64,000 nt of DNA from positions 68,346 through 132,345 of the forward strand of contig NZ_JMCB01000034.1 of NCBI RefSeq assembly GCF_000737315.1, given 5' to 3'. Source of the DNA: Hyalangium minutum (GTDB lineage: Bacteria > Myxococcota > Myxococcia > Myxococcales > Myxococcaceae). Both the position numbers and the translations under genes were made by a program. The notes under the pieces were generated by a model. The model did not search any database. It had not been told where the DNA came from and saw nothing but the letters and a program-made list of their open reading frames with translations. Position 1 is the stretch's first letter. The number at the start of each line of letters is the position of its first letter. Positions 1-64,000 of the stretch are shown piece after piece.

Positions 1-1
1 C

Positions 2-1135
2 TTCCCCGTCCAGGTCCACCCGCTCTTCCTCCTCACCGCATTGGCCGCCGGTATCACCGGGTGGTGGACCCCTGGGCGCCTGGCGGTGTGGTGCGGTGTC
101 GTCTTTCTCTCGGTGCTGATCCACGAGCTGGGCCACGCACTGGCGTTCCGGCGCTTCGGCCACGGCGCGAGCATCTCCCTGCACGGGCTGGGGGGGACGA
201 CCTCGAGCACAGGGGGCCGGACCCTCACCCACCGGCAGGATCTGTGGCTGTCGCTGGCCGGGCCCGGGGCGGGCTTCCTCCTGGGGGGCGCGGTGCTGGC
301 GCTCCAGCGCTTCACGCCTGTGGGGCAGGCAGGCGGGCTCGTGGGCTACGCCGTGGGCGCGCTCCTCTGGGCGAACTTCGGCTGGGGCATCCTCAACTTG
401 ATGCCGATCCTTCCTTTGGATGGAGGCCACGCCCTGGCGGCAGTGATCCGTCACCGCGGCGGCAACCGCTACGAGTGGCTCATTCGCGGCATCTCGCTCG
501 CAACAGCGGTGACGGGCCTGGTGCTCGCCATTGTCTGGAGAAATTACTGGCTGGGAGGCTTCGCGCTCGTGCTCGGCGTGCTGAACCTGGAGCCGTTCCT
601 CCGGGCGTGGGTGGAGCGGGGCTACATGCGGAAGATCCGGCACGCCTCCCAGCGCCAGCGCCCCACCGTCGACTCGCACGAGGCCTCCGCCAGCATCGAA
701 GGATTTCTCGCGCAGCTGCGTCCACGCCCGGGTACCTCGCGGCGCACGTCTGCGCCTCCGCCTCCGCCTCCGCCAGCGCCCCAGCGAGCCTCCCACCCCG
801 AGCCGGAGCTCTCCGAACTCCCCCTCGGCTCCCAGTTCATGGGCGAGTGGCTGCTGGGCAACGGTCTGCCGGAGCTGGCCCTCCCGTCGCTGCGGACCGC
901 CTTCGCCGAGGCGGCCACGTCGCAGACGGGCCATGCGCTCGCCACCGCGCTGCTGGAGGCGAAGCGCTACCCGGAGTTGAGCCAGCTGCTCGCCAGCCCG
1001 GGCGCGGCGCACCTGGGAGACGAGACCCTGCAGCTCATCGCCACTCGCGCCGAGGCCGCCGGACAGTCCGCGCTCGCCACCCGGGCCCGCGAGCTGCGTC
1101 AAGGCCGTACCTCGGCTCGCGCGCCGCGCGCATGA
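2..1135 (+). CDS. Site-2 protease (peptidase M50) membrane metalloprotease with C-terminal helical extension; 5' end lies outside the window
   Basis: HELGH zinc motif, NLMPILPLDGGH motif, several hydrophobic helices; frame is open from position 2 (FPVQVHPLFLL...). Confidence 0.85.
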   Translation, partial: FPVQVHPLFLLTALAAGITGWWTPGRLAVWCGVVFLSVLIHELGHALAFRRFGHGASISLHGLGGTTSSTGGRTLTHRQDLWLSLAGPGAGFLLGGAVLALQRFTPVGQAGGLVGYAVGALLWANFGWGILNLMPILPLDGGHALAAVIRHRGGNRYEWLIRGISLATAVTGLVLAIVWRNYWLGGFALVLGVLNLEPFLRAWVERGYMRKIRHASQRQRPTVDSHEASASIEGFLAQLRPRPGTSRRTSAPPPPPPPAPQRASHPEPELSELPLGSQFMGEWLLGNGLPELALPSLRTAFAEAATSQTGHALATALLEAKRYPELSQLLASPGAAHLGDETLQLIATRAEAAGQSALATRARELRQGRTSARAPRA

Positions 1136-1278
1136 CTGCGAGAAGACCGGCTGATTGCCGCACCGCGCCACGTGCGGGGCATTTCCAGACTGGCGGACAT
1201 CTGCCGTCTTGGGAGGCTTGAGTCGACCCGGAGCGGTTGGGGTATAGGGGCCTCCCCACCTTTCTCAGGACCCCCCGC

Positions 1279-2292
1279 GTGTCACGACCCCGCTTGATCA
1301 ACCGCGAAGACGCGTCCGCATCTCTTACGCTCGATCGCGAGCTGCTCGTCCGGATCCACGACTTGATGGTGAAGACGCGCGTGCTCGAGGAGCGCCTCAT
1401 CCAGATGTACAAGCAGGGCCACGGCTATTTCTGGATCGGTGGCCCCGGCGAGGAGGCGTTCAACGTCCCACTCGGCCTGCTGATGAAGAAGGGCCAGGGC
1501 CTGGACTACGACTACCTGCACGCGCACTACCGCCAGTCCGGCACGCTGCTGGCCATGGGCGAGGAGCCCATCGGGGCGCTGCGGCAGATGAAGAACACGG
1601 CCTCGGATCCGTACTCGGGCGGCCGCAACTTCGCGGGCCACTTCTCCAAGAAGGAGTGGAACATCGCCCCGGTGTCCTCGCCCATCGAGGTGCAGTACTC
1701 CATCGCGCCGGGCACGGCCATGGCCCAGAAGCGCCACGGCGGCGACGGCATCACCATCGTCACCGGCGGTGACGCGGGCACGGCCGAGGGCGATTTCGCC
1801 TCGTGCCTGGTGTGGAGCAGCCGCCCCGCCAACCCGCTGCCCATCCTCATCATCGTCACCAACAACAAGTGGGGCATCTCCACCACGTCCGACGGGCAGC
1901 ACGGCGAGACGCGCATCGCTGACCGGGCGCGGGCCTTCAACATCCGCAGCAAGACGATCAACGGCAACGATCCGATCGAGTCCTATCGCGAGATCAAGGA
2001 GGCGATGGACTACGTACGCACCGAGCGCAAGCCGTACATGATCGAGTCCCTGGTGTCCCGGCTGTACGGGCACTCGTCCGCCTCGGGCGCCAACTTCGTG
2101 ACCAACGAGGTGGACTGCCTCAAGGAGTTCGAGGTGAAGCTGGAGAAGGAGGGCATCCTGACGCGCGAGCAGATGGACACCCTGCGCAACCGCTACACCG
2201 AGGAGCTGGCCGCCGCCGCCCGCCAGGTGCGCGACGAGCCGCTGCCGGGCCCCGAGACCATCTGGAACCACATCTACGCGGAGAAGAAGTAA
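1279..2292 (+). CDS. TPP-dependent 2-oxoacid dehydrogenase E1 alpha subunit (probably branched-chain, esg-like)
   Basis: GDAGTAEGDF...NN TPP-binding motif and RLYGHSS loop; GTG start at 1279 with AGGA upstream. Confidence 0.9.
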   Translation: MSRPRLINREDASASLTLDRELLVRIHDLMVKTRVLEERLIQMYKQGHGYFWIGGPGEEAFNVPLGLLMKKGQGLDYDYLHAHYRQSGTLLAMGEEPIGALRQMKNTASDPYSGGRNFAGHFSKKEWNIAPVSSPIEVQYSIAPGTAMAQKRHGGDGITIVTGGDAGTAEGDFASCLVWSSRPANPLPILIIVTNNKWGISTTSDGQHGETRIADRARAFNIRSKTINGNDPIESYREIKEAMDYVRTERKPYMIESLVSRLYGHSSASGANFVTNEVDCLKEFEVKLEKEGILTREQMDTLRNRYTEELAAAARQVRDEPLPGPETIWNHIYAEKK

Positions 2293-2294
2293 CC

Positions 2295-3350
2295 ATGGCC
2301 AACATGGCACAGGCAGTCCGTATGGCCCTGCACTACGCCGAGGAGAACCTCGGTGTCATGGACATCTTCGGTGAGGACGTGGGCCCGCCGCTCGGTGGCG
2401 TCTTCACCGCCACGCAGGGTCTGAAGAACGCGTGGAACTCGCCGCTGGATGAGCGCGGCATCATCGGCACGGCGATTGGCCTCGCGATGGCGGGCCAGCG
2501 CCCCGTCGCGGAGATCCAGTTCGCCGACTACATCTACAACACCATCGATCTGCTGAAGATCGCGGGCAACACGCTCTGGTCGAGCAATGGCGACTGGAAC
2601 CTGCCCATGGTGGTGAAGACGCCGGTGGGCAGCGGCATCCGCGGGTCCATCTACCACTCGCACTCGTTCGACGCGACGGCCACCCACATCCCGGGCTGGA
2701 AGATCGTCATCCCGTCCAACCCGCTGGACGCGTACGGGCTGATGCTCGCGGCCTGCCAGGACCTCAACCCCGTCATGTACCTGGAGCCCAAGGCGCTGCT
2801 GCGCGTGAAGGGCGAGGAGCGCATCCCCGGCGAGCCGGACGACGACAAGCAGCTGTCGAAGATGATCGACGCGCCGCTGGGAGACCGCTCGGCGTGGAAG
2901 GCGCAGTGGCCCGCGCTGCAGCCGTACGTGGTGCCCATCGGCCAGGGCAAGGTGGTGCGCCAGGGCGATCAGGTGACGGTGGTCAGCTACGGCCGCACCC
3001 TGCCCCTGTGCGCCAAGGCGGCCGACACCCTGCGCGAGCAGGGCGTGAGCGCCGAGGTCATCGACCTGCGCACGCTGTGGCCGTACGACTGGGAGCTGAT
3101 CAAGGGCTCCATCGAGAAGACGGGCCGCGTGCTGTTCGTGAACGAGGACACCGAGGTGACGAACTTCGGAGAGCACCTGATGCGCCGCACCGTGGAGGAG
3201 CTCTTCTACAAGCTGCTGGCGCCCCCTCGGCTGCTGGCCGGCAAGTTCGTGCCCGGCATCGGCCTGGCCGACACCCTGGAGATGGCCTCCGTTCCCCAGC
3301 AGGCGGACATCACCGAGGCCATCCAGAAGCTGGCCTCCGAGCAGCCGTAG
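2295..3350 (+). CDS. 2-oxoacid dehydrogenase E1 beta subunit
   Basis: FGEDVG, GGVF, PLDERGIIG, EIQFADY and IDLRTLWPYD motifs; starts 2 nt after the alpha stop codon. Confidence 0.92.
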   Translation: MANMAQAVRMALHYAEENLGVMDIFGEDVGPPLGGVFTATQGLKNAWNSPLDERGIIGTAIGLAMAGQRPVAEIQFADYIYNTIDLLKIAGNTLWSSNGDWNLPMVVKTPVGSGIRGSIYHSHSFDATATHIPGWKIVIPSNPLDAYGLMLAACQDLNPVMYLEPKALLRVKGEERIPGEPDDDKQLSKMIDAPLGDRSAWKAQWPALQPYVVPIGQGKVVRQGDQVTVVSYGRTLPLCAKAADTLREQGVSAEVIDLRTLWPYDWELIKGSIEKTGRVLFVNEDTEVTNFGEHLMRRTVEELFYKLLAPPRLLAGKFVPGIGLADTLEMASVPQQADITEAIQKLASEQP

Positions 3351-3376
3351 GCTCTCCCACATCGGTGTAAATCTTC

Positions 3377-3415
3377 GGGCCGCCGCTCCTAGGGTTGGAG
3401 GAGAGGCGGCCCTTT
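3377..3415 (+). terminator. Rho-independent terminator candidate after E1 beta
   Basis: gggccgccgctcct / aggagaggcggccc stem (13 of 14 pairs) followed by ttt. Confidence 0.6.
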
Positions 3416-3433
3416 CGTTAGACTCCCTGGGCC

Positions 3434-3919
3434 GTGTCCAGCCCTATCGCCAAGAACTCGACGCCCTCGCCCACTCCCGCGACTCCCGCCGCGTTCCGGA
3501 TCCGCAAAGCCCGCCGCGGAGATGTGGAGGCACTCTCCACGCTCCTGCGAGAGCTGGGCTACACGGAGGGCTCGGACACGCAGACGGTCCACTGGGTCAC
3601 CAGCCATCCGGAGATCGAGATCTACGTGGCCTGCGATCTTCAGGACCGGCCCGTGGGCATGCTGAGCCTCTCGCACCGTCCGCAGCTGCGGCTGCGCGGA
3701 CGCATTGCCACCGTGGACGAGCTGGTGGTGACGGAGCCGTGGCGGCGCCGAGGCGTGGGCCGAGCGCTGCTGCTGCACGCCATCGAGCGGGCGCGGGTGC
3801 TGAGTGTGAAGCGGCTGGAGCTGGCGGCCCGCCAGGACACGGGGACTGAAACGGGGCGCTTCTACGAGGCCTGCGGCTTCGTGGCGGACTGCATGGTGTT
3901 CCGCCACGCGGGCTCGTGA
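3434..3919 (+). CDS. GNAT family N-acetyltransferase
   Basis: VDELVVTEPWRRRGVGRALL acetyl-CoA motif A, and RFYEACGF. Confidence 0.88.
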   Translation: MSSPIAKNSTPSPTPATPAAFRIRKARRGDVEALSTLLRELGYTEGSDTQTVHWVTSHPEIEIYVACDLQDRPVGMLSLSHRPQLRLRGRIATVDELVVTEPWRRRGVGRALLLHAIERARVLSVKRLELAARQDTGTETGRFYEACGFVADCMVFRHAGS

Positions 3920-3943
3920 GCCCCAACGGCTGGGGCCCTCGAA

Positions 3944-4306
3944 TCAGCGCTTGAGGCTGTCGATGACGCTCTGGAGCCGGGAGCGATCCTTCTCGCTGAT
4001 GTCCGTGAAGCGAACGCCGATGGCCTCGGACTCATCCCGGACCCAGGCGATGACGCCCTGGAGCTGGAAGGCCTGGCCCTCGACGACCATGTCCATGCGG
4101 ACGGGCGAGCCCACGTCGTAGGCGCGCCGGGTTCGCAGGCACAGCCCACCGGCCGAGACATTCAGTGAGTAGGCCCGCAGGGCCTTGGCGGCCTCCTGCG
4201 TGTCGTTGAAGTGCACCTCGAACCGGGCCGGGACCCGCTCTTCGGTCCGGCGGTTCGCGAGGTCATCTTGCCCCGTGGATCTCACATCAGCGGAGTTGCT
4301 GTTCAT
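3944..4306 (-). CDS. Myxobacterial PilZ domain protein
   Basis: RRTEER and NVSAGG (RxxxR, N/DxSxxG) motifs, GVRF C-terminus. Confidence 0.85.
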   Translation of the reverse strand: MNSNSADVRSTGQDDLANRRTEERVPARFEVHFNDTQEAAKALRAYSLNVSAGGLCLRTRRAYDVGSPVRMDMVVEGQAFQLQGVIAWVRDESEAIGVRFTDISEKDRSRLQSVIDSLKR

Positions 4307-4557
4307 GATGACCTGGGACTCCCAAGAGCAGCTGCGAATCCAATGACAACCTGACCCTAGGGCCTGACTGGCCCGTGCCCATCCCCCGAGCGCAGTAAGT
4401 GTCGACTGTCTCCCGGCCCCTGTTCAAGAGGCCTGCTCCGCACACTTTCCCTCGGTGAACGCAGCCTTTCTCGATTGTCCGGAAGTTCCGAGCACCGGGG
4501 GAACTGCCCGGGTCCGCCTCTTTGGAATCTTTCACCGGCAGCGGGCCATTGCGGCGC

Positions 4558-7227
4558 TCAGCCGGTGTTGCGCATACCGGCGGCGATGCCGTTGAGAGTG
4601 AGGAGGAGCGGCCGGTCCACGTCCTGGTGGCCCTCGCGCTTGCGGCGGAGCAGCTCCACCTGGAGGAAGGACATGGGGTCCACGTAGGGGTTGCGCAGGG
4701 AGATGGAGCGCTGGAGCTGGGGGTTGTGGTCCAGCAACCGCTTCTCTCCGGTGAGGCGCTTCACCCAGCGCCGGGTGCGCGCGTGCTCGGCGCGAATGCG
4801 CTGCCAGAGCTCGCGCGTGGACTCGGGAGCCAGCGTCGCGTAGCGCGAGGCGATGGTGATGTCGCTCTTGGCCAGCACCATCGTCACGTTGTCGATGACC
4901 ATGCGGAAGAATGGCCACTGGAGGTACATGCGCTTGAGCAGCACCAGTCCGTCCGGCTGGGCCGCGAAGGCCTCCAGCGCCGAGCCCACGCCGTACCACC
5001 CCGGAAGAATGGCGCGGTTCTGCGTCCACGCGAACACCCAGGGGATGGCACGCAGGGATTCCAGCCCTCCGGCCTTGCGCTTGCTCGGGCGCGAGCCGAT
5101 GGGCAGCGCGGAGATCTCCTCCACCGGCGTGACGGCGGTGAAGAACTCGACGAAGCGAGAGTCCTCCCACACGAGGCTGCGGTACTCGCGCCGGCCTGTC
5201 TCCGCCAGCGTGTCGAAGGCCTCGCGGAAGACGGCCTCGTCCTCCGGCGCGGGCCGGGGCTGGGCATCCATCACGTGGAGCAGCACGCCGCCCAGCGCCA
5301 GCTCCAGTGTGCGGCGGGCCAGCTCGGGACGTGCGTACTTGTGGTCCAGCGCCTCGCCCTGCTCCGTCGCCTTGTAGCCACCCGCGAGGCTCCCTCTGGG
5401 CAGCGCGAGGATGGCCTGCTGGGCGGGACCGCCGCCCCGGGCCACGGACTCGCCGCGGCCGTGGAAGAGGCGCAGCGGGATGCCCTCCTCCTTCGCCACC
5501 TGGGTGAGCGCCACCTGGGCGCGGTGGAGCGCGGCGGCGGCGGCCAGCAGCCCCACCTCCTTACCCGAGTCGCTGTAGCCCACCATCACCTCCTGCACAC
5601 CTCGGGCCTGCACATGGCGGCGGTAGGTGGGGTCTGCGAAGAGGGTCTTCAGCACCTTCGGCCCGTCATTCAGAGCGCCGAGCTGCTCGAACAACGGGAC
5701 AATGTCCACGGTGGCGCAGCCGCGCTCCGCGTCCCACAGGCCCGCGTGGCGAGCACAGCGGAACGCCGCGAGCACATCCTCCGCGGTGCTGGCCATGGAG
5801 AGGATGAACGTGCGGCACGCCACCTCACCGGACTCCGCCTGGGCCTCGCGGACGCGATCCAACACTCCGAGCAGTCGGGCACCGCCCTCGGAGGGAGCTG
5901 GCCCTCCGGACAGCGAAGCATTGGCGCTGATGGCGTCCTCGGCAGGGACGCGGAACTCGAGCTCGGCCAGGTGGAAGCCCATGGAGTGGACGCGGTCCAT
6001 CACGCGGCGCACCTGCCTCACGCCAGCACGCTGGGCTTTCACCTCATCGAGCGTGCGCTCGATGAGCTCCAGATCCTTCAAGAACGCGGCGGGCGAGCGG
6101 TAGGCCACGGGGGACATGGGCTCGGTGCGCCCTGCGCGTTGCCCCTCGACGTACCGGAGCGCGAGCTGGAGCCGGGCCTCCATGAAGCGCAGCTTGCGCC
6201 GCCACGGCTCGCCCGCGGTGCGTGGCCCCTGGCGTCGGGCCACTTCGGGCAGCTCCGCCCCATCCCGCTCAAGCGAGAGGCGCAGTTCCTCGGGCGTGGG
6301 GGCGTGCAGATCCGACTGGGACAGGGACACGCCGAGCGCCTCCACGTCGCGCAGCAGCATGCGCAGGCCGCGGGCGCGGTGGGCGCGCAGGGTGTCCTCA
6401 AGCACCTCAGGCGTCACGAGCGGGTTGCCGTCCATGTCCCCGCCTACCCACGAGTGCAACCGCACGGGCGTGGGAATGGGGCCGAGCGGCTCGCCATAGG
6501 CGCGCTCGAAGGCCCAGGAGATGATCTCCGGCAGGCGTGCGAGCTGGTCGGCGAGCACCTCCTCCACGTACCAGAGGACGTTCTTTACCTCGTCACCCAC
6601 GGTGGGGCGCATGCGCCGCAGCTCGTCCGACTGCCAGAGGGCGGTGACCTCCTCGCGCACGGACTCGACGTTGTCGGCGAACTCCTGGGGCGTCAGCGAG
6701 CAGCGGTCCCGCTCTTCGAGCGCCCGCTGGATGCGGTAGAGCTTCTCCAGCAGCGTGCGCCGCGCGGCCTGGGTGGGGTGCGCGGTGAGCGTCAGGGTGA
6801 ACTGGAGCGAGAGCAGGGTCTGACGCACGCGCTCCTTGGAGATGCCAGCGTCACGGAGCGTGAGGAAGGCGGCCTCGAGCGAGCCGCGCTGGGGCAGTGC
6901 CTGCGTGTCGCTGGCATGGGCGCGGAAGCGGCGGATGCGGTGGTGCTGCTCGGCGAGGTTGACGAGCTGGAAGTAGACGGAGAAGGCGCGAAGCACGGGT
7001 TCGGCCTGCTCCAGCGGGAGTTTCTTCAGGAGCGCGGTGAGCTCAGAGGCCGCGGACTGGCGGCCCTCCTTGGGGCCTCGGCGGCGCCGGATGGAGAGGT
7101 TGCGGACTTGCTCTTCGAGTTCGAAGAGCTCCTGCCCCTCCTGCTCAATGATGACCTCTCCGAGCAGGCGGCCCAGGACACGGACATCTCGGCGGAGTGC
7201 TCGGTCTGCGGAACGGGTACGTGCCAT
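4558..7227 (-). CDS. ppc: Phosphoenolpyruvate carboxylase
   Basis: TAHPT, VMVGYSDSGK, FHGRG, TEQGE, LRAIPWVFAWTQNR, RNPY and GMRNTG C-terminus; likely start ATG 7227. Confidence 0.95.
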   Translation of the reverse strand: MARTRSADRALRRDVRVLGRLLGEVIIEQEGQELFELEEQVRNLSIRRRRGPKEGRQSAASELTALLKKLPLEQAEPVLRAFSVYFQLVNLAEQHHRIRRFRAHASDTQALPQRGSLEAAFLTLRDAGISKERVRQTLLSLQFTLTLTAHPTQAARRTLLEKLYRIQRALEERDRCSLTPQEFADNVESVREEVTALWQSDELRRMRPTVGDEVKNVLWYVEEVLADQLARLPEIISWAFERAYGEPLGPIPTPVRLHSWVGGDMDGNPLVTPEVLEDTLRAHRARGLRMLLRDVEALGVSLSQSDLHAPTPEELRLSLERDGAELPEVARRQGPRTAGEPWRRKLRFMEARLQLALRYVEGQRAGRTEPMSPVAYRSPAAFLKDLELIERTLDEVKAQRAGVRQVRRVMDRVHSMGFHLAELEFRVPAEDAISANASLSGGPAPSEGGARLLGVLDRVREAQAESGEVACRTFILSMASTAEDVLAAFRCARHAGLWDAERGCATVDIVPLFEQLGALNDGPKVLKTLFADPTYRRHVQARGVQEVMVGYSDSGKEVGLLAAAAALHRAQVALTQVAKEEGIPLRLFHGRGESVARGGGPAQQAILALPRGSLAGGYKATEQGEALDHKYARPELARRTLELALGGVLLHVMDAQPRPAPEDEAVFREAFDTLAETGRREYRSLVWEDSRFVEFFTAVTPVEEISALPIGSRPSKRKAGGLESLRAIPWVFAWTQNRAILPGWYGVGSALEAFAAQPDGLVLLKRMYLQWPFFRMVIDNVTMVLAKSDITIASRYATLAPESTRELWQRIRAEHARTRRWVKRLTGEKRLLDHNPQLQRSISLRNPYVDPMSFLQVELLRRKREGHQDVDRPLLLTLNGIAAGMRNTG

Positions 7228-7323
7228 GACGCACTGCACCCTAGCGCCATCCCAGCGGGGACGGTCCAGAAAGCAGCGTTATCGCACAGCAACGGACATC
7301 CAGGCCTGCCCCATGGGGCCTCG

Positions 7324-7926
7324 CTAATCGCGCTTCACCAGCACGCCTTCCCCAAGGCTTGCGACCCGGCCATAGAAGGTTTGCAGGCCTTGGAAGTCCT
7401 CGACCACCCAGTCCCACTCCTGCTCATCGGTACGGTCCGCTCGGAACTTGTAGACGGCAAGCTCCTCCATCCGAGAGGGCTCCCAAACCCGTCGCAGCTC
7501 ACCTTCCGTGATGGAGCGCAAGTGCTCCGCAATGGCTCGGACGACTGCCGGGGGTGAGTAGCGCAGGTGAATCCCCTGCCCTCCGGTGAGATGATTGGCC
7601 AAGCGGCTGGCACCGAGAATGGCGTGTGTCCCCCAATCGTCCGCGTCAAAGCGGCCGTGCCGCCGCTCCTCGGACAACAGGTAGTGGAGCTTGTCCCAGC
7701 GGCGGTCCACGGAGCACCTGCGCTGCTCCAGCCCCGGGTGCTTGGCGCACAGTTCCCGCCATGCCTGTGCACACTCGGCCCAGACGCCGCCCCAAGCCAT
7801 CCCTTCGGCGGCCTCCAGCCTCCCACTCACCGCGCTGAAGGCTTCCCCGAACTCGGGATCCCGGATTGCCCGTGCCAGCGGTTCACATGGGTCCGGAAGA
7901 GCCTGGTAGGAACAGTCGATCCCCAT
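7324..7926 (-). CDS. DUF1877/YfbM-like protein
   Basis: MGIDCSY start, VDRRWDKLHYLL and IHLRYSPP resemble YfbM-family motifs. Confidence 0.6.
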   Translation of the reverse strand: MGIDCSYQALPDPCEPLARAIRDPEFGEAFSAVSGRLEAAEGMAWGGVWAECAQAWRELCAKHPGLEQRRCSVDRRWDKLHYLLSEERRHGRFDADDWGTHAILGASRLANHLTGGQGIHLRYSPPAVVRAIAEHLRSITEGELRRVWEPSRMEELAVYKFRADRTDEQEWDWVVEDFQGLQTFYGRVASLGEGVLVKRD

Positions 7927-8034
7927 GGGATGGACAATATCCCCCCAAGGGGTCAGGGCCATCGCCCAGCAACGACTCCCGGCCTGAGAAGCGGTGAGCT
8001 ACGCTCCGAGGAGCCACTTCGCACGGAGAGGACC

Positions 8035-8442
8035 ATGAACAGAGAGCTGTACATCGTCCTCTACCTGGGCCTGGGGTTGATGGCCCTCTGGGTGTTTTTC
8101 CTCGTGCGGTTTCTGCGACTGCGCAGCAAGGGGCTGATCGTCCAGGGTGTGATCGTCCGGCACGAGTCTCGAAAGTTCACCCTGCGCGGCATGACCGTCC
8201 TAGACCCTTTGGTGATCGTGCGCTTCACTTCCCCGCAGGCTGGCGAGATGGAGTGCCAGATCCAGGCAGCCACCCACCTACCGAGGTTCCAGGTCGGCCA
8301 GAGCCTCTGGGTGAGCCACGATCCCGAGAAGCCCGAGCAACTGGGCCGCAGCATCGATCAGCTGCTGATGCCACCGTTCATCTGCGGGTTCTTCGGAACC
8401 ATGATGCTGCTCGTCTACGTGGTCAAAGCGCTGGGATTCTGA
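8035..8442 (+). CDS. DUF3592-like small membrane protein
   Basis: N-terminal TM helix, beta-rich OB-like middle (VGQSLWVSHDPEKPEQ), C-terminal TM; GAGAGG upstream of ATG 8035. Confidence 0.6.
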   Translation: MNRELYIVLYLGLGLMALWVFFLVRFLRLRSKGLIVQGVIVRHESRKFTLRGMTVLDPLVIVRFTSPQAGEMECQIQAATHLPRFQVGQSLWVSHDPEKPEQLGRSIDQLLMPPFICGFFGTMMLLVYVVKALGF

Positions 8443-8446
8443 ACTC

Positions 8447-11400
8447 TCAGGCCCCCTGCTCCACTGGACCCTGGGGACCTCCCTTGCCGTGGTGCTCTCT
8501 GTGCTTGAGAACCCGCGTGCGTGCGGACTCCACCAGCGCGTACAGCACTGGGATGAAGATCAGGTTCACGAAGGTGGACAGCAACATCCCTCCGAACACC
8601 GCCGTCCCCAGGGACTTGCGCGAGTTCGCGCCCGCCCCCGACGCCAGCACCAGCGGCAGCACCCCGAGCAGGAACGCGAACGACGTCATCAGGATGGGCC
8701 GCAGCCGCGTCTGCGCCGCGTGAATCGTCGCCTCCACCACGCCCTTGCCTTGAACGCGCAGTTGCTCGGCGAACTCGACGATCAAGATGGCGTTCTTGCT
8801 GGACAAGCCCACCAGCATCACCAAGCCCACCTGGCAGAACACGTCGTTCGCCAGTCCTCGCAGGTTCTGCAGCCCCAGCGCTCCCAGCATCGCCACCGGC
8901 ACGCCCAGCATCACCACCAGTGGCAGCGCGAAGCTCTCGTACTGCGCCGAGAGCACCAGGAACACGAAGACGACTCCCAGCCCGAAGATGAGGAGCACCT
9001 TGCCGCCAGCCTCCTTCTGCTCGAGCGAGAGCCCCGTCCACTCGAACGCGAACCCCGCGGGCAGGTTCTGCCGCGCCACCTGCTCCATGGCGGTCAGCGC
9101 ATCGCCCGTGCTCGCGCCGGGCGCCTGTTGGCCGTTGATCGTCGCGGAGCGGAAGAGGTTGTAGTGCTGAATGCTCGCCGCGCTCGTCACGGGCGTCACT
9201 TTCACCAGCGCCTCCAGCGGCACCATCTCCCCCTGCGCCGAGCGCACATAGAAGGAGCTGATGTCACGCGGCTCGTTGCGGAACGGCACCGCCGCCTGCA
9301 CGTACACCCGGTACACGCGGCTGGCGAAAGTGAAGTCATTCACGTACTGGCTGCCCAGGTACACCGACAGCGTGGAGTAGATCTCGTCCAGCGGTACGCC
9401 CAGCGCCTTGGCCTTCTCGCGATCCACCTGCACGTCCAGCAGCGGCGTGCTGGCCGAGTAGGAGGAGAACACGCCCCGCAGCCCCGGCGAGCGGTTGGCC
9501 TGTCCCACGAGCTGCTGAGTCACCTGCGCCAACTCCTCCAGCGAGTGGGTTCCCTGCTGATCCTCGAGGATGAACTCGAAGCCCCCCACGCTGCCCACCC
9601 CGCGGATCGTCGGCGGCTGGAAGGGCAGCACGCGCGCCCCACCGATCGACGTGAGCTGCCCGCGCAGCCGCTCCACCAGCGCCGTGACGCTCTGCTCCTC
9701 CTTCTCGCGCTCAGCCCAGGGCTTCAGGCTGACGAAGAGCGTGCCCGTGTTGGAGCCCGCGCCCAGCAGCGAGAACCCTCCCACCGTGAAGAGATCCGAC
9801 ACCTCGGGCTGCTTGCGCAGCACCTCCTCGGTCTGGAGCAACACCCCCCGCGTGTAGTCCAGCGAGGTGCCCTCAGGCCCCTGCACCGCGACGATGAGGT
9901 AGCCCTGATCCTCGGGGGTGATGAAGCCAGTGGGCGTGTACTTGTAGAGCAGCACCGTGACCACCAGGCACACCCCGAAGGCGGCCAGCACCCCCCACCG
10001 AAGCGGACCGAGCAGCTTCCCGAGCAGCCGTCCATAGGCATGACGGAACGCGTCCAGCGAGCGTTCCACCCAGCGGGCCGCGCGCCATTTCTCCCCCTCG
10101 TGGGGGCGCAGCAGCCGCGCGGCCAGGGCCGGAGACAGCGTGAGCGCCACCAGCGCCGACAAGCCAATGGAGAAGGCCAGCGTGAGCGCGAACTGCTTGT
10201 AGATGACGCCCGTGGTCCCTGGGAAGAGCGCCACCGGGACGAACACCGCGCTCAGCACCAGTGCCACGGCCACCACCACGCCAGACACCTGCCGCATCCC
10301 CCGGTGCGTGGCCTCGCGGGCATCCACCTTGTCCTCCTCCATGATGCGCTCGACGTTCTCGATGACGACGATGGCGTCATCCACCACCAGGCCCGTGGCC
10401 AGCGTCAGCCCGAACAACGTCAGCGTGTTGATGGAGAAGCCGAACACGTGAGCGAAGGCGAAAGTGCCTACCAGCGAGACGGGCAGCGTCGTCGCCACCA
10501 CGAGCACGCTGCGCCAGCCGTGCAGGAAGACGAAGACGACGAGCACCACCAGCAGGATGGCCTCTCCCAGGGTGCGCAGCACCTCGTGGATGGACTCCCG
10601 CACCGCGCGCGTGGTGTCGAAGGCGGGCTGGTAGGTGAGGCCCGGCGGGAAGGTGGCCTTGAGCCGCTCCAGCTCCTTCACCACGCCCTCGCGCACATCC
10701 AGCGCGTTGGAGCCCGGCAGTTGGAGGATGCCCAAGCCCACCGCCTCCTGGCCATTGAAGCGCAGCAACTGCGCGTAGTTCTCCGCCCCCAGCTCCGCGC
10801 GGCCCACGTCCCTCAGCCGCACCAGTGAGCCGTCGGCCCCGCGCTGCACCACGATGTCGTTGAACTCCTCGGGCGTGGTGAGCTGCCCCAGCGCTCGCAC
10901 GGTGAACTGGTACGTCTGCCCCTCGGGAGCGGGCTGCTGCCCTACCTGCCCCGCGCCCACCTGCAGGTTCTGCTCCCGTAGCGCCGCCACCACGTCCTGC
11001 GGTGTGAGGCTCCGCCGCGCCAGCTGCGTGGGATCCAGCCACAGCCGCATGGCGAAGCGCCGCTCGCCGAAGATGCGGACGTCGCCCACGCCCTTCACAC
11101 GCAGGAGTGCGTCCCGCAGGTACACGTCCGCGTAGTTGCTGATGAAGCCCCGATCATAGCGCTGCTCGGGATCGTACAGACCGAAGGACGCGAGCAACTG
11201 GGACTGGGTCTTGTTGATGGTGATGCCCAGCGCGTTGACCTGGGCGGGCAGCCGCGCGGAGGTGGTGGCCACACGGTTCTGCACGTCCACCGCGGCGATG
11301 TCGACGCTGTACCCGGGCTCGAAGGTGACGGTGATGGAGCAAGCCCCGTCATTGGTGCTCGTCGAGGTGATGTAGCGCATGCCCTTGATGCCGTTGAGCG

Positions 11401-11605
11401 CGCGCTCCAGGACGGTCGTGACGGAGCTCTCCACCGCCTCGGCAGACGCCCCCAGGTAGGTGGCGTTGACCGTCACCTGGGGCGCCGAGAGATCCGGGTA
11501 CTGCTCCACCGCCAGCGAGGGGATGGAGATGGCCCCGGCCAGCGTGATGAGGATGGACAACACCGAGGCGAAGATGGGCCGTTTGATGAAGAAGTCGGTG
11601 AACAT
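8447..11605 (-). CDS. RND efflux transporter permease (AcrB/HAE1 family)
   Basis: MFTDFFIKRPIFA start, VVDDAIVVIENVER, KNAILIVEFA and RLRPILMTS motifs. Confidence 0.96.
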   Translation of the reverse strand: MFTDFFIKRPIFASVLSILITLAGAISIPSLAVEQYPDLSAPQVTVNATYLGASAEAVESSVTTVLERALNGIKGMRYITSTSTNDGACSITVTFEPGYSVDIAAVDVQNRVATTSARLPAQVNALGITINKTQSQLLASFGLYDPEQRYDRGFISNYADVYLRDALLRVKGVGDVRIFGERRFAMRLWLDPTQLARRSLTPQDVVAALREQNLQVGAGQVGQQPAPEGQTYQFTVRALGQLTTPEEFNDIVVQRGADGSLVRLRDVGRAELGAENYAQLLRFNGQEAVGLGILQLPGSNALDVREGVVKELERLKATFPPGLTYQPAFDTTRAVRESIHEVLRTLGEAILLVVLVVFVFLHGWRSVLVVATTLPVSLVGTFAFAHVFGFSINTLTLFGLTLATGLVVDDAIVVIENVERIMEEDKVDAREATHRGMRQVSGVVVAVALVLSAVFVPVALFPGTTGVIYKQFALTLAFSIGLSALVALTLSPALAARLLRPHEGEKWRAARWVERSLDAFRHAYGRLLGKLLGPLRWGVLAAFGVCLVVTVLLYKYTPTGFITPEDQGYLIVAVQGPEGTSLDYTRGVLLQTEEVLRKQPEVSDLFTVGGFSLLGAGSNTGTLFVSLKPWAEREKEEQSVTALVERLRGQLTSIGGARVLPFQPPTIRGVGSVGGFEFILEDQQGTHSLEELAQVTQQLVGQANRSPGLRGVFSSYSASTPLLDVQVDREKAKALGVPLDEIYSTLSVYLGSQYVNDFTFASRVYRVYVQAAVPFRNEPRDISSFYVRSAQGEMVPLEALVKVTPVTSAASIQHYNLFRSATINGQQAPGASTGDALTAMEQVARQNLPAGFAFEWTGLSLEQKEAGGKVLLIFGLGVVFVFLVLSAQYESFALPLVVMLGVPVAMLGALGLQNLRGLANDVFCQVGLVMLVGLSSKNAILIVEFAEQLRVQGKGVVEATIHAAQTRLRPILMTSFAFLLGVLPLVLASGAGANSRKSLGTAVFGGMLLSTFVNLIFIPVLYALVESARTRVLKHREHHGKGGPQGPVEQGA

Positions 11606-11614
11606 GCGCGCCCC

Positions 11615-12760
11615 TCACTGCCCCGCGTCCGAAGCCCCGCCCACCCCTGGCCCCTGACTGCCTCGCGGCGACGCTGGCTTCGGCTGCACCGGCTGCCCAT
11701 CCCGGAGCAGCTGCACGCCGCTGACAGCCACCTGGGTGCCCTGCTTCAGCCCCTCCACCAGCTCGTAGGAGTTGCCCTGGATCTGCCCCAGCTGCACTGG
11801 CTGGCGCTGCGACACCATGCCGCCATCCCCAGGAATGACCGTGAAGACAAAGGCCTGGCTGCCGAGCCGGGACACCGCATAGGTGGGCAGCAGCAGCGCC
11901 TGGCGCGTCTCATAGATGACGCGGGTGGGGATGACCTGCTCGGCGCGCAGCCCCAGCGTGTTCTGAAAAGCCGCCTTCACCTCCACCAGCTGGGTGGCGT
12001 CCGACGGCGTAGACGCCACGAAGAAGACCGGGGCCGTGACAATGGGCTCCCCCTTCGTGTCCAGCAGCTCCACCTCCGTGCGTCCCACTTGAATCTTCGC
12101 GGCGCGCTCCACCGGAACCTGCACGGAGACTTCCAGCGTCTGGCTCTGATCCACGCGGGTCAGCTCCGTCTCCTGGGAGACCGAGTCCCCCACCCTCACA
12201 GGGATGTTTCCCACCACCCCCGCGAAGGGTGCTCGCACTTCGAAGTAGCCCAGCTCCACCTGCTGGGCCTGGATCTGGGCCTCGGCGGCGCGGGCGTTGG
12301 CCTCGGCCGTGCGAGCCTGCGCCACGGCCTGCTCATAGTCCTGGCGGCTCAGCAGCCCTTCCTTGAGGAGCTGGGCGGCGCGCTCCCGTGTCTGCCGGGC
12401 GTACTCGCGGCTGGCCACCGCCGACGAGCGCTGGGCCTGCGCCGCCAACAGCCCCGCGCGCTCCCGCCGGGGATCCACCACCAGCAGCACCTGGCCCTTC
12501 TCCACCTGCTCGCCCGGGCGCACGCGAATGCTCTGCACGTAGCCGGACACCTGGGGACGCAGGGAGACACTCTGCCGGGAGAGGAGCTGACCCAGGTACT
12601 CACTCGTGTCCCGCACCTCTCCGGGTGCCAGCGAGATCACCTCCACGGCCATGGGGTCTGCCGCGCCCTGCTGAGCCTGCTGCGGACCGCTCTGCGCCTT
12701 GCCACACGCGGCCAGAGTCAGCAGTGCCAACCCAACGCCCGCCACACTCACCAATCGCAT
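11615..12760 (-). CDS. RND periplasmic adaptor (membrane fusion protein), lipoprotein
   Basis: LTLAAC lipobox, PQVSG...V.PGEQV.KGQ lipoyl half, helical hairpin, VRAPFAGVVG; start ATG 12760. Confidence 0.93.
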   Translation of the reverse strand: MRLVSVAGVGLALLTLAACGKAQSGPQQAQQGAADPMAVEVISLAPGEVRDTSEYLGQLLSRQSVSLRPQVSGYVQSIRVRPGEQVEKGQVLLVVDPRRERAGLLAAQAQRSSAVASREYARQTRERAAQLLKEGLLSRQDYEQAVAQARTAEANARAAEAQIQAQQVELGYFEVRAPFAGVVGNIPVRVGDSVSQETELTRVDQSQTLEVSVQVPVERAAKIQVGRTEVELLDTKGEPIVTAPVFFVASTPSDATQLVEVKAAFQNTLGLRAEQVIPTRVIYETRQALLLPTYAVSRLGSQAFVFTVIPGDGGMVSQRQPVQLGQIQGNSYELVEGLKQGTQVAVSGVQLLRDGQPVQPKPASPRGSQGPGVGGASDAGQ

Positions 12761-13049
12761 GCCGCCTCCGCGAGGAATGCCTGAACCTGTGCCTGTTGAA
12801 GCTCGGACTTGCGCACCACGAGCTGCAGCTCCGCTCGCCGCAAGGCTGCGCATCCGGCACGGGACTGGCGGACACCACAACGGCCGTGAGCAAGAGCAGA
12901 CTCATAGTGAGAGCGCCTGAGGTAGGGAGGCGCGGAGCGCTCTGCTACCCACACACAGGACTTGCTCCCACCAGCCAACATCCGCCGGCGGAGGACTGCT
13001 GAGTGGTCAATGTTTGGGGCCGACCGGAGTCTGCCCCTCCACTCCACCG

Positions 13050-13084
13050 AAACCCGGGGAGCGCCCGCAAGCGCTCCACCGGGT
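13050..13084 (-). terminator. Terminator hairpin downstream of the hydrolase/DUF4785-like operon
   Basis: acccgg-ggagcgc/ccgcaa/gcgctcc-a-ccgggt stem; TTT follows on the minus strand. Confidence 0.6.
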
Positions 13085-13095
13085 CCCGGCCTTGA

Positions 13096-14475
13096 CTACT
13101 CGCGGACCTTGAACGCGTCCTCGCGCATCATCGTCTCGAGGGCGGGCGTCAGCTTCGGCGCCACCAGCTCCTCCACGCGCACCGCCGGGAAGCGGACATC
13201 CAGCCCCCGGTTCAGCCGGTGGTACAGCGTGTTGGTGCCCAGCGAGTACAGCTGCAGCCCGCGCAGCGCGTAGCTGCCACCGAGCTTCGCCAGCCCCGCG
13301 TGCCCCGCGTCGAAGCGCAGCGTCAGCACGTGCGAGCCCGCGCGCAGCTGATCCGTCACCTGCGCCTCGGCCACCGCGCGCTCCATGCCCTTGCCATCCG
13401 TGGCCACCAGCGTGCCCGTCACCTCGTAGCGGTCGAGCCCCTGGCTCTCCACCACCACGTCCACCTCCAGCGCCTCCACCCGGCCGCTCCCGTCGCGCAC
13501 CAGCCGCTCACGCCCCACCGAGGCGATGCGCGCCGTTGGCACCACGTAGCCGAACGCCGTCTGCTCCAGGCGGTCGAAGGTCTGCCCGTTGGCCACACCT
13601 GTCGCGTGCACCTCCACCATCCACGTGCCCGTCTCGTCCCGGTCCGTCATCACCCGCGACACCATGGCCCGGTACTCCTTGCCCACCTTCACCACCGGCA
13701 CCGTGCGGTCCCGCTCGTAGCGCGGCGTATAGAGCGTCGCCTCCACCTTCACGCGCTCCAGCGCCACGTCCGAGCCGAGCTCCACCGCCACATAGCCCTC
13801 GGCCTCCGGAGACAGCTGCATGGCCGACGGAGTAATCGCCAGCTCGATGGACGAGGACGGCTCACGGATCTCCACGGCCAGGCCCACCTTGGCCGCCTTG
13901 GGGCCCACCTGGAGCTTGTAGAGCCCCTGCCCCATCTCGCGGTTCAGGCGCAGCATCGAGATGGGCTTGCTGATGCCCTCGGCCTTGAGCCGGTCCGCAT
14001 CCGCGCCGAGCTGCGCGCTCCCGTCCCGCGACGCCCGCACGTCCGCACGCAGGCCCCGCGCATCGAACATCGCCACATCCCGAAGCGCCTCCTCCGCCAC
14101 CTTGGCATCGCTGCCCTTGGGGATGAGCATCACCCACGCGTCGTCGGGCGTGGTGATGGGCAGCGTCAGCTGGGTGGCCGCCGAGCCCGGAGCCACGTGC
14201 AGCAGCGTGGACTTCGACCGCCGTGTCTCTGGCACAGCCGGCGCTGCCAGCGGCTCGGGCGCCGTGGGGTTGGACACCGAGACGAGGCCCGGGGCCACGC
14301 CCTCGCGCGCATCTCGCGCGAAGAGGCGGCCCGGCGCCACATCACCCGCGGCGAGCGGAGTGCTCGCGGTGCTGCGCAGCTTGGAATTCACGGCGGGCTC
14401 CGGCGTGAAACCCCCGAGGAAGGCAACCGCCAGCCCGAGGCCAGCCATCCGAACAACGGAACGATGAGAGGTCAT
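13096..14475 (-). CDS. Secreted beta-rich protein resembling DUF4785 (conditioned-medium-factor-like)
   Basis: Signal peptide, then several beta-sandwich-like segments (LEVDVVVE...RYEVTGTL...LTLRFD...YALRGLQL); family recalled from pattern, not searched. Confidence 0.55.
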   Translation of the reverse strand: MTSHRSVVRMAGLGLAVAFLGGFTPEPAVNSKLRSTASTPLAAGDVAPGRLFARDAREGVAPGLVSVSNPTAPEPLAAPAVPETRRSKSTLLHVAPGSAATQLTLPITTPDDAWVMLIPKGSDAKVAEEALRDVAMFDARGLRADVRASRDGSAQLGADADRLKAEGISKPISMLRLNREMGQGLYKLQVGPKAAKVGLAVEIREPSSSIELAITPSAMQLSPEAEGYVAVELGSDVALERVKVEATLYTPRYERDRTVPVVKVGKEYRAMVSRVMTDRDETGTWMVEVHATGVANGQTFDRLEQTAFGYVVPTARIASVGRERLVRDGSGRVEALEVDVVVESQGLDRYEVTGTLVATDGKGMERAVAEAQVTDQLRAGSHVLTLRFDAGHAGLAKLGGSYALRGLQLYSLGTNTLYHRLNRGLDVRFPAVRVEELVAPKLTPALETMMREDAFKVRE

Positions 14476-14495
14476 GATCTGTCTCCTGTTCGGGC

Positions 14496-15872
14496 TCAGT
14501 GAAGGGCCCGGACGACGGTGTAGTTATGAACACCCCAATAGGTGTCGTAGGCGAGAGCCCCGCACCAGTTGGAGCCGCCCGGCGGCGCCTGCACGCAGTC
14601 ATTGGCGCCGGTGGAGCCGGTGGTGGCATCGAAGCCGTACTTGGCCACCAGGCACGCGTCGCAGATACCATCGCCATGCCACGAGTCGGGGCATACCGTG
14701 CTGTACGTTGGATAGTTGGCGGGGTTCAGGTAGGGGTTCCAGCTGGCCGTGCTGGGAACCTTGTAGCTGCTCGCGTACCCGTAGGCGATGAGGCAGTCAG
14801 GCTCGGGGTAGCCGTTGGTGAGCATGCTGCTCGAGCACCCGTACTTCCACACGGTGTGGTTCGTCATGAAGTCCGTGGCGTAGCCCGAGTAGTAGTTGTT
14901 GCAGGCCTGCCCCGCGGCCGCCACGTTGGTCTCGGGGGCGTAGGTCTGGTTGCCCGGAGCGGGGATGGGCGCGCTGGCCACCTTCTGGCCGACGAGGTAG
15001 CCGCTGTTGTGGCAGCCCCGGCGCGACTGGTGGTGGTTGAGGCGCGCGTCGTCGATGATGATGTTGCCGAAGTAGCCCGAGCTGTCGGCGCCGATGAAGC
15101 CGTCCGTGGCCGCGCTGAAACTGCCCCAGCCGAGCAGCGCCGCCGCCTTCAGGCCGATGCTGTAAAGGTAGCCGCCGCAGTGCGCATCGCTCGAGAAGAG
15201 GTTGGCGTAGACGGCCTTGCCGCGCACCACCGAGATGGGCTTGCCGCCCACCGTCGTCGCCCCTGCGCCACCCGCGAAGGTGCCGTTGGAGTTGTAGACG
15301 GACATGTTGTCCAAGCGCTGCTGCACCACGGCTGGGTTGTTGTAGCTGCCGCCACCGAAGAACTCGACGACGCTGTTGGCGATGTTGAGGAACGAGCCGC
15401 TCGTCGTCACCTGGTTGGCCAGCGGCGTGCCCTTCAGATCAGGCGCCGAGAAGATGACCTGCGAGATGCGGCTCGTCACCGAGTCGACCGTGTTGCCGTT
15501 GGGGCTCACCGCGCCGGTGTGGCCCAGCATGTAGCGGATGGGGCTCGAGCCGTTCGAGTGGGTGATGACCGTAAAGCTGGTGATGTTGTTGGCGTTCATC
15601 CACGGGACGATCTGATCGACGATCGGCCCCCAGCTACACTGGCTGAAGCCCGCGCACGTGGCGCCGGGATAGCCGATGATGAGATAGGGCCGGCCGTTAC
15701 GCATGGTGTCGATGGCGGACTGCGTCCAGTAGCCGCTCGTTGCCGAGCCGACGCTCTGATCACCTGTGCCGTGAACGAAGACCACTCCGACGGCGGCTTG
15801 AGCACCGCTCGCGCCGAGCAACACGGCGCAGAGCGCGGCTTGAAGCCACCCTGTCCTGGAATGCATGTGCAT
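14496..15872 (-). CDS. Secreted alpha/beta-hydrolase (lipase-like) with Cys-rich C-terminal domain
   Basis: Signal peptide, VVFVHGT oxyanion strand, ITHSNG nucleophile elbow, TDGFIG, LNHHQSRR; GGAGG before ATG 15872. Confidence 0.7.
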   Translation of the reverse strand: MHMHSRTGWLQAALCAVLLGASGAQAAVGVVFVHGTGDQSVGSATSGYWTQSAIDTMRNGRPYLIIGYPGATCAGFSQCSWGPIVDQIVPWMNANNITSFTVITHSNGSSPIRYMLGHTGAVSPNGNTVDSVTSRISQVIFSAPDLKGTPLANQVTTSGSFLNIANSVVEFFGGGSYNNPAVVQQRLDNMSVYNSNGTFAGGAGATTVGGKPISVVRGKAVYANLFSSDAHCGGYLYSIGLKAAALLGWGSFSAATDGFIGADSSGYFGNIIIDDARLNHHQSRRGCHNSGYLVGQKVASAPIPAPGNQTYAPETNVAAAGQACNNYYSGYATDFMTNHTVWKYGCSSSMLTNGYPEPDCLIAYGYASSYKVPSTASWNPYLNPANYPTYSTVCPDSWHGDGICDACLVAKYGFDATTGSTGANDCVQAPPGGSNWCGALAYDTYWGVHNYTVVRALH

Positions 15873-16040
15873 GGAAACCTCCGGAGGCCGAGGGCTCGGC
15901 CTCACGCAGTGGGGGCGTGCAACGTACCGGGCCCTCCCGGAAACTGGCAAAAGCAACTTAGCGGGATTTTCATGTCGCGCTGCGGCAAGCAGCCACCCGC
16001 GCAGGGCGCGGCTCGCGTTACACTGTGTTGAGTCCCCCAC

Positions 16041-17102
16041 ATGGATCGTTCCTCACTCATCCAAGGCTCTCCCGAAGTCCTCTCGTTCCGGCACCTGCTC
16101 ACCGACGCCGTCCAGGGGGTGCTCCGAGAGACTGGGCTGGGCGGCGCGGACATGGCGGACGCGCTCGGGGAGCTCATTGTCACCCTCTCCCGCTACCGCG
16201 AGGAGGGAGAGCCGCTGTTCCCCATGGTCTTCCTCGGCGATGACCTGGGCCCCATGCTCAAGATGCTCGGCGGCGAGGGCCCCATTGCCATTGGCTCGGG
16301 CCCTCGGACGAAGGAGACCATCCAGCGCGCGCTCAAGCAGTGCGCACCGCTCGGCCAGGGGCGATGGTGGGCGCTGTACCTGTGGCTGGTGCCCGAGGGG
16401 CTCTCGTACGGCATCTTCCGGACGGATCCCTTCCCTCTTCTGGAGACGCCCTTCGAGCGAATGAGCCGCAACGCGGACCGCTCGCTGCACGTGGTGGGCC
16501 TGCTGCAGCTGGCCGAGAACGTCATCGAGCTTCGCGGAGCGACGGGCCTGCACAAGCACATCTACCTCTCGGGCGCCCGGGTGGATCCCGTCACGCCGAC
16601 AGCCACGCTCGACGAGCTGGCCCAGGCCGTCACGGAGGATGTGCCCGCGGAGCTGCGCAACGCGGCCCGGGACTTCTACCGCCATGTCCTCTTCGAGGTG
16701 ATCCAGTCCTCGCACGGCACGCTCGTCGCGGTGCTCCCCAAGGCGCGCGGCAGCTCGAGCCTCTTCGTGGACGGCCTCCTGCTGCCCGAGCCACTCGACA
16801 CCATCGCCCCCATTGCCCGCTTCCTGGCGGGCTCGGAGACCGAGGCCGGCACGGTGCGCTCCATGGCGCAGCTGCTGCGCGGGATGATGTCCACGGATGG
16901 CATCACCGTGCTGCGCTCGGACGGGTGCATCGTCGGCTACAACGTCTTCGCCCGGCACCCAGAGACGCTCTCGCGCACCCCACAGCATACGGGTGGCGCA
17001 CGGCGTCGCACCTTCGACGTGCTGTGCGGCGCCGTGGGCAGAGACTTGGCCGCGGCCTTCTTCCGCTCCCAGGATGGCGCCATGGCCTGCCGCCGCGGCT
17101 GA
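16041..17102 (+). CDS. Divergent DisA_N/diadenylate-cyclase-fold protein with N-terminal sensor-like domain
   Basis: HGTLVAV...STDGITVL...GGARRRTF...FRSQDG has the order of DAC motifs (GALIV, DGA, GTRHR, VSEE). Confidence 0.55.
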   Translation: MDRSSLIQGSPEVLSFRHLLTDAVQGVLRETGLGGADMADALGELIVTLSRYREEGEPLFPMVFLGDDLGPMLKMLGGEGPIAIGSGPRTKETIQRALKQCAPLGQGRWWALYLWLVPEGLSYGIFRTDPFPLLETPFERMSRNADRSLHVVGLLQLAENVIELRGATGLHKHIYLSGARVDPVTPTATLDELAQAVTEDVPAELRNAARDFYRHVLFEVIQSSHGTLVAVLPKARGSSSLFVDGLLLPEPLDTIAPIARFLAGSETEAGTVRSMAQLLRGMMSTDGITVLRSDGCIVGYNVFARHPETLSRTPQHTGGARRRTFDVLCGAVGRDLAAAFFRSQDGAMACRRG

Positions 17103-17135
17103 GCGACCGTCTTGGCTTCCGGGGAAGTTCCGGAG

Positions 17136-18128
17136 TCAGTCCCCTCCCATCCCTGCACTTGGGAACTCCTCATCCAGAACTCCCGCGCCTGGGAATCCCC
17201 CCTCCAGGATTTCTCCATCGCCTGAGGTTCCCGCGTCGAAGAGAAACGTGCCGCCGTCGGCATAGAGCGGAGGCTTCACGGCCCCACCGAGGACCTCTTG
17301 CATGGTCAGCACGACCGTTCCCCGGGAGGCGCGCGGCGCCAGCCAGGCGAGAAAAGACTCCAGCAACGGCTCGGAGATTGTGTAGGTGTCGCACTCATCG
17401 CAAATGTCGTGCAGCGAGATCAGCACCCAGCCGCCTCCCGCTGCCTCCGCCTGGAGCACGAGTTCCTGCAGATCCCTGAGTGTCCAATCGCTCTTGATCG
17501 AAGGAGGGCTTCGGATGCGAAACCCATCCAGCGGTGGAATCGTCTCGACAGGGGGACAAGTCGCGCAACTATGGGGGTTGCGGAGCCCCCCGGTGGATTG
17601 GGCATTGGTGAAGTTGCAGTCGATGAGGACCTGCCTCGCCGCCGGCGTGTCCTCGCCGAAGGGATAGGAGAAGGAACTCACCTGAAGCCCCATCGCCATC
17701 AGGTTCGCCCGGTCATCGCAGATCTGGTGCCGGGCCTCCTCCAGAGACACGCGCTCCAGATTCACATGGTCAATGGTGTGGCTGGCCATCTCGTGCCCCG
17801 CGGCGGCCAGCGTTCGCACGTCCGCCAAGGAGAGATAGCCGCTGCCGTGGCCGATGCGCCCGCTCGAGAGGTAGAAGGTCGAGTGCATCCCGTACCGCGC
17901 GAAGAGGGGCCCTACCCGAGTCTGGCTCTTCTTGGTATCCGCGAAGGAGAAGGTGATGACCGTGACACCGGGAGGAATCACCTCAGCCGAGGCCGTGCCT
18001 GGGGACTTCGCGAACTGCGGCCCGCCGGGCGGATCGGCTCTCAGGACACCTACGCCGAGCACCAACCACAGCAGAGCGCAAATGGGCCCTGACAGCAGCC
18101 TCCGCCAGTTCGAAGCGCATGCTCGCAT
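17136..18128 (-). CDS. Polysaccharide deacetylase (NodB/CE4) family, exported
   Basis: STFY, GHEMASHTIDH, SFSYPFGE, ISLHD motifs; hydrophobic leader; motif 1 reads SFAD. Confidence 0.8.
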   Translation of the reverse strand: MRACASNWRRLLSGPICALLWLVLGVGVLRADPPGGPQFAKSPGTASAEVIPPGVTVITFSFADTKKSQTRVGPLFARYGMHSTFYLSSGRIGHGSGYLSLADVRTLAAAGHEMASHTIDHVNLERVSLEEARHQICDDRANLMAMGLQVSSFSYPFGEDTPAARQVLIDCNFTNAQSTGGLRNPHSCATCPPVETIPPLDGFRIRSPPSIKSDWTLRDLQELVLQAEAAGGGWVLISLHDICDECDTYTISEPLLESFLAWLAPRASRGTVVLTMQEVLGGAVKPPLYADGGTFLFDAGTSGDGEILEGGFPGAGVLDEEFPSAGMGGD

Positions 18129-18330
18129 GAGCCGCACGGTGAGGCCGCCGACCCAGTGCAACAATGACCCGAGCGGGCATCCCAATGCTTGCCGCACCTC
18201 AGTCCCGAAGGCCTCGCCTGGACTTATCGCCTGTCCGCCAGGAGAGCAGCCGAGCCGCTTCCCACAAGCGCAGGGAGTCGCGTGGCCCTCCCTCCATTGC
18301 GTCCCCTCCAATCCGCGTTACCTCAAAGAC

Positions 18331-18525
18331 ATGACCGAAGTGCACACACCCACGCGGGACTACACGATTCCAGAGGGTTGCCCGGCCTGTGGCGCGGACC
18401 TGCCGGTGCGCGTCAGCGCGGCGGGCCCGAGCGGAGTCTGCAAGCACTGCGGCTGGATGGGCCGCCCGCTCATCACCGTCACGCATGGGGGGTTGCGCGT
18501 CCACTCCGCGAGCGCCCAGGCCTGA
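18331..18525 (+). CDS. Small zinc-ribbon protein (64 aa)
   Basis: CPAC...CKHC pairs; ATG 18331. Confidence 0.6.
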   Translation: MTEVHTPTRDYTIPEGCPACGADLPVRVSAAGPSGVCKHCGWMGRPLITVTHGGLRVHSASAQA

Positions 18526-18681
18526 GGTGGCGCGCGCGCCCAGTCAAGCCCATCCTCCTGGGAGATGAAGGCCCCTTTCCCCGGGGACCGCCTCGGGGGA
18601 GGAACACCTGCGGAGGGGGCGCCTTCCTGCTCCCTAGGGCATGCCTGGGGGGGCAGCCCCTCGGCTCACCTTGCGCTGCCC

Positions 18682-20769
18682 ATGAAGGAGCCGCCCAGCC
18701 CTCTGGAGTTCCAGGACCTGGCCTCGCTCCTCGAGGTTGCGGAGGGGCAGGAGCAGGCCGACGCCGAGCACGTCTGCCCTGAGCTGAGCCAGATCCTCGA
18801 GTCCGTCTTCTCCAGCATGGCCGAAGCCGTGGTGGTGGCGGACGAGTGCGGACGCACGGCGCTCCTCAACCCTGCGGCGGAGCAGTTCCTGGGGCAGGCG
18901 GCCATCGGGGTTCCTCTGGCTCAATGGCCGGAGCACTACGGGCTCTACCTGCCGGATCAAGTCACCTTGTACCCAGCGGAGGAGCTGCCGCTCGCTCGGG
19001 CCATCCGAGGCGAGGCTGTCGACAGGGTGGAGATCTTCCTGAGATCGGCCCTGAAGCCCTCGGGGGCCTGGGTGCTCGTGACTACCCGCCCGCTCCGGGA
19101 CAAGGCCGGCAAGGTGCTCGGTGGCGTGGCCGTCTTCAACGAAGTCACGGGCACCCGGAAGGCGGAGGAGGCGCTGCGCAAGAGCCAAGAGGAGTACCGC
19201 TCCCTCTACAGCAGCACCCCTGTGATGATGCACTCCATCGACCAGGAGGGGCGGCTCCTCAGCGTGAGCGACTTTTGGCTGGAGAAGCTCGGCTACGAGC
19301 GCTCGGAGGTGCTCGGCCGCAAGTCCGTGGAGTTCCTGACGCCCGAGTCCCGCAAGTATGCCCTGGAGGTGGTCCTCCCTCGGTACTTCCAGACGGGAAA
19401 GTGCCAGGACGTCCCATACCGGGTCGTGAAGAAGGACGGCGGGGAGATCGACATCCTGCTGTCCGCCATCGCGGAGCGGGATGCGCAGGGAGCCATCGTC
19501 CGCTCCCTGGCCGTGATCATCGACGTGACCGAGCGCAAGCGGAGGGAGATGGCGCAGCGTCTCCTGGATGAGGCCAGCCGCGAGCTGGTCACCTCCCTTG
19601 ACGATGAGGCCACGCTCCAGCGCGTCGCGGCGTTGGCGGTCCCGACCGTGGCGGATCTGTGTGTCATCGCGCTGCAAGCGGGGGACACCTCTCTGCGGCC
19701 CGTGGCGATCGCCGACGTCTCCGAAGCGCGGGCCCGCTGCTTGCGCGAGTTCCTCCAGTTCCATCCTCCCCCAGCGGATGCGCTCTTGTGCCCCGCCCAG
19801 CGGTGCATGGGCGAGCCCTCGATCGGGATAGGGGGAATTGGCTTGCTGCGCCACGTGGATGAGGCCGATAGGCCCTGGGAGGAGCTGAGGACACTCCGGG
19901 GGCATCGGTGCCTCCACGTGCCGCTCTACGCGCGGGGCCGCTGCCTGGGCGTGCTGTGCCTGGCCTCCGCGCGGTGGTGCGACACGGACGCTCCGGCGGA
20001 TCTGGCCCTCGCGAAGGAGCTGGGGTGTCGGGTGGCCTTCACGCTCGACAACGCGCAGCTCTACCGGAAGGCCCAAGAGTCCATCCGGGCCCGGGACGAG
20101 TTCTTGTCCATCGCCTCGCACGAGCTGAAGACTCCGCTCACCTCCATGAAGCTGCGCGTGCAGCAACTGGAGCGCGCGCTCGCGCAGCAGCCCCCGGACT
20201 CCCGGCTTGCCGCGAGGCTCTCGGACATGCTTCCCATCTTCCAGGGCCAGATGCGGCGGCTGGCGGACCTGGTGGAGAACCTCCTGGATGTCTCGCGTAT
20301 CAACGAGAGCCGGCTGGACCTGCACCTGGAGCCAACGGACCTGGCGGCGCTGGCCCGGCTCGTCGCGGATCACCTCCGGGAGCAGCTCGACAGGAGCGGC
20401 TGCAAGCTCGAGTTGGAGGCGAAAGAGCCGGTGTCGGGGGAGTGGGATCGCCTTCGCCTGGAGCAGGTCATGCTCAACCTGCTGACGAACGCGATGAAGT
20501 ACGGGGCAGGCAGGCCCATCCGGCTGACGAGCACGCTCCAGGACGGGAGGGCGCTGCTGCGCGTCTCGGACGGGGGGATTGGCATCTCGCACGAAGCGCA
20601 GCGGCGGATCTTCGAGCGCTTCGAGCGAGCCGCCTCCCACAACTACGGAGGGCTGGGCCTGGGGCTCTTCATCACGCGGCAAATCGTCGAGGCGCACCAC
20701 GGCAAGATCTGGGTCGAGAGCGAGCCGGGAAGAGGGGCCACCTTCTTCGTCGAGCTGCCTCTCAGCTAG
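18682..20769 (+). CDS. Cytoplasmic PAS-PAS-GAF sensor histidine kinase
   Basis: Two PAS domains, GAF, ASHELKTPLTS H-box, NLLTNAMKY N-box, DGGIGI and GLGLGL G-boxes; no receiver domain. Confidence 0.92.
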   Translation: MKEPPSPLEFQDLASLLEVAEGQEQADAEHVCPELSQILESVFSSMAEAVVVADECGRTALLNPAAEQFLGQAAIGVPLAQWPEHYGLYLPDQVTLYPAEELPLARAIRGEAVDRVEIFLRSALKPSGAWVLVTTRPLRDKAGKVLGGVAVFNEVTGTRKAEEALRKSQEEYRSLYSSTPVMMHSIDQEGRLLSVSDFWLEKLGYERSEVLGRKSVEFLTPESRKYALEVVLPRYFQTGKCQDVPYRVVKKDGGEIDILLSAIAERDAQGAIVRSLAVIIDVTERKRREMAQRLLDEASRELVTSLDDEATLQRVAALAVPTVADLCVIALQAGDTSLRPVAIADVSEARARCLREFLQFHPPPADALLCPAQRCMGEPSIGIGGIGLLRHVDEADRPWEELRTLRGHRCLHVPLYARGRCLGVLCLASARWCDTDAPADLALAKELGCRVAFTLDNAQLYRKAQESIRARDEFLSIASHELKTPLTSMKLRVQQLERALAQQPPDSRLAARLSDMLPIFQGQMRRLADLVENLLDVSRINESRLDLHLEPTDLAALARLVADHLREQLDRSGCKLELEAKEPVSGEWDRLRLEQVMLNLLTNAMKYGAGRPIRLTSTLQDGRALLRVSDGGIGISHEAQRRIFERFERAASHNYGGLGLGLFITRQIVEAHHGKIWVESEPGRGATFFVELPLS

Positions 20770-20824
20770 ACTCCCACCCTAGCGAGCCTGCTGACGGAGG
20801 CCTTTCCCAAGCGGTGAAGGTTGC

Positions 20825-21091
20825 ATGAGGTCCACTCGACATCATCTGCGGCAAATCTGCCTGCCGACGCTAGCGCTTGGACTGGCCTGCACGAGTCCCC
20901 GGAAATACTTCGTGCATAGTGAACTGCCGAGATTGGAGAGCCATGCCAAGTTGGTAGTGGCTCCGGGCCCTTGGCAGCACGACGAGGTGCCCGTCGTTCT
21001 CACGAGTTCGGATGGAGTCCCTGATGACCTGCCATCCCTCCTCCGAAATGCTCTCCCGAAGTCCTATGAGTGCGTCGTAACCCGTTGGTGA
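20825..21091 (+). CDS. Short putative lipoprotein or gene fragment
   Basis: LALGLAC lipobox-like segment; atypical codon usage; no recognisable domain. Confidence 0.3.
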   Translation: MRSTRHHLRQICLPTLALGLACTSPRKYFVHSELPRLESHAKLVVAPGPWQHDEVPVVLTSSDGVPDDLPSLLRNALPKSYECVVTRW

Positions 21092-21095
21092 CAGC

Positions 21096-21563
21096 ATGCT
21101 GAAGCCGCACTACCTCATCCTGCTCGTCTCTCTCATGGCGGACGGGGGGACTTCGACGCCAGCGCCGGATGCGGGCATCGTCACGCCTCCGCCCGACCGC
21201 CCTCCCCCAAGCGTCGATGCAGGCACGCCTGGGCCTCCCCCCGAGACGGCCAATGCGATTCGCTGGCCGAAGGATCTTCGTCCTTTGGCCACGCTGGACG
21301 GACCTGCAGTGCTGGCGGCCCATGCTGCGCTTCAACAGGTGCTCTCACGCGCTCCCAAGGAATATGCGAGTACCTGCGAATACTCGGCCAAAGGCATGGA
21401 GGTCATCGTCGGCGAAGAGGGAGGGCTATATTTTGTCCGCATCAACCGGCGAGCGGACAAGTGCGGCTGGAACAAAGGCGCGAATCTCGGATTCGATTGG
21501 CTCGAGTTGTACGCCGTATCGCCCGATGGGCGCGTCCTCGCACGCTACCCCTACATGCCGTAG
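21096..21563 (+). CDS. Exported myxobacterial hypothetical protein
   Basis: Signal peptide, DAG/Pro linker, DGPAVLAAHAAL...C...YFVRI...CG...ELYAVSPDGRVLARYP pattern typical of a paralogous myxobacterial family. Confidence 0.7.
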   Translation: MLKPHYLILLVSLMADGGTSTPAPDAGIVTPPPDRPPPSVDAGTPGPPPETANAIRWPKDLRPLATLDGPAVLAAHAALQQVLSRAPKEYASTCEYSAKGMEVIVGEEGGLYFVRINRRADKCGWNKGANLGFDWLELYAVSPDGRVLARYPYMP

Positions 21564-21613
21564 ACCCATTCAACCACTGATAGCCCCAGCGATGGCTTCA
21601 GCTTGAACAGTGC

Positions 21614-24160
21614 TCACGTCCCGATGCGCCGCAGGATGAGGATGGGCCCGTCGTCCAGCTTGCGGCCTCGCAAGTCGATTTCGCAGTCCAGCAACCAGTC
21701 GCCGTGGCCCTCGGGGTCCATGATGCGCTGCTGCACCTCCCACAGCCGCGTGCCCGTCTCCTTGAGAAACGTCAGGCCCGGCCGGCGCGCCGCCGGGGTG
21801 AGCACCACCACCTTGTGCTCCTCGAAGTACGGCGCCATCGCCTGCTCCAGCTTCGGCGCTGTCCACTCCCCCAGCGTCACGTCCAGCATCCCCAGCGCGT
21901 CCATGTAGCGCTTCTGCCCCAGCGCCCGGAGCAGCCGGTGCAGCTCCTCGCGCACCCGGGCCGCGAACGCCTTCGGGTCCTCCGTCAGCTCCTTGGGCTT
22001 GAGCTCCACCACCGGCTTCGGCGTCAGCACCGCCTCCGGGTTGCGCATGCGCTCCCACTCGTCCAGCAGGCTCGAGTCCACCTGCCGCAGCGTGGCCCGC
22101 AGGTGGTCGATGAAGTCCTCCACCGTCTCGTCTTTGAAGCGCTCGGGCACCGTCTGCACCAGCGCCTTGTAGACGTCGCCCACGTAACGCAACAGCACGC
22201 CCTCACTGCGCTGCAGGCCGTACTCGCGCACGTAGTCGTGGAAAGACATGAAGCGCTCGAACATGTCCCGCACAATGGACTTGGGCCGGATGTTCTCCTG
22301 CCCCACCCAGGGGTGCTTCTTCGCGAACTCGTTGAATGTGGCGTAGATGAAGTCCCGGTTCGGCTTGGGCCACTCCAACTTCTCCAGCTCCTCCATCCGG
22401 TCGTCGTACTCCACGCCCTGCGCCTTCAGTTCCTGGACCTTCTCTCCCTTGAGCTGGTTGAGCTGCGCGTAGAGCACCACCTCCGGGTTCTCCAGGATGG
22501 ACTCCACCAGCGTCACCACGTCCAGCGCGTACGTCTCCAGGGTGGGATCCAACTTCTCCAACGTGTCCAGCAGGTACAGCGACAGCGTGTGGTTCATCGA
22601 GAAGTCCCGCTGGAGATCCTCCGCCACCTTCACCACTGCGTGGCCCGGGTGCTTCTCCACGGTGACAATGCCCGCGCTGCGCAGCGTCCGGAAGTGGCTG
22701 GCCGCCGTCCTCAGGTGCTTGCGCTTCAGGTAGTCCGAGTCGTGCGTCCGCCCGATGAGCTGCACCAGCCGCCGGTACCCGCCGCTGCCCTCCGTCATGT
22801 CGCTCTGAAGCAGGTTGAGCAGCAGTCCGTGGGTCACCTCGAAGCGCGACTCCAGCGGCTCGGGGATGCCGTTCTGCAGGCGCTCGAAGGTGCTCTTGTC
22901 GTAGTGGACGTAGCCCTTCTGCGGCGGCTTGGCCATGGGCGCCTTCTTCTTGCCCTCCGCCTCCTTCTTCTTCTGCTTGATGTTCTCGATGACGTGGTCC
23001 GGCGCCTGCGCCACCACGCTGCCCTGATCATCGAAGCCCTTGCGCCCCGCCCGGCCGGCGATCTGCTTGAAGTCGCGCACGCTCAGCGTGGCCAGCTTCT
23101 CGCCGTTGAACTTGAACAGCTGGGTGAAGAGCACCGTGCGGATGGGGATGTTCACCCCCACGCCCAGCGTGTCCGTGCCGGAGATGACCTTCAGGTGCCC
23201 CGACTGCGCCAGCTTCTCCACCAGCAGCCGGTACTTGGGCAGCAGGCCCGCGTGGTGCATGCCCACCCCGTGGCGCAGGAAGCGCTGGAACTCCTTGCCG
23301 TACGGCGTGTCGAAGGGCGCGTCCATCAGCGCCTGCCGGATGGCCTCCTTCTCTTCCTTGGTGGAGAAGTCCACCGACATGAGGTTCTGCGCCTGCTCCG
23401 CCGCCGCCCGCTGCGAGAAGTTCACCAGGTAGATGGGGTACTTCTTCTGCGCCACCAACTCCTGGATCGTCTCGTGGAGCGGTGTCTCTCGGTAGTCGAA
23501 GTCCAGCGGCACCGGGCGCTGCGAGCTGCGCACCGACACCACTTCCTTGCCGGTGAGATTGAGCAGACCCTCCTCGATGATGTGCGTGTCGCCCAGCGTG
23601 GCCGACATCATCAGGAACGTCGTCTGGGGCAGCGCCAGCAGCGGAATCTGCCACGCGGTGCCACGATCCTTGTCCGAGTAGTAGTGGAACTCGTCCATGA
23701 CGACGTAGTCCACCCGGGCGCGTGAGTCCCTCATGGCCAGGTTGGCGAGGATCTCCGCCGTACAGCAGATGATGGGGGCCTCGCGGTTGATGCTGGCGTC
23801 GCCCGTGAGCATGCCCACGTTCTCCGGGCCGAACGCCTCGCAGAGCGCGAAGAACTTCTCGTTCACCAGCGCCTTGATGGGGCAGGTGTAGAAGGAGACC
23901 TTGCCCTCAGCCATGGCCTTGAAGTGCAGCGCCGTGGCCACCAGCGACTTGCCCGAGCCCGTGGGCGTCTTGAGGAACAGGTGCTTGTCCGCCAGCAGTT
24001 CGAGGATGGCCTCCTCCTGCGCTGGGTAGAGCTCCAGGCCGTAGGAGGTCACGTAACCGACGAAGCGGTTGAGGATCTCGTCGGAGCTCAGCGGCGGCGA
24101 GCCGCGGGGAGGAAGCAGGGCGGCCAGGGGAGCGCGTGTCTCGGGGGCGGGGGTATCCAT
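21614..24160 (-). CDS. Ski2-like DEAD/DEAH-box helicase with DUF3516-type C-terminus
   Basis: PTGSGKS, MDEFHY, MSAT, HHAG, QIAGRAGR motifs; start ATG 24160. Confidence 0.92.
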   Translation of the reverse strand: MDTPAPETRAPLAALLPPRGSPPLSSDEILNRFVGYVTSYGLELYPAQEEAILELLADKHLFLKTPTGSGKSLVATALHFKAMAEGKVSFYTCPIKALVNEKFFALCEAFGPENVGMLTGDASINREAPIICCTAEILANLAMRDSRARVDYVVMDEFHYYSDKDRGTAWQIPLLALPQTTFLMMSATLGDTHIIEEGLLNLTGKEVVSVRSSQRPVPLDFDYRETPLHETIQELVAQKKYPIYLVNFSQRAAAEQAQNLMSVDFSTKEEKEAIRQALMDAPFDTPYGKEFQRFLRHGVGMHHAGLLPKYRLLVEKLAQSGHLKVISGTDTLGVGVNIPIRTVLFTQLFKFNGEKLATLSVRDFKQIAGRAGRKGFDDQGSVVAQAPDHVIENIKQKKKEAEGKKKAPMAKPPQKGYVHYDKSTFERLQNGIPEPLESRFEVTHGLLLNLLQSDMTEGSGGYRRLVQLIGRTHDSDYLKRKHLRTAASHFRTLRSAGIVTVEKHPGHAVVKVAEDLQRDFSMNHTLSLYLLDTLEKLDPTLETYALDVVTLVESILENPEVVLYAQLNQLKGEKVQELKAQGVEYDDRMEELEKLEWPKPNRDFIYATFNEFAKKHPWVGQENIRPKSIVRDMFERFMSFHDYVREYGLQRSEGVLLRYVGDVYKALVQTVPERFKDETVEDFIDHLRATLRQVDSSLLDEWERMRNPEAVLTPKPVVELKPKELTEDPKAFAARVREELHRLLRALGQKRYMDALGMLDVTLGEWTAPKLEQAMAPYFEEHKVVVLTPAARRPGLTFLKETGTRLWEVQQRIMDPEGHGDWLLDCEIDLRGRKLDDGPILILRRIGT

Positions 24161-24245
24161 CGCAGAGATGGAATCTAGGCGGGCGAGCCCCGGGCTACCT
24201 GGAAAAAGCGCTCGCCCTGCCCCGCGCCTCTGGAAGAATGGTTGG

Positions 24246-25049
24246 ATGGCCAGCATGCAAGGGAAGACCGTCATCATCACCGGGGCTTCGTCCGGGATTG
24301 GCGAGGAACTCGCCGTGGTGCTCGCTTCACGGGGCGCGAACGTGGTGCTCGCGGCCCGGCGGGAGGAGGAACTCGCCAAGGTGGCAAAGCGCTGCGAGGA
24401 GGCCGGAGGGCGTGCCCTCAGCGTGCCCACGGATGTGTCCGATCAGGAGGCGTGCCGCAAGCTGGTGGAACGCACGGTGGAGGCGTTCGGCAGCATCGAC
24501 GTGCTGGTGAACAACGCCGGCGTGACGATGTGGGGGCGGCTCGAAGACGTGACGGACCTGTCGATGTACGAGCGCATCATGCGGGTGAACTACCTAAGCG
24601 CCGTCTACTGCACCTACCACGCCCTGCCCCACCTCAAGGCGCGCAAGGGGATGGCGGTGGCCATCTCCTCGCTCACGGGGAAGACGGGCGTGCCTCAGCG
24701 CACGGCCTACGCGGCCAGCAAGCACGCCATGCAGGGCTTCTTCGACTCGTTGCGCGTGGAGTTGCTGGGCACGGGGGTGGACGTCCTGGTGGTGTCCCCG
24801 GGTTTCGTGGCCACCCCCATCCGCGACAATGCGCTGGGACCGGATGGAAAGCCGGTGGGGCGCAGCCGCAGGGACGAGAGCCAGGACACCATGGACGTGC
24901 ACACCTGCGTGGCGCAGATCGTCCGCGCCATCGAGCGCCGCGACCGCGAGGTGGTGATGACGGCCAAGGGGAAAGTGGGCCTGTTCCTCAAGCTGGTGGC
25001 GCCCGGGTTCGTGGATCGGATGGCGTTGAAAGCCATGAAGACGAGGTGA
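24246..25049 (+). CDS. Short-chain dehydrogenase/reductase
   Basis: TGASSGIG, NNAG and YAASK motifs. Confidence 0.93.
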   Translation: MASMQGKTVIITGASSGIGEELAVVLASRGANVVLAARREEELAKVAKRCEEAGGRALSVPTDVSDQEACRKLVERTVEAFGSIDVLVNNAGVTMWGRLEDVTDLSMYERIMRVNYLSAVYCTYHALPHLKARKGMAVAISSLTGKTGVPQRTAYAASKHAMQGFFDSLRVELLGTGVDVLVVSPGFVATPIRDNALGPDGKPVGRSRRDESQDTMDVHTCVAQIVRAIERRDREVVMTAKGKVGLFLKLVAPGFVDRMALKAMKTR

Positions 25050-25180
25050 GGATCGCCCGCAAGGGGGGCAAGCAGCGCTTCTGGCCTCCCTTTCATGGGC
25101 TGACGGGTTGCTCGCAGGACCCGGCGCGAGCAAGCCCAAGCTGTGCTAACTGAGAGCCCTTCTCTCGCGAGGACCACACC

Positions 25181-26809
25181 GTGAGCGCTTTCACCTACCA
25201 GGACATGCTGCCGCTGGGCGAGGACACCACCCCGTACCGACTGCTGACGAAGGACCACGTCTCCACCTTCGAGGCCAACGGGAAGACCTTCCTCCAAGTG
25301 GCCCCCGAGGCGCTCACCCTGCTCACCCGCGAGGCGATGCGCGACATCGCCCACCTGCTGCGCCCCGGCCACCTGCAGCAGCTGGCCCACATCCTCAAGG
25401 ACCCCGAGGCCACCTCCAACGACCGCTTCGTGGCCCTGGAGCTGCTGAAGAACGCCAACATCGCCGCGGGCCGCGTGCTGCCCTCCTGCCAGGACACCGG
25501 CACGGCGATCGTGATGGGCAAGAAAGGCCAGTACGTCCTCACCGGCGGCAATGACGAGGAGGCCATCTCCCGGGGCGTCTTCGAGACGTACACCTCGACG
25601 AACCTGCGCTACTCGCAGCTGGCGCCGCTGGACATGTACAAGGAGGCCAACACCGGCAACAACCTCCCCGCCCAGATCGAGCTCTACGCAACCGACGGCG
25701 ACGCCTACAAGTTCCTCTTCATGGCCAAGGGCGGCGGCTCGGCGAACAAGAGCTACCTGTTCCAGGAGACCAAGGCACTGCTCAACCCGGACAGCCTGAT
25801 GAAGTTCCTGGATCAGAAGATCCGCTCGCTGGGCACCGCCGCATGCCCGCCGTACCACCTGGCCATCGTCGTGGGCGGAACCTCGGCCGAGTTCGCGCTC
25901 AAGACGGCCAAGTACGCCTCGGCCCGCTACTTGGACACGCTGCCCACCAGCGGCAACAACCTGGGCCGCGGCTTCCGCGACGTGGAGCTGGAGGAGAAGG
26001 TGCACCAGCTCACGCGCCGCATGGGCATCGGCGCGCAGTTCGGCGGCAAGTACTTCTGCCATGACGTGCGCGTCATCCGCCTGCCCCGCCATGGCGCCAG
26101 CTGCCCGGTGGCCATCGCCGTGTCCTGCTCCGCGGATCGGCAGGCGGTGGGCAAGATCACGAAGAGCGGCATCTACCTGGAGCAGCTCGAGACGGATCCG
26201 GCCAAGTACCTGCCGGAGACCACGGACACGCAGCTGGGCGGCGAGGTGGTGAAGATCGATCTGAACCGGCCCATGTCGGACATCCGGGCCGAGCTCAGCC
26301 GCTACCCGACGAAGACGCGCCTGTCGCTGTCCGGGCCGGTGATTGTCGCGCGCGACATTGCCCACGCGAAGCTCAAGGAGCGGTTGGATCGGGGCGAGGG
26401 CCTGCCGCAGTACCTGAAGGACTTCGCGGTGTACTACGCGGGTCCGGCGAAGACGCCGCAGGGCATGGCGTCGGGCAGCTTCGGTCCCACCACGGCTGGG
26501 CGCATGGACAGTTACGTGGACCTGTTCCAGTCGAACGGCGGCAGCCTGGTGATGCTGGCCAAGGGCAACCGCTCCAAGGCCGTCACCGAGGCGTGCAAGA
26601 AGCACGGCGGCTTCTACCTGGGCAGCATCGGCGGCCCCGCGGCCCGGCTGGCCCAGGACTGCATCAAGAAGGTGGAAGTGCTCGAGTACCCCGAGCTCGG
26701 CATGGAGGCTGTGTGGAAGATCGAGGTCGTGGACTTCCCCGCATTCATCGTCGTGGATGACAAGGGCAACGACTTCTTCGCCGAGCTGAACGTCTCCGCC
26801 AAGGACTGA
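25181..26809 (+). CDS. fumA: Class I (Fe-S) fumarate hydratase, full-length copy
   Basis: [36 protein letters not shown] motifs; GTG start with GAGG upstream. Confidence 0.95.
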
Positions 26810-26826
26810 GACTCCGATCTCAAGTG

Positions 26827-29800
26827 CTAGCGAGGGAGCGAATGCGCGTCCAACCATTGCGAGACCTGCTTCGCATCGGAGGCGCGGCGCTGGCGGCTCC
26901 AGAACTCTCGGGCTTGAGAGGCCAGTTCCACGGCGCGCGGCCTCTCCCCTCCTCCATCCCATAGCGCCCGGGCCAGCGGAAATTGGACTCGCGCTCGCCT
27001 CGCCACGGGCGCAACCGCCAGCGCCCGCTCCAGCCACGGCCGGGCCTCCACCGGGCTCCCCTCCGCGAGCAGGAGCTTGCCCATCCCCAGCAAGGGGCCG
27101 AACCGCTCTGGATGGTCTGGCGGCAGCACCTTCTCCTGCAGCTCGATGGCGCGCGTGTACTTCTCTCGCGCCTCCGCGCCGCGGCCGAGATCTCTCAGCG
27201 CATCTCCCACGCTGCTCAACGAGAGAGCCACATCCGGGTTGTCGGGCCCCAGGGCCTTCAGCCGCACGGCCAGGGCGCGTTCCCCCAGCTGCCTGGCTTC
27301 CTCATACCTCCCCATCATGTCCAGGAGGCTGCTGAGGTTCGCGAGCAGCGTGGCGACGCGTGGGTGCTCGGCTCCGAGCATCTTCTCCCGGAGCATCAGC
27401 GCCCGGGTGTGCATCTGATGCGCCTCTTCGTAGCGCCCCAGCTCCCCGAGAGCGAGGCCCAGGCTGGCGAGCGAGATGGCCACGCTCGGGTGCTCCGGGC
27501 CCAGCACCTTCTCTCGGATCGCCAGCTCGCGCGCGAAGGCGGCTCGCGCCTCTTCGGATCGCCCCAGCTCCATGAGAGCGTTCCCCAGGATGTTGAGCGA
27601 GGAGGCCACGGCCCGGTGGTCGGGCCCCAGCAGCTTCTCCCGGATCGCCAGCCCTCGCACGAGGGGGGCTCGCGCCTCTTCAAATCGGCCCAGATTCAGG
27701 AGGGAGAGCCCCAGATTGTTGAGCGCAACGGCGACGTCCGGGTGCTCGGAGCCGAGCGCCTTTTCCTGGATCGCCAGCGCCCGCGCGGCGGCCGCGTGCG
27801 CTTCCTCGTACCGGCCCAGATCCCCGAGAACGAGCCCCAGGTTGTTGAGCGAGGAGGCCACGGCCGGGTGCTCGGGGCCCAGCGTCTTCTCTCGGAGCAC
27901 GAGCCCACGGGCGAAGGCGGCGCGCGCCTCTTCATGGCGGCCCAGATCCCAGAGCTCCGCGCCCAGGCTGTTGAGCGCGGCCGCCACGCTCGGATGCTCG
28001 GGACCCAGCACCTTCTCCCGGATCGCCAGCACGCGCTCAGCCATCTGGCGCGCCTTCTCGTATTGGCCCTGCTTGCTGAACACGATGGCCAGATCGCTCA
28101 AGGAGCTGGCCACCTCCGGGTGCTCGGGGCCCAGCACCTTCTCCCTGAGCGCCAGCGCGGCCTCGCACTCTCGTAGGGCTTCGTCATACCGGCCCAGCTC
28201 GATCAGCACGAGGCCGAGATTGGTGAGCGCAGAGGCGCGGATCCGGTCATCATCCGCCAGATCCACGAACTGCTCCACCGTGGGCCGCAGCGACAGCGCC
28301 TCTTGCAGGCGCCCCATGTGATAGCCCACCACCGAGACCCGTGCGCTCCAAGCTCGGGCCAGCGTCGCCATGTCCTTGCCCCGCGCCGCCGCGGTCATCG
28401 TCTGATGGAGCCGCTCCTCCGCCCCCTTGTAGTCGCCCGCCTCGCTGCGCAGCTGGGCCGACAGCAACAACGTGCGCGCCAGCAACGGCGCGTACCCCAC
28501 CGGCTCTACCTGCGGCACCAGCTCATCCGCTCGCGCCACTCCCTGCTTGAACTTGCCGGCCGCCAGCAGCACCTCCAGTCGGTCCACCTGCTCCTGCAAC
28601 GCGTCGACTCTCGCGCGCACCGTGGGCTCTTCGGGCGGGGGCACCGCCGCCGTCAGCGCCTTGGCATCCATGCAGTACTCCAAAGGCGGCAGCGCCTGCA
28701 CCGCCTGCACCGCCTTGCCCACCAACTCCTCATCCGGCGCCTGCGTCAGCAGCTCCGTCAGCGCTCTGAGCTGGCTGCGCCGCCTCTCCAGGCACATCTC
28801 CTCGCGCACCCACAAGCTCTCCGCTCTCGCCTCTCCCTCTCGACTCACTCCCAGGCACACCTCGGTGCGCTGCTTCACCCACCTCCCAGCGTACGCCTCC
28901 AGCCCCTTCACCACTCGCTCCGCCGTCTCCGGCGCGTACGGCAGACCTGTCGCCACCAGCGCCTGCCTCACCTTCTGCTTCACTGCCTCGTCCCACACAC
29001 CCGCAAGGTGATGCCCCAACCCGTCGCACGGCTGCTGCCGGTCCGCCCAGCCCCACACCGCCAGCACACCCAACAACACCGTTACGCTCGTCACAGCCCC
29101 CTTCCTCACACGCTCGCGACTCTTCACCTCGGGGTCCGCCGACAGCGCCTTCAACACCTCTCCCATCGACGACGGACGGCGCTCCGGCTCGCTCTGCAAA
29201 CCTCGCAGCACCGTGCGCGCCACCCACGCTGGCACCGCTGCTCCCTCCGGCACTCGCGCCTTCCCCGCTCGCTGCGCCTCCCTCAGCTCAGACACCGTCG
29301 CCGCCTCATACGGCACCCTTCCGTAAAGCCCCTCGTACAGCGATACGCAGAATGCATACAGGTCGCTGCGCGCGTCTTCCCTCTTCCCTTGGAACTGCTC
29401 CTCCGCCATGTAGGCGGGTGTTCCCATCCACCTCTCCCCACCCCGCGTCAGCGGCGCTATCACTCCCGTGGCCGCTGGCAACGGCGACAGCCCTGGCTCC
29501 TCACTCTCGAGGGCCACGGGGCCCAGCCTCGCCAGCCCGAAGTCCGTCACTCGTGCGCGCCCATCCGCTCCCACCAGCACGTTGTCGGGCTTGAAGTCAT
29601 GATGGATCAGCCCTGCCTCGTGCGCCGCCGCCAGCCCTCGTCCTGCCGCAAGGTACTGCCTCAGCACCTCCTTCCACCCTCGGCCCTGCTGCCACTGGCG
29701 CAGCGTCTGCCCCTCCACGTGCTCCATCGCGATGAACAGCGTCCCGTCCTCCAGCCGCCCCGCGTCGTACACACCCACCACGTTCGAATGGCTCAGCCGT

Positions 29801-30162
29801 GCCATCGCCTGAGCCTCACGCAGGAAGCGGCCTTGCTCCTCGTCCACCCGCGCGTTGGCTCCGCTCCAGGCTCGCAGCAGCTTGAGCGCCACGCGCCGGT
29901 CCAGCCGTGCGTCGTACGCCGAGAGCACCACTCCCATGGAGCCCTGGCCCAGCTGCTTCAGCACCGTGTACCGGCCCAGCATCGTCTGCCCAGGTTGCGG
30001 CAGGGTGGGCGGCACGACCTCCTCCTCCGGCGCCTCGTACGGCCACGTGCCCACCCCCTCCTCCCGATCCCCTGGGGTGGAGTCCGGATCGCCACCCGCG
30101 GCCACCACCTCATCGCTGAGAGAGCCACCGCGTTCCTTCTCTGGCTGCTCGCCTTCGCTCAT
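26827..30162 (-). CDS. Membrane Ser/Thr protein kinase with C-terminal TPR array
   Basis: VALK, HHDFKPDN, DFGLA kinase motifs; TM segment; about nine 42-aa repeats of type EKxLGPEHPxVAxSLxNLG. Confidence 0.93.
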   Translation of the reverse strand: MSEGEQPEKERGGSLSDEVVAAGGDPDSTPGDREEGVGTWPYEAPEEEVVPPTLPQPGQTMLGRYTVLKQLGQGSMGVVLSAYDARLDRRVALKLLRAWSGANARVDEEQGRFLREAQAMARLSHSNVVGVYDAGRLEDGTLFIAMEHVEGQTLRQWQQGRGWKEVLRQYLAAGRGLAAAHEAGLIHHDFKPDNVLVGADGRARVTDFGLARLGPVALESEEPGLSPLPAATGVIAPLTRGGERWMGTPAYMAEEQFQGKREDARSDLYAFCVSLYEGLYGRVPYEAATVSELREAQRAGKARVPEGAAVPAWVARTVLRGLQSEPERRPSSMGEVLKALSADPEVKSRERVRKGAVTSVTVLLGVLAVWGWADRQQPCDGLGHHLAGVWDEAVKQKVRQALVATGLPYAPETAERVVKGLEAYAGRWVKQRTEVCLGVSREGEARAESLWVREEMCLERRRSQLRALTELLTQAPDEELVGKAVQAVQALPPLEYCMDAKALTAAVPPPEEPTVRARVDALQEQVDRLEVLLAAGKFKQGVARADELVPQVEPVGYAPLLARTLLLSAQLRSEAGDYKGAEERLHQTMTAAARGKDMATLARAWSARVSVVGYHMGRLQEALSLRPTVEQFVDLADDDRIRASALTNLGLVLIELGRYDEALRECEAALALREKVLGPEHPEVASSLSDLAIVFSKQGQYEKARQMAERVLAIREKVLGPEHPSVAAALNSLGAELWDLGRHEEARAAFARGLVLREKTLGPEHPAVASSLNNLGLVLGDLGRYEEAHAAAARALAIQEKALGSEHPDVAVALNNLGLSLLNLGRFEEARAPLVRGLAIREKLLGPDHRAVASSLNILGNALMELGRSEEARAAFARELAIREKVLGPEHPSVAISLASLGLALGELGRYEEAHQMHTRALMLREKMLGAEHPRVATLLANLSSLLDMMGRYEEARQLGERALAVRLKALGPDNPDVALSLSSVGDALRDLGRGAEAREKYTRAIELQEKVLPPDHPERFGPLLGMGKLLLAEGSPVEARPWLERALAVAPVARRARVQFPLARALWDGGGERPRAVELASQAREFWSRQRRASDAKQVSQWLDAHSLPR
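27170..28260 (-). repeat. Tandem 126-nt (42-aa) TPR-coding repeats
   Basis: Recurring gggtgctc(g/c)gggcccagcacctt-like units at ~126-nt spacing. Confidence 0.85.
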
Positions 30163-30207
30163 GGCCCTCTCTCCGACCGCAAGCCGCAGCCGCAGGCTCA
30201 CCCTCGC

Positions 30208-31569
<1,362 letters not shown>

Positions 31570-31650
31570 CGAAAACTACCACCCCAGGTCAACACAAGAG
31601 AACAGCCTCCACTCCAACAAGAAAGACTCAGAACCACTGAATTCACCTGC

Positions 31651-31680
31651 CTCGCTCGCTCGGCTGGAGCAGCGAGCGAG
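31651..31680 (-). terminator. Hairpin downstream of the RCC1 gene
   Basis: ctcgctcgct / agcgagcgag perfect 10-bp stem; no clear U-tract. Confidence 0.45.
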
Positions 31681-31700
31681 GCCCCCCCACTGTCGGAGCA

Positions 31701-34322
31701 TCACCCTCCGATAAGACCGACTCCACCACCGGGAGGAACGAAGATGCTCCCGTCGCCCGGCAGAGCCGTGACCTGCGTGGGGCTCGACCGGTTGGTGGTC
31801 GTCCCCTCTCCGAGCTGGCCGTAGCTGTTGTAGCCGCAGGACCGGACGATGGCGCCCTTGTCCAGCGCCATCGTGTGATGGTGGCCACCAGAAGAGAGGT
31901 CCACGATAGAGCTCAAGAGGGTCGCCGCCGGCGCCGTGCGGTTGGTGGTCGTCCCATCACAGAGCTGGCCATAGGTGTTGTAGCCCCAGCCCGACACGGT
32001 CCCATCCCTCCTCAAGGCCAACGTGGAGTAGCTCCTCGCGACGATTGCGATGACATCGCCGAGGCTCAGGACCTGCACCGGCGACGAGCGGTTGGTGGTC
32101 GTCCCGTCTCCGAGCTGGCCGTAGTAGTTGTAACCCCAGGCCCTCACCGTGCCGCTCGTGGCCAGCGCCATCGTGTGGTACATGCCCGCAGAGACAGCGG
32201 CGATGCTGGGGAGTCCGGGGACCTGCACCGGCGACAGGCAGTCGGTGGTCGCTCCGTTGCCCAGCTGGCCGTAGGAGTTGTAGCCCCAGGTCCACACAGT
32301 GCCGTCCGCCTTCAGTGCCACCGTGTGGTAGATGCCCGCAGCGATGGAGATCACACCGTTGAGGCCAGGGACCTGCGTCGGCGAGGAGCGAGAGATGTTC
32401 GTTCCGTTTCCGAGCTGGCCGTAGCCGTTGTAGCCCCAGGTCCACACGGTGCCGTCTGCCTTGAGCGCCACCGTGTGGTAGCCTCCGGGGGAGACCGCGA
32501 TGACGCCCTCCAACCCGGGCACGAGCTGCGGCGTGGGGCTGTTGGTGGTCGTCCCGTTGCCCAGCTGGCCGTAGCCGTTGTAGCCCCAGGTCCACACGGT
32601 GCCGTCATCCTTCAGCACGACCGTGTGGTGGGTGCCCACCTCCGCGTCGACGACGCCGCTCATCCCCGTCAGCAGTGCAGGCGTGAGCCTGTTGGTGGTC
32701 GTCCCGTCGCCCAGCTGGCCGTAGGAGTTGTAGCCCCAGGTCCACAGCGCCCCGCCCTTCCCCACGGCCACCGAGTGGGCAGTGCCGCCAGCCGTCGAGA
32801 CGATCCCGCTGACCACGACGGCCACGGGCGAGAGGCGCTGGGAGACGGTCCCATCTCCCAGCTGGCCGTAGTAGTTGTAGCCCCAGCCAAACAGGGTGTG
32901 AGGGTTCGTCACGACCAGCTGGCGCTTCTGGGCCACTGTGTGAGTGGCACCCGCGCCGAACATCTTGACGCCGGTCATCCCCGGGACCTGCACCGGCGTG
33001 GCGGAAGTGGTGGTGCTCCCGATTCCCAGCTGTCCGTTGTAGTTGGAACCCCAGGCATACAAGGTGCCATCCTGCCGCTTGGCCACGGAGTGGAAGGCGC
33101 CGGCGGCGATCTCGACGGCTTGGGTGAGGCCCGACACCTGCACCGGGAAGACGCTGTCGACGGTGGTCCCATTTCCCAGCTGGCCGTAGGAGTTGGAGCC
33201 CCAGCTCCACGCGGTGCCGTCGCTCTTCACGCTGACCGTGTGGTAGTAGCCTCCGGAGAGGGAGCGGACGCCGCTGATGCCCGCCACCTGTACGGGCGTC
33301 AACCGGGTGAGGGTGGTCCCGTCCCCCAGCTGCCCGTTGGCGTTGGATCCCCAGGCCCAAGCGCTTCCGTCCTTCTTCACGGCCACCGTGTGGAGGTAAC
33401 CCGCGGCGATGCCGAAGACGCCGCTGAGACCGGACACCTGCACGGGCGTCAGGCGGCTCGTGGTGGTCCCATCCCCGAGCTGGCCGTAGCCGTTGTAACC
33501 CCAGGCCCACACGGTCCCGTCCGCCTTCAGCGCCACCGTCCGAGCGTAGAAGGTCGCCACCGCGACGACGTCGGTCAGGCCGGGCACCTGCCTGGGCACC
33601 GCATGGAGCGTGGTGGTGCCATCTCCGAGCTGGCCGCTGGAGTTGTACCCCCAGGTCCACACGCTCCCATCCTCCGTCACCGCCGCCGAGTGCGTGTCCC
33701 CGGCCGACACGGAGACGACGTGGCTCACCCCCCTCACCCTCGTGGGAGAATTGCGCTGGGTCCTCTCGCCGTTGCCGAGCTGGCCATAGGTGTTGTAGCC
33801 CCACCCCCACACAGAGCCGTCCGACTTCACCTCCAGCGTGTGGTTGCCGCCGAGGCTCAGGCTGGGACAGAACTGGACGACGTTCCGGAACACCGTCTTG
33901 GGCAGGTTGTTGCAGTAGCTGCGATTGCCATTGCTGTCGATGATCATCGGGTAGGCCTTCACCTCGAAGCCGTGCACCCCGCAGCCCACCCCGGCCTCGC
34001 TGAAGAACCACTCCCCCGTCTCTCCCACGCGCTCGTCGACCGCATGCAGCGTGCCGTCGACGTAGTACTCGAGCTTCGCGGCATTGGCCCCATTGATGGC
34101 CGTCCAGGTTCCCGCGCCGGCCAGCTCGCCCTCGAAGGAGCTCACGCCTTCCAGCGAGAGGTCGTCGATGGCCGCCCCCGACGAGCACAGCGCCGACTCC
34201 TGGGTCCCCAGCGTCTCCTCCGGGCCGATCCCTCCCTCTTCGGGAGGAGCACCACAAGCCGCCAGCAGCACCGAGGCCAATACCGCCAACACATCCGAAC
34301 GCTTCAGGTCTCTCTTGAGCAT
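31701..34322 (-). CDS. RCC1-repeat lipoprotein (14 repeats) with N-terminal Ig-like domain
   Basis: LLAAC lipobox, 14 copies of (W/C)G(Y/S)NxxGQL(G/C)xG; ATG 34322. Confidence 0.92.
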   Translation of the reverse strand: MLKRDLKRSDVLAVLASVLLAACGAPPEEGGIGPEETLGTQESALCSSGAAIDDLSLEGVSSFEGELAGAGTWTAINGANAAKLEYYVDGTLHAVDERVGETGEWFFSEAGVGCGVHGFEVKAYPMIIDSNGNRSYCNNLPKTVFRNVVQFCPSLSLGGNHTLEVKSDGSVWGWGYNTYGQLGNGERTQRNSPTRVRGVSHVVSVSAGDTHSAAVTEDGSVWTWGYNSSGQLGDGTTTLHAVPRQVPGLTDVVAVATFYARTVALKADGTVWAWGYNGYGQLGDGTTTSRLTPVQVSGLSGVFGIAAGYLHTVAVKKDGSAWAWGSNANGQLGDGTTLTRLTPVQVAGISGVRSLSGGYYHTVSVKSDGTAWSWGSNSYGQLGNGTTVDSVFPVQVSGLTQAVEIAAGAFHSVAKRQDGTLYAWGSNYNGQLGIGSTTTSATPVQVPGMTGVKMFGAGATHTVAQKRQLVVTNPHTLFGWGYNYYGQLGDGTVSQRLSPVAVVVSGIVSTAGGTAHSVAVGKGGALWTWGYNSYGQLGDGTTTNRLTPALLTGMSGVVDAEVGTHHTVVLKDDGTVWTWGYNGYGQLGNGTTTNSPTPQLVPGLEGVIAVSPGGYHTVALKADGTVWTWGYNGYGQLGNGTNISRSSPTQVPGLNGVISIAAGIYHTVALKADGTVWTWGYNSYGQLGNGATTDCLSPVQVPGLPSIAAVSAGMYHTMALATSGTVRAWGYNYYGQLGDGTTTNRSSPVQVLSLGDVIAIVARSYSTLALRRDGTVSGWGYNTYGQLCDGTTTNRTAPAATLLSSIVDLSSGGHHHTMALDKGAIVRSCGYNSYGQLGEGTTTNRSSPTQVTALPGDGSIFVPPGGGVGLIGG

Positions 34323-34335
34323 GGTCTCTCCCCTC

Positions 34336-34351
34336 TGCACTCGCCACGCCA
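34336..34351 (-). promoter_or_regulatory. Candidate sigma54 -24/-12 promoter for the RCC1 gene
   Basis: Minus strand TGGCGTGGCGAGTGCA (GG-N10-GC); unusually close to the ATG. Confidence 0.45.
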
Positions 34352-34480
34352 GCCGTGGCGGCCAACCATGGCTCCCTGCTTTTCCAGCGATTTCCTTGGG
34401 TTTCCTATTTACGGGTTTCGCCAGAGAGGGCCTCTGGCGGAGGCCCCTGGTCACAGCAGTAGCCAGGCCCAGGGCAGGCC

Positions 34481-34500
34481 CTGATCACAGCTGTTATCAG
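34481..34500. promoter_or_regulatory. Palindromic activator site 1
   Basis: CTGATCAC-AGCT-GTTATCAG; a weaker copy CTGGTCAC-AGCA-GTAGCCAG lies at 34447-34466. Confidence 0.6.
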
Positions 34501-34527
34501 GCGGGCCCGCCGCACCCGAGCGCGGCC

Positions 34528-36054
34528 TCAGTACTGGCCCTTCAGCGTGGTGGTGTAGCTGGTGAAGGCGCGGAGTTGGACGAACCAGGTACCCGGAAGC
34601 GGGTTGGGCAGGGTGCACGTCTCGTTGTTGCCCTTGCGCAGGGGCCGACACTGGTAGGCGTACGTCTCTGGCAGCTGGCCATAGCGGACGTAGAGGTCCG
34701 CGTCTCCCGTGCCTCCGGAGAGGGTGAAGACCACCGAGGGCCGCCCGGCCGGGACCTCCAGCTTGAAGTTCTTCTGGCCGCCGGTGATGTCGGACACACT
34801 TGTTGCCACCCCGTTGGCAATGGGCGTGGCCTGGGGGCGCTTGTACAGCAACCGGTTGGGCGAGGTCGTGTCAAAGACATCCAGCTGCACCTGATCCACG
34901 CTCGCATCGGCGATCAAGCGAGCAGGGATGCCGGCGGGCAAGACGCCCTGGGACAGAAGGATGGCCGCCAAGCCGCTCACGTGAGGTGTGGCGAACGAGG
35001 TCCCCTCGACGTTCGTCCAGGCCTCGTCACTGAACATCGCCGCGGATTTGATGTTCGCACCGGGAGCCCAGAGGTCCAGACATTCTCCAAAGTTGGATCC
35101 ATTGAAGCCGCTCGACCAGCGCGTCTGCGCCTCGTCGATCGCGCCCACGGTCAAGATGCGCTCCCGGAACGGGTGGGTGGCGTCCGGCTGGAGACGGGCC
35201 GGCGAGCAGGTGCAGGCGTTCAGGCCGGCATTCCCCGCTGCGACCACCAGGACGAGCCCGGGATTGCTCGCCATGACATCCGCGGCCGCATCGAGCGGTG
35301 CGAACGGGCTCGTGGTGGTGAAGCTCAGGTTGACGATGGCCGGCGTGACGGCGTTGTTCGCCACCCACTCCATCGCTTGCACCAGCCCATCAACCGTCGC
35401 CTCGCCCAACTGGTTGAACGCCTTGACCGAGTTCAAACGGACCTTCTTGGCGACACCGTACGTCTTGCCTCCAATGATCCCCGCCACGGCGGTACCATGC
35501 CCGGAGAAGTCATCCCCGAACTCCGTGGTGTTGTTGAACGCGACCTGGGCGCGCCCTTCGAACTCCGAGTGCGATGCCCGGATGCCCGTGTCGATGATGT
35601 AGACGTTGACGCCCGTCGCGTCTTCGGCCTGGTAGCTGTTGCTCAGCGGCAGCCGCTCCTGGTCGATCCGATCCAGGTTCCAAGGCGCTGGAGACTGGAC
35701 GCCCGACACCCTGACGATGCCGTTCTCCTGGACGTACTCCACCTGGGGATCCTCGGCCAGCGCCCGAGCCTGCTCCTCGTTGGCGGAGATGAGGAAGCCG
35801 CGAAAGGCGGTCTCGTGGGTGGTGAGGACACGTGCGCCGTACGGCTTGGCCAGCGCATCTGCCCTCAGCGCCATGCTCATCAGACCCCGTGCGGGCTTCT
35901 CCTTGAGGACGACGAGGTACTCGCCCTTCACGGGCTCCGGGGACCTCACCAGCTTGCCCTGCTCCGGCACCCGAGGTGGCGCAGCGAGCGCCCCCATCGA
36001 GGTCAGGACGAGACACGCGGTGATCAACCTGCTCCAGCTCTTCATGCTTGGCAT
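34528..36054 (-). CDS. Secreted subtilisin-like S8 peptidase with I9 propeptide and PPC domain
   Basis: IIDTG, HGTAVAG and GTSFATPHVSG triad; AAGN; GGTGDADLYVRYG PPC domain; start 36054 or 36045. Confidence 0.93.
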   Translation of the reverse strand: MPSMKSWSRLITACLVLTSMGALAAPPRVPEQGKLVRSPEPVKGEYLVVLKEKPARGLMSMALRADALAKPYGARVLTTHETAFRGFLISANEEQARALAEDPQVEYVQENGIVRVSGVQSPAPWNLDRIDQERLPLSNSYQAEDATGVNVYIIDTGIRASHSEFEGRAQVAFNNTTEFGDDFSGHGTAVAGIIGGKTYGVAKKVRLNSVKAFNQLGEATVDGLVQAMEWVANNAVTPAIVNLSFTTTSPFAPLDAAADVMASNPGLVLVVAAGNAGLNACTCSPARLQPDATHPFRERILTVGAIDEAQTRWSSGFNGSNFGECLDLWAPGANIKSAAMFSDEAWTNVEGTSFATPHVSGLAAILLSQGVLPAGIPARLIADASVDQVQLDVFDTTSPNRLLYKRPQATPIANGVATSVSDITGGQKNFKLEVPAGRPSVVFTLSGGTGDADLYVRYGQLPETYAYQCRPLRKGNNETCTLPNPLPGTWFVQLRAFTSYTTTLKGQY

Positions 36055-36079
36055 CTGTTCTCTCTTTTCAATCATTGGG

Positions 36080-36868
36080 TCAGGGAGCTGCGGCACGGCG
36101 CACCTGTGCTTGAAGGCTCAGCTCCTGCTCCTTCACGAGCCGGCGCTGGTTGTGCGCAGCGATGTACTGCAACAGCTTCTCGAGCGAGGTCCCCTTCGCG
36201 GCTTCGACCAGGGCACGAGCTCTCTCGGGCTCTTGATCCGCGAAGATCTCGTAGAGCTCCATTCGGGTCGCGGCCATCGAGCGCCTGGCGCTCAATGACA
36301 GCTCCGGGCTGAAGGAGTCCGCCAGGATGATGCCTTCGACGGTGGACACCCACTGCTCGCGAGCGGGGTTCTGTCTCCAGGCCAATGCCTCGCGCAGGTA
36401 GTCGATCCGCATCAGGCGCTTGATGCTGGACTCCAGGGACTCCTCGGCTTCTGTCGAGGAGCCCAGCGTCCGGCGCAGCTGCTCATACATCCGCGTGTCG
36501 GCGAGCAGCGCCTCGTAGTCCTTCCGTCCATTGGAATCGAGGAGGATGTGCTCGCGGAAGTAATCGAACCGCGCCAGCTCCGGCTCCGTCTTGAAGAGCT
36601 TCGCCTTCATCACGTCGGTCGCCGTGGTGAACTCGCCGTGCTCCCCTTCCTCTCCTGGAACCTCCTCGGGCGCCGCGAGCAGGGCGGGGGGAGGAGGCAC
36701 GGCGGGCCGCTCCGGCACCGCGACACGAGCCGGTGCCGGAGGAGTGTTCTCCCCCCTCACCGGGGCAGCCCTGATGAAGGCGGAGTCCTCTGGGCTGTCC
36801 AGCGCCGCGACGATGAACGCCAGCGCCACGAGCCCCGCAATGACAAACAGATACCGGCTGATCTTCAT
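36080..36868 (-). CDS. Membrane-anchored helical hypothetical protein (operon gene D)
   Basis: N-terminal hydrophobic anchor, Pro/Ala linker, charged helical domain. Confidence 0.8.
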   Translation of the reverse strand: MKISRYLFVIAGLVALAFIVAALDSPEDSAFIRAAPVRGENTPPAPARVAVPERPAVPPPPALLAAPEEVPGEEGEHGEFTTATDVMKAKLFKTEPELARFDYFREHILLDSNGRKDYEALLADTRMYEQLRRTLGSSTEAEESLESSIKRLMRIDYLREALAWRQNPAREQWVSTVEGIILADSFSPELSLSARRSMAATRMELYEIFADQEPERARALVEAAKGTSLEKLLQYIAAHNQRRLVKEQELSLQAQVRRAAAP

Positions 36869-36889
36869 GGGATCTCGGCCTACGTCTGG

Positions 36890-37984
36890 CTAAGGGATGA
36901 CGTCGGTGGGCACGCCATAGAGGATGATGCGGTTGATGTAGCGCACCTCGTCGTTCTGGAACCGCACGGAGCCCACCAGATAGCCCTGAGCCACGAGGAT
37001 GTTGGACACCAGATCCGTCGACACTGGCGCGATGTTGTAGACCTTCCCGAAGTAGGTGGTCCTCTGAATGTCCACGATGGGATCCAGGGTGCCATCCGCC
37101 TTCACCAGCTCGTCGCCCACCTTGAGGGTCTGCGCCTGCACGATGCGGCCCTCGCCGTTGATGACAGGATGCTCGAGGGTGATGCTGAGCCGGCCGCCAG
37201 ACTGGGTGGTGATGATGCAGAGCTTCTGCTCCGCATCGCGGAGCTCTCGCGTGTAGCTATAGGTGCTGTTCTGGTGCAGCCGCAGGTTGTCGAGCGTGGA
37301 GTCCGGGGTCAGCGTGATCAGGTCATCGCGCAGTGAGTTCATCGCGTCGAGGATGGGCACCTCTCCGCTGGAGAAGAGGATCTTCTGCTCGGGGGTGTAG
37401 CAAGCCGCCTCGCAGTAGCCGTTCACATGGGAGGGAGTGAAGACCGGCTGGGTGCTCTCCTTATCGAGATAGAACATGCAGTCCTCGAGATTTTTGTGAG
37501 GGAAGAGCTGGATGTTGTCCTCGGAGGTGATGTCCGACGAGGTGCTGAAGGTGGGGTAGAGCTGACGCCCCTTCCTCCGCCACGAGTCCCGCGACCACTG
37601 GAAGTAACCGTTGAGATCCGTCGTCTGGTAGGTGGGGCCCGACAGGTACAGGGCCATCATGGCGGAGGTGTTCATCTTGAAGAGGTAGTCCGGGCCCGTG
37701 AACGCGCCCTCACCCTCCGGGTTCTTCTCCGGATCGGCCTCCAGATAGTCCTTCAGCGTCCCGCCCCCCGCGGCAGCCTGGCCCGTGTTGAAGAAGGCTG
37801 CCGGATCCCCGACGTTCTGGAGCGTCCCGCACTTGCGAGCCCACTCGACTCGAGCCGCCGCCGCCGCATTCGTACTCAGGCTGTCGACAGTGCATCGAGC
37901 CGTGAGGATGGGCTGCGCGAGCACCTGCATCGGCAACAGCGCCCCCACCGCCAAGGCGATGGCACCCCAGATTCTATTGAACAT
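36890..37984 (-). CDS. Secreted protein with C-terminal Hint (Hedgehog/intein-like) domain (operon gene C)
   Basis: Signal peptide; A|CYTPEQKIL block A, ITLEHP block B, LKVGD, KVYNI block F, QGYLVGS block G. Confidence 0.85.
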   Translation of the reverse strand: MFNRIWGAIALAVGALLPMQVLAQPILTARCTVDSLSTNAAAAARVEWARKCGTLQNVGDPAAFFNTGQAAAGGGTLKDYLEADPEKNPEGEGAFTGPDYLFKMNTSAMMALYLSGPTYQTTDLNGYFQWSRDSWRRKGRQLYPTFSTSSDITSEDNIQLFPHKNLEDCMFYLDKESTQPVFTPSHVNGYCEAACYTPEQKILFSSGEVPILDAMNSLRDDLITLTPDSTLDNLRLHQNSTYSYTRELRDAEQKLCIITTQSGGRLSITLEHPVINGEGRIVQAQTLKVGDELVKADGTLDPIVDIQRTTYFGKVYNIAPVSTDLVSNILVAQGYLVGSVRFQNDEVRYINRIILYGVPTDVIP

Positions 37985-38044
37985 TCAAACCCTCGCTTGT
38001 TCGTGCCGCACCATGCGGCACGGGAATCAGTGACAGGCGCTCCG

Positions 38045-40099
38045 CTACGGAGAGGAGCGCGGAAGGGAGCCGCCAGTCGTGGGCATGGCGACGAAGCTCG
38101 CGGCCGCCTTCCGGAGATCCGGGTTCGGATCGTGCTCGCTGGCCCAGGCCAGCAGGGGCAGCGCCTCCGGCACGGCCGCGCGCTGCTCTCCGAGGAGGTG
38201 GATCACGTCGACCCGGACTCCGTTGGTGGGATCCATGCGCAGCGCCTGCGCCAGAGCGGGGAGCAGGGGCGCCAAGGGCCGGAAGCCGCTGGCGAAGACG
38301 GCGACCCGCCGGACCTCGGGGGCGGGATCCTTGAGCATGAACTCGGACAGGAGCTGGTCGGCGCGGGGATCCGGGATGACGCGCAGCGCCTCGAGGGCGG
38401 CCTGGCGAATCTGGGGATCCGCGGATCGGAGCGCATCCTCGAACGTGCTCAGCGCGTCCGGCGAGCGGGTGTTGCCCAGGGTCCGCAGCGCCAGCGCCTG
38501 CTGCTCCGCATTGGAGGCCGTGCTGTACTCGCTGTTGAGCTCGTGGACGAGGGCCTCCGTACCCTTCGCGTCCGTGTCGGAGAGCTGGAAGGCGGCATTG
38601 CCGAGCGCCAGCTTCGCCGTGTCCCGGAGCATCCCGTCCGCGTCGTTCCTCGCGCCACGCAGGGCGTCCAGGCCCTCGCGGGTGGGGTCCTTCGCCACTC
38701 CCAGCGCGGCCACCGCGTCCATGCGGATGTCCGTGGGAATGGACTGATCGCCGCAGACCTCCGCCAGGGACTGGATGGCCTCGCGGGTGCTGGCCGCGGA
38801 GAGCGCGCCGAGCATGGGGCTGGCAGCGATCGGATCCATCCCCGCGCGAATGATGCCGGGGACCTTGAGGGCCTCGGAGGGGTGGAGCATGAAGAGGGCG
38901 CGGAGCTGCTCCAAGGCCTGGGTGCGGGCATCATCCTTGGCCTGGGGATCTTCCGGGAGCGAGCGCAGCTCCTTGACCAGGGTGTCGAAGTCCTTGCCCT
39001 TCAGCACCTGGCGGTACTGCTCCATCGGGTCCTGCTCCATGCCCTGGAAGGCCGCCATGGAGGCGGTGCTCAGAGAGGCCCGGCGCGCCATGAAAGTGCC
39101 GATCAGCGTCGGATCCGGGCGGCGCTCCAGCAGGCTCAGGCTCAGGGACGACTCATACGTGGTGGGAGGCATGGCCTGGCCCGCCTCCATCTCCACCCGC
39201 TCCCGCCCCTCGAGCGAGCGCGCCCAGAGATCGCGCTCCAGCTCGAAGGTGCTCGAGGCGCTCACGGTGATGTGGATCTGGCCAGTCAGAGGCTCGAGCC
39301 CCAACGGGGACGCCACGTGGGAGTAGGACTCCTTGCGCTTCTCGAAGCGGCCGGAGGCCAGGCGCTGATACACGGCATGGTAGCGGCCCGTGGTGTCGTA
39401 CTCCTCGGCGCTCCAGGTGGCGCCCGGCACACCAGCCACGACGAACTGCGAACTCGCCACGACTCCCCGGAGGATGTTTCGCACGAGCGGATCCGTCGCC
39501 TGCTCGAAGTGCGTGAACGTCGCCAGACCGGTCTTGTCGTACGTGAGGAAGAAGGGAAGCTGAAGGGCTGCGGACAGGCTGCGCTGGACGTCGGGGGCCA
39601 GGGGGCCCGCGCCGCCAACGTCCACCGTCAGCGAGGAGAGCTTGATGTTCACCCGGGCATCGACGCGCTCGGCGTCGACAGAGACGACACCCACGTTCCA
39701 CTCGCCCCGGAGGTTGAACCTCATCGAGGGCAGCGCCTGCGCGCCAGGCTGTGCCGGGCGAAAGGTGAGCTTCTGATCAGCGCTCAGGGAGTACCGGTAG
39801 AGCATCCCAGGGGTCCACGCGCGAGTTCCCGTGGAGGGCTTGGAGGACACGGCCGGGGCCGGCGCCGACGGGCCTCCGGCCGAAGGGGCTGCAGCCTGAG
39901 AGGACTGCGATTCCTGGGAGGGAGCCTCCGCAGAGGACGGGGACGCAAGCGCCCACAGCCCCAGGAGACTGACAGCCAGGAGCGCGAGCGTCACCCCGAA
40001 GAGGACGCGTGCGCGCTGACCCGCCAGGAGGCCTCCTGGGGTCGACGCCTGTCCCACGACAGCGATTGGCTTGCTGCTCACGTTGCCCGACTTCCGCAT
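38045..40099 (-). CDS. Exported protein with vitellogenin/MTP-like N-terminal beta domain and HEAT repeats (operon gene B)
   Basis: Hydrophobic leader, YRYSL...strand-rich region, EEYDTTGRYHAVY, then LRTLGN and VRRVAV HEAT-like helices; start uncertain (40099 or 40210). Confidence 0.7.
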   Translation of the reverse strand: MRKSGNVSSKPIAVVGQASTPGGLLAGQRARVLFGVTLALLAVSLLGLWALASPSSAEAPSQESQSSQAAAPSAGGPSAPAPAVSSKPSTGTRAWTPGMLYRYSLSADQKLTFRPAQPGAQALPSMRFNLRGEWNVGVVSVDAERVDARVNIKLSSLTVDVGGAGPLAPDVQRSLSAALQLPFFLTYDKTGLATFTHFEQATDPLVRNILRGVVASSQFVVAGVPGATWSAEEYDTTGRYHAVYQRLASGRFEKRKESYSHVASPLGLEPLTGQIHITVSASSTFELERDLWARSLEGRERVEMEAGQAMPPTTYESSLSLSLLERRPDPTLIGTFMARRASLSTASMAAFQGMEQDPMEQYRQVLKGKDFDTLVKELRSLPEDPQAKDDARTQALEQLRALFMLHPSEALKVPGIIRAGMDPIAASPMLGALSAASTREAIQSLAEVCGDQSIPTDIRMDAVAALGVAKDPTREGLDALRGARNDADGMLRDTAKLALGNAAFQLSDTDAKGTEALVHELNSEYSTASNAEQQALALRTLGNTRSPDALSTFEDALRSADPQIRQAALEALRVIPDPRADQLLSEFMLKDPAPEVRRVAVFASGFRPLAPLLPALAQALRMDPTNGVRVDVIHLLGEQRAAVPEALPLLAWASEHDPNPDLRKAAASFVAMPTTGGSLPRSSP

Positions 40100-40261
40100 G
40101 GGGGTGCTCCGAGTTGGCGGCTCTTGCCGCTTCAGTTTCAGTTCTGGTTTAGAGGGCGGGTGCCGCATCCTCAGCCGATCGCTCGACCGAGGAGACAGCA
40201 CCCGGTTCATCCCGCCTGGCGACAGCCAATGCCTCTCGGGCACGGCCGTCGCGTGGCGGTA

Positions 40262-41446
40262 TCAGCCGCAGCCCAGGCTCGACATGGTGCCGCTGGAGTT
40301 GGCCAGGTTGAGGACCTTGGAGATGCCGGGCCAGTTGGCGATGGTGACGTTCCAGGTCTTCTTGAAGAAGAGGAAGTTGACCTTCACGAAGGCCTGCAGC
40401 GAGCCCTTGAGCGCGCTCAGGTTGAGGTCAGCCTTGAGGGACCAACTGGGCGAGCAGAGGGTCCAGCCGAGGCTGGCCGCGGCCTGCGCGGTGGCGTTGA
40501 TCAGGGACAGGGAGCCGGACACGCCGAAGCTGGCGATGGCGACGTTCACCGCAGCGGAGGCCACCACGTTGGCCCAGCCGCCGGCGTAGGAGGTGATCGC
40601 GGCCAGCGCGGGGCTCACCTGGCCGTTCAAGCCCATCTTCACGCCACCGGTCAGCTGCGACTTCACGGTGACCGGCACGGGGCCGACCATGAACGACTTG
40701 GAGACGGAGAAGAACGAGCGGCTCCAGTTGATGGGGGTGGGCGCGAAGGTCCCAGCGAGGTTGGCGCTCCAGATCTGCGAGCCCAGGGCGTACAGCGCGG
40801 CGGTGCCGCTGTTGCAGCCGCCCTGCTGCCCACAGACGTACGAGCGGCCGCGGACCAGCTCTTTCTCCGTGTTGAAGGCGGTGCCAAAGAGCCGGCCCTC
40901 GGCGAGCGCCTCTTCCTTCTTCGCCACGGTGCCGTTCGCCGGCGTCGCGGTGACGGAGGTGTTGACGTTGTAGCCCGCACCGAAGATGGAGTTACCGAAC
41001 CGCTCCGTGCGCTGGTAGTAGACACTGACGGGAGTGACCGCCATCTGCCCGATGAGCTTCAGCCCGGCCCCGGTCTGCGTCGGCGGCGTCTCGGACGGAG
41101 GCGGCACGTTCGGCGTGCTGGCCTCGGGGATGGTGGCCTGGAGGTAGTTCACGTTCCGCCGGCCATCGTTGATGTCGAGGAGAATGGGCGCGTTGAGCAG
41201 CTGCGCCTCGTTGTTGACGACCGCGTCCTGCTCGGGCGGCGTGTAGGTCGCGTTCGCGTCGAATGGGAGGACCTGCGTCTCCCAGGGGATCCTGTTGTCG
41301 AGCTGCGTGTTGGACGGGTAGATGGTGTACGGGTACTTCACGCTGTCGACGACATAGGGATTCGGGTCCTGGTAATCCTGCGCGGACGCGACGGTTGCGA
41401 CGGTGACTGCCACAAGCGCGAATGCGCGCGATACTGCCTTCATCAT
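40262..41446 (-). CDS. Secreted beta-sheet-rich protein (operon gene A)
   Basis: Sec signal (MMKAVSRAFALVAVTVATVASA), long amphipathic strands including SKSFMVGPVPVTV and FVKVNFLFFKKTW; GAGGGG upstream. Confidence 0.85.
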   Translation of the reverse strand: MMKAVSRAFALVAVTVATVASAQDYQDPNPYVVDSVKYPYTIYPSNTQLDNRIPWETQVLPFDANATYTPPEQDAVVNNEAQLLNAPILLDINDGRRNVNYLQATIPEASTPNVPPPSETPPTQTGAGLKLIGQMAVTPVSVYYQRTERFGNSIFGAGYNVNTSVTATPANGTVAKKEEALAEGRLFGTAFNTEKELVRGRSYVCGQQGGCNSGTAALYALGSQIWSANLAGTFAPTPINWSRSFFSVSKSFMVGPVPVTVKSQLTGGVKMGLNGQVSPALAAITSYAGGWANVVASAAVNVAIASFGVSGSLSLINATAQAAASLGWTLCSPSWSLKADLNLSALKGSLQAFVKVNFLFFKKTWNVTIANWPGISKVLNLANSSGTMSSLGCG

Positions 41447-41485
41447 GTTGAGCCCCTCATTGCGTGGAACGGCTCGCAGCCCTGG

Positions 41486-41501
41486 TGCACGGGGCGAGCC
41501 A
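41486..41501 (-). promoter_or_regulatory. Candidate sigma54 -24/-12 promoter for the four-gene operon
   Basis: Minus strand TGGCTCGCCCCGTGCA (GG-N10-GC), 40 nt upstream of ATG 41446. Confidence 0.6.
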
Positions 41502-41631
41502 CCCAAGAGGGGTTGGCCTTCTTTCATCGATCTACCGTGATTTCACGGGGTTACGGTTCTCCAGGGAATACAGGAATCCGGCAACAACCGTTATCACTGA
41601 TAACTCACATGCCCTGGGAGTGGCTCGTGGC

Positions 41632-41651
41632 CTGGTAACGCGCGTTATCAG
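41632..41651. promoter_or_regulatory. Palindromic activator site 2
   Basis: CTGGTAAC-GCGC-GTTATCAG; extra half-sites GTTATCACTGATAAC at 41590-41604. Confidence 0.6.
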
Positions 41652-41754
41652 GGTCGCTCGCGGAGCCGCTGCCCCGCTGAGGACGCGCTCGCGCCTGGGC
41701 GACTTGAGCCCCTGGGAGTATGAGCGGGGCGCCCTACCTGCTGAGCCGAGTTCG

Positions 41755-41861
41755 GGCTGGCGCTCGAAACGTAGGCTACCCGCTGCCCACGAGATCGAAC
41801 ATCTGGCCCACGCCCTTGGCGCGCGCCACTTCGTAGAGCGCTCGCGCCAGCGCCACGTCCT
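41755..41861. repeat. 107-bp direct repeat, copy 1 (3' ends of the 44819 gene and the cyclodeaminase)
   Basis: Matches 45144-45250 with one mismatch (41830 t vs 45219 c). Confidence 0.95.
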
Positions 41862-43256
<1,395 letters not shown>

Positions 43257-43272
43257 GGTAGAACTCGCGGTC

Positions 43273-44244
43273 ATGGACCGCTCTCAGTTCCTTGGCTGCA
43301 TCGTGGGGCTCGCTGTCGGGGACGCGCTTGGCTACCCCGCCGAGTTCCGGTCGCGGGCCCAGCTCCTTCGTGAGGTGGGCCCCCAGGGCATCACCGGGTT
43401 CCTCCGCCTGAAGGACCCGCGCTTCTCGCGGCCTTTCATGACGGGGCCGGATCACCCGCCGGGCACCTTCACGGACGACACGCAGATGACGCTGGCGGTG
43501 GCTGAGGCGCTCCTGTCCCACGGCCGCGCGGGGCGAGACGCGCTGATGCAGGAAATGGGGCGCCGCTTCGTGGAGTGGCACCGCTCGCCCGACAACAACC
43601 GGGCGCCGGGCGCTACCTGTGGCCGAGGCTGCGAGAACCTGGAGCAGGGTGTGCCCTGGCGGGAGGCGGGCGTTGCGAACAGCAAGGGCTGTGGCAGCGC
43701 GATGCGCGTGGCGCCCCTGGGCCTCTTCTATGAAGATCTGGACGAGGTGGAGTCCGTGGCTCGGGACTCCTCTCTGCCGACGCATGGGCATCCCTCGGCG
43801 CTGGAGTCCTCCGCCGCGGCCGCGCTGCTGGTGGCGCTGGCGCTGCGGGGCGAGCCCCCCGCTCGGATGTATGAGGAGGTCATGCGCCGCTGCGGGGGAC
43901 GGAGCCCGGATTTCGACGCGTGCTTCTCGCGGGTGCCGGAGGTGCTGAACCGCCCTCCCGAAGAGGTGCTCACGAAGGCCGTGCTGGGCGAGGGCTGGGT
44001 GGCGGAGGAGGCCGTGGCCAGCGCCCTCTACTGCTTCTGGCGCCACCCGGACGACTACCGGGCGGCTGTGCTGGAAGCGGTGAATACCGATGGTGATTCA
44101 GACAGCCTTGCGACCATTGCTGGCTCGATCAGCGGGGCGCGGCTGGGGTTGGGAGCGATCCCCTCGGAGTGGGCGCGGGGAGTGGAGCGCTCCGCGTACC
44201 TCCACGAGGTGGGCACCCGGCTCGCCGCAGCGCGCGGGCTGTAG
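43273..44244 (+). CDS. ADP-ribosylglycohydrolase (DraG/ARH family)
   Basis: GLAVGDALG, FTDDTQM, GCGSAMRVAP and NTDGDSDS motifs. Confidence 0.93.
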   Translation: MDRSQFLGCIVGLAVGDALGYPAEFRSRAQLLREVGPQGITGFLRLKDPRFSRPFMTGPDHPPGTFTDDTQMTLAVAEALLSHGRAGRDALMQEMGRRFVEWHRSPDNNRAPGATCGRGCENLEQGVPWREAGVANSKGCGSAMRVAPLGLFYEDLDEVESVARDSSLPTHGHPSALESSAAAALLVALALRGEPPARMYEEVMRRCGGRSPDFDACFSRVPEVLNRPPEEVLTKAVLGEGWVAEEAVASALYCFWRHPDDYRAAVLEAVNTDGDSDSLATIAGSISGARLGLGAIPSEWARGVERSAYLHEVGTRLAAARGL

Positions 44245-44264
44245 CGCCCCTCGGGCTGGGAGGC

Positions 44265-44774
44265 TCAGCGCAGGAAGATGTCCACGTAGTCCGCGACATC
44301 CTCGCAGGGGTTTTCCATCTCCTTCATGCGCCAGTAGCGACGCTTGCCGGTGATGCGGAAGGTGAAACGGCCCTCGCGCGGGCAGGTCTTGCCTCCGGCG
44401 ATGTGGTCCACCTGCGTCTCCACCTTGCCTACCAAGACGAACGACTTCGCGTCCACGGCCTCAATGACGCCCTCCACCGTGACGTAGTTGCCCTTGGCGT
44501 CCTTCTGCGAGCCCTTGAGCTTCAGCAGGCCGTTCTCCTCGGTGACCTGGACCTCGCCGGCCTTTGCGTTCTCGAAGGTGATCCACTGCAGCGTCAGGAG
44601 GTGCTCGCCGAGGAGCTTCTCGCGAGCGCTGGCATCGTTGACCTGCGTCTTCGTGGGTGCGGCAGGAGCCTCGTCACCGGCCCAGGCCGGGGAGACGGAG
44701 AGCATCGCGAGCAGCAGGGTCAGGGCAGCCCGAGGAACGGACAGAACGGGAAGAGAGAGCATGCGACCGAGCAT
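44265..44774 (-). CDS. Secreted hypothetical protein
   Basis: Signal peptide ending SPAWA, beta-rich body with two Cys; start 44774 or 44762. Confidence 0.75.
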   Translation of the reverse strand: MLGRMLSLPVLSVPRAALTLLLAMLSVSPAWAGDEAPAAPTKTQVNDASAREKLLGEHLLTLQWITFENAKAGEVQVTEENGLLKLKGSQKDAKGNYVTVEGVIEAVDAKSFVLVGKVETQVDHIAGGKTCPREGRFTFRITGKRRYWRMKEMENPCEDVADYVDIFLR

Positions 44775-44818
44775 ACTCTCGGTAGAGTCGGCGCATGTCT
44801 CCGCGTGCGCGCAAGACG

Positions 44819-45163
44819 ATGCCCTCTGCTGAAAACGCGCAGCGCTATCCGCGGACACCGGATGGGCGCTACTTCGTGGTGAGAGGCCGTCTCTGGCGCT
44901 GCAGCAACCCGGCGCTGGGGCCTCGGCAGAGGGCAACACTGGTGGAGGCCCTCATGCGGGCACGTGCGGACGTCCAGCGTGCATTGCGAGCGGGCTCACG
45001 AGAAGCCGAGCGGAACGCCCGCACCCGCGTGCACCGGGCCAAGGTGGCGCTGGGAGAACGGGGCCCTGTGTGGTGGACCGATGGGGCCCCGGACTTCAAC
45101 CGCCGGATGGCGAAGAACACGCCCTACGCGGAGTGGTACTCGCGGCTGGCGCTCGAAACGTAG
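44819..45163 (+). CDS. Conserved hypothetical protein
   Basis: RTPDGRYFVVRGRLWR...KVALGERGPVWW.DGAPD.NR pattern. Confidence 0.75.
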   Translation: MPSAENAQRYPRTPDGRYFVVRGRLWRCSNPALGPRQRATLVEALMRARADVQRALRAGSREAERNARTRVHRAKVALGERGPVWWTDGAPDFNRRMAKNTPYAEWYSRLALET

Positions 45164-45250
45164 GCTACCCGCTGCCCACGAGATCGAACATCTGGCCCAC
45201 GCCCTTGGCGCGCGCCACCTCGTAGAGCGCTCGCGCCAGCGCCACGTCCT
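45144..45250. repeat. 107-bp direct repeat, copy 2 (native location)
   Basis: Same sequence as 41755-41861; offset 3389 bp. Confidence 0.95.
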
Positions 45251-46127
45251 GCACCGCCAGCCCCGTCGAGTCGAAGATCGTGATCTCGTCCCCCTGGCGC
45301 CCTTTCCTCTTCCCCGCCACCACCTCACCCAGCGTGCCTGCGATCTGCTCCTTCTTCAGCTGACCGTCGTGCAGCGGCACGTTCACCTCACCCGAGTGCA
45401 GCGCCTGCTCCTCGTCGTCGATGAAGATCCGCCCCGCTTGCAGGATGCTCGCCTCCAGTTCCTGCTTGCCCGGCGCGTCCGCTCCCATCGCGTTGATGTG
45501 CGCCCCCGCCTTCACCCACTCTCGCTTCACCACCGGCGAGCGCACCGGCGTCGACGTGCACACGATGTCCGCTCCCGACGCCTCCTGCAGGCTCACCACC
45601 CGCCCGCCTTTCTCCTTCTGCAGCGCCTGCGCCGCCGCCTCCGACGCGTCCGCCAGCAGCAGCTCGAGCCCCTCGAACAGCGCCCGGTGCGCGTCGATCA
45701 GCACCCGCGCCTGCACCCCGCACCCCACCAGCCCCAGCGTCCGAGGCTTCGCCCGCGCCAGGTACTTCGATGCCACGCCCCCCGCTGCACCCGTCCGCCA
45801 CGCCGTCAGCAGCGTGCCGTCCATGATCGCCAGCGGCGACGCCGTCTCCGGATCACTCAGCACGTACACCGCGCGCACCGTCGGCAGCTGGTGCTTCTCC
45901 GGGTTGCGAGGATGCGCGTTCACCCACTTCACTCCCGCCGCCCCATCCAGGAACGCCGGCATCGCCCGGAAGTCCCCGTCGTACTTCGGCAGCGAGAGGT
46001 ACACCTTCGGAGGCATCAGCGCCTCGCCCAGCCCGTGCGCCTTGAAGGCTCGCTCCACGGCGTTCAGCCCCAGGTCCACGGTGTACAGGTTGCGGAGATC
46101 GTTCGCGCTCAGCAGGAGGGTTGGCAT
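45165..46127 (-). CDS. Ornithine cyclodeaminase / mu-crystallin family (alanine dehydrogenase-like)
   Basis: GVKWVN, LTAWRTGA, GCGVQA, HINAMGAD, FDSTGLAVQD motifs; start ATG 46127. Confidence 0.92.
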   Translation of the reverse strand: MPTLLLSANDLRNLYTVDLGLNAVERAFKAHGLGEALMPPKVYLSLPKYDGDFRAMPAFLDGAAGVKWVNAHPRNPEKHQLPTVRAVYVLSDPETASPLAIMDGTLLTAWRTGAAGGVASKYLARAKPRTLGLVGCGVQARVLIDAHRALFEGLELLLADASEAAAQALQKEKGGRVVSLQEASGADIVCTSTPVRSPVVKREWVKAGAHINAMGADAPGKQELEASILQAGRIFIDDEEQALHSGEVNVPLHDGQLKKEQIAGTLGEVVAGKRKGRQGDEITIFDSTGLAVQDVALARALYEVARAKGVGQMFDLVGSG

Positions 46128-46215
46128 GCGGCGCCTTATACCGGGCCCCATCCCCACCGGAAACGATGGCTCTTATTCCGAGATAATCCTCCGAATCTCA
46201 ATTTCCGGAGTTTCC

Positions 46216-47520
46216 ATGAGCCGCGCCTCCCTCTTCCTCACCCTGGCCCTCGCCGCCTCTCTCACCCGCTGTGCGCCCCCGGACTCCGAGCCGGAACAGG
46301 CCCCCACTCCCGCCGAGAGCACCCAGGCCCTCACCCCCGGTGGCGGTCTTCGGCTCATGACCTACAACATCAAGCACGGAGAGGTGAGCAGCCTCGACGC
46401 CATCGCCAACGTCATCAAGGGCCAGGGTCCGGACCTCGTCGCGCTCCAGGAGGTGGACAGCCTCACCCACCGCTCGGGCAAGGTGGATCAGGCCGCGCGG
46501 CTCGGGCAGCTCACCGGCATGTACGCGTCGTTCGTGCCCTCGCTCCTCAGCTATGACGGAGGCCAGTACGGGCTCACGCTCCTGTCCCGCTACCCCATCC
46601 GCTCCTCGACGCGCATCCCCCTGCGCTCCGCCGCCGAGCAGCGCATCCTCGCCCTCTATGAGGTGGAGCTGGACGCCCAGCACATCCTCCCCGTGGGCGT
46701 CACCCACTTCGGCACCGTCGACGCCACCGAGCGCCTCAATCAGGCCGCCGACGTCAAGGCCGCCCTCACCGGCAAGCCCTGGGCGCTGCTCGGCGGCGAC
46801 TTCAACGCCTCGCCCTCCGAGTCCGGCATCACCAGCCTGCTCCAGCTCCTCACCGACGCGTGGGCCCGCGGCGGCTCGGGCAGCGGCTACACCAGTTCCG
46901 CCAGCTTCCCCACCCGCCGCATCGACTACCTGATGCTCGGCTCCGCATGGACCTCGCCCGTGACGGCCCGCGTCGTCAGCGCGTCCTCGCAGTCGGATCA
47001 CCTCCCCGTCGTCGCCACCCTCATCCTGCCCTGGAGCCAGACCCTGCTGGGCGATCGCGTCCCCGGCACCGCCGTCCAGGCCGACACCAAGGCCGTCGAG
47101 GTGGGCGTCCGCTTCCGCAGCAACGTCCCCGGCACCATCACGGCCCTCCGCTTCTACCGAGGCACCCGGAACGCCAGCGGCTACGTGGCCCGCCTGTGGA
47201 CCAGCGCCGGCACCCTGCTCGCCCAGGTCCCCGTCACCGATGGCGCCATCCCCGGCTGGCAGGAGGTGGCACTCCCCTCGCCCGTCGCCATCTCCGCCAA
47301 CACCCTGTACGTGGTCTCCTACTACTCCTCGAACGGGCAGTTCGCGCGGGACGTCGACGGCCTGCTGAACGCCATCGTCAGCGGCAACCTCACCGCCCCC
47401 AGCAGCGCCAGCGTGGGCGGCAATGGCATCTACGTCTACGCCACCGGCGGCGGCTTCCCCACGGCCTCCTACAAGAACACCAACTACTGGGTGGACGTCC
47501 GCTTCGTGCCCTCTCCGTAA
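46216..47520 (+). CDS. Endonuclease/exonuclease/phosphatase lipoprotein with C-terminal DUF4082-like domain
   Basis: Lipobox-like LTRC, MTYNI, LQEVD, GDFN, RIDY, SDHLP; then VEVGVRFRS...NYWVDVRF. Confidence 0.85.
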   Translation: MSRASLFLTLALAASLTRCAPPDSEPEQAPTPAESTQALTPGGGLRLMTYNIKHGEVSSLDAIANVIKGQGPDLVALQEVDSLTHRSGKVDQAARLGQLTGMYASFVPSLLSYDGGQYGLTLLSRYPIRSSTRIPLRSAAEQRILALYEVELDAQHILPVGVTHFGTVDATERLNQAADVKAALTGKPWALLGGDFNASPSESGITSLLQLLTDAWARGGSGSGYTSSASFPTRRIDYLMLGSAWTSPVTARVVSASSQSDHLPVVATLILPWSQTLLGDRVPGTAVQADTKAVEVGVRFRSNVPGTITALRFYRGTRNASGYVARLWTSAGTLLAQVPVTDGAIPGWQEVALPSPVAISANTLYVVSYYSSNGQFARDVDGLLNAIVSGNLTAPSSASVGGNGIYVYATGGGFPTASYKNTNYWVDVRFVPSP

Positions 47521-47859
47521 GGCTCACACCGACCGTCCCAAGAGGGCGCACCGCCTGGCGCGCCCCCAGCCCCCCGGCTGCCCTACCCACGACGTCCGCC
47601 TCTCAGGAGCCATCCGCTCCCCTCCCACGTATGGATCCTCCTGCAGCCTTATGTAGTTGCAAGTACACGTAGCGGAATTTTTCCCGGCCGCTAGAATCAT
47701 CGCCACTTCGGGCTTTACGGCTTTTCGCGGAAAACAAGGAGACGCTTTCACCTGCAGTATGATGAAAGTTCCCGTGTAACACCCAGAGCGTAACGTCACT
47801 GAACATTCATTCACCGTCGGCCGAGCGTTTCTCCGCTCGGTCCAGTAGGGTGTGCCGCT

Positions 47860-48483
47860 ATGACTTCAGAGAAGCTGGTTCACGCACAGACAGTTGAGGC
47901 GTTGTTCGTCCGCGCCTTCGAGAACCGCCTGACGCCCGCCAGCCGGGAGGCCTTCAAGCGGGCGGGGCTGGATCTCGACCGGAAGCTGGAGCGGACCTAC
48001 ACGCTGGAGCAGTGGAAGGACTTCCTGCGGACCGCCGCAGCCCACATCTACGGTGGGGTGCCTGCGGAGGCCGCGTACTACTCGCTGGGTGGGCGGTTCA
48101 TGGATGCCTGGTTTGGCACCTTCCTGGGCAAGGCGCTGCTGGGCGTGGCGCGGCTTGCGGGCCCCCGGCGCATGCTGCTGCGGGCCGGCCAGGGCTTCCG
48201 GGGTGGCAACAACTTCAGCGAGGTGCAGGTGGTGGAGCGCGGCCCCACGTCGCTGGAGCTGCAGGTGAACGATGTGATGGCGGATCAGCCCACCTTCATG
48301 GCGGGGGTGCTGGCGCGGGCCGTGGAGCTGGCTGGCGGCTGGCGCGTGGTGGCAGTGCCCGAGGGCTTCGACGGCACGGCATGCACGTTCCACATCCGCT
48401 GGTCCGAAGTGCCCGCCGTGGCCGGCCTGAGTGAGAACGCCCAGGCCGGGGGCAACGCCGTCGCGCCGCGTCCCCGGGCGTGA
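47860..48483 (+). CDS. Myxobacterial DUF2378 family protein
   Basis: TVEALFVR...GLDLDRKLERTY...W...LGGRFMDAWFGT.LG pattern. Confidence 0.8.
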   Translation: MTSEKLVHAQTVEALFVRAFENRLTPASREAFKRAGLDLDRKLERTYTLEQWKDFLRTAAAHIYGGVPAEAAYYSLGGRFMDAWFGTFLGKALLGVARLAGPRRMLLRAGQGFRGGNNFSEVQVVERGPTSLELQVNDVMADQPTFMAGVLARAVELAGGWRVVAVPEGFDGTACTFHIRWSEVPAVAGLSENAQAGGNAVAPRPRA

Positions 48484-48512
48484 GCGTCCGCGTCACCGCC
48501 TGACGCCCCCGG

Positions 48513-49367
48513 TCATCCCCCCACCGCACGCCACTGCGGATGGGCCAGGAGCCGCTCCTCCATCTCGGGAGTGAGCGGCGCGCCATGGGGGGCGCGAGAG
48601 GAGGAGCGGCGCCACCGCTCCAGCCACCGCGCTCCCAGCGGCTTTTCGAGTGCCTCCAGGCGGGTTGAGGCGATCGTCGTCTCCCCCTTGGTGCCGGTGG
48701 ACACGCCCGCCCCCACGTAGAAGCCCGCCAGCAGCAGGGTGACGCGGGTCGGCGTGGCGGCGCTGTACGTCATCAGCAGCGCGCCCTCCCCGTCCTCGCG
48801 GCTGCGAGCGCGCACGCGGGACAGCACGGCCTCGGTCCACATCTCCGGGTTGGACGCAGGCGAGAACGGATCGAAGAAGATCCAATCAGCGAGGGGCAGC
48901 GCTCCCTCCAGCACCGAGACGGCGTTGCCCAGGTGGAGCCGCCAGCGGATCCCCTCCTCTTCCCAGAGCCCGTCGCGCATGAGCGCCTCGGCGGCCTCTC
49001 GGAAGGGCTGGAGGAAGGGAAAGCCGGCGGGGTCCGCCAGAGCCAACCGGAGCGGCGCGAGATCCACCTCGAGGCTGATGACCTCGAGGGGCCGCTGGCG
49101 CTCGGGGCCCAGCTCGCGGGCGCGGGTGAGCGCGGCCACAGCGTTGGTGGCGGCCCCCAGGCCCACGTCGAGAATGACCAGCGGAGGCCCAGGCTGGCGC
49201 AGGCGCTCGGCGAGGCGGGGCTGGTCTACGTAGAGGCGCAGGGCCTCCTGCCAGGGACCAATGCTGGGGTGCATCACCTCGCCGTGCCCCAGGTGGCGCA
49301 CGGCGCGGGCGCCATTGCGCAGCGTCACCAGCTCGAAGTCACCATCTCTTGGGTTGTCGGACTCCAC
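48513..49367 (-). CDS. MnmC-like SAM-dependent methyltransferase domain protein
   Basis: GEVMHP, ILDVGLGAATN, FFDPFSPASNPEMW, TYSAAT motifs. Confidence 0.8.
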   Translation of the reverse strand: MESDNPRDGDFELVTLRNGARAVRHLGHGEVMHPSIGPWQEALRLYVDQPRLAERLRQPGPPLVILDVGLGAATNAVAALTRARELGPERQRPLEVISLEVDLAPLRLALADPAGFPFLQPFREAAEALMRDGLWEEEGIRWRLHLGNAVSVLEGALPLADWIFFDPFSPASNPEMWTEAVLSRVRARSREDGEGALLMTYSAATPTRVTLLLAGFYVGAGVSTGTKGETTIASTRLEALEKPLGARWLERWRRSSSRAPHGAPLTPEMEERLLAHPQWRAVGG

Positions 49368-49461
49368 GCTCAGGACTCCTGGGTACAGGGCTCTCCGCAG
49401 CCCGTGCGCCTTGCTGCCACAATCCGGCAGAAGCTGCCCATGGAAAATTCCCGGCCGCGCA

Positions 49462-49566
49462 TCAGAGGGTCGAGGTGTCGATCACGAACCGGTACCGGAC
49501 ATCGGAGGCGAGCACGCGCTCGTAGGCCTCGTTGATCTTGCCAGCCGGGATGACTTCGACGTCGAA
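49462..49566 (-). pseudogene. C-terminal remnant of a Zn/NADP-dependent alcohol dehydrogenase (YahK/cinnamyl-ADH type)
   Basis: Reads [33 protein letters not shown] (stop 49462-49464); in-frame TAG immediately upstream. Confidence 0.85.
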
Positions 49567-49615
49567 CTACGTCCGAACCCCTCGAATGACTACGCGCACT
49601 CAAGCCAACAACCCC

Positions 49616-49630
49616 TTAAGCGGTGCTTAA
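49616..49630. promoter_or_regulatory. LysR-type binding site
   Basis: Perfect TTAAG-N5-CTTAA inverted repeat ~57 nt upstream of the LysR ATG. Confidence 0.65.
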
Positions 49631-49686
49631 CAGTGAGGCGTCAGCGCCTCTGGAACATCGCCGTGTTCGTGCCAGGGTTTCTCTCA

Positions 49687-50598
49687 ATGAATACGGCTCC
49701 CCTCTCGCAACTCCAAGTGTTCCTCGCCGTGGCTTGCCTGCGCAGCTTCAGCGGCGCGGCGCGCGAGCTTGGCGTTTCCACCCCCGCAGTGAGCCAGGCG
49801 GTTCGGCAGCTCGAAGAGCTGCTGCGCGTGACGCTGCTCATCCGGACGACGCGCAGCGTGTCCCTGACGGATGCAGGCAGGCGGTTGCTGGAGGGCGCGG
49901 GCCCGGCGTTGGGGCAGGCGCTCGCCACCCTCACCGAGGTCTCCGCTCAACCGGGAGAGACGGTGGGCCGGGTGCGGCTCACGGTGCCGCGGGTGGCGGT
50001 GCCCTTCGTCATTACCCCAGTGCTTCCCACCTTCCGCGAACGTCACCCCCGGGTGGAAGTCGAGGTCGCCATCGAGGATCGTTTCGTGGACATCGTAGCG
50101 GAGGGCTACGACGCGGGCGTGCGGCTGAGCGAGTCCATCGAGCGCGACATGGTGCAGGTGCGGCTCACCGACGCCTTCCGCTTCGTGGTGGTGGGTTCCC
50201 CCGCCTACCTGGCGCGCCATGGGACGCCCCAGCGTCCCGAGGAGCTGCTACGCCACGAGTGCCTCTGCTTCCGCTTGCCGAGCAGCGGGGCGCTCTACGC
50301 CTGGGAGTTCGAGCGGGGCCGCAGGACATGGCGTGTGCCGGTCCGCGGAGGCGTGGTCACCAACGACAACCAACTGAGGGTCACCCTGGCGGAGCAAGGC
50401 CTGGGGCTGACGTACGCCTTCGAGCCCATGGTAGCCGAGCAGCTGCGCACCGGGCGGCTGCAACAGGTGCTCGAAGCCTACGCGCCCACCGTCCCCGGCT
50501 TCTTCCTCTATTTCCCCAGCCGTGCGCAGCGCTCCCCGGCCCTGCGCCTCTTCGTGGACACAGCCAAGGAGCTGGTGCGTCAGCGCTTCAGCGTGTAG
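49687..50598 (+). CDS. LysR family transcriptional regulator
   Basis: SFSGAARELGVSTPAVSQAVRQLEE HTH, RTTRSVSLT; ATG 49687; overlaps the convergent gene by 19 nt. Confidence 0.95.
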   Translation: MNTAPLSQLQVFLAVACLRSFSGAARELGVSTPAVSQAVRQLEELLRVTLLIRTTRSVSLTDAGRRLLEGAGPALGQALATLTEVSAQPGETVGRVRLTVPRVAVPFVITPVLPTFRERHPRVEVEVAIEDRFVDIVAEGYDAGVRLSESIERDMVQVRLTDAFRFVVVGSPAYLARHGTPQRPEELLRHECLCFRLPSSGALYAWEFERGRRTWRVPVRGGVVTNDNQLRVTLAEQGLGLTYAFEPMVAEQLRTGRLQQVLEAYAPTVPGFFLYFPSRAQRSPALRLFVDTAKELVRQRFSV

Positions 50599-51272
50599 CG
50601 CAGCCAGACCAGGTCGCCTGTGCGCTTCTCGAAGGAGACCAGCTTCAGGTGGCGAGCGGGTCCCTTCCCCTCCTTCGCATCGAAGAGCGACGGAGCCCCC
50701 ACGGCCCCATCCGCGATGGGCGCCACCAGCACGCTCAGCTCGTCAATGAGGTCCGCAGCCAGGAAGGAGCCGTTGATCTTCCCGCCCCCCTCGAGGAGCA
50801 GCTTCCGGATGCCGAACTCCTTCGTGAGCTTCCCGAGCACCCTCTTCAGGTTCAGGTCCGTCTTGCCGCCAAACAGGTAGGAGACGCCCTTGGATTGAAG
50901 GAAGGCCAGGTAATCGTCCGAGACCTGCTCGGTGAGCACTGCAATCACGTGCTCGTCGTCGATGGAGCTCGACTTCCAGGTGAGCTTGCCGGACGGGTCC
51001 AGTGCAATGGCGTAGGACTCCGCATCACGCCTCGCGATGAAGTCCGTTCTCGGAATCGGGCGCGAATCCTTGCGCGCCGGAATCCGGGCCTTCCCAGCGT
51101 AGGGCTCCATCGAGATCCGGCCGATCATCCACGCATCGGCGCCGAAGGTCGCGGCTGTCCGCTCGTACTCGCCCGTGACGCTGGCCGGGAGCTTCCAGCG
51201 CGTGACGACGATCCGCCCATCGACAGAGGGAACCATGTGGCAAATCACGTAGGGACGCTTCGCTCTGTTCAT
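50580..51272 (-). CDS. RibD C-terminal / DHFR-like reductase
   Basis: SVDGRI, LLLEGGGKINGSFLAADLIDEL motifs; ATGA overlap with the antiporter stop. Confidence 0.88.
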   Translation of the reverse strand: MNRAKRPYVICHMVPSVDGRIVVTRWKLPASVTGEYERTAATFGADAWMIGRISMEPYAGKARIPARKDSRPIPRTDFIARRDAESYAIALDPSGKLTWKSSSIDDEHVIAVLTEQVSDDYLAFLQSKGVSYLFGGKTDLNLKRVLGKLTKEFGIRKLLLEGGGKINGSFLAADLIDELSVLVAPIADGAVGAPSLFDAKEGKGPARHLKLVSFEKRTGDLVWLRYTLKR

Positions 51273-52903
51273 CTGCTGGCTCCTGCCTCCCCGATGGGGG
51301 CGAGCTGCTGCAAGTCCAACTCCTCCAGATCGAGTTCCTGCTCGACTCGCTGGAAAGCCGCGTCACCAATGGTGCCATCCGCTCGCAGCGCGAGCAGCCG
51401 CTGCCGCTCGGCCGTCGTGGCCCTGCGCGCGATGGTGGCGTCAGCATTGAACGCGTGGCCGTCACCTGCTGCCGCCCCAGGAGACGCATGGCCGCCGCCT
51501 GCCAGCTCCGCTTCGGCCCGCCGGAGCATGACCTCGTACCGGCGGCGCAGCAGCCCTGCCATCTCCTCGCCAGGCAGCTCGGCCGTGACCGCGAGCGCGG
51601 CGCGCAACGTCTCGACCCGCGCGAGCAGCACCTCCCGCTCCACCGAGCCATCGTCCTTGAGCTCGAGCGCGTTGATGAGGGGACGCAACGTCATGCCCTG
51701 GACGACGAGTGTCCCGAGCACGACGGAGAAGGCGGTGAACAGGATCAGATCGCGATAGGGGAAAGCGTGCCCGTCGGACCCGCCGGTCGGAAGCGCCAAC
51801 GCGGCAGCGAGCGTCACGGTCCCTCGCATGCCGCACCACGCGACGACCACTGCAGCGCGCCTGGACAGGCCCACCGTGTCACGGCGCGCCACCGTGCCGT
51901 CCGCCGCTAGACGGCACCACCAGCGGCTCACGGCTGCGGCGCCCGACACCCATGCGAACCGCGCGAGGATCGTCGCGATGCACACCGCAGCCGCGATGCC
52001 GGCGTACTCGGTGAGCGTGCTCGAGTCGATCCGGCCGAGGATCCCCTTGAGCTGGAACCCCACGAGGATGAAGGCGAGCACGTTCAACACGAACACGGCG
52101 AACTCCCAGACCGCGTACGCGGGGATCCGGACGCGCGCCGGGGTGAGATCCGCGGCGCGGCGGGCGCTCACCATCGCGAACACGACCACGGTGAGGATGC
52201 CGGAGAGATGAAGCCGCTCCGCGAGCAGCCAGACCGCGAACGTCCCACAGAACTGGCAGACGACCGCGATGGCGACATCCTCGATCCGCGCGATCAACTC
52301 GATGATCACCCGTGACAGCACCCACCCAAGCACCCCGCTCCCCACGGTGACAACCAGGAGCTGAGGAATCACCCCCGCCGGAGACAGCGCGCCCGCCAGC
52401 GCCGCACCGACGGCGAGCCGGTAGATCAGCAGTGCGCTCGCATCGTTGAAGAGGCTCTCTCCCTCGAGGATGACGAGGAGCCGGTGCGGCGGACGGAGCT
52501 GCTTGAGCACAGCGGTGGCGGCCGCCGCATCAGGGGGCGCGACGATCGCGCCGAGCGCGACCGCGACGGCCCAAGGCATGCCGGGCACGAGCAGACGGGC
52601 CACCCCCGCGACGACGACGATGGTGAGGGCCACGGCGCCGATGGCAAGGCCGGTGACGGTCCGCCAGTTCGCCCGGAGGTCTCGCAGGGACGCATCGAAC
52701 GCGGCATCCAGCAGCACCGGCGCGACGAAGAGCGTGAGTGCAAGCTCCGGATCCAGGACGAGCGTGGGAGTGCCGGGAACGAGCGCCAGGCCCGCCCCAG
52801 CGAGCGCCACCATCGCCGGGTAGGGAGTCCCGATGCGCTTGGACAGCGCGGTGAGTCCTGCTCCGGCGAGCAACAACGCAATGATGATCTCAAAGACGTC
52901 CAT
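51269..52903 (-). CDS. CPA1 family Na+/H+ antiporter
   Basis: PPDAAA, ILEGESLFNDASAL, GMRGTVTLAAAL motifs; many TM helices. Confidence 0.93.
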   Translation of the reverse strand: MDVFEIIIALLLAGAGLTALSKRIGTPYPAMVALAGAGLALVPGTPTLVLDPELALTLFVAPVLLDAAFDASLRDLRANWRTVTGLAIGAVALTIVVVAGVARLLVPGMPWAVAVALGAIVAPPDAAAATAVLKQLRPPHRLLVILEGESLFNDASALLIYRLAVGAALAGALSPAGVIPQLLVVTVGSGVLGWVLSRVIIELIARIEDVAIAVVCQFCGTFAVWLLAERLHLSGILTVVVFAMVSARRAADLTPARVRIPAYAVWEFAVFVLNVLAFILVGFQLKGILGRIDSSTLTEYAGIAAAVCIATILARFAWVSGAAAVSRWWCRLAADGTVARRDTVGLSRRAAVVVAWCGMRGTVTLAAALALPTGGSDGHAFPYRDLILFTAFSVVLGTLVVQGMTLRPLINALELKDDGSVEREVLLARVETLRAALAVTAELPGEEMAGLLRRRYEVMLRRAEAELAGGGHASPGAAAGDGHAFNADATIARRATTAERQRLLALRADGTIGDAAFQRVEQELDLEELDLQQLAPIGEAGASR

Positions 52904-52966
52904 GCGGATCGCGAACCTCTCGAGTCATCCTACGTCCTCGGCTGCCCGAACCGGTACGCTCCCCGC

Positions 52967-54004
<1,038 letters not shown>

Positions 54005-54069
54005 CTAGGCGCCTGGAAGCCAATGGGCTGTTAAGCCCTGCCTCACAATCGGGTGCGTGTGCCATCCCT

Positions 54070-55095
54070 TCAGCGAGCGTCGAGGCTGCCTGCCAAGGCG
54101 CGCCGGTACTCCGCGGGGCGCTGTCCCGTCCAGCGCCGGAAGGCCCGGTGGAAGGTGCTCACCTCGGAGAAGCCGAGCAGGAAGGCAATCTCCGACAGCG
54201 AGAGCTTGCCCTCCTGAAGGTGGTGCAGGGTCAGCTTGCGGCGGACATCGTCGACGAGCCGCTGGTAGCTCGTCCCCTGCTCCTGGAGCCGGCGGAAGAA
54301 GCTCCGCTTGCTCAGGCCGAGCTGGCGAGCCAGGGGCTCTGCCTCCGGGATGCCGGTGCTCAGGTTCTGCAGGATGGCGCGGCGCACCTGATCGAGGAAC
54401 TGCTCCTGGACGGGAAGCTGCTCGAGGAGCAGCCGGGCAAACCGGTCGAGCACAGGGCCCAGCGTGGGGTCCGCCACCGGCAGGCGCCGATCCAGCAGGT
54501 GCCGCTCGAAGCGAAGCTCGGTGATGGGGTGGCCAAAGTGCAGGGGGGCTCGGAACATCCGCTGGTGCTCGCGGATGTCGTCTGGCCGCGCGTGCTGGAA
54601 GTAGACCTCGAGCGGCACCCACTCCTCCCGCAGATACGCGCGCCCGCGGAGGAGCAGGCTCGCGAGGATGAACTCGTTGATGTGCCGGGAAAGCACCCCC
54701 GGTCCGCGCCAGATGTGCATGAGCCGCACGACCGAGCCCTGCTCCTCCATGCTGAACGAGCCCGCGTCATGAATCAGGCGCTGGTAGCGCATGAAACCGC
54801 GATAGCAGTCCCCCAGGCAGGGCGCGTGGCTCATCATGTGGTCGAGCACGTCATAGGTCCCGTGAGGCAGCCGCTGGGCGAGACGGAGCCCGAAGGCTTC
54901 GTCTCCCGAGCGGCGCGGCAGCTCCTCCCAGAGCGCGGCCAGGAACTCGTGCGGGACCCGGCTGTCGGGCGCGCGGAGCTGCTCCGCGTCCACCCCGTAT
55001 CGGGCCAGGAGGTCACTGACGTCGACGCCAATCTTAGCGGCCACCTGGACCAGGAAGAGTGGCACGAGGGCTGTGACGGTGAAGCGCTGAGGCAT
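54070..55095 (-). CDS. AraC family transcriptional regulator
   Basis: Long N-terminal sensor domain; LGFSEVSTFHRAFRRWTG C-terminal HTH. Confidence 0.92.
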   Translation of the reverse strand: MPQRFTVTALVPLFLVQVAAKIGVDVSDLLARYGVDAEQLRAPDSRVPHEFLAALWEELPRRSGDEAFGLRLAQRLPHGTYDVLDHMMSHAPCLGDCYRGFMRYQRLIHDAGSFSMEEQGSVVRLMHIWRGPGVLSRHINEFILASLLLRGRAYLREEWVPLEVYFQHARPDDIREHQRMFRAPLHFGHPITELRFERHLLDRRLPVADPTLGPVLDRFARLLLEQLPVQEQFLDQVRRAILQNLSTGIPEAEPLARQLGLSKRSFFRRLQEQGTSYQRLVDDVRRKLTLHHLQEGKLSLSEIAFLLGFSEVSTFHRAFRRWTGQRPAEYRRALAGSLDAR

Positions 55096-55247
55096 GGCGG
55101 GGAAGCGTACCTGCCCTCGCGCTCCGTGGCACTCCGGGACAATTCTCTGGCACGCCCCGGCAATGATGAGCCGCCGCGTTTTTCCCATCATGGCCGCGAG
55201 CTGAACGGGTGATGGACACCCGGCTTCCAGCTTCTCACGGAGGAGTC

Positions 55248-55838
55248 ATGAGCACGCTGCGGAAAGTTCTGTTGTCCCTCGCAATGGTTTCACTCGGAGT
55301 CGGTTGTGGCGCGGAGGCGCCCCTGCAGGAGCGCCTCCCGGAGGAGGGACAGGCCCAGGTGGCCGCGCTCGGCTCGGCACCTCCGGCCGCGCCCGGGAGC
55401 AAGCTGACAGGCTTCGTGGTGAACGGCACCCAGTCTCGCGTGTACTTCCTGGGCGCAAACAATCACGTGTATGAGCTGTGGTTCGACGGGCAGAGCTGGC
55501 ACTCCGGCGACCTGATGCAACGGGCCTCGGCACCCAACGCCGCACCGGGCAGCGCGCTCACCGGCTTCACGGTGAATGGCACCCTGTCACGCGTCTACTT
55601 CACCGGAGCGGACAACAAGACCTACGAGCTCTGGTACGACAGCCAGAACTGGCACTCCGCGAACCTGACGCAGTGGGCCTCGGCGCCCAACGCCGCGCCC
55701 GACAGCGCGCTCACCGGCTTCGCAGTGAACGGCAACCTGTCTCGGACCTACTTCCTGAGCGCCGACAACCACGTCAACGAGCTCTGGTACGACGGGCTGA
55801 ACTGGCACACCGTGGATCTCACCGCGACGGCGAACTGA
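55248..55838 (+). CDS. Lipoprotein with three fungal-fucose-lectin-like beta-propeller blades
   Basis: GGAGGAG SD, LGVGC lipobox, three ~51-aa repeats AAPxSxLTGFxVNGxxSRxYFxxAxNxxxELWxDxxxWHxxxL. Confidence 0.75.
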   Translation: MSTLRKVLLSLAMVSLGVGCGAEAPLQERLPEEGQAQVAALGSAPPAAPGSKLTGFVVNGTQSRVYFLGANNHVYELWFDGQSWHSGDLMQRASAPNAAPGSALTGFTVNGTLSRVYFTGADNKTYELWYDSQNWHSANLTQWASAPNAAPDSALTGFAVNGNLSRTYFLSADNHVNELWYDGLNWHTVDLTATAN

Positions 55839-55921
55839 GTTCCCCCACGTCTGACACCCTGTGCCAGGAGACGGCGGATGCTTCGCCGTCTCCCTCCCAC
55901 TTGAATGGAGCGACAGCCCCT

Positions 55922-57574
55922 TTACCGGGTGGAGACGTTGTTCCAGGCCGTGTGGATGCGGTACCTGCCATCGCTCGCCGGATTGGTCCATGCGAGAACG
56001 GACCATCCCGCCTGGTCGGTCACGAGGCCGACCGAGCCCCAGTGACTGGGGCCAATGATGTCGAACGGCCCCGCCTCGGTCCTCCAGGCCGTGTCTCCTG
56101 AACCGAGCGCAGAGACCCGAAGCTCGAAGTCCCCTCCGGCCCGGGGTTGCTCCCAGGCCAGGAAGAGCGTGGAGCCACTCACGGCGAGCTTCTTCGGGAA
56201 GGCCCAGTTCTCCGCCGCGAGCCTGGGCAGATCGCTCCAGTCCGTCCCCGTCCACACCTTCACGAGAATTCCGTCGTTCGCAGGCGAGCTGTAGGCCACG
56301 ACGGGCCGCCCCTGCGCGTCCACGCTGAGCATGGGTCGCTCATAGCCAATTCCCGGGAAGGACTCCCCCAGCTGCACCCAGCCCTCAGGGCTCCAGGCGA
56401 CGACACGCACGGAGGCCGTACCGGCAGCGGTCCGCTCGAGCCACGCGAAGACCGGCCGCCCCGCTCCGTCCACAACCACCTGCGGCTCCGTGGTGAGCCC
56501 GCTCTCGGGCCCGCAGGGCATCCCGGTGAGTTCCTCGAGCGTTCCGTTGACCACACGGCCGGCATGCTGGCAGCGGTACTCCTGCGCCGGCTGCCAGCCA
56601 AGCGCCATCATGCCGCCCGGACCTATCGCGAGCCCGACATTCCACGTCCACGTGGAGAACGGCATGGTGGCGATGGGGTCACCCCAGACGTCGTTCACCA
56701 ACCGGTGCACGTGGATGCCGTGATGGGCGGCGTACGCGATGCCATCGGGCGCGGTCGCCAGCGCCACCGCGCCGGTGTTCGACTCGACGCGGGCGGCTGG
56801 GCCGCTCTTGCAGAGAGATCCAAAGGCAATCGCGGGAGTCTCTTGTCCGGGAACAGCCTCCTGGTAGGCCATGACGATCTCCGAGCCGCTGCGCGCAATC
56901 GTCATCTCGCTCGAGCCCGGTGAGTCGGGGCGCAGCCCCTCCACGAGCCGAGGAACTTCGAGCCCCCAGGGACCTTCGCTCAGGACGTTGCCGAACTCGT
57001 CGGTGGCCATTATCGAGATGTTCCAGGAGGTAGGCAGCGCGGCAGGCACGGCAGGGAAGATGAGCAACTTGCGGCCGCCGAGCAGCACAAGGCTTGCGGG
57101 AACGGAGGCGCCTGCCCCATCCCGAACGGTGACGGAGAGGGAGTCCGGAACAATGATCTCCGAGAACTCGGCGGCAATGCCACACGCCCGCGTGAAGGGC
57201 TCACCGGCCTGGGGCCACCGCGCCACGATCTTCGGGGCCGTGGCGTCGCGGGTAAAGCTCACACGGCGCTCCAGCTGAGGGCGCTCGCCGTTCACGTTGA
57301 AGAATGCGACGGCGGTGAGCTCGTGGGCACCGTCGGCCAGTTGCCGCAGATCGAGCTCATGGGTGTACGGCGAGGACAGGCGGGCGACGATCTCGCCGTC
57401 CAGAGACAGGTCGATAAAGGCCGCCGCAGGCGCCGTCTGGAGCTGAACGGTGAGCCGCTCGCCCAGGGTGCTGTTCTCCACCGGAGAGACGAACTCGAGC
57501 GAACCGGTGAATTCCTCCTGCTTCGAGCAGGCGACGAGCATGCCCAGCCAGGCAACCATCAGGATGCGATACAC
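55922..57574 (-). CDS. Lipoprotein with Ig-like domains and probable C-terminal beta-propeller
   Basis: MLVAC lipobox; two Ig-like segments (DATAPKIVARWP...FSE); W-rich repeats. Confidence 0.7.
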   Translation of the reverse strand: MYRILMVAWLGMLVACSKQEEFTGSLEFVSPVENSTLGERLTVQLQTAPAAAFIDLSLDGEIVARLSSPYTHELDLRQLADGAHELTAVAFFNVNGERPQLERRVSFTRDATAPKIVARWPQAGEPFTRACGIAAEFSEIIVPDSLSVTVRDGAGASVPASLVLLGGRKLLIFPAVPAALPTSWNISIMATDEFGNVLSEGPWGLEVPRLVEGLRPDSPGSSEMTIARSGSEIVMAYQEAVPGQETPAIAFGSLCKSGPAARVESNTGAVALATAPDGIAYAAHHGIHVHRLVNDVWGDPIATMPFSTWTWNVGLAIGPGGMMALGWQPAQEYRCQHAGRVVNGTLEELTGMPCGPESGLTTEPQVVVDGAGRPVFAWLERTAAGTASVRVVAWSPEGWVQLGESFPGIGYERPMLSVDAQGRPVVAYSSPANDGILVKVWTGTDWSDLPRLAAENWAFPKKLAVSGSTLFLAWEQPRAGGDFELRVSALGSGDTAWRTEAGPFDIIGPSHWGSVGLVTDQAGWSVLAWTNPASDGRYRIHTAWNNVSTR

Positions 57575-57701
57575 GGGAGTCCCCCATTCAAGATGCGCCG
57601 CGCTCTCTTCGCACGGAGCGAGCGGCGCAGCCAGGAGAACCCTCCACTCATCGACTGGCTACCCGGCGCGCTTTGCTGCGAGAATCGAGCAGAGCCTGCC
57701 C

Positions 57702-58721
57702 ATGGAAAACCCCCGGCCTCGCCGTCCAGTGGAGTTCCTCACCTCGTCCCCGAAGCGAGGGGGGAGCTGGCCCAAGCTCCTCGTCGGGACGCTCGTAGGG
57801 GGCTTCGTGTTGGTGTACGCGGGCGGTGAGGCGCTGAGCCTGTACCACCGCCACCGCGGCCCCTCTGATCCCGTGGCCCCTGTCCGGGAGAAAGAGAGGC
57901 AACGCGTTGCCTCCCCCAGCCAGCCGGGCCTTCAGGACTCCCTGACACAGGTGGAGAAGGAGATCCCCAACCACGCACACCTGAGAGCGGCCCAAGCCAA
58001 GCTGATGGACCAGAAGCTCGCAGCGGCCAAGGCCGAGCTGGACGCGATCAGCCCGGACACGACGCTGTTCGAGCAGGTGAACGCGCTGAAGCGCCAGCTT
58101 CGGGCCGCCGCGGACAAGGGAATGGCCGAGGCGGATCACCTGGGCAGCGCAGGCAAGCGCGAGGAAGCCATGGCCCTCCTGCAGGAAGTGCTCAGCGTCT
58201 TTCCTGACGACGAGCAGGCCCGGCTCCTCCAAGTCAAATGGAAGCCTCGTGAAGCCTGCTGGGGGTTATCGCAGCCTCCCCCACCTCCCCCCTCTGTGCC
58301 GGCCTGGACCAAAGCCACCCGCCGATTCATGGACAAGGATCTACCGGGTGCCATGGCTATCGCTCGGGCATGCAAGGGCCATGAACCCCGGTGCAAGCCG
58401 GGCCTCCAAGAGCTGGAGGAGTTCAACAAGCTCTACCTGCGGCTGGAGTCGCTGAATGCCCGGCAACTCCTGCGCCTGAGCCAGTTGGACAAGCAGATCA
58501 CAGGGACCTCCACGCCCAGCCAGCTCGGCTCACTCGTGGCACAGCGCGCGGACCAACTGAAGGCCCAAGCCAAGGACCACTTCCTCCAAGGCGATGCGCT
58601 CAAGGACTCCGAGCCCGCCAAGGCCCGCTCGGAGTTCCAGCAAGTCACGGCGAAGACCTCACCGGACGACGAGCTGCACCAGAAGGCGCGAGCCTGGCTC
58701 GGGAAGCTCGCGAGGAAATGA
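57702..58721 (+). CDS. Membrane-anchored helical/TPR-like protein
   Basis: Single TM, helical repeats, Pro linker, C-terminus AKDHFLQG...PDDELHQKAR. Confidence 0.7.
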   Translation: MENPRPRRPVEFLTSSPKRGGSWPKLLVGTLVGGFVLVYAGGEALSLYHRHRGPSDPVAPVREKERQRVASPSQPGLQDSLTQVEKEIPNHAHLRAAQAKLMDQKLAAAKAELDAISPDTTLFEQVNALKRQLRAAADKGMAEADHLGSAGKREEAMALLQEVLSVFPDDEQARLLQVKWKPREACWGLSQPPPPPPSVPAWTKATRRFMDKDLPGAMAIARACKGHEPRCKPGLQELEEFNKLYLRLESLNARQLLRLSQLDKQITGTSTPSQLGSLVAQRADQLKAQAKDHFLQGDALKDSEPAKARSEFQQVTAKTSPDDELHQKARAWLGKLARK

Positions 58722-58776
58722 GCGTGTAGCCAGGCGACAGGGCTATCGGAGCGGCCCGTCAAAGCACCTGGGAGGG

Positions 58777-59205
58777 CTAGAGCAGCTTCGACATGATCTC
58801 GCGCTCGCGCTGCTCGAGCTTGATCGAGTCGAGCGTCCAGTCGATGAGCGCGTCGGCGACCGACACGTCGAGACCGAAGGTGCTGGCAGCCTCCTTCACC
58901 GAGGCGCGCTCCTCTTTCGCGATCTCGCCGTCCGCGCACGCCACCTCGACGAGCATGCGCAGCAGAGAGACGCGCAGCTCGCGGATTTCGATCTTGCTGA
59001 TGATGTCGGCGAAGCGGCTGGGCTTCTTGAACTCCTGCTCGATGAGCGCGGCGACCTGCTCGTCGCGGGGCGACAGGCCCATGCCCAGCACGATTTCATC
59101 CAGCTGCTGACGCTCGTCCTCGGTGATGCGGCCATCGCTCGCCGCCACGTTGGCCATGGCCTGGACGAACGCCAGCAACTGCTCCTGGGGGTACTCGCGC
59201 GACAT
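58777..59205 (-). CDS. TerB family protein
   Basis: VAASDGRITEDE and VACADGEIAKEE duplicated TerB motifs. Confidence 0.85.
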   Translation of the reverse strand: MSREYPQEQLLAFVQAMANVAASDGRITEDERQQLDEIVLGMGLSPRDEQVAALIEQEFKKPSRFADIISKIEIRELRVSLLRMLVEVACADGEIAKEERASVKEAASTFGLDVSVADALIDWTLDSIKLEQREREIMSKLL

Positions 59206-59489
59206 GATCGTCTCCTGGGCGAGCGGCGCGCGGCGGGCCGGGGGATGTCGGACAGAGCCGGGGCCGGGCTGCTCGGGGGGCGCAGGATAGTGGGCGCCCG
59301 CGAGGACCGGAAACGGTTTTCAGCGCGCGGGCATCGGGCCCTCAGCCCACGTCCTTCCGCGTCACAGCCTCCGGAGACTCCTGGATCTGGGGCACAGCCT
59401 CTACCAGTCCACCCACCTGGCCGGAGCGCAGCGAGGCCCACCTGGAGCAGGTGGGCCTCTTTCCACCTCAAGCGACGACGACCCGCGGC

Positions 59490-61598
59490 TTACCAGCCCG
59501 CGAGCAACGTGTACTTGCCGTTGGTCGCGCCCGTGCCGCCGCTGTAATAAATCACCTTCACATACAAGACGGTCGCCGTCGTGCCGGTGTTGGCCCGGGT
59601 CACCACGTCGGCAAGGCCCGTCCCCTTGAGGCTCGAGCTCAGCTGGGTTCCCGAGCTGTTATACAGGTACAGGTCGTAGTCCGAGGTCGCGTTCGGCGTC
59701 ATCGTCGCCGTCAGCGTCTTGCCTGCCGGCAGGCTCACCTGGAAATAGTCCACATCGCTGCTGGCTGAGATCGTCGCGTTGACGGTGGTGTTGGCCGCGG
59801 AGATCACGTTCGCCGTTGCCGTGGTGTTGTTGGCCTCGGTCTCGTTGATGGACGGGCCCGAGACGACAGTGCCAAGAATGCCTTGCGCCTGGAACTTCGC
59901 GTTGAAGGTATTCTCGTAAGTGGGATCCGCCGGGAACAGGTTGTGCGCCGCGTTGACGATGGCCGTCGCCATCGCCGGCATCTTCACCCCAGAGCCCAAC
60001 CCGAAGTGCGCCTGGAGGATGATCTTGTCCACGTCCTCCCGCGGCTTGCCCGCCGCCTTCAAGCTCTTCAGCGCCTCGAACAGGGGCGCCGACCACAGCT
60101 CGTCGGACTGGAAGGTGACGCCTCCCTCGGTCACCGACTGGTGCGCGCTATAGGTCTTGCTGCTGTTGTACCGGGCGTCCGTCCGGTTGAGCATGCGGCC
60201 GTTCCAGCACGAGCTGTGGCCATCCCAGGTGAACACCCACTCGGGGTGGTACGTGGCGCCATTCGGCGTGCTGTAGGAGTACGAACCCGCCCAGTAGTCT
60301 CCGAAGCCTTCGCCCATGGCGCCCGTGTCGCCGCCGGTCCAGCTCGAGTTGATGTTGAACTGAATGCCATGGCCGTACTCGTGGAGGATCACGTCGGCGT
60401 CTTCGCTGTCGTTGACGCAGCCATGGCCAAAGGCCAGGTAGTCACTGGTGCCCCGGCTGTAGTGCGAGTTGTCGTCACCGCTGACGCCGTTGGTGTCCAC
60501 ATTCAGCGGGCGGTTGATGATGTTGGTGAAGCCCAGGGACTGGATGTACCGCTGGCTCTGATCGATATGGAAATAGACGTTGGTGTCGTCGAACGCGTCG
60601 TTGCCGCGCTTGGCCGTCCAGATGCCGTTGGTGGTCGTCGAGGGCGCGGTGTTCGGCGCTTCGATGTCCTTGATGTTGATGTACGGCCCGGAGAGCGAAT
60701 ACACACCGCCCGCCAGCGTGATGTCCCGCAGCGGCTTGGTGAGGTAAGCCGCGTCGAACGCCGTGGCGGCCGAGGTGTCCGTCAGGGCGTCGGTGTTCAG
60801 CGTGGTGCGGGGGTCGGGATCAAACACATAGCCGGTGCCGTTGATGCCAGAGGCCAGGCCCGCGGAAAACGTGGGCTTGGCGCCGCCCAACTTCTGCTCG
60901 ATGGCGGCCGTCGCGGCCTTGCGATCCAGGGGCGGGCCCAGGACAAAGAAGCGGGAGGCGAGGGTCCGGTCCTCGAACTTGCCGTTGCGAGGCAGGGACG
61001 TGCTGTAGGAGCCGACCAGGCGGCCGTCCTGGGCGTTGATGTATTGCACGAAACCGCCGGTGGGCATCTGCGCGGCGATCGTCACCTTGTACACCAGCTG
61101 GAAACCGTCCTTGACGGGGATCCACACCCGCTCGTCCTTGGGCAGGTCCACCAAGGGCTGCTGGACCCGCATGTTCGTCCACGCCTGGTCCAGCGCGGCT
61201 TCGCTGGAGATCTGCGCCTTCAGGTACAGCTGGTTGACCGCGTCGTCATCCATCTCCGCGCTGACGTGCCGGGTCTCGTTGAAGATCTGCAGCAGCTGGC
61301 CATTCTTGCCAATCGAGACAATGATCTGTGCGTTGTCCACGGGCAGGTCCAGCAACATCTGCTGATAGCGGTAGTGCTTGCCCAGCAGGGACTCTTGCAC
61401 CTCGACGAGCACCAGGTTGTCCAGGCTGCGAGGCAGCCCGTAGCGCTCGGCATTGTCTCGGAGCGCCTGCTCTGGGGAGAGGGCCTTGGTGCCCGAGAAC
61501 ACCGTCAGGTTGTCCGTCGTGGTGCTCTTGGCCTCGGCCGCACCGGCCGAGCCAAGGGCCAGCGACAGGGCCAGAACACGAAATGAGGGGTGACGCAT
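59490..61598 (-). CDS. Secreted M36 (fungalysin-like) metallopeptidase with propeptide and C-terminal PPC domain
   Basis: Signal peptide, SLLGKHYRYQQ propeptide, ILHEYGH, MGEGFGDYW, NETEANNT...DVDYF PPC. Confidence 0.88.
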   Translation of the reverse strand: MRHPSFRVLALSLALGSAGAAEAKSTTTDNLTVFSGTKALSPEQALRDNAERYGLPRSLDNLVLVEVQESLLGKHYRYQQMLLDLPVDNAQIIVSIGKNGQLLQIFNETRHVSAEMDDDAVNQLYLKAQISSEAALDQAWTNMRVQQPLVDLPKDERVWIPVKDGFQLVYKVTIAAQMPTGGFVQYINAQDGRLVGSYSTSLPRNGKFEDRTLASRFFVLGPPLDRKAATAAIEQKLGGAKPTFSAGLASGINGTGYVFDPDPRTTLNTDALTDTSAATAFDAAYLTKPLRDITLAGGVYSLSGPYINIKDIEAPNTAPSTTTNGIWTAKRGNDAFDDTNVYFHIDQSQRYIQSLGFTNIINRPLNVDTNGVSGDDNSHYSRGTSDYLAFGHGCVNDSEDADVILHEYGHGIQFNINSSWTGGDTGAMGEGFGDYWAGSYSYSTPNGATYHPEWVFTWDGHSSCWNGRMLNRTDARYNSSKTYSAHQSVTEGGVTFQSDELWSAPLFEALKSLKAAGKPREDVDKIILQAHFGLGSGVKMPAMATAIVNAAHNLFPADPTYENTFNAKFQAQGILGTVVSGPSINETEANNTTATANVISAANTTVNATISASSDVDYFQVSLPAGKTLTATMTPNATSDYDLYLYNSSGTQLSSSLKGTGLADVVTRANTGTTATVLYVKVIYYSGGTGATNGKYTLLAGW

Positions 61599-61717
61599 AC
61601 GCCTCCATGGAGTGGGGGATGCGCCTGAGCGTGGGAGAAATCACCCTGCGCTGTCAATGAAACCCTGGAATTTATTGATTTCCTGGAAGACTTGGAGGGC
61701 TCGGTTAGGATGGCGCG

Positions 61718-62107
61718 ATGAGAGTCCTCCTCATCGTGCTCACGGGCCTGATCGCCCTGCTTCATCTCTGGTTCATGGTCCTGGAGATGTTTCTCTGGCA
61801 GACGCCCTTCGGGCTGGCGACGTTCCACCTCACGCCGGAGGTCGCCGCGAGCTCGGCGGTGCTGGCGGCAAACCAGGGCCTGTACAATGGCTTCCTCGCG
61901 GCCGGGCTGGGCTGGAGCCTGCTCATCGGCGAAGTGCACTGGGCCCTGCGCGTGCGCGCCTTCTTCCTGGGCTGTGTGCTCGTCGCCGGAGTCTATGGAG
62001 GCGTGACGGCGCAGCGCTCCATCCTGGTGGTGCAGGCCCTGCCGGCGCTCGTGGCGCTCATCGTGCTCGTCCTCCACCAGCGCTCCGTGCCGCGGGCGCG
62101 TCTGTAG
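61718..62107 (+). CDS. DUF1304 family membrane protein
   Basis: LEMFLW...NQGLYNGFLAAGL...VQALPA pattern. Confidence 0.85.
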   Translation: MRVLLIVLTGLIALLHLWFMVLEMFLWQTPFGLATFHLTPEVAASSAVLAANQGLYNGFLAAGLGWSLLIGEVHWALRVRAFFLGCVLVAGVYGGVTAQRSILVVQALPALVALIVLVLHQRSVPRARL

Positions 62108-62213
62108 GAGCCCTGCTCACACTTTTTCAGGAATCGAGACAATAAGGGGGACCGGAGGATGACGCGCTGAGGTCCCGTGCCCATCTCTTTCTCAAGAAGA
62201 GCTGGGGGGGCGA

Positions 62214-63422
62214 ATGGGACGAGGGCGAAGGTGGGCGGTGGCCCTGGCAGCGGCCATCGTGTGGGTGGGGTGCGTCTCGTGTAGCCGCAACAAGGAGCAG
62301 TCGCAGCCCTTCTATCTGCGCTCGGGGGTGAGCTCGCGGGGCCCGGAGTTCGCCACGGCGCTCTACCAGACGGTGAGCACGCGCATGGTGCCGGGCAACC
62401 ACCTGCGCTGGGCCAACAACGGCGCGGTCTTCGACGTGATGGAGGAAGAGCTGTCCCGCGCACGCTCCTCCATCAACATCGTCCTGTTCATCTGGCGCAA
62501 GGGACAGGCCTCCGAGCGGATCCTCTCCGTGCTCACCGAGCGCGCCCGGGCGGGTGTGTCCTGCCGGGTGCTGGTGGATCCCCTGGGGAGCGGGCCCTTC
62601 GAGAAAGACATCAAGCCGAGGCTGGAGGCTGCCGGGTGCCACGCGCACCTCTTCCGCCCGCTGCCCGCGGACGAGAACCTGGCGCGCAACCACCGCAAGA
62701 TCATCGTCGTGGACGGCCGGGTGGCCATCACCGGGGGCCTGGCCATCCAGGACGAGTGGCTGGGAGATGCGCGCAACGAGAAGGAGTGGCGCGATACCAA
62801 TGTGCGGGTGGAAGGTCCCGTGGTGGCGCAGCTCCAGCAGGCCTTCGCGGAGAATTGGCAGGAGCGCACCGGCGAGCTGTTGCCCGCCAGTGACTTCCCC
62901 GCGCTGGGCACCTCCGAGCCCAGCCTGGACGATGCGCGGGACGGCTGGGGCGGCTTCGTCGCCAGCACCGCCAACCCCGAGCTCACCCGCGCCGAGCGCC
63001 TCACGCAGCTGATGGCGCGCGCGGCGCACAAGCGGCTGTGGATCGCGCAGGCCTACTTCACGCCCAACGAGCCCCTCACCGCGCTGCTGGTGGAGCAGGC
63101 CCGCGCGGGGGTGGACGTCCGGGTGCTGGCGCCTGGGGACAAGAACGACCACACGTCCATCACCCTGGCGCAGCGGGCCACCTACGACACGCTGCTGGCC
63201 GCGGGCGTGCGCATCTGGGAGTACCAACCGTCCATGATGCACGCCAAGACGATGCTGGTGGATGACCGGCTGGTGCTGGTGGGCTCCATCAACTACGACG
63301 CGCTGTCCTTCAACCTTCTCGAGGAGGGTTCGCTGGTGCTCGAGGATCAGGAGGCCGCGCGGGGCATGGAGGCGTTCTTCCTGGAGGACCTGAAGCACGC
63401 CACGGAGGTGAAGGCCCGGTAG
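62214..63422 (+). CDS. Phospholipase D / cardiolipin synthase-like protein
   Basis: Two HKD motifs (NHRKIIVVD, MHAKTMLVD), WRDTNVRVEGP. Confidence 0.92.
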   Translation: MGRGRRWAVALAAAIVWVGCVSCSRNKEQSQPFYLRSGVSSRGPEFATALYQTVSTRMVPGNHLRWANNGAVFDVMEEELSRARSSINIVLFIWRKGQASERILSVLTERARAGVSCRVLVDPLGSGPFEKDIKPRLEAAGCHAHLFRPLPADENLARNHRKIIVVDGRVAITGGLAIQDEWLGDARNEKEWRDTNVRVEGPVVAQLQQAFAENWQERTGELLPASDFPALGTSEPSLDDARDGWGGFVASTANPELTRAERLTQLMARAAHKRLWIAQAYFTPNEPLTALLVEQARAGVDVRVLAPGDKNDHTSITLAQRATYDTLLAAGVRIWEYQPSMMHAKTMLVDDRLVLVGSINYDALSFNLLEEGSLVLEDQEAARGMEAFFLEDLKHATEVKAR

Positions 63423-63461
63423 GCACAGTGGACTCGGCTCGGAGCGGCGGGTTGTTCTGCA

Positions 63462-63481
63462 TGGAGGCGGCGGGAATCGAA
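63462..63481 (-). mobile_element. tmRNA (ssrA) 3'-end fragment, probable att-site remnant
   Basis: Minus strand reads TTCGATTCCCGCCGCCTCCA (T-loop, T-stem half, acceptor 3' strand); no tmRNA 5' end within the window. Confidence 0.6.
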
Positions 63482-63666
63482 GCCGCCGCTCGGAGCTTCT
63501 GGCGAGAGCGCTCCGTCTTGGTCGAGCGCAGTTCCCGTAAGACTTCCAGCTCTCGGACGCCCTCACCGCACCCCGCAGAAGAGCCTCTGTTCCTCCTATG
63601 CGCCTATATTTCGCGGTGGCGCAGATGGAGCGCTCTGGGCCGTCACGCAAACCAAAGGGAGTTCCA

Positions 63667-63915
63667 ATGATCGATCACTTGAGTGTCGTCGTGAGCGACT
63701 CCGCGAAAAGCAAGGCCTTCTATTCGCAAGCGCTCGCACCCACCGGCCATTCGCGCGTGGTCGAGCTGCCTGCCACGCGTGAGGGTCAAAAGGAAGGTGC
63801 AGGCTTCTGCCATGCGGACGGGTCCGATTTCTGGATCAGCCAAGGCGAAGCGGTCACACCGCCGATCCATATTGCGTTTCGCGTCTCCTCTCGCGAAGCA
63901 GTGGACGCCTTGTAA
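63667..63915 (+). pseudogene. Truncated VOC/glyoxalase family protein
   Basis: MIDHLSVVVSD...SKAFY...HIAFRVSSREAVDA then stop; the expected second half is not seen in downstream sequence. Confidence 0.75.
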
Positions 63916-64000
63916 GAGTTCACCGGCTCAAGCAGCCAGAGCAGCCGGAGCGGTCTCGAAGCTCGGGAGTAGCGAGGGAGGCTGGAGGCCGTGGCGGTGC

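What the first reader, a model, noticed from the sequence alone, without database searches (positions are those of the whole stretch)
36890..37402. Hint domain appears set for N-terminal acyl shift only, with a short C-terminal tail
Seen: Cys1 (37400-37402), TLEH block B and VYNI block F are present. The position of intein His-Asn aligns with Gly-Ser (GYLVGS), followed by 25 aa (VRFQNDEVRYINRIILYGVPTDVIP). Known: His-Asn drives C-terminal cleavage in inteins; Hedgehog lacks it and uses a downstream adduct-recognition region. Inference: ligase-type autoprocessing, with the tail as a minimal adduct or partner recognition element. The later QN could alternatively cyclise.
Basis: partly seen in the sequence, partly recalled or inferred. 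Interest (0 to 1): 0.7.

Follow-up and report, generated by a model that had tools for sequence, protein, structure and literature searches.

The report
Self-cleaving Hint domain of predatory bacteria
This gene encodes a secreted myxobacterial protein whose C-terminal half is an intein/Hedgehog-like (Hint) domain built to cut itself off its N-terminal partner domain; the type was already described in predatory bacteria in 2009, so it is a sound but not a new find.

Summary
ORF 36890..37984 (-) encodes a 364-aa protein: signal peptide, a 171-aa Cys-rich N-domain, a Hint fold (C195-S339) and a 25-aa tail. Gly338-Ser339 occupies the intein His-Asn position.

AlphaFold2 plus Foldseek give a Hint fold (E 2e-9 to BIL and mini-intein structures). 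A profile of the Hint+tail module finds 1543 cluster representatives, almost always at the extreme C-terminus. The named examples sampled are from Myxococcota and Bdellovibrionota. Near-invariant are Cys(-4), Cys1, Thr/His of block B, Asn317, Ser/Thr339 and Gln343. The tail length is nearly constant.

This architecture fits the "C-type BIL + PPS-1 domain" family of predatory bacteria (Dori-Bachash et al. 2009) and resembles a bacterial group noted by Bürglin (2008). I could not read the 2009 paper, so membership is inferred.

Most likely it performs one N-S acyl shift at Ala194|Cys195 and releases the N-domain. Asn344 varies in 27 of 150 representatives, which argues against cyclisation at Q-N.

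The additions here are a conserved gene module with a membrane-anchored helical protein and an S8 subtilase, and an N-domain with no structural match.

The parts
36890..37984 (-). Whole ORF, 364 aa plus stop: precursor made of signal peptide, N-domain, Hint domain and tail
   Evidence: ORF list and sequence. 197 full-length homologues, all about 350-400 aa, in Myxococcota; the closest is Hyalangium at 86%.
37916..37984 (-). Predicted Sec signal peptide (residues 1-23, ...QVLA|QP)
   Evidence: By inspection of the sequence. Hydrophobic N-termini are present in nearly all relatives. AF2 pLDDT is below 50 here.
37403..37915 (-). N-domain (residues 24-194), the presumed released product. It has four conserved Cys (C31, C52, C169, C191) and an RCxxDSL...WARxC motif, and is probably the 'PPS-1' domain of the literature.
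   Evidence: Invariant columns. AF2 pLDDT 94.8 with no PDB or BFVD fold match. The same domain occurs without Hint, fused to two PPC domains, with the boundary at YC[DE]S (L013, L016). Its N-terminal motif is found in 97 of 151 superfamily representatives, always just upstream of the Hint domain.
37412..37414 (-). Cys191 (position -4), conserved in 147 of 147 representatives; probably the last structural disulfide Cys of the N-domain
   Evidence: Cys counts upstream of Cys1 are even (4 in 87 of 119). It is retained in the Hint-less paralogues.
37400..37402 (-). Cys195 = Cys1 of the Hint domain, the predicted nucleophile for the N-S acyl shift on the Ala194-Cys195 bond
   Evidence: 147 of 147 conserved. 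Residue -1 is Ser, Gly or Ala. The junction reads C-[YF]-T-P. It is the only Cys of the Hint part in 116 of 119 representatives.
36968..37402 (-). Hint fold domain (residues 195-339)
   Evidence: AF2 model. Foldseek matches to BIL, intein and Hedgehog structures. Profile hits to inteins.
37169..37180 (-). Block B T269-L-E-H272 (TxxH)
   Evidence: Thr in 149 of 151 and His in 150 of 151. Aligned to block B of KlbA and RadA inteins and of Drosophila Hh.
37031..37042 (-). Block F V315-Y-N-I318, with Asn317 in place of the intein block-F Asp
   Evidence: Asn317 in 150 of 151. Aligned to VYDL of inteins.
36968..36973 (-). Gly338-Ser339 at the position of the intein His-Asn and of Hedgehog Ser-Cys143
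   Evidence: Gly in 146 of 150. Position 339 is Ser 137, Thr 9, Ala 2, Asp 2. It ends the last strand, 335-338. The positional equivalence is inferred.
36893..36967 (-). 25-aa C-terminal tail with Gln343-Asn344 (36953-36958) and Asn351-Arg352 (36929-36934), followed by the stop codon
   Evidence: Consensus [SA]x[YF]QN[ED]Gxx[Y]LNRx[ILV]LRxx[IL]P. Tail length is 24-31 aa in 132 of 144. AF2 gives short helices at low confidence. Hydrophobic moment 0.63, p about 0.06 against shuffles.
36080..36868 (-). Downstream partner gene: 262-aa protein with an N-terminal membrane anchor, a Pro/Ala-rich linker and a helical domain (21-nt spacer after the Hint gene)
   Evidence: No Pfam, NCBIfam or PDB hit. 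It lies next to the Hint gene in about 20 of 27 related loci, including Polyangium, Chondromyces and Kofleriaceae. A homologue is present in a distant low-GC locus (hmmsearch 8e-14).
34528..36096 (-). S8 subtilase (I9 propeptide, S8 domain, PPC domain), third gene of the module; the exact start codon is uncertain
   Evidence: Pfam hits. Syntenic in the orthologous loci. An S8 gene lies directly after the Hint gene in Sorangium L032 and in low-GC L033.

Best explanation
The gene encodes a Sec-secreted precursor of the kind described for predatory bacteria as 'PPS-1 domain + C-type bacterial intein-like (BIL) domain'.

After export, the disulfide-bonded N-domain (Gln24-Ala194) and the Hint domain fold. 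Cys195 is the only unpaired cysteine. Helped by Thr269 and His272, it attacks the Ala194 carbonyl (N-S acyl shift). The resulting thioester is then resolved, so the N-domain is released from the Hint+tail fragment in a single-turnover reaction.

There is no canonical C-terminal cleavage or splicing: Gly-Ser replaces His-Asn, and only a 25-aa tail follows. The tail is an integral, conserved extension of the domain. I infer that it packs on or caps the active-site region, so that it is needed for folding or catalysis or controls which nucleophile gets in.

What is shown: the fold, the motifs, their conservation, the domain boundaries and the gene neighbourhood. What is inferred: that cleavage actually occurs, the site Ala194|Cys195, and the way the thioester is resolved. 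I take hydrolysis, possibly through a Ser339 ester, as more likely than transfer to a specific acceptor.
For: Hint fold. Profile homology to inteins and BIL.

Catalytic N-junction residues are near-invariant across 151 cluster representatives: Cys1 147 of 147, Thr 149, His 150, and residue -1 Ser, Gly or Ala.

C-junction residues are absent. Residue 338 is Gly and 339 is Ser or Thr. Residue 340 is variable (Ser, Ala or Val). Block-F position 328 is Asn, Gln, His or Lys.

The module lies at the extreme C-terminus in nearly all of the 150 best hits out of 1543.

The domain boundary falls exactly before Cys195. The N-domain occurs alone fused to PPC domains, ending YC[DE]S. Hint+tail occurs behind other N-terminal regions.

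The even number of Cys upstream and none downstream leave Cys1 as the free thiol.

The named examples sampled belong to Myxococcota and Bdellovibrionota, some under the source name 'cell surface protein'. This fits the published C-type BIL/PPS-1 description and Bürglin's secreted bacterial Hint-like group.
Against: There is no experimental evidence for cleavage of this protein.

I could not read Dori-Bachash et al. 2009, and I found no homologue carrying a Bdellovibrio bacteriovorus name. Identity with the published C-type BIL is therefore inferred from architecture and taxonomy.

Pfam and NCBIfam Hint models hit only below their thresholds.

The near-invariance of Ser/Thr339, Gln343, Asn351 and Arg352, and the constant tail length, suggest chemistry or recognition beyond plain hydrolysis. 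This explanation does not account for that.
Confidence: 0.7

Rival explanations
1. Hedgehog-like transfer. The thioester, perhaps after passing to Ser339 as a branched ester in the way Hedgehog uses Cys143, is attacked by a specific acceptor. The acceptor could be a lipid, a sterol, a cell-envelope amine or a partner protein. The released N-domain would then carry a covalent C-terminal adduct that anchors it at the cell surface, and the tail would help to bind the acceptor.
For: Ser or Thr is kept in 146 of 150 representatives at the position that aligns with Hedgehog Cys143, shown in 2025 to carry a branched intermediate.

The tail is conserved and constant in length, with Gln343 near-invariant and Asn351 and Arg352 mostly conserved, and is weakly amphipathic.

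The junction [SGA]-C-[YF]-T-P resembles G-C-F-T-P of Drosophila Hh.

Source names say 'cell surface protein'.

There is a conserved neighbouring membrane-anchored protein and a subtilase. Myxococcota make sterols (abstract of 10.1101/2024.11.01.621555).
Against: No adduct or acceptor is known.

The tail is about 25 aa against roughly 65-70 aa for the Hedgehog sterol-recognition region (the latter figure is general knowledge), and it is modelled at low confidence.

hhalign does not align the C-terminal parts with Hh.

Hedgehog's general base Asp46 has no universally conserved counterpart: Asp250 is invariant in the close family but below 85% in the superfamily.

The family is also abundant in Bdellovibrionota, for which sterol synthesis is not known to me.
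Confidence: 0.2
2. C-terminal processing at Gln343-Asn344. Asn344 (or Gln343) cyclises as in inteins, cutting off the last 20-21 residues, possibly with ligation of the N-domain to that peptide as in A-type BIL splicing.
For: Q-N is invariant in the close family, and Gln343 is kept in 149 of 150 in the superfamily. Inteins ending in Gln or Asp are known (my recollection of Amitai et al. 2004).
Against: Asn344 is replaced by Tyr, Ser, Asp, Ala, Thr, His or Leu in 27 of 150 representatives. There is no preceding His, since residue 342 is Tyr or Phe. There is no +1 nucleophile, since residue 345 is Glu or Asp. Q-N lies 4-5 residues beyond the last strand of the fold, in a region with pLDDT below 50. 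Bürglin's related group has Q but not N.
Confidence: 0.06
3. Self-cleavage at Gly338|Ser339 by an N-O acyl shift of Ser339 on its own peptide bond (as at G|SVVV in SEA domains), releasing the tail as a 26-residue peptide.
For: Gly-Ser/Thr is near-invariant, followed in this protein by Val (GSV). Reviews state that B-type BILs cleave their C-terminus by an atypical reaction.
Against: This rests purely on a motif resemblance. There is no structural or experimental support. Residue 340 varies.
Confidence: 0.04
4. Catalytically dead Hint fold used only as a structural or binding module.
For: Hint models of Pfam and NCBIfam are matched only below threshold.
Against: Cys1, Thr and His of block B are kept in 147 to 150 of about 150 distant representatives. 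That is not expected for a dead domain.
Confidence: 0.03

Closest known systems
C-type bacterial intein-like (BIL) domains with the PPS-1 ('putative predator-specific domain 1') N-terminal domain, Bdellovibrio bacteriovorus and myxobacteria (Dori-Bachash, Dassa, Peleg, Pineiro, Jurkevitch, Pietrokovski 2009, Funct Integr Genomics 9:153; PMID 19153786)
   Same: Hint-type domain at the C-terminal end of secreted proteins of predatory bacteria (Myxococcota, Bdellovibrionota). It is preceded by a conserved family-specific N-terminal domain and is distinct from A- and B-type BILs.
   Different: Nothing contradictory was found, but the paper is not held and no B. bacteriovorus sequence could be compared. 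Points that I cannot attribute to that paper are the S8 and membrane-protein gene module, the Ser/Thr339 and Gln343 invariants, and the size of the superfamily (1543 clusters).
Bacterial secreted proteins with a C-terminal Hint-like domain noted by Bürglin 2008 (STIAU_1829, MXAN_6253, plu1731, Serratia, Yersinia, Reinekea; PMC2362128, Additional files 16 and 17)
   Same: Signal peptide, N-region with conserved Cys, small residue-Cys junction, VYNL block F...GG[FI]LVG[D] in place of His-Asn, then xxMQ and an 18-20 aa tail ending LP. The Stigmatella 274- and 290-aa proteins next to a family member (L002) have VLVGDLAWQNQ and bridge the two groups.
   Different: That group has Asp rather than Ser after Val-Gly. 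Its junction is [NY][SG]C[MILV]A rather than [SGA]C[YF]TP. It has a different N-region and includes gamma-proteobacteria.
Hedgehog/Hog autoprocessing domain (Hint + sterol or adduct recognition region)
   Same: Secreted precursor. The released N-terminal domain sits directly before a Hint domain. Small residue-Cys-aromatic junction, TxxH, no His-Asn, a nucleophilic side chain at the end of the last strand (Cys143 in Hh, Ser339 here), and a C-terminal extension instead of a C-extein.
   Different: The extension is 25 aa rather than about 65-70 aa and has no detectable similarity. Ser replaces Cys. No conserved Asp46 equivalent. Sequence similarity is limited to block B. Foldseek ranks BILs and mini-inteins above Hh.
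A-type BIL / PT-HINT (PF07591) and B-type BIL / Hint_2 (PF13403)
   Same: Bacterial Hint domains in secreted or surface proteins that mainly cleave rather than splice. The best Pfam hit is PT-HINT, and the C. thermocellum A-type BIL structure is a close structural match (TM 0.85).
   Different: A-type domains keep His-Asn and release a C-terminal cargo such as a toxin; here there is no His-Asn and no cargo. PT-HINT scores 17 bits against a cut-off of 27.7. Hint_2 is not hit at all at E up to 1.
Class 1 mini-inteins (e.g. Ssp DnaB, Mtu RecA, Npu DnaE)
   Same: Fold, Cys1, block B TxxH, block F VY[DN].
   Different: No terminal (His)-Asn, no +1 nucleophile, no host protein to religate, no homing endonuclease. 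It is not inserted in a conserved protein.

Membership tests
Hint (Hedgehog/intein) superfamily | Hint beta-fold | tested here: met
   AF2 model pLDDT 81.9. Foldseek probability 1.00, E 2e-9 to 1e-6, against BIL2, DnaB and RecA inteins, C. thermocellum BIL and Hh 1AT0.
Hint (Hedgehog/intein) superfamily | N-terminal nucleophile (Cys/Ser) and block B TxxH | tested here: met
   Cys195, Thr269 and His272 are invariant in the family and in 147-150 of about 150 representatives.
C-type BIL + PPS-1 (Dori-Bachash et al. 2009) | [quoted passage not shown] | tested here: met
   The module ends within a few residues of the C-terminus in nearly all of the 150 best hits. Named members are Myxococcota, Bdellovibrionales, Oligoflexia and Pseudobdellovibrionaceae.
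C-type BIL + PPS-1 (Dori-Bachash et al. 2009) | Conserved family-specific N-terminal domain (PPS-1) upstream of the BIL | tested here: inconclusive
   A conserved N-domain motif (RCxxDSL..WAxxC) precedes the Hint domain in 97 of 151 representatives. I have no PPS-1 reference sequence to confirm that it is the same domain; only a citing sentence is available.
C-type BIL + PPS-1 (Dori-Bachash et al. 2009) | Sequence similarity to the B. bacteriovorus HD100 type members | not testable with these tools
   The paper is not held. Word-indexed searches from Bdellovibrionota-like queries returned no B. bacteriovorus-named protein.
Class 1 intein | C-terminal (His)-Asn that cyclises | tested here: not met
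   Gly338-Ser339 is at that position, with Gly in 146 of 150 and Ser or Thr in 146 of 150.
Class 1 intein | +1 Cys/Ser/Thr on a C-extein, and insertion in a host protein that is religated | tested here: not met
   Residue 340 varies (Ser, Ala, Val, Asn, Leu). Only 25 aa follow before the stop codon. There is no homologue of the protein without the Hint domain that continues across the site; the Hint-less paralogues carry PPC domains instead.
Hedgehog Hog domain | [quoted passage not shown] | tested here: met
   The junction is [Ser/Gly/Ala]-Cys-[Tyr/Phe]-Thr-Pro. A signal peptide is present.
Hedgehog Hog domain | Second catalytic Cys (Cys143) and general base Asp46 | tested here: not met
   There is no second Cys in the Hint part (116 of 119). 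Ser or Thr is at the aligned position. No Asp is conserved at 85% or more in the corresponding region of the superfamily.
Hedgehog Hog domain | Sterol/adduct recognition region of about 65-70 aa, and sterol transfer | tested here: not met
   The tail is 25 aa with no similarity to HhC beyond block B. Transfer activity is not testable here.
A-type BIL / PT-HINT (PF07591) | Match to the family model above threshold, C-terminal His-Asn, downstream cargo | tested here: not met
   17 bits against a gathering score of 27.7. No His-Asn and no cargo.
B-type BIL / Hint_2 (PF13403) | Match to the family model | tested here: not met
   Not reported at E up to 1.
C-terminal sorting signals (MYXO-CTERM, PEP-CTERM, LPXTG and similar) as an explanation of the tail | Match to NCBIfam sorting-domain models; hydrophobic helix plus basic end | tested here: not met
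   No such NCBIfam hit. By inspection the tail has no transmembrane stretch.

The most novel reading that the evidence does not exclude
A bacterial counterpart of Hedgehog chemistry. The Hint domain passes the secreted N-domain from Cys195 to Ser339 as a branched ester. With the help of the conserved 25-aa tail, it then hands the N-domain to a specific acceptor, such as an envelope lipid, a sterol, peptidoglycan or the neighbouring membrane protein. This would covalently anchor a so far fold-less 'predator' domain on the cell surface. The co-conserved S8 subtilase would later release or process it.
Probability: 0.15. Interest if true: 0.8.

Novelty: new member of a known kind. Interest (0 to 1): 0.35.

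Why it matters
As a sequence feature this is a further member of an already described, though almost unstudied, Hint family of predatory bacteria, so by itself it is ordinary.

The family deserves a bench look for three reasons. It is large, with 1543 clusters at 50% identity, and the examples I could name are from Myxococcota and Bdellovibrionota. It keeps a hydroxyl residue exactly where Hedgehog was recently shown to form its branched intermediate, plus an unexplained invariant Gln and a fixed-length tail. It also travels with a membrane-anchored helical protein and a subtilase.

If the thioester is handed to a defined acceptor, this would be a prokaryotic analogue of Hedgehog lipidation. 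It would also give a simple, short model for how Hint domains choose their nucleophile.

Tried and rejected
1. Curated family assignment. Pfam and NCBIfam give only sub-threshold Hint hits and no Hint_2, so the domain cannot be filed as A- or B-type BIL.

2. Fold of the N-domain. The model is very confident, but there is no match in the PDB (best E 0.5, TM 0.13) or in BFVD.

3. Residue-level alignment to Hedgehog by hhalign. Only block B aligned. The Ser339-Cys143 and Asp250-Asp46 equivalences are therefore not established by that test. Asp250 is also not conserved superfamily-wide.

4. My impression that the 462-466-aa lipoproteins in the Stigmatella cassettes are divergent subtilases. This is not supported (phmmer E 0.29; no PDB or family hit).

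5. Homology of the Stigmatella 270- and 288-aa membrane proteins to the window's 262-aa protein. Not detected. They share only the architecture.

6. The tail as a C-terminal sorting signal. No NCBIfam match and no hydrophobic stretch.

7. Looking for B. bacteriovorus-named homologues to tie the family to the 2009 paper. None was returned, and the paper and its companion are not held.

8. Promoter and terminator scan of 31500-41800. Nothing on the minus strand and counts at shuffle level. This is weakly compatible with co-transcription and nothing more.

9. Paralogues in the window. None; there is a single copy.
Full report
**What is there**

The finding lies in ORF 36890..37984 on the minus strand, which encodes 364 aa. 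Its parts are:
- a typical signal peptide (residues 1-23);
- a 171-aa N-domain with four invariant cysteines (C31, C52, C169, C191);
- a Hint-type domain running to Gly338-Ser339;
- 25 further residues before the stop codon.

Block B (T269-L-E-H272, 37169-37180), block F (V315-Y-N-I318, 37031-37042), GYLVGS and the tail VRFQNDEVRYINRIILYGVPTDVIP are all as described. The window comes from a Hyalangium-like myxobacterium. The best homologues are 86% (an unnamed metagenome protein and Hyalangium gracile) and 83% (H. versicolor) identical.

**Is it a Hint domain, and more than chance?**

Curated models hit only below threshold: PT-HINT at E 0.007, Intein_splicing at 0.04 and intein_Nterm at 0.008. 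All other evidence agrees with a Hint domain:
- A profile of 24 family members hits the KlbA, RadA and DnaE inteins and the C. thermocellum BIL among PDB sequences, best E 1.9e-4.
- The AlphaFold2 model (pLDDT 81.9) has a beta-rich domain from 195 to 338, with the last strand at 335-338.
- Foldseek matches it with probability 1.00 to Tetrahymena BIL2 (E 2e-9), the Ssp DnaB mini-intein, the Mtu RecA intein, the C. thermocellum BIL (TM 0.85, rmsd 2.3) and Hedgehog 1AT0 (TM 0.75).

**Gly-Ser in place of His-Asn**

SNILVAQGYLVGS aligns without gaps to the C-terminal HNFALKNGFIASN of the Npu DnaE intein (that sequence is from my memory). This puts Asn328 on the block-F Asn, Gly334 on the block-G Gly and Ser339 on the terminal Asn.

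The same register puts Ser339 on Cys143 of Drosophila Hedgehog (NSVAASC; sequence printed in PMC12054796). That Cys was shown in 2025 to carry a branched thioester intermediate.

Bürglin's published alignment of a related bacterial group places its ...LVGD under Hedgehog ...ASCY in the same way. hhalign of my profile against HhC aligned only block B. The equivalence is therefore an inference from motif register and model topology.

**The family**

The full-length protein has 197 homologues at E <= 1e-3, all about 350-400 aa. They come from Hyalangium, Archangium, Stigmatella, Cystobacter, Corallococcus, Pyxidicoccus and Polyangium, and sources call them 'Hint domain-containing protein' or 'cell surface protein'. 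A genome scan adds Chondromyces, Kofleriaceae and one Bdellovibrionota MAG.

A profile of Hint+tail alone (A3), run against 1.84 billion cluster representatives, finds 1543 proteins at E <= 1e-3 and 266 at <= 1e-30. In nearly all of the best 150 the module ends at the protein's C-terminus. The N-terminal parts range from about 100 to 800 residues. Where names exist they are Bdellovibrionales, Oligoflexia, Pseudobdellovibrionaceae or Sorangium.

Over 151 representatives the conservation is as follows:

| Position | Conservation |
|---|---|
| Cys(-4) | 147 of 147 |
| Residue -1 | Ser 77, Gly 68, Ala 2 |
| Cys1 | 147 of 147 |
| Thr269 | 149 |
| His272 | 150 |
| Asn317 | 150 |
| Gly338 | 146 |
| Residue 339 | Ser 137, Thr 9, Ala 2, Asp 2 |
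| Gln343 | 149 of 150 |
| Asn344 | 123 of 150 |
| Asn351 | 124 |
| Arg352 | 117 |

The tail after the Ser is 24-31 residues in 132 of 144 cases. Its consensus is [SA]x[YF]QN[ED]Gxx[Y]LNRx[ILV]LRxx[IL]P. In the model the tail forms two short helices at low confidence, pLDDT 50-58. It is modestly amphipathic, with moment 0.63 and p about 0.06 against shuffles.

**Domain boundaries**

The N-domain occurs without any Hint domain. In those proteins it ends ...YC[DE]S and is followed by two PPC domains (L013 776-2122, L016 4657-5946). Hint+tail occurs behind other N-terminal regions: the Stigmatella 274- and 290-aa lipoproteins with KCGCFE...VLVGDLAWQNQ, and a Bdellovibrionota protein with SGCFTG...LSGSARYQNEEVEKLNRVLL. 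This places the module boundary immediately before Cys195.

The number of cysteines upstream of Cys1 is even (4 in 87 of 119, 2 in 16), and the Hint part has no other Cys in 116 of 119. Cys(-4) is therefore best read as the last disulfide partner of the N-domain, and Cys1 as the only free thiol.

The N-terminal RCxxDSL..WAxxC motif of the N-domain is detected in 97 of 151 representatives. It always lies about 90-170 residues before Cys1, even in 900-aa proteins.

The N-domain models at pLDDT 94.8 but has no structural neighbour in the PDB or BFVD.

**Neighbourhood**

In the window the gene is followed, after 21 nt, by a 262-aa protein with a membrane anchor, a Pro/Ala-rich linker and a helical domain; it has no family or PDB hit. 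After that comes an S8 subtilase with I9 and PPC domains.

This order is kept in the orthologous loci. Those loci also carry an upstream HEAT/Vitellogenin_N protein and a 421-aa unknown protein.

The Hint gene and the 262-aa gene stay together in about 20 of 27 loci, including Polyangium, Chondromyces and Kofleriaceae. In Sorangium an S8 gene follows the Hint gene directly. In a distant low-GC contig the order is Hint, S8, then a 220-aa homologue of the 262-aa protein (hmmsearch 8e-14).

Stigmatella has three tandem cassettes of Hint protein, an analogous roughly 270-290-aa membrane protein and a roughly 460-aa lipoprotein. I could not show homology of the latter two to the window's genes.

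**Comparison with what is known**

[quoted passage not shown] He said Dassa and Pietrokovski had seen them before. Their C-termini (...GGFLVGDxxMQ plus an 18-20 aa tail ending LP) have the same design as here.

Dori-Bachash et al. [quoted passage not shown] A later paper cites it as describing C-type BILs with a new domain, PPS-1. The architecture and taxonomy found here fit that description. I could not read the paper or compare its sequences, so membership is inferred. My recollection that autocleavage was reported there is unverified.

The domain is not an intein: it has no His-Asn, no +1 nucleophile and no host protein. It is not a Hog domain: it has no second Cys, no sterol-recognition region and no similarity beyond block B. 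It does not match the A-type or B-type BIL models.

**Mechanism**

The best-supported reading is a single-turnover N-S acyl shift at Ala194|Cys195, followed by release of the N-domain (confidence about 0.7).

Whether water or a specific acceptor resolves the thioester cannot be told. The invariance of Ser/Thr339, Gln343 and the tail leaves room for Hedgehog-like transfer, which I put at about 0.15-0.2.

Cyclisation at Q-N is unlikely, because Asn344 is not conserved across the superfamily and lacks the usual helpers. A SEA-like Gly|Ser cleavage is only a motif resemblance.

**Verdict**

Interest is moderate to low as a discovery. It is higher as a pointer to an experimentally open question.

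Noticed in passing
window 34528-36868 (-) with 36890-37984 (-); also L032 6001-9326, L033 6001-9448: The Hint protein, a membrane-anchored helical protein of about 220-290 aa, and an S8 subtilase form a gene module. The module is kept, with permuted order, from Cystobacterineae to Sorangium and to a distant low-GC organism. No function is known for the module.
   Followed up: partly
window 37403-37915 (-): The 171-aa N-domain models at pLDDT 94.8 but has no structural match in the PDB or BFVD (best Foldseek E 0.5). It may be a fold with no solved representative.
   Followed up: partly
L013 776-2122; L016 4657-5946: Paralogues carry the same N-domain without the Hint domain, fused instead to two PPC (pre-peptidase C-terminal) domains. 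They lie close to a full Hint-family gene in Archangium genomes.
   Followed up: partly
L002 4306-14103 (Stigmatella aurantiaca DW4/3-1): Three tandem cassettes each hold a Hint protein (290, 366 or 274 aa), a membrane protein of about 270-290 aa and a lipoprotein of about 462-466 aa. The short Hint proteins are lipoproteins with a KCGCFE junction and VLVGDLAWQNQ, i.e. Asp instead of Ser after Val-Gly.
   Followed up: partly
window 38045-40243 (-) and 40262-41527 (-): A 732-aa HEAT-repeat protein matches Vitellogenin_N (lipoprotein N-terminal region, E 2.7e-13), and a 421-aa protein has no family hit. Both lie upstream and are syntenic in the close orthologous loci only. Their order is swapped between the Hyalangium/Corallococcus and Archangium loci.
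   Followed up: partly
window 31701-34454 (-): A 917-aa RCC1-repeat protein lies downstream of the subtilase. Its N-terminal region of about 150 aa also matches separate small ORFs in Archangium loci (for example L001 13617-14075 and 14406-14915).
   Followed up: no
P0235 (Oligoflexia MAG, 437 aa): This is the only representative among the best 150 in which about 140 residues follow the tail. The extension is Lys/Asn-rich and could be a gene fusion or a missed stop codon.
   Followed up: no
window 37427-41638 (+), 34084-36312 (+), 36548-37336 (+): Very long ORFs run antisense to the real genes, up to 1403 aa. This is the usual artefact of high G+C DNA and they are not genes.
   Followed up: no
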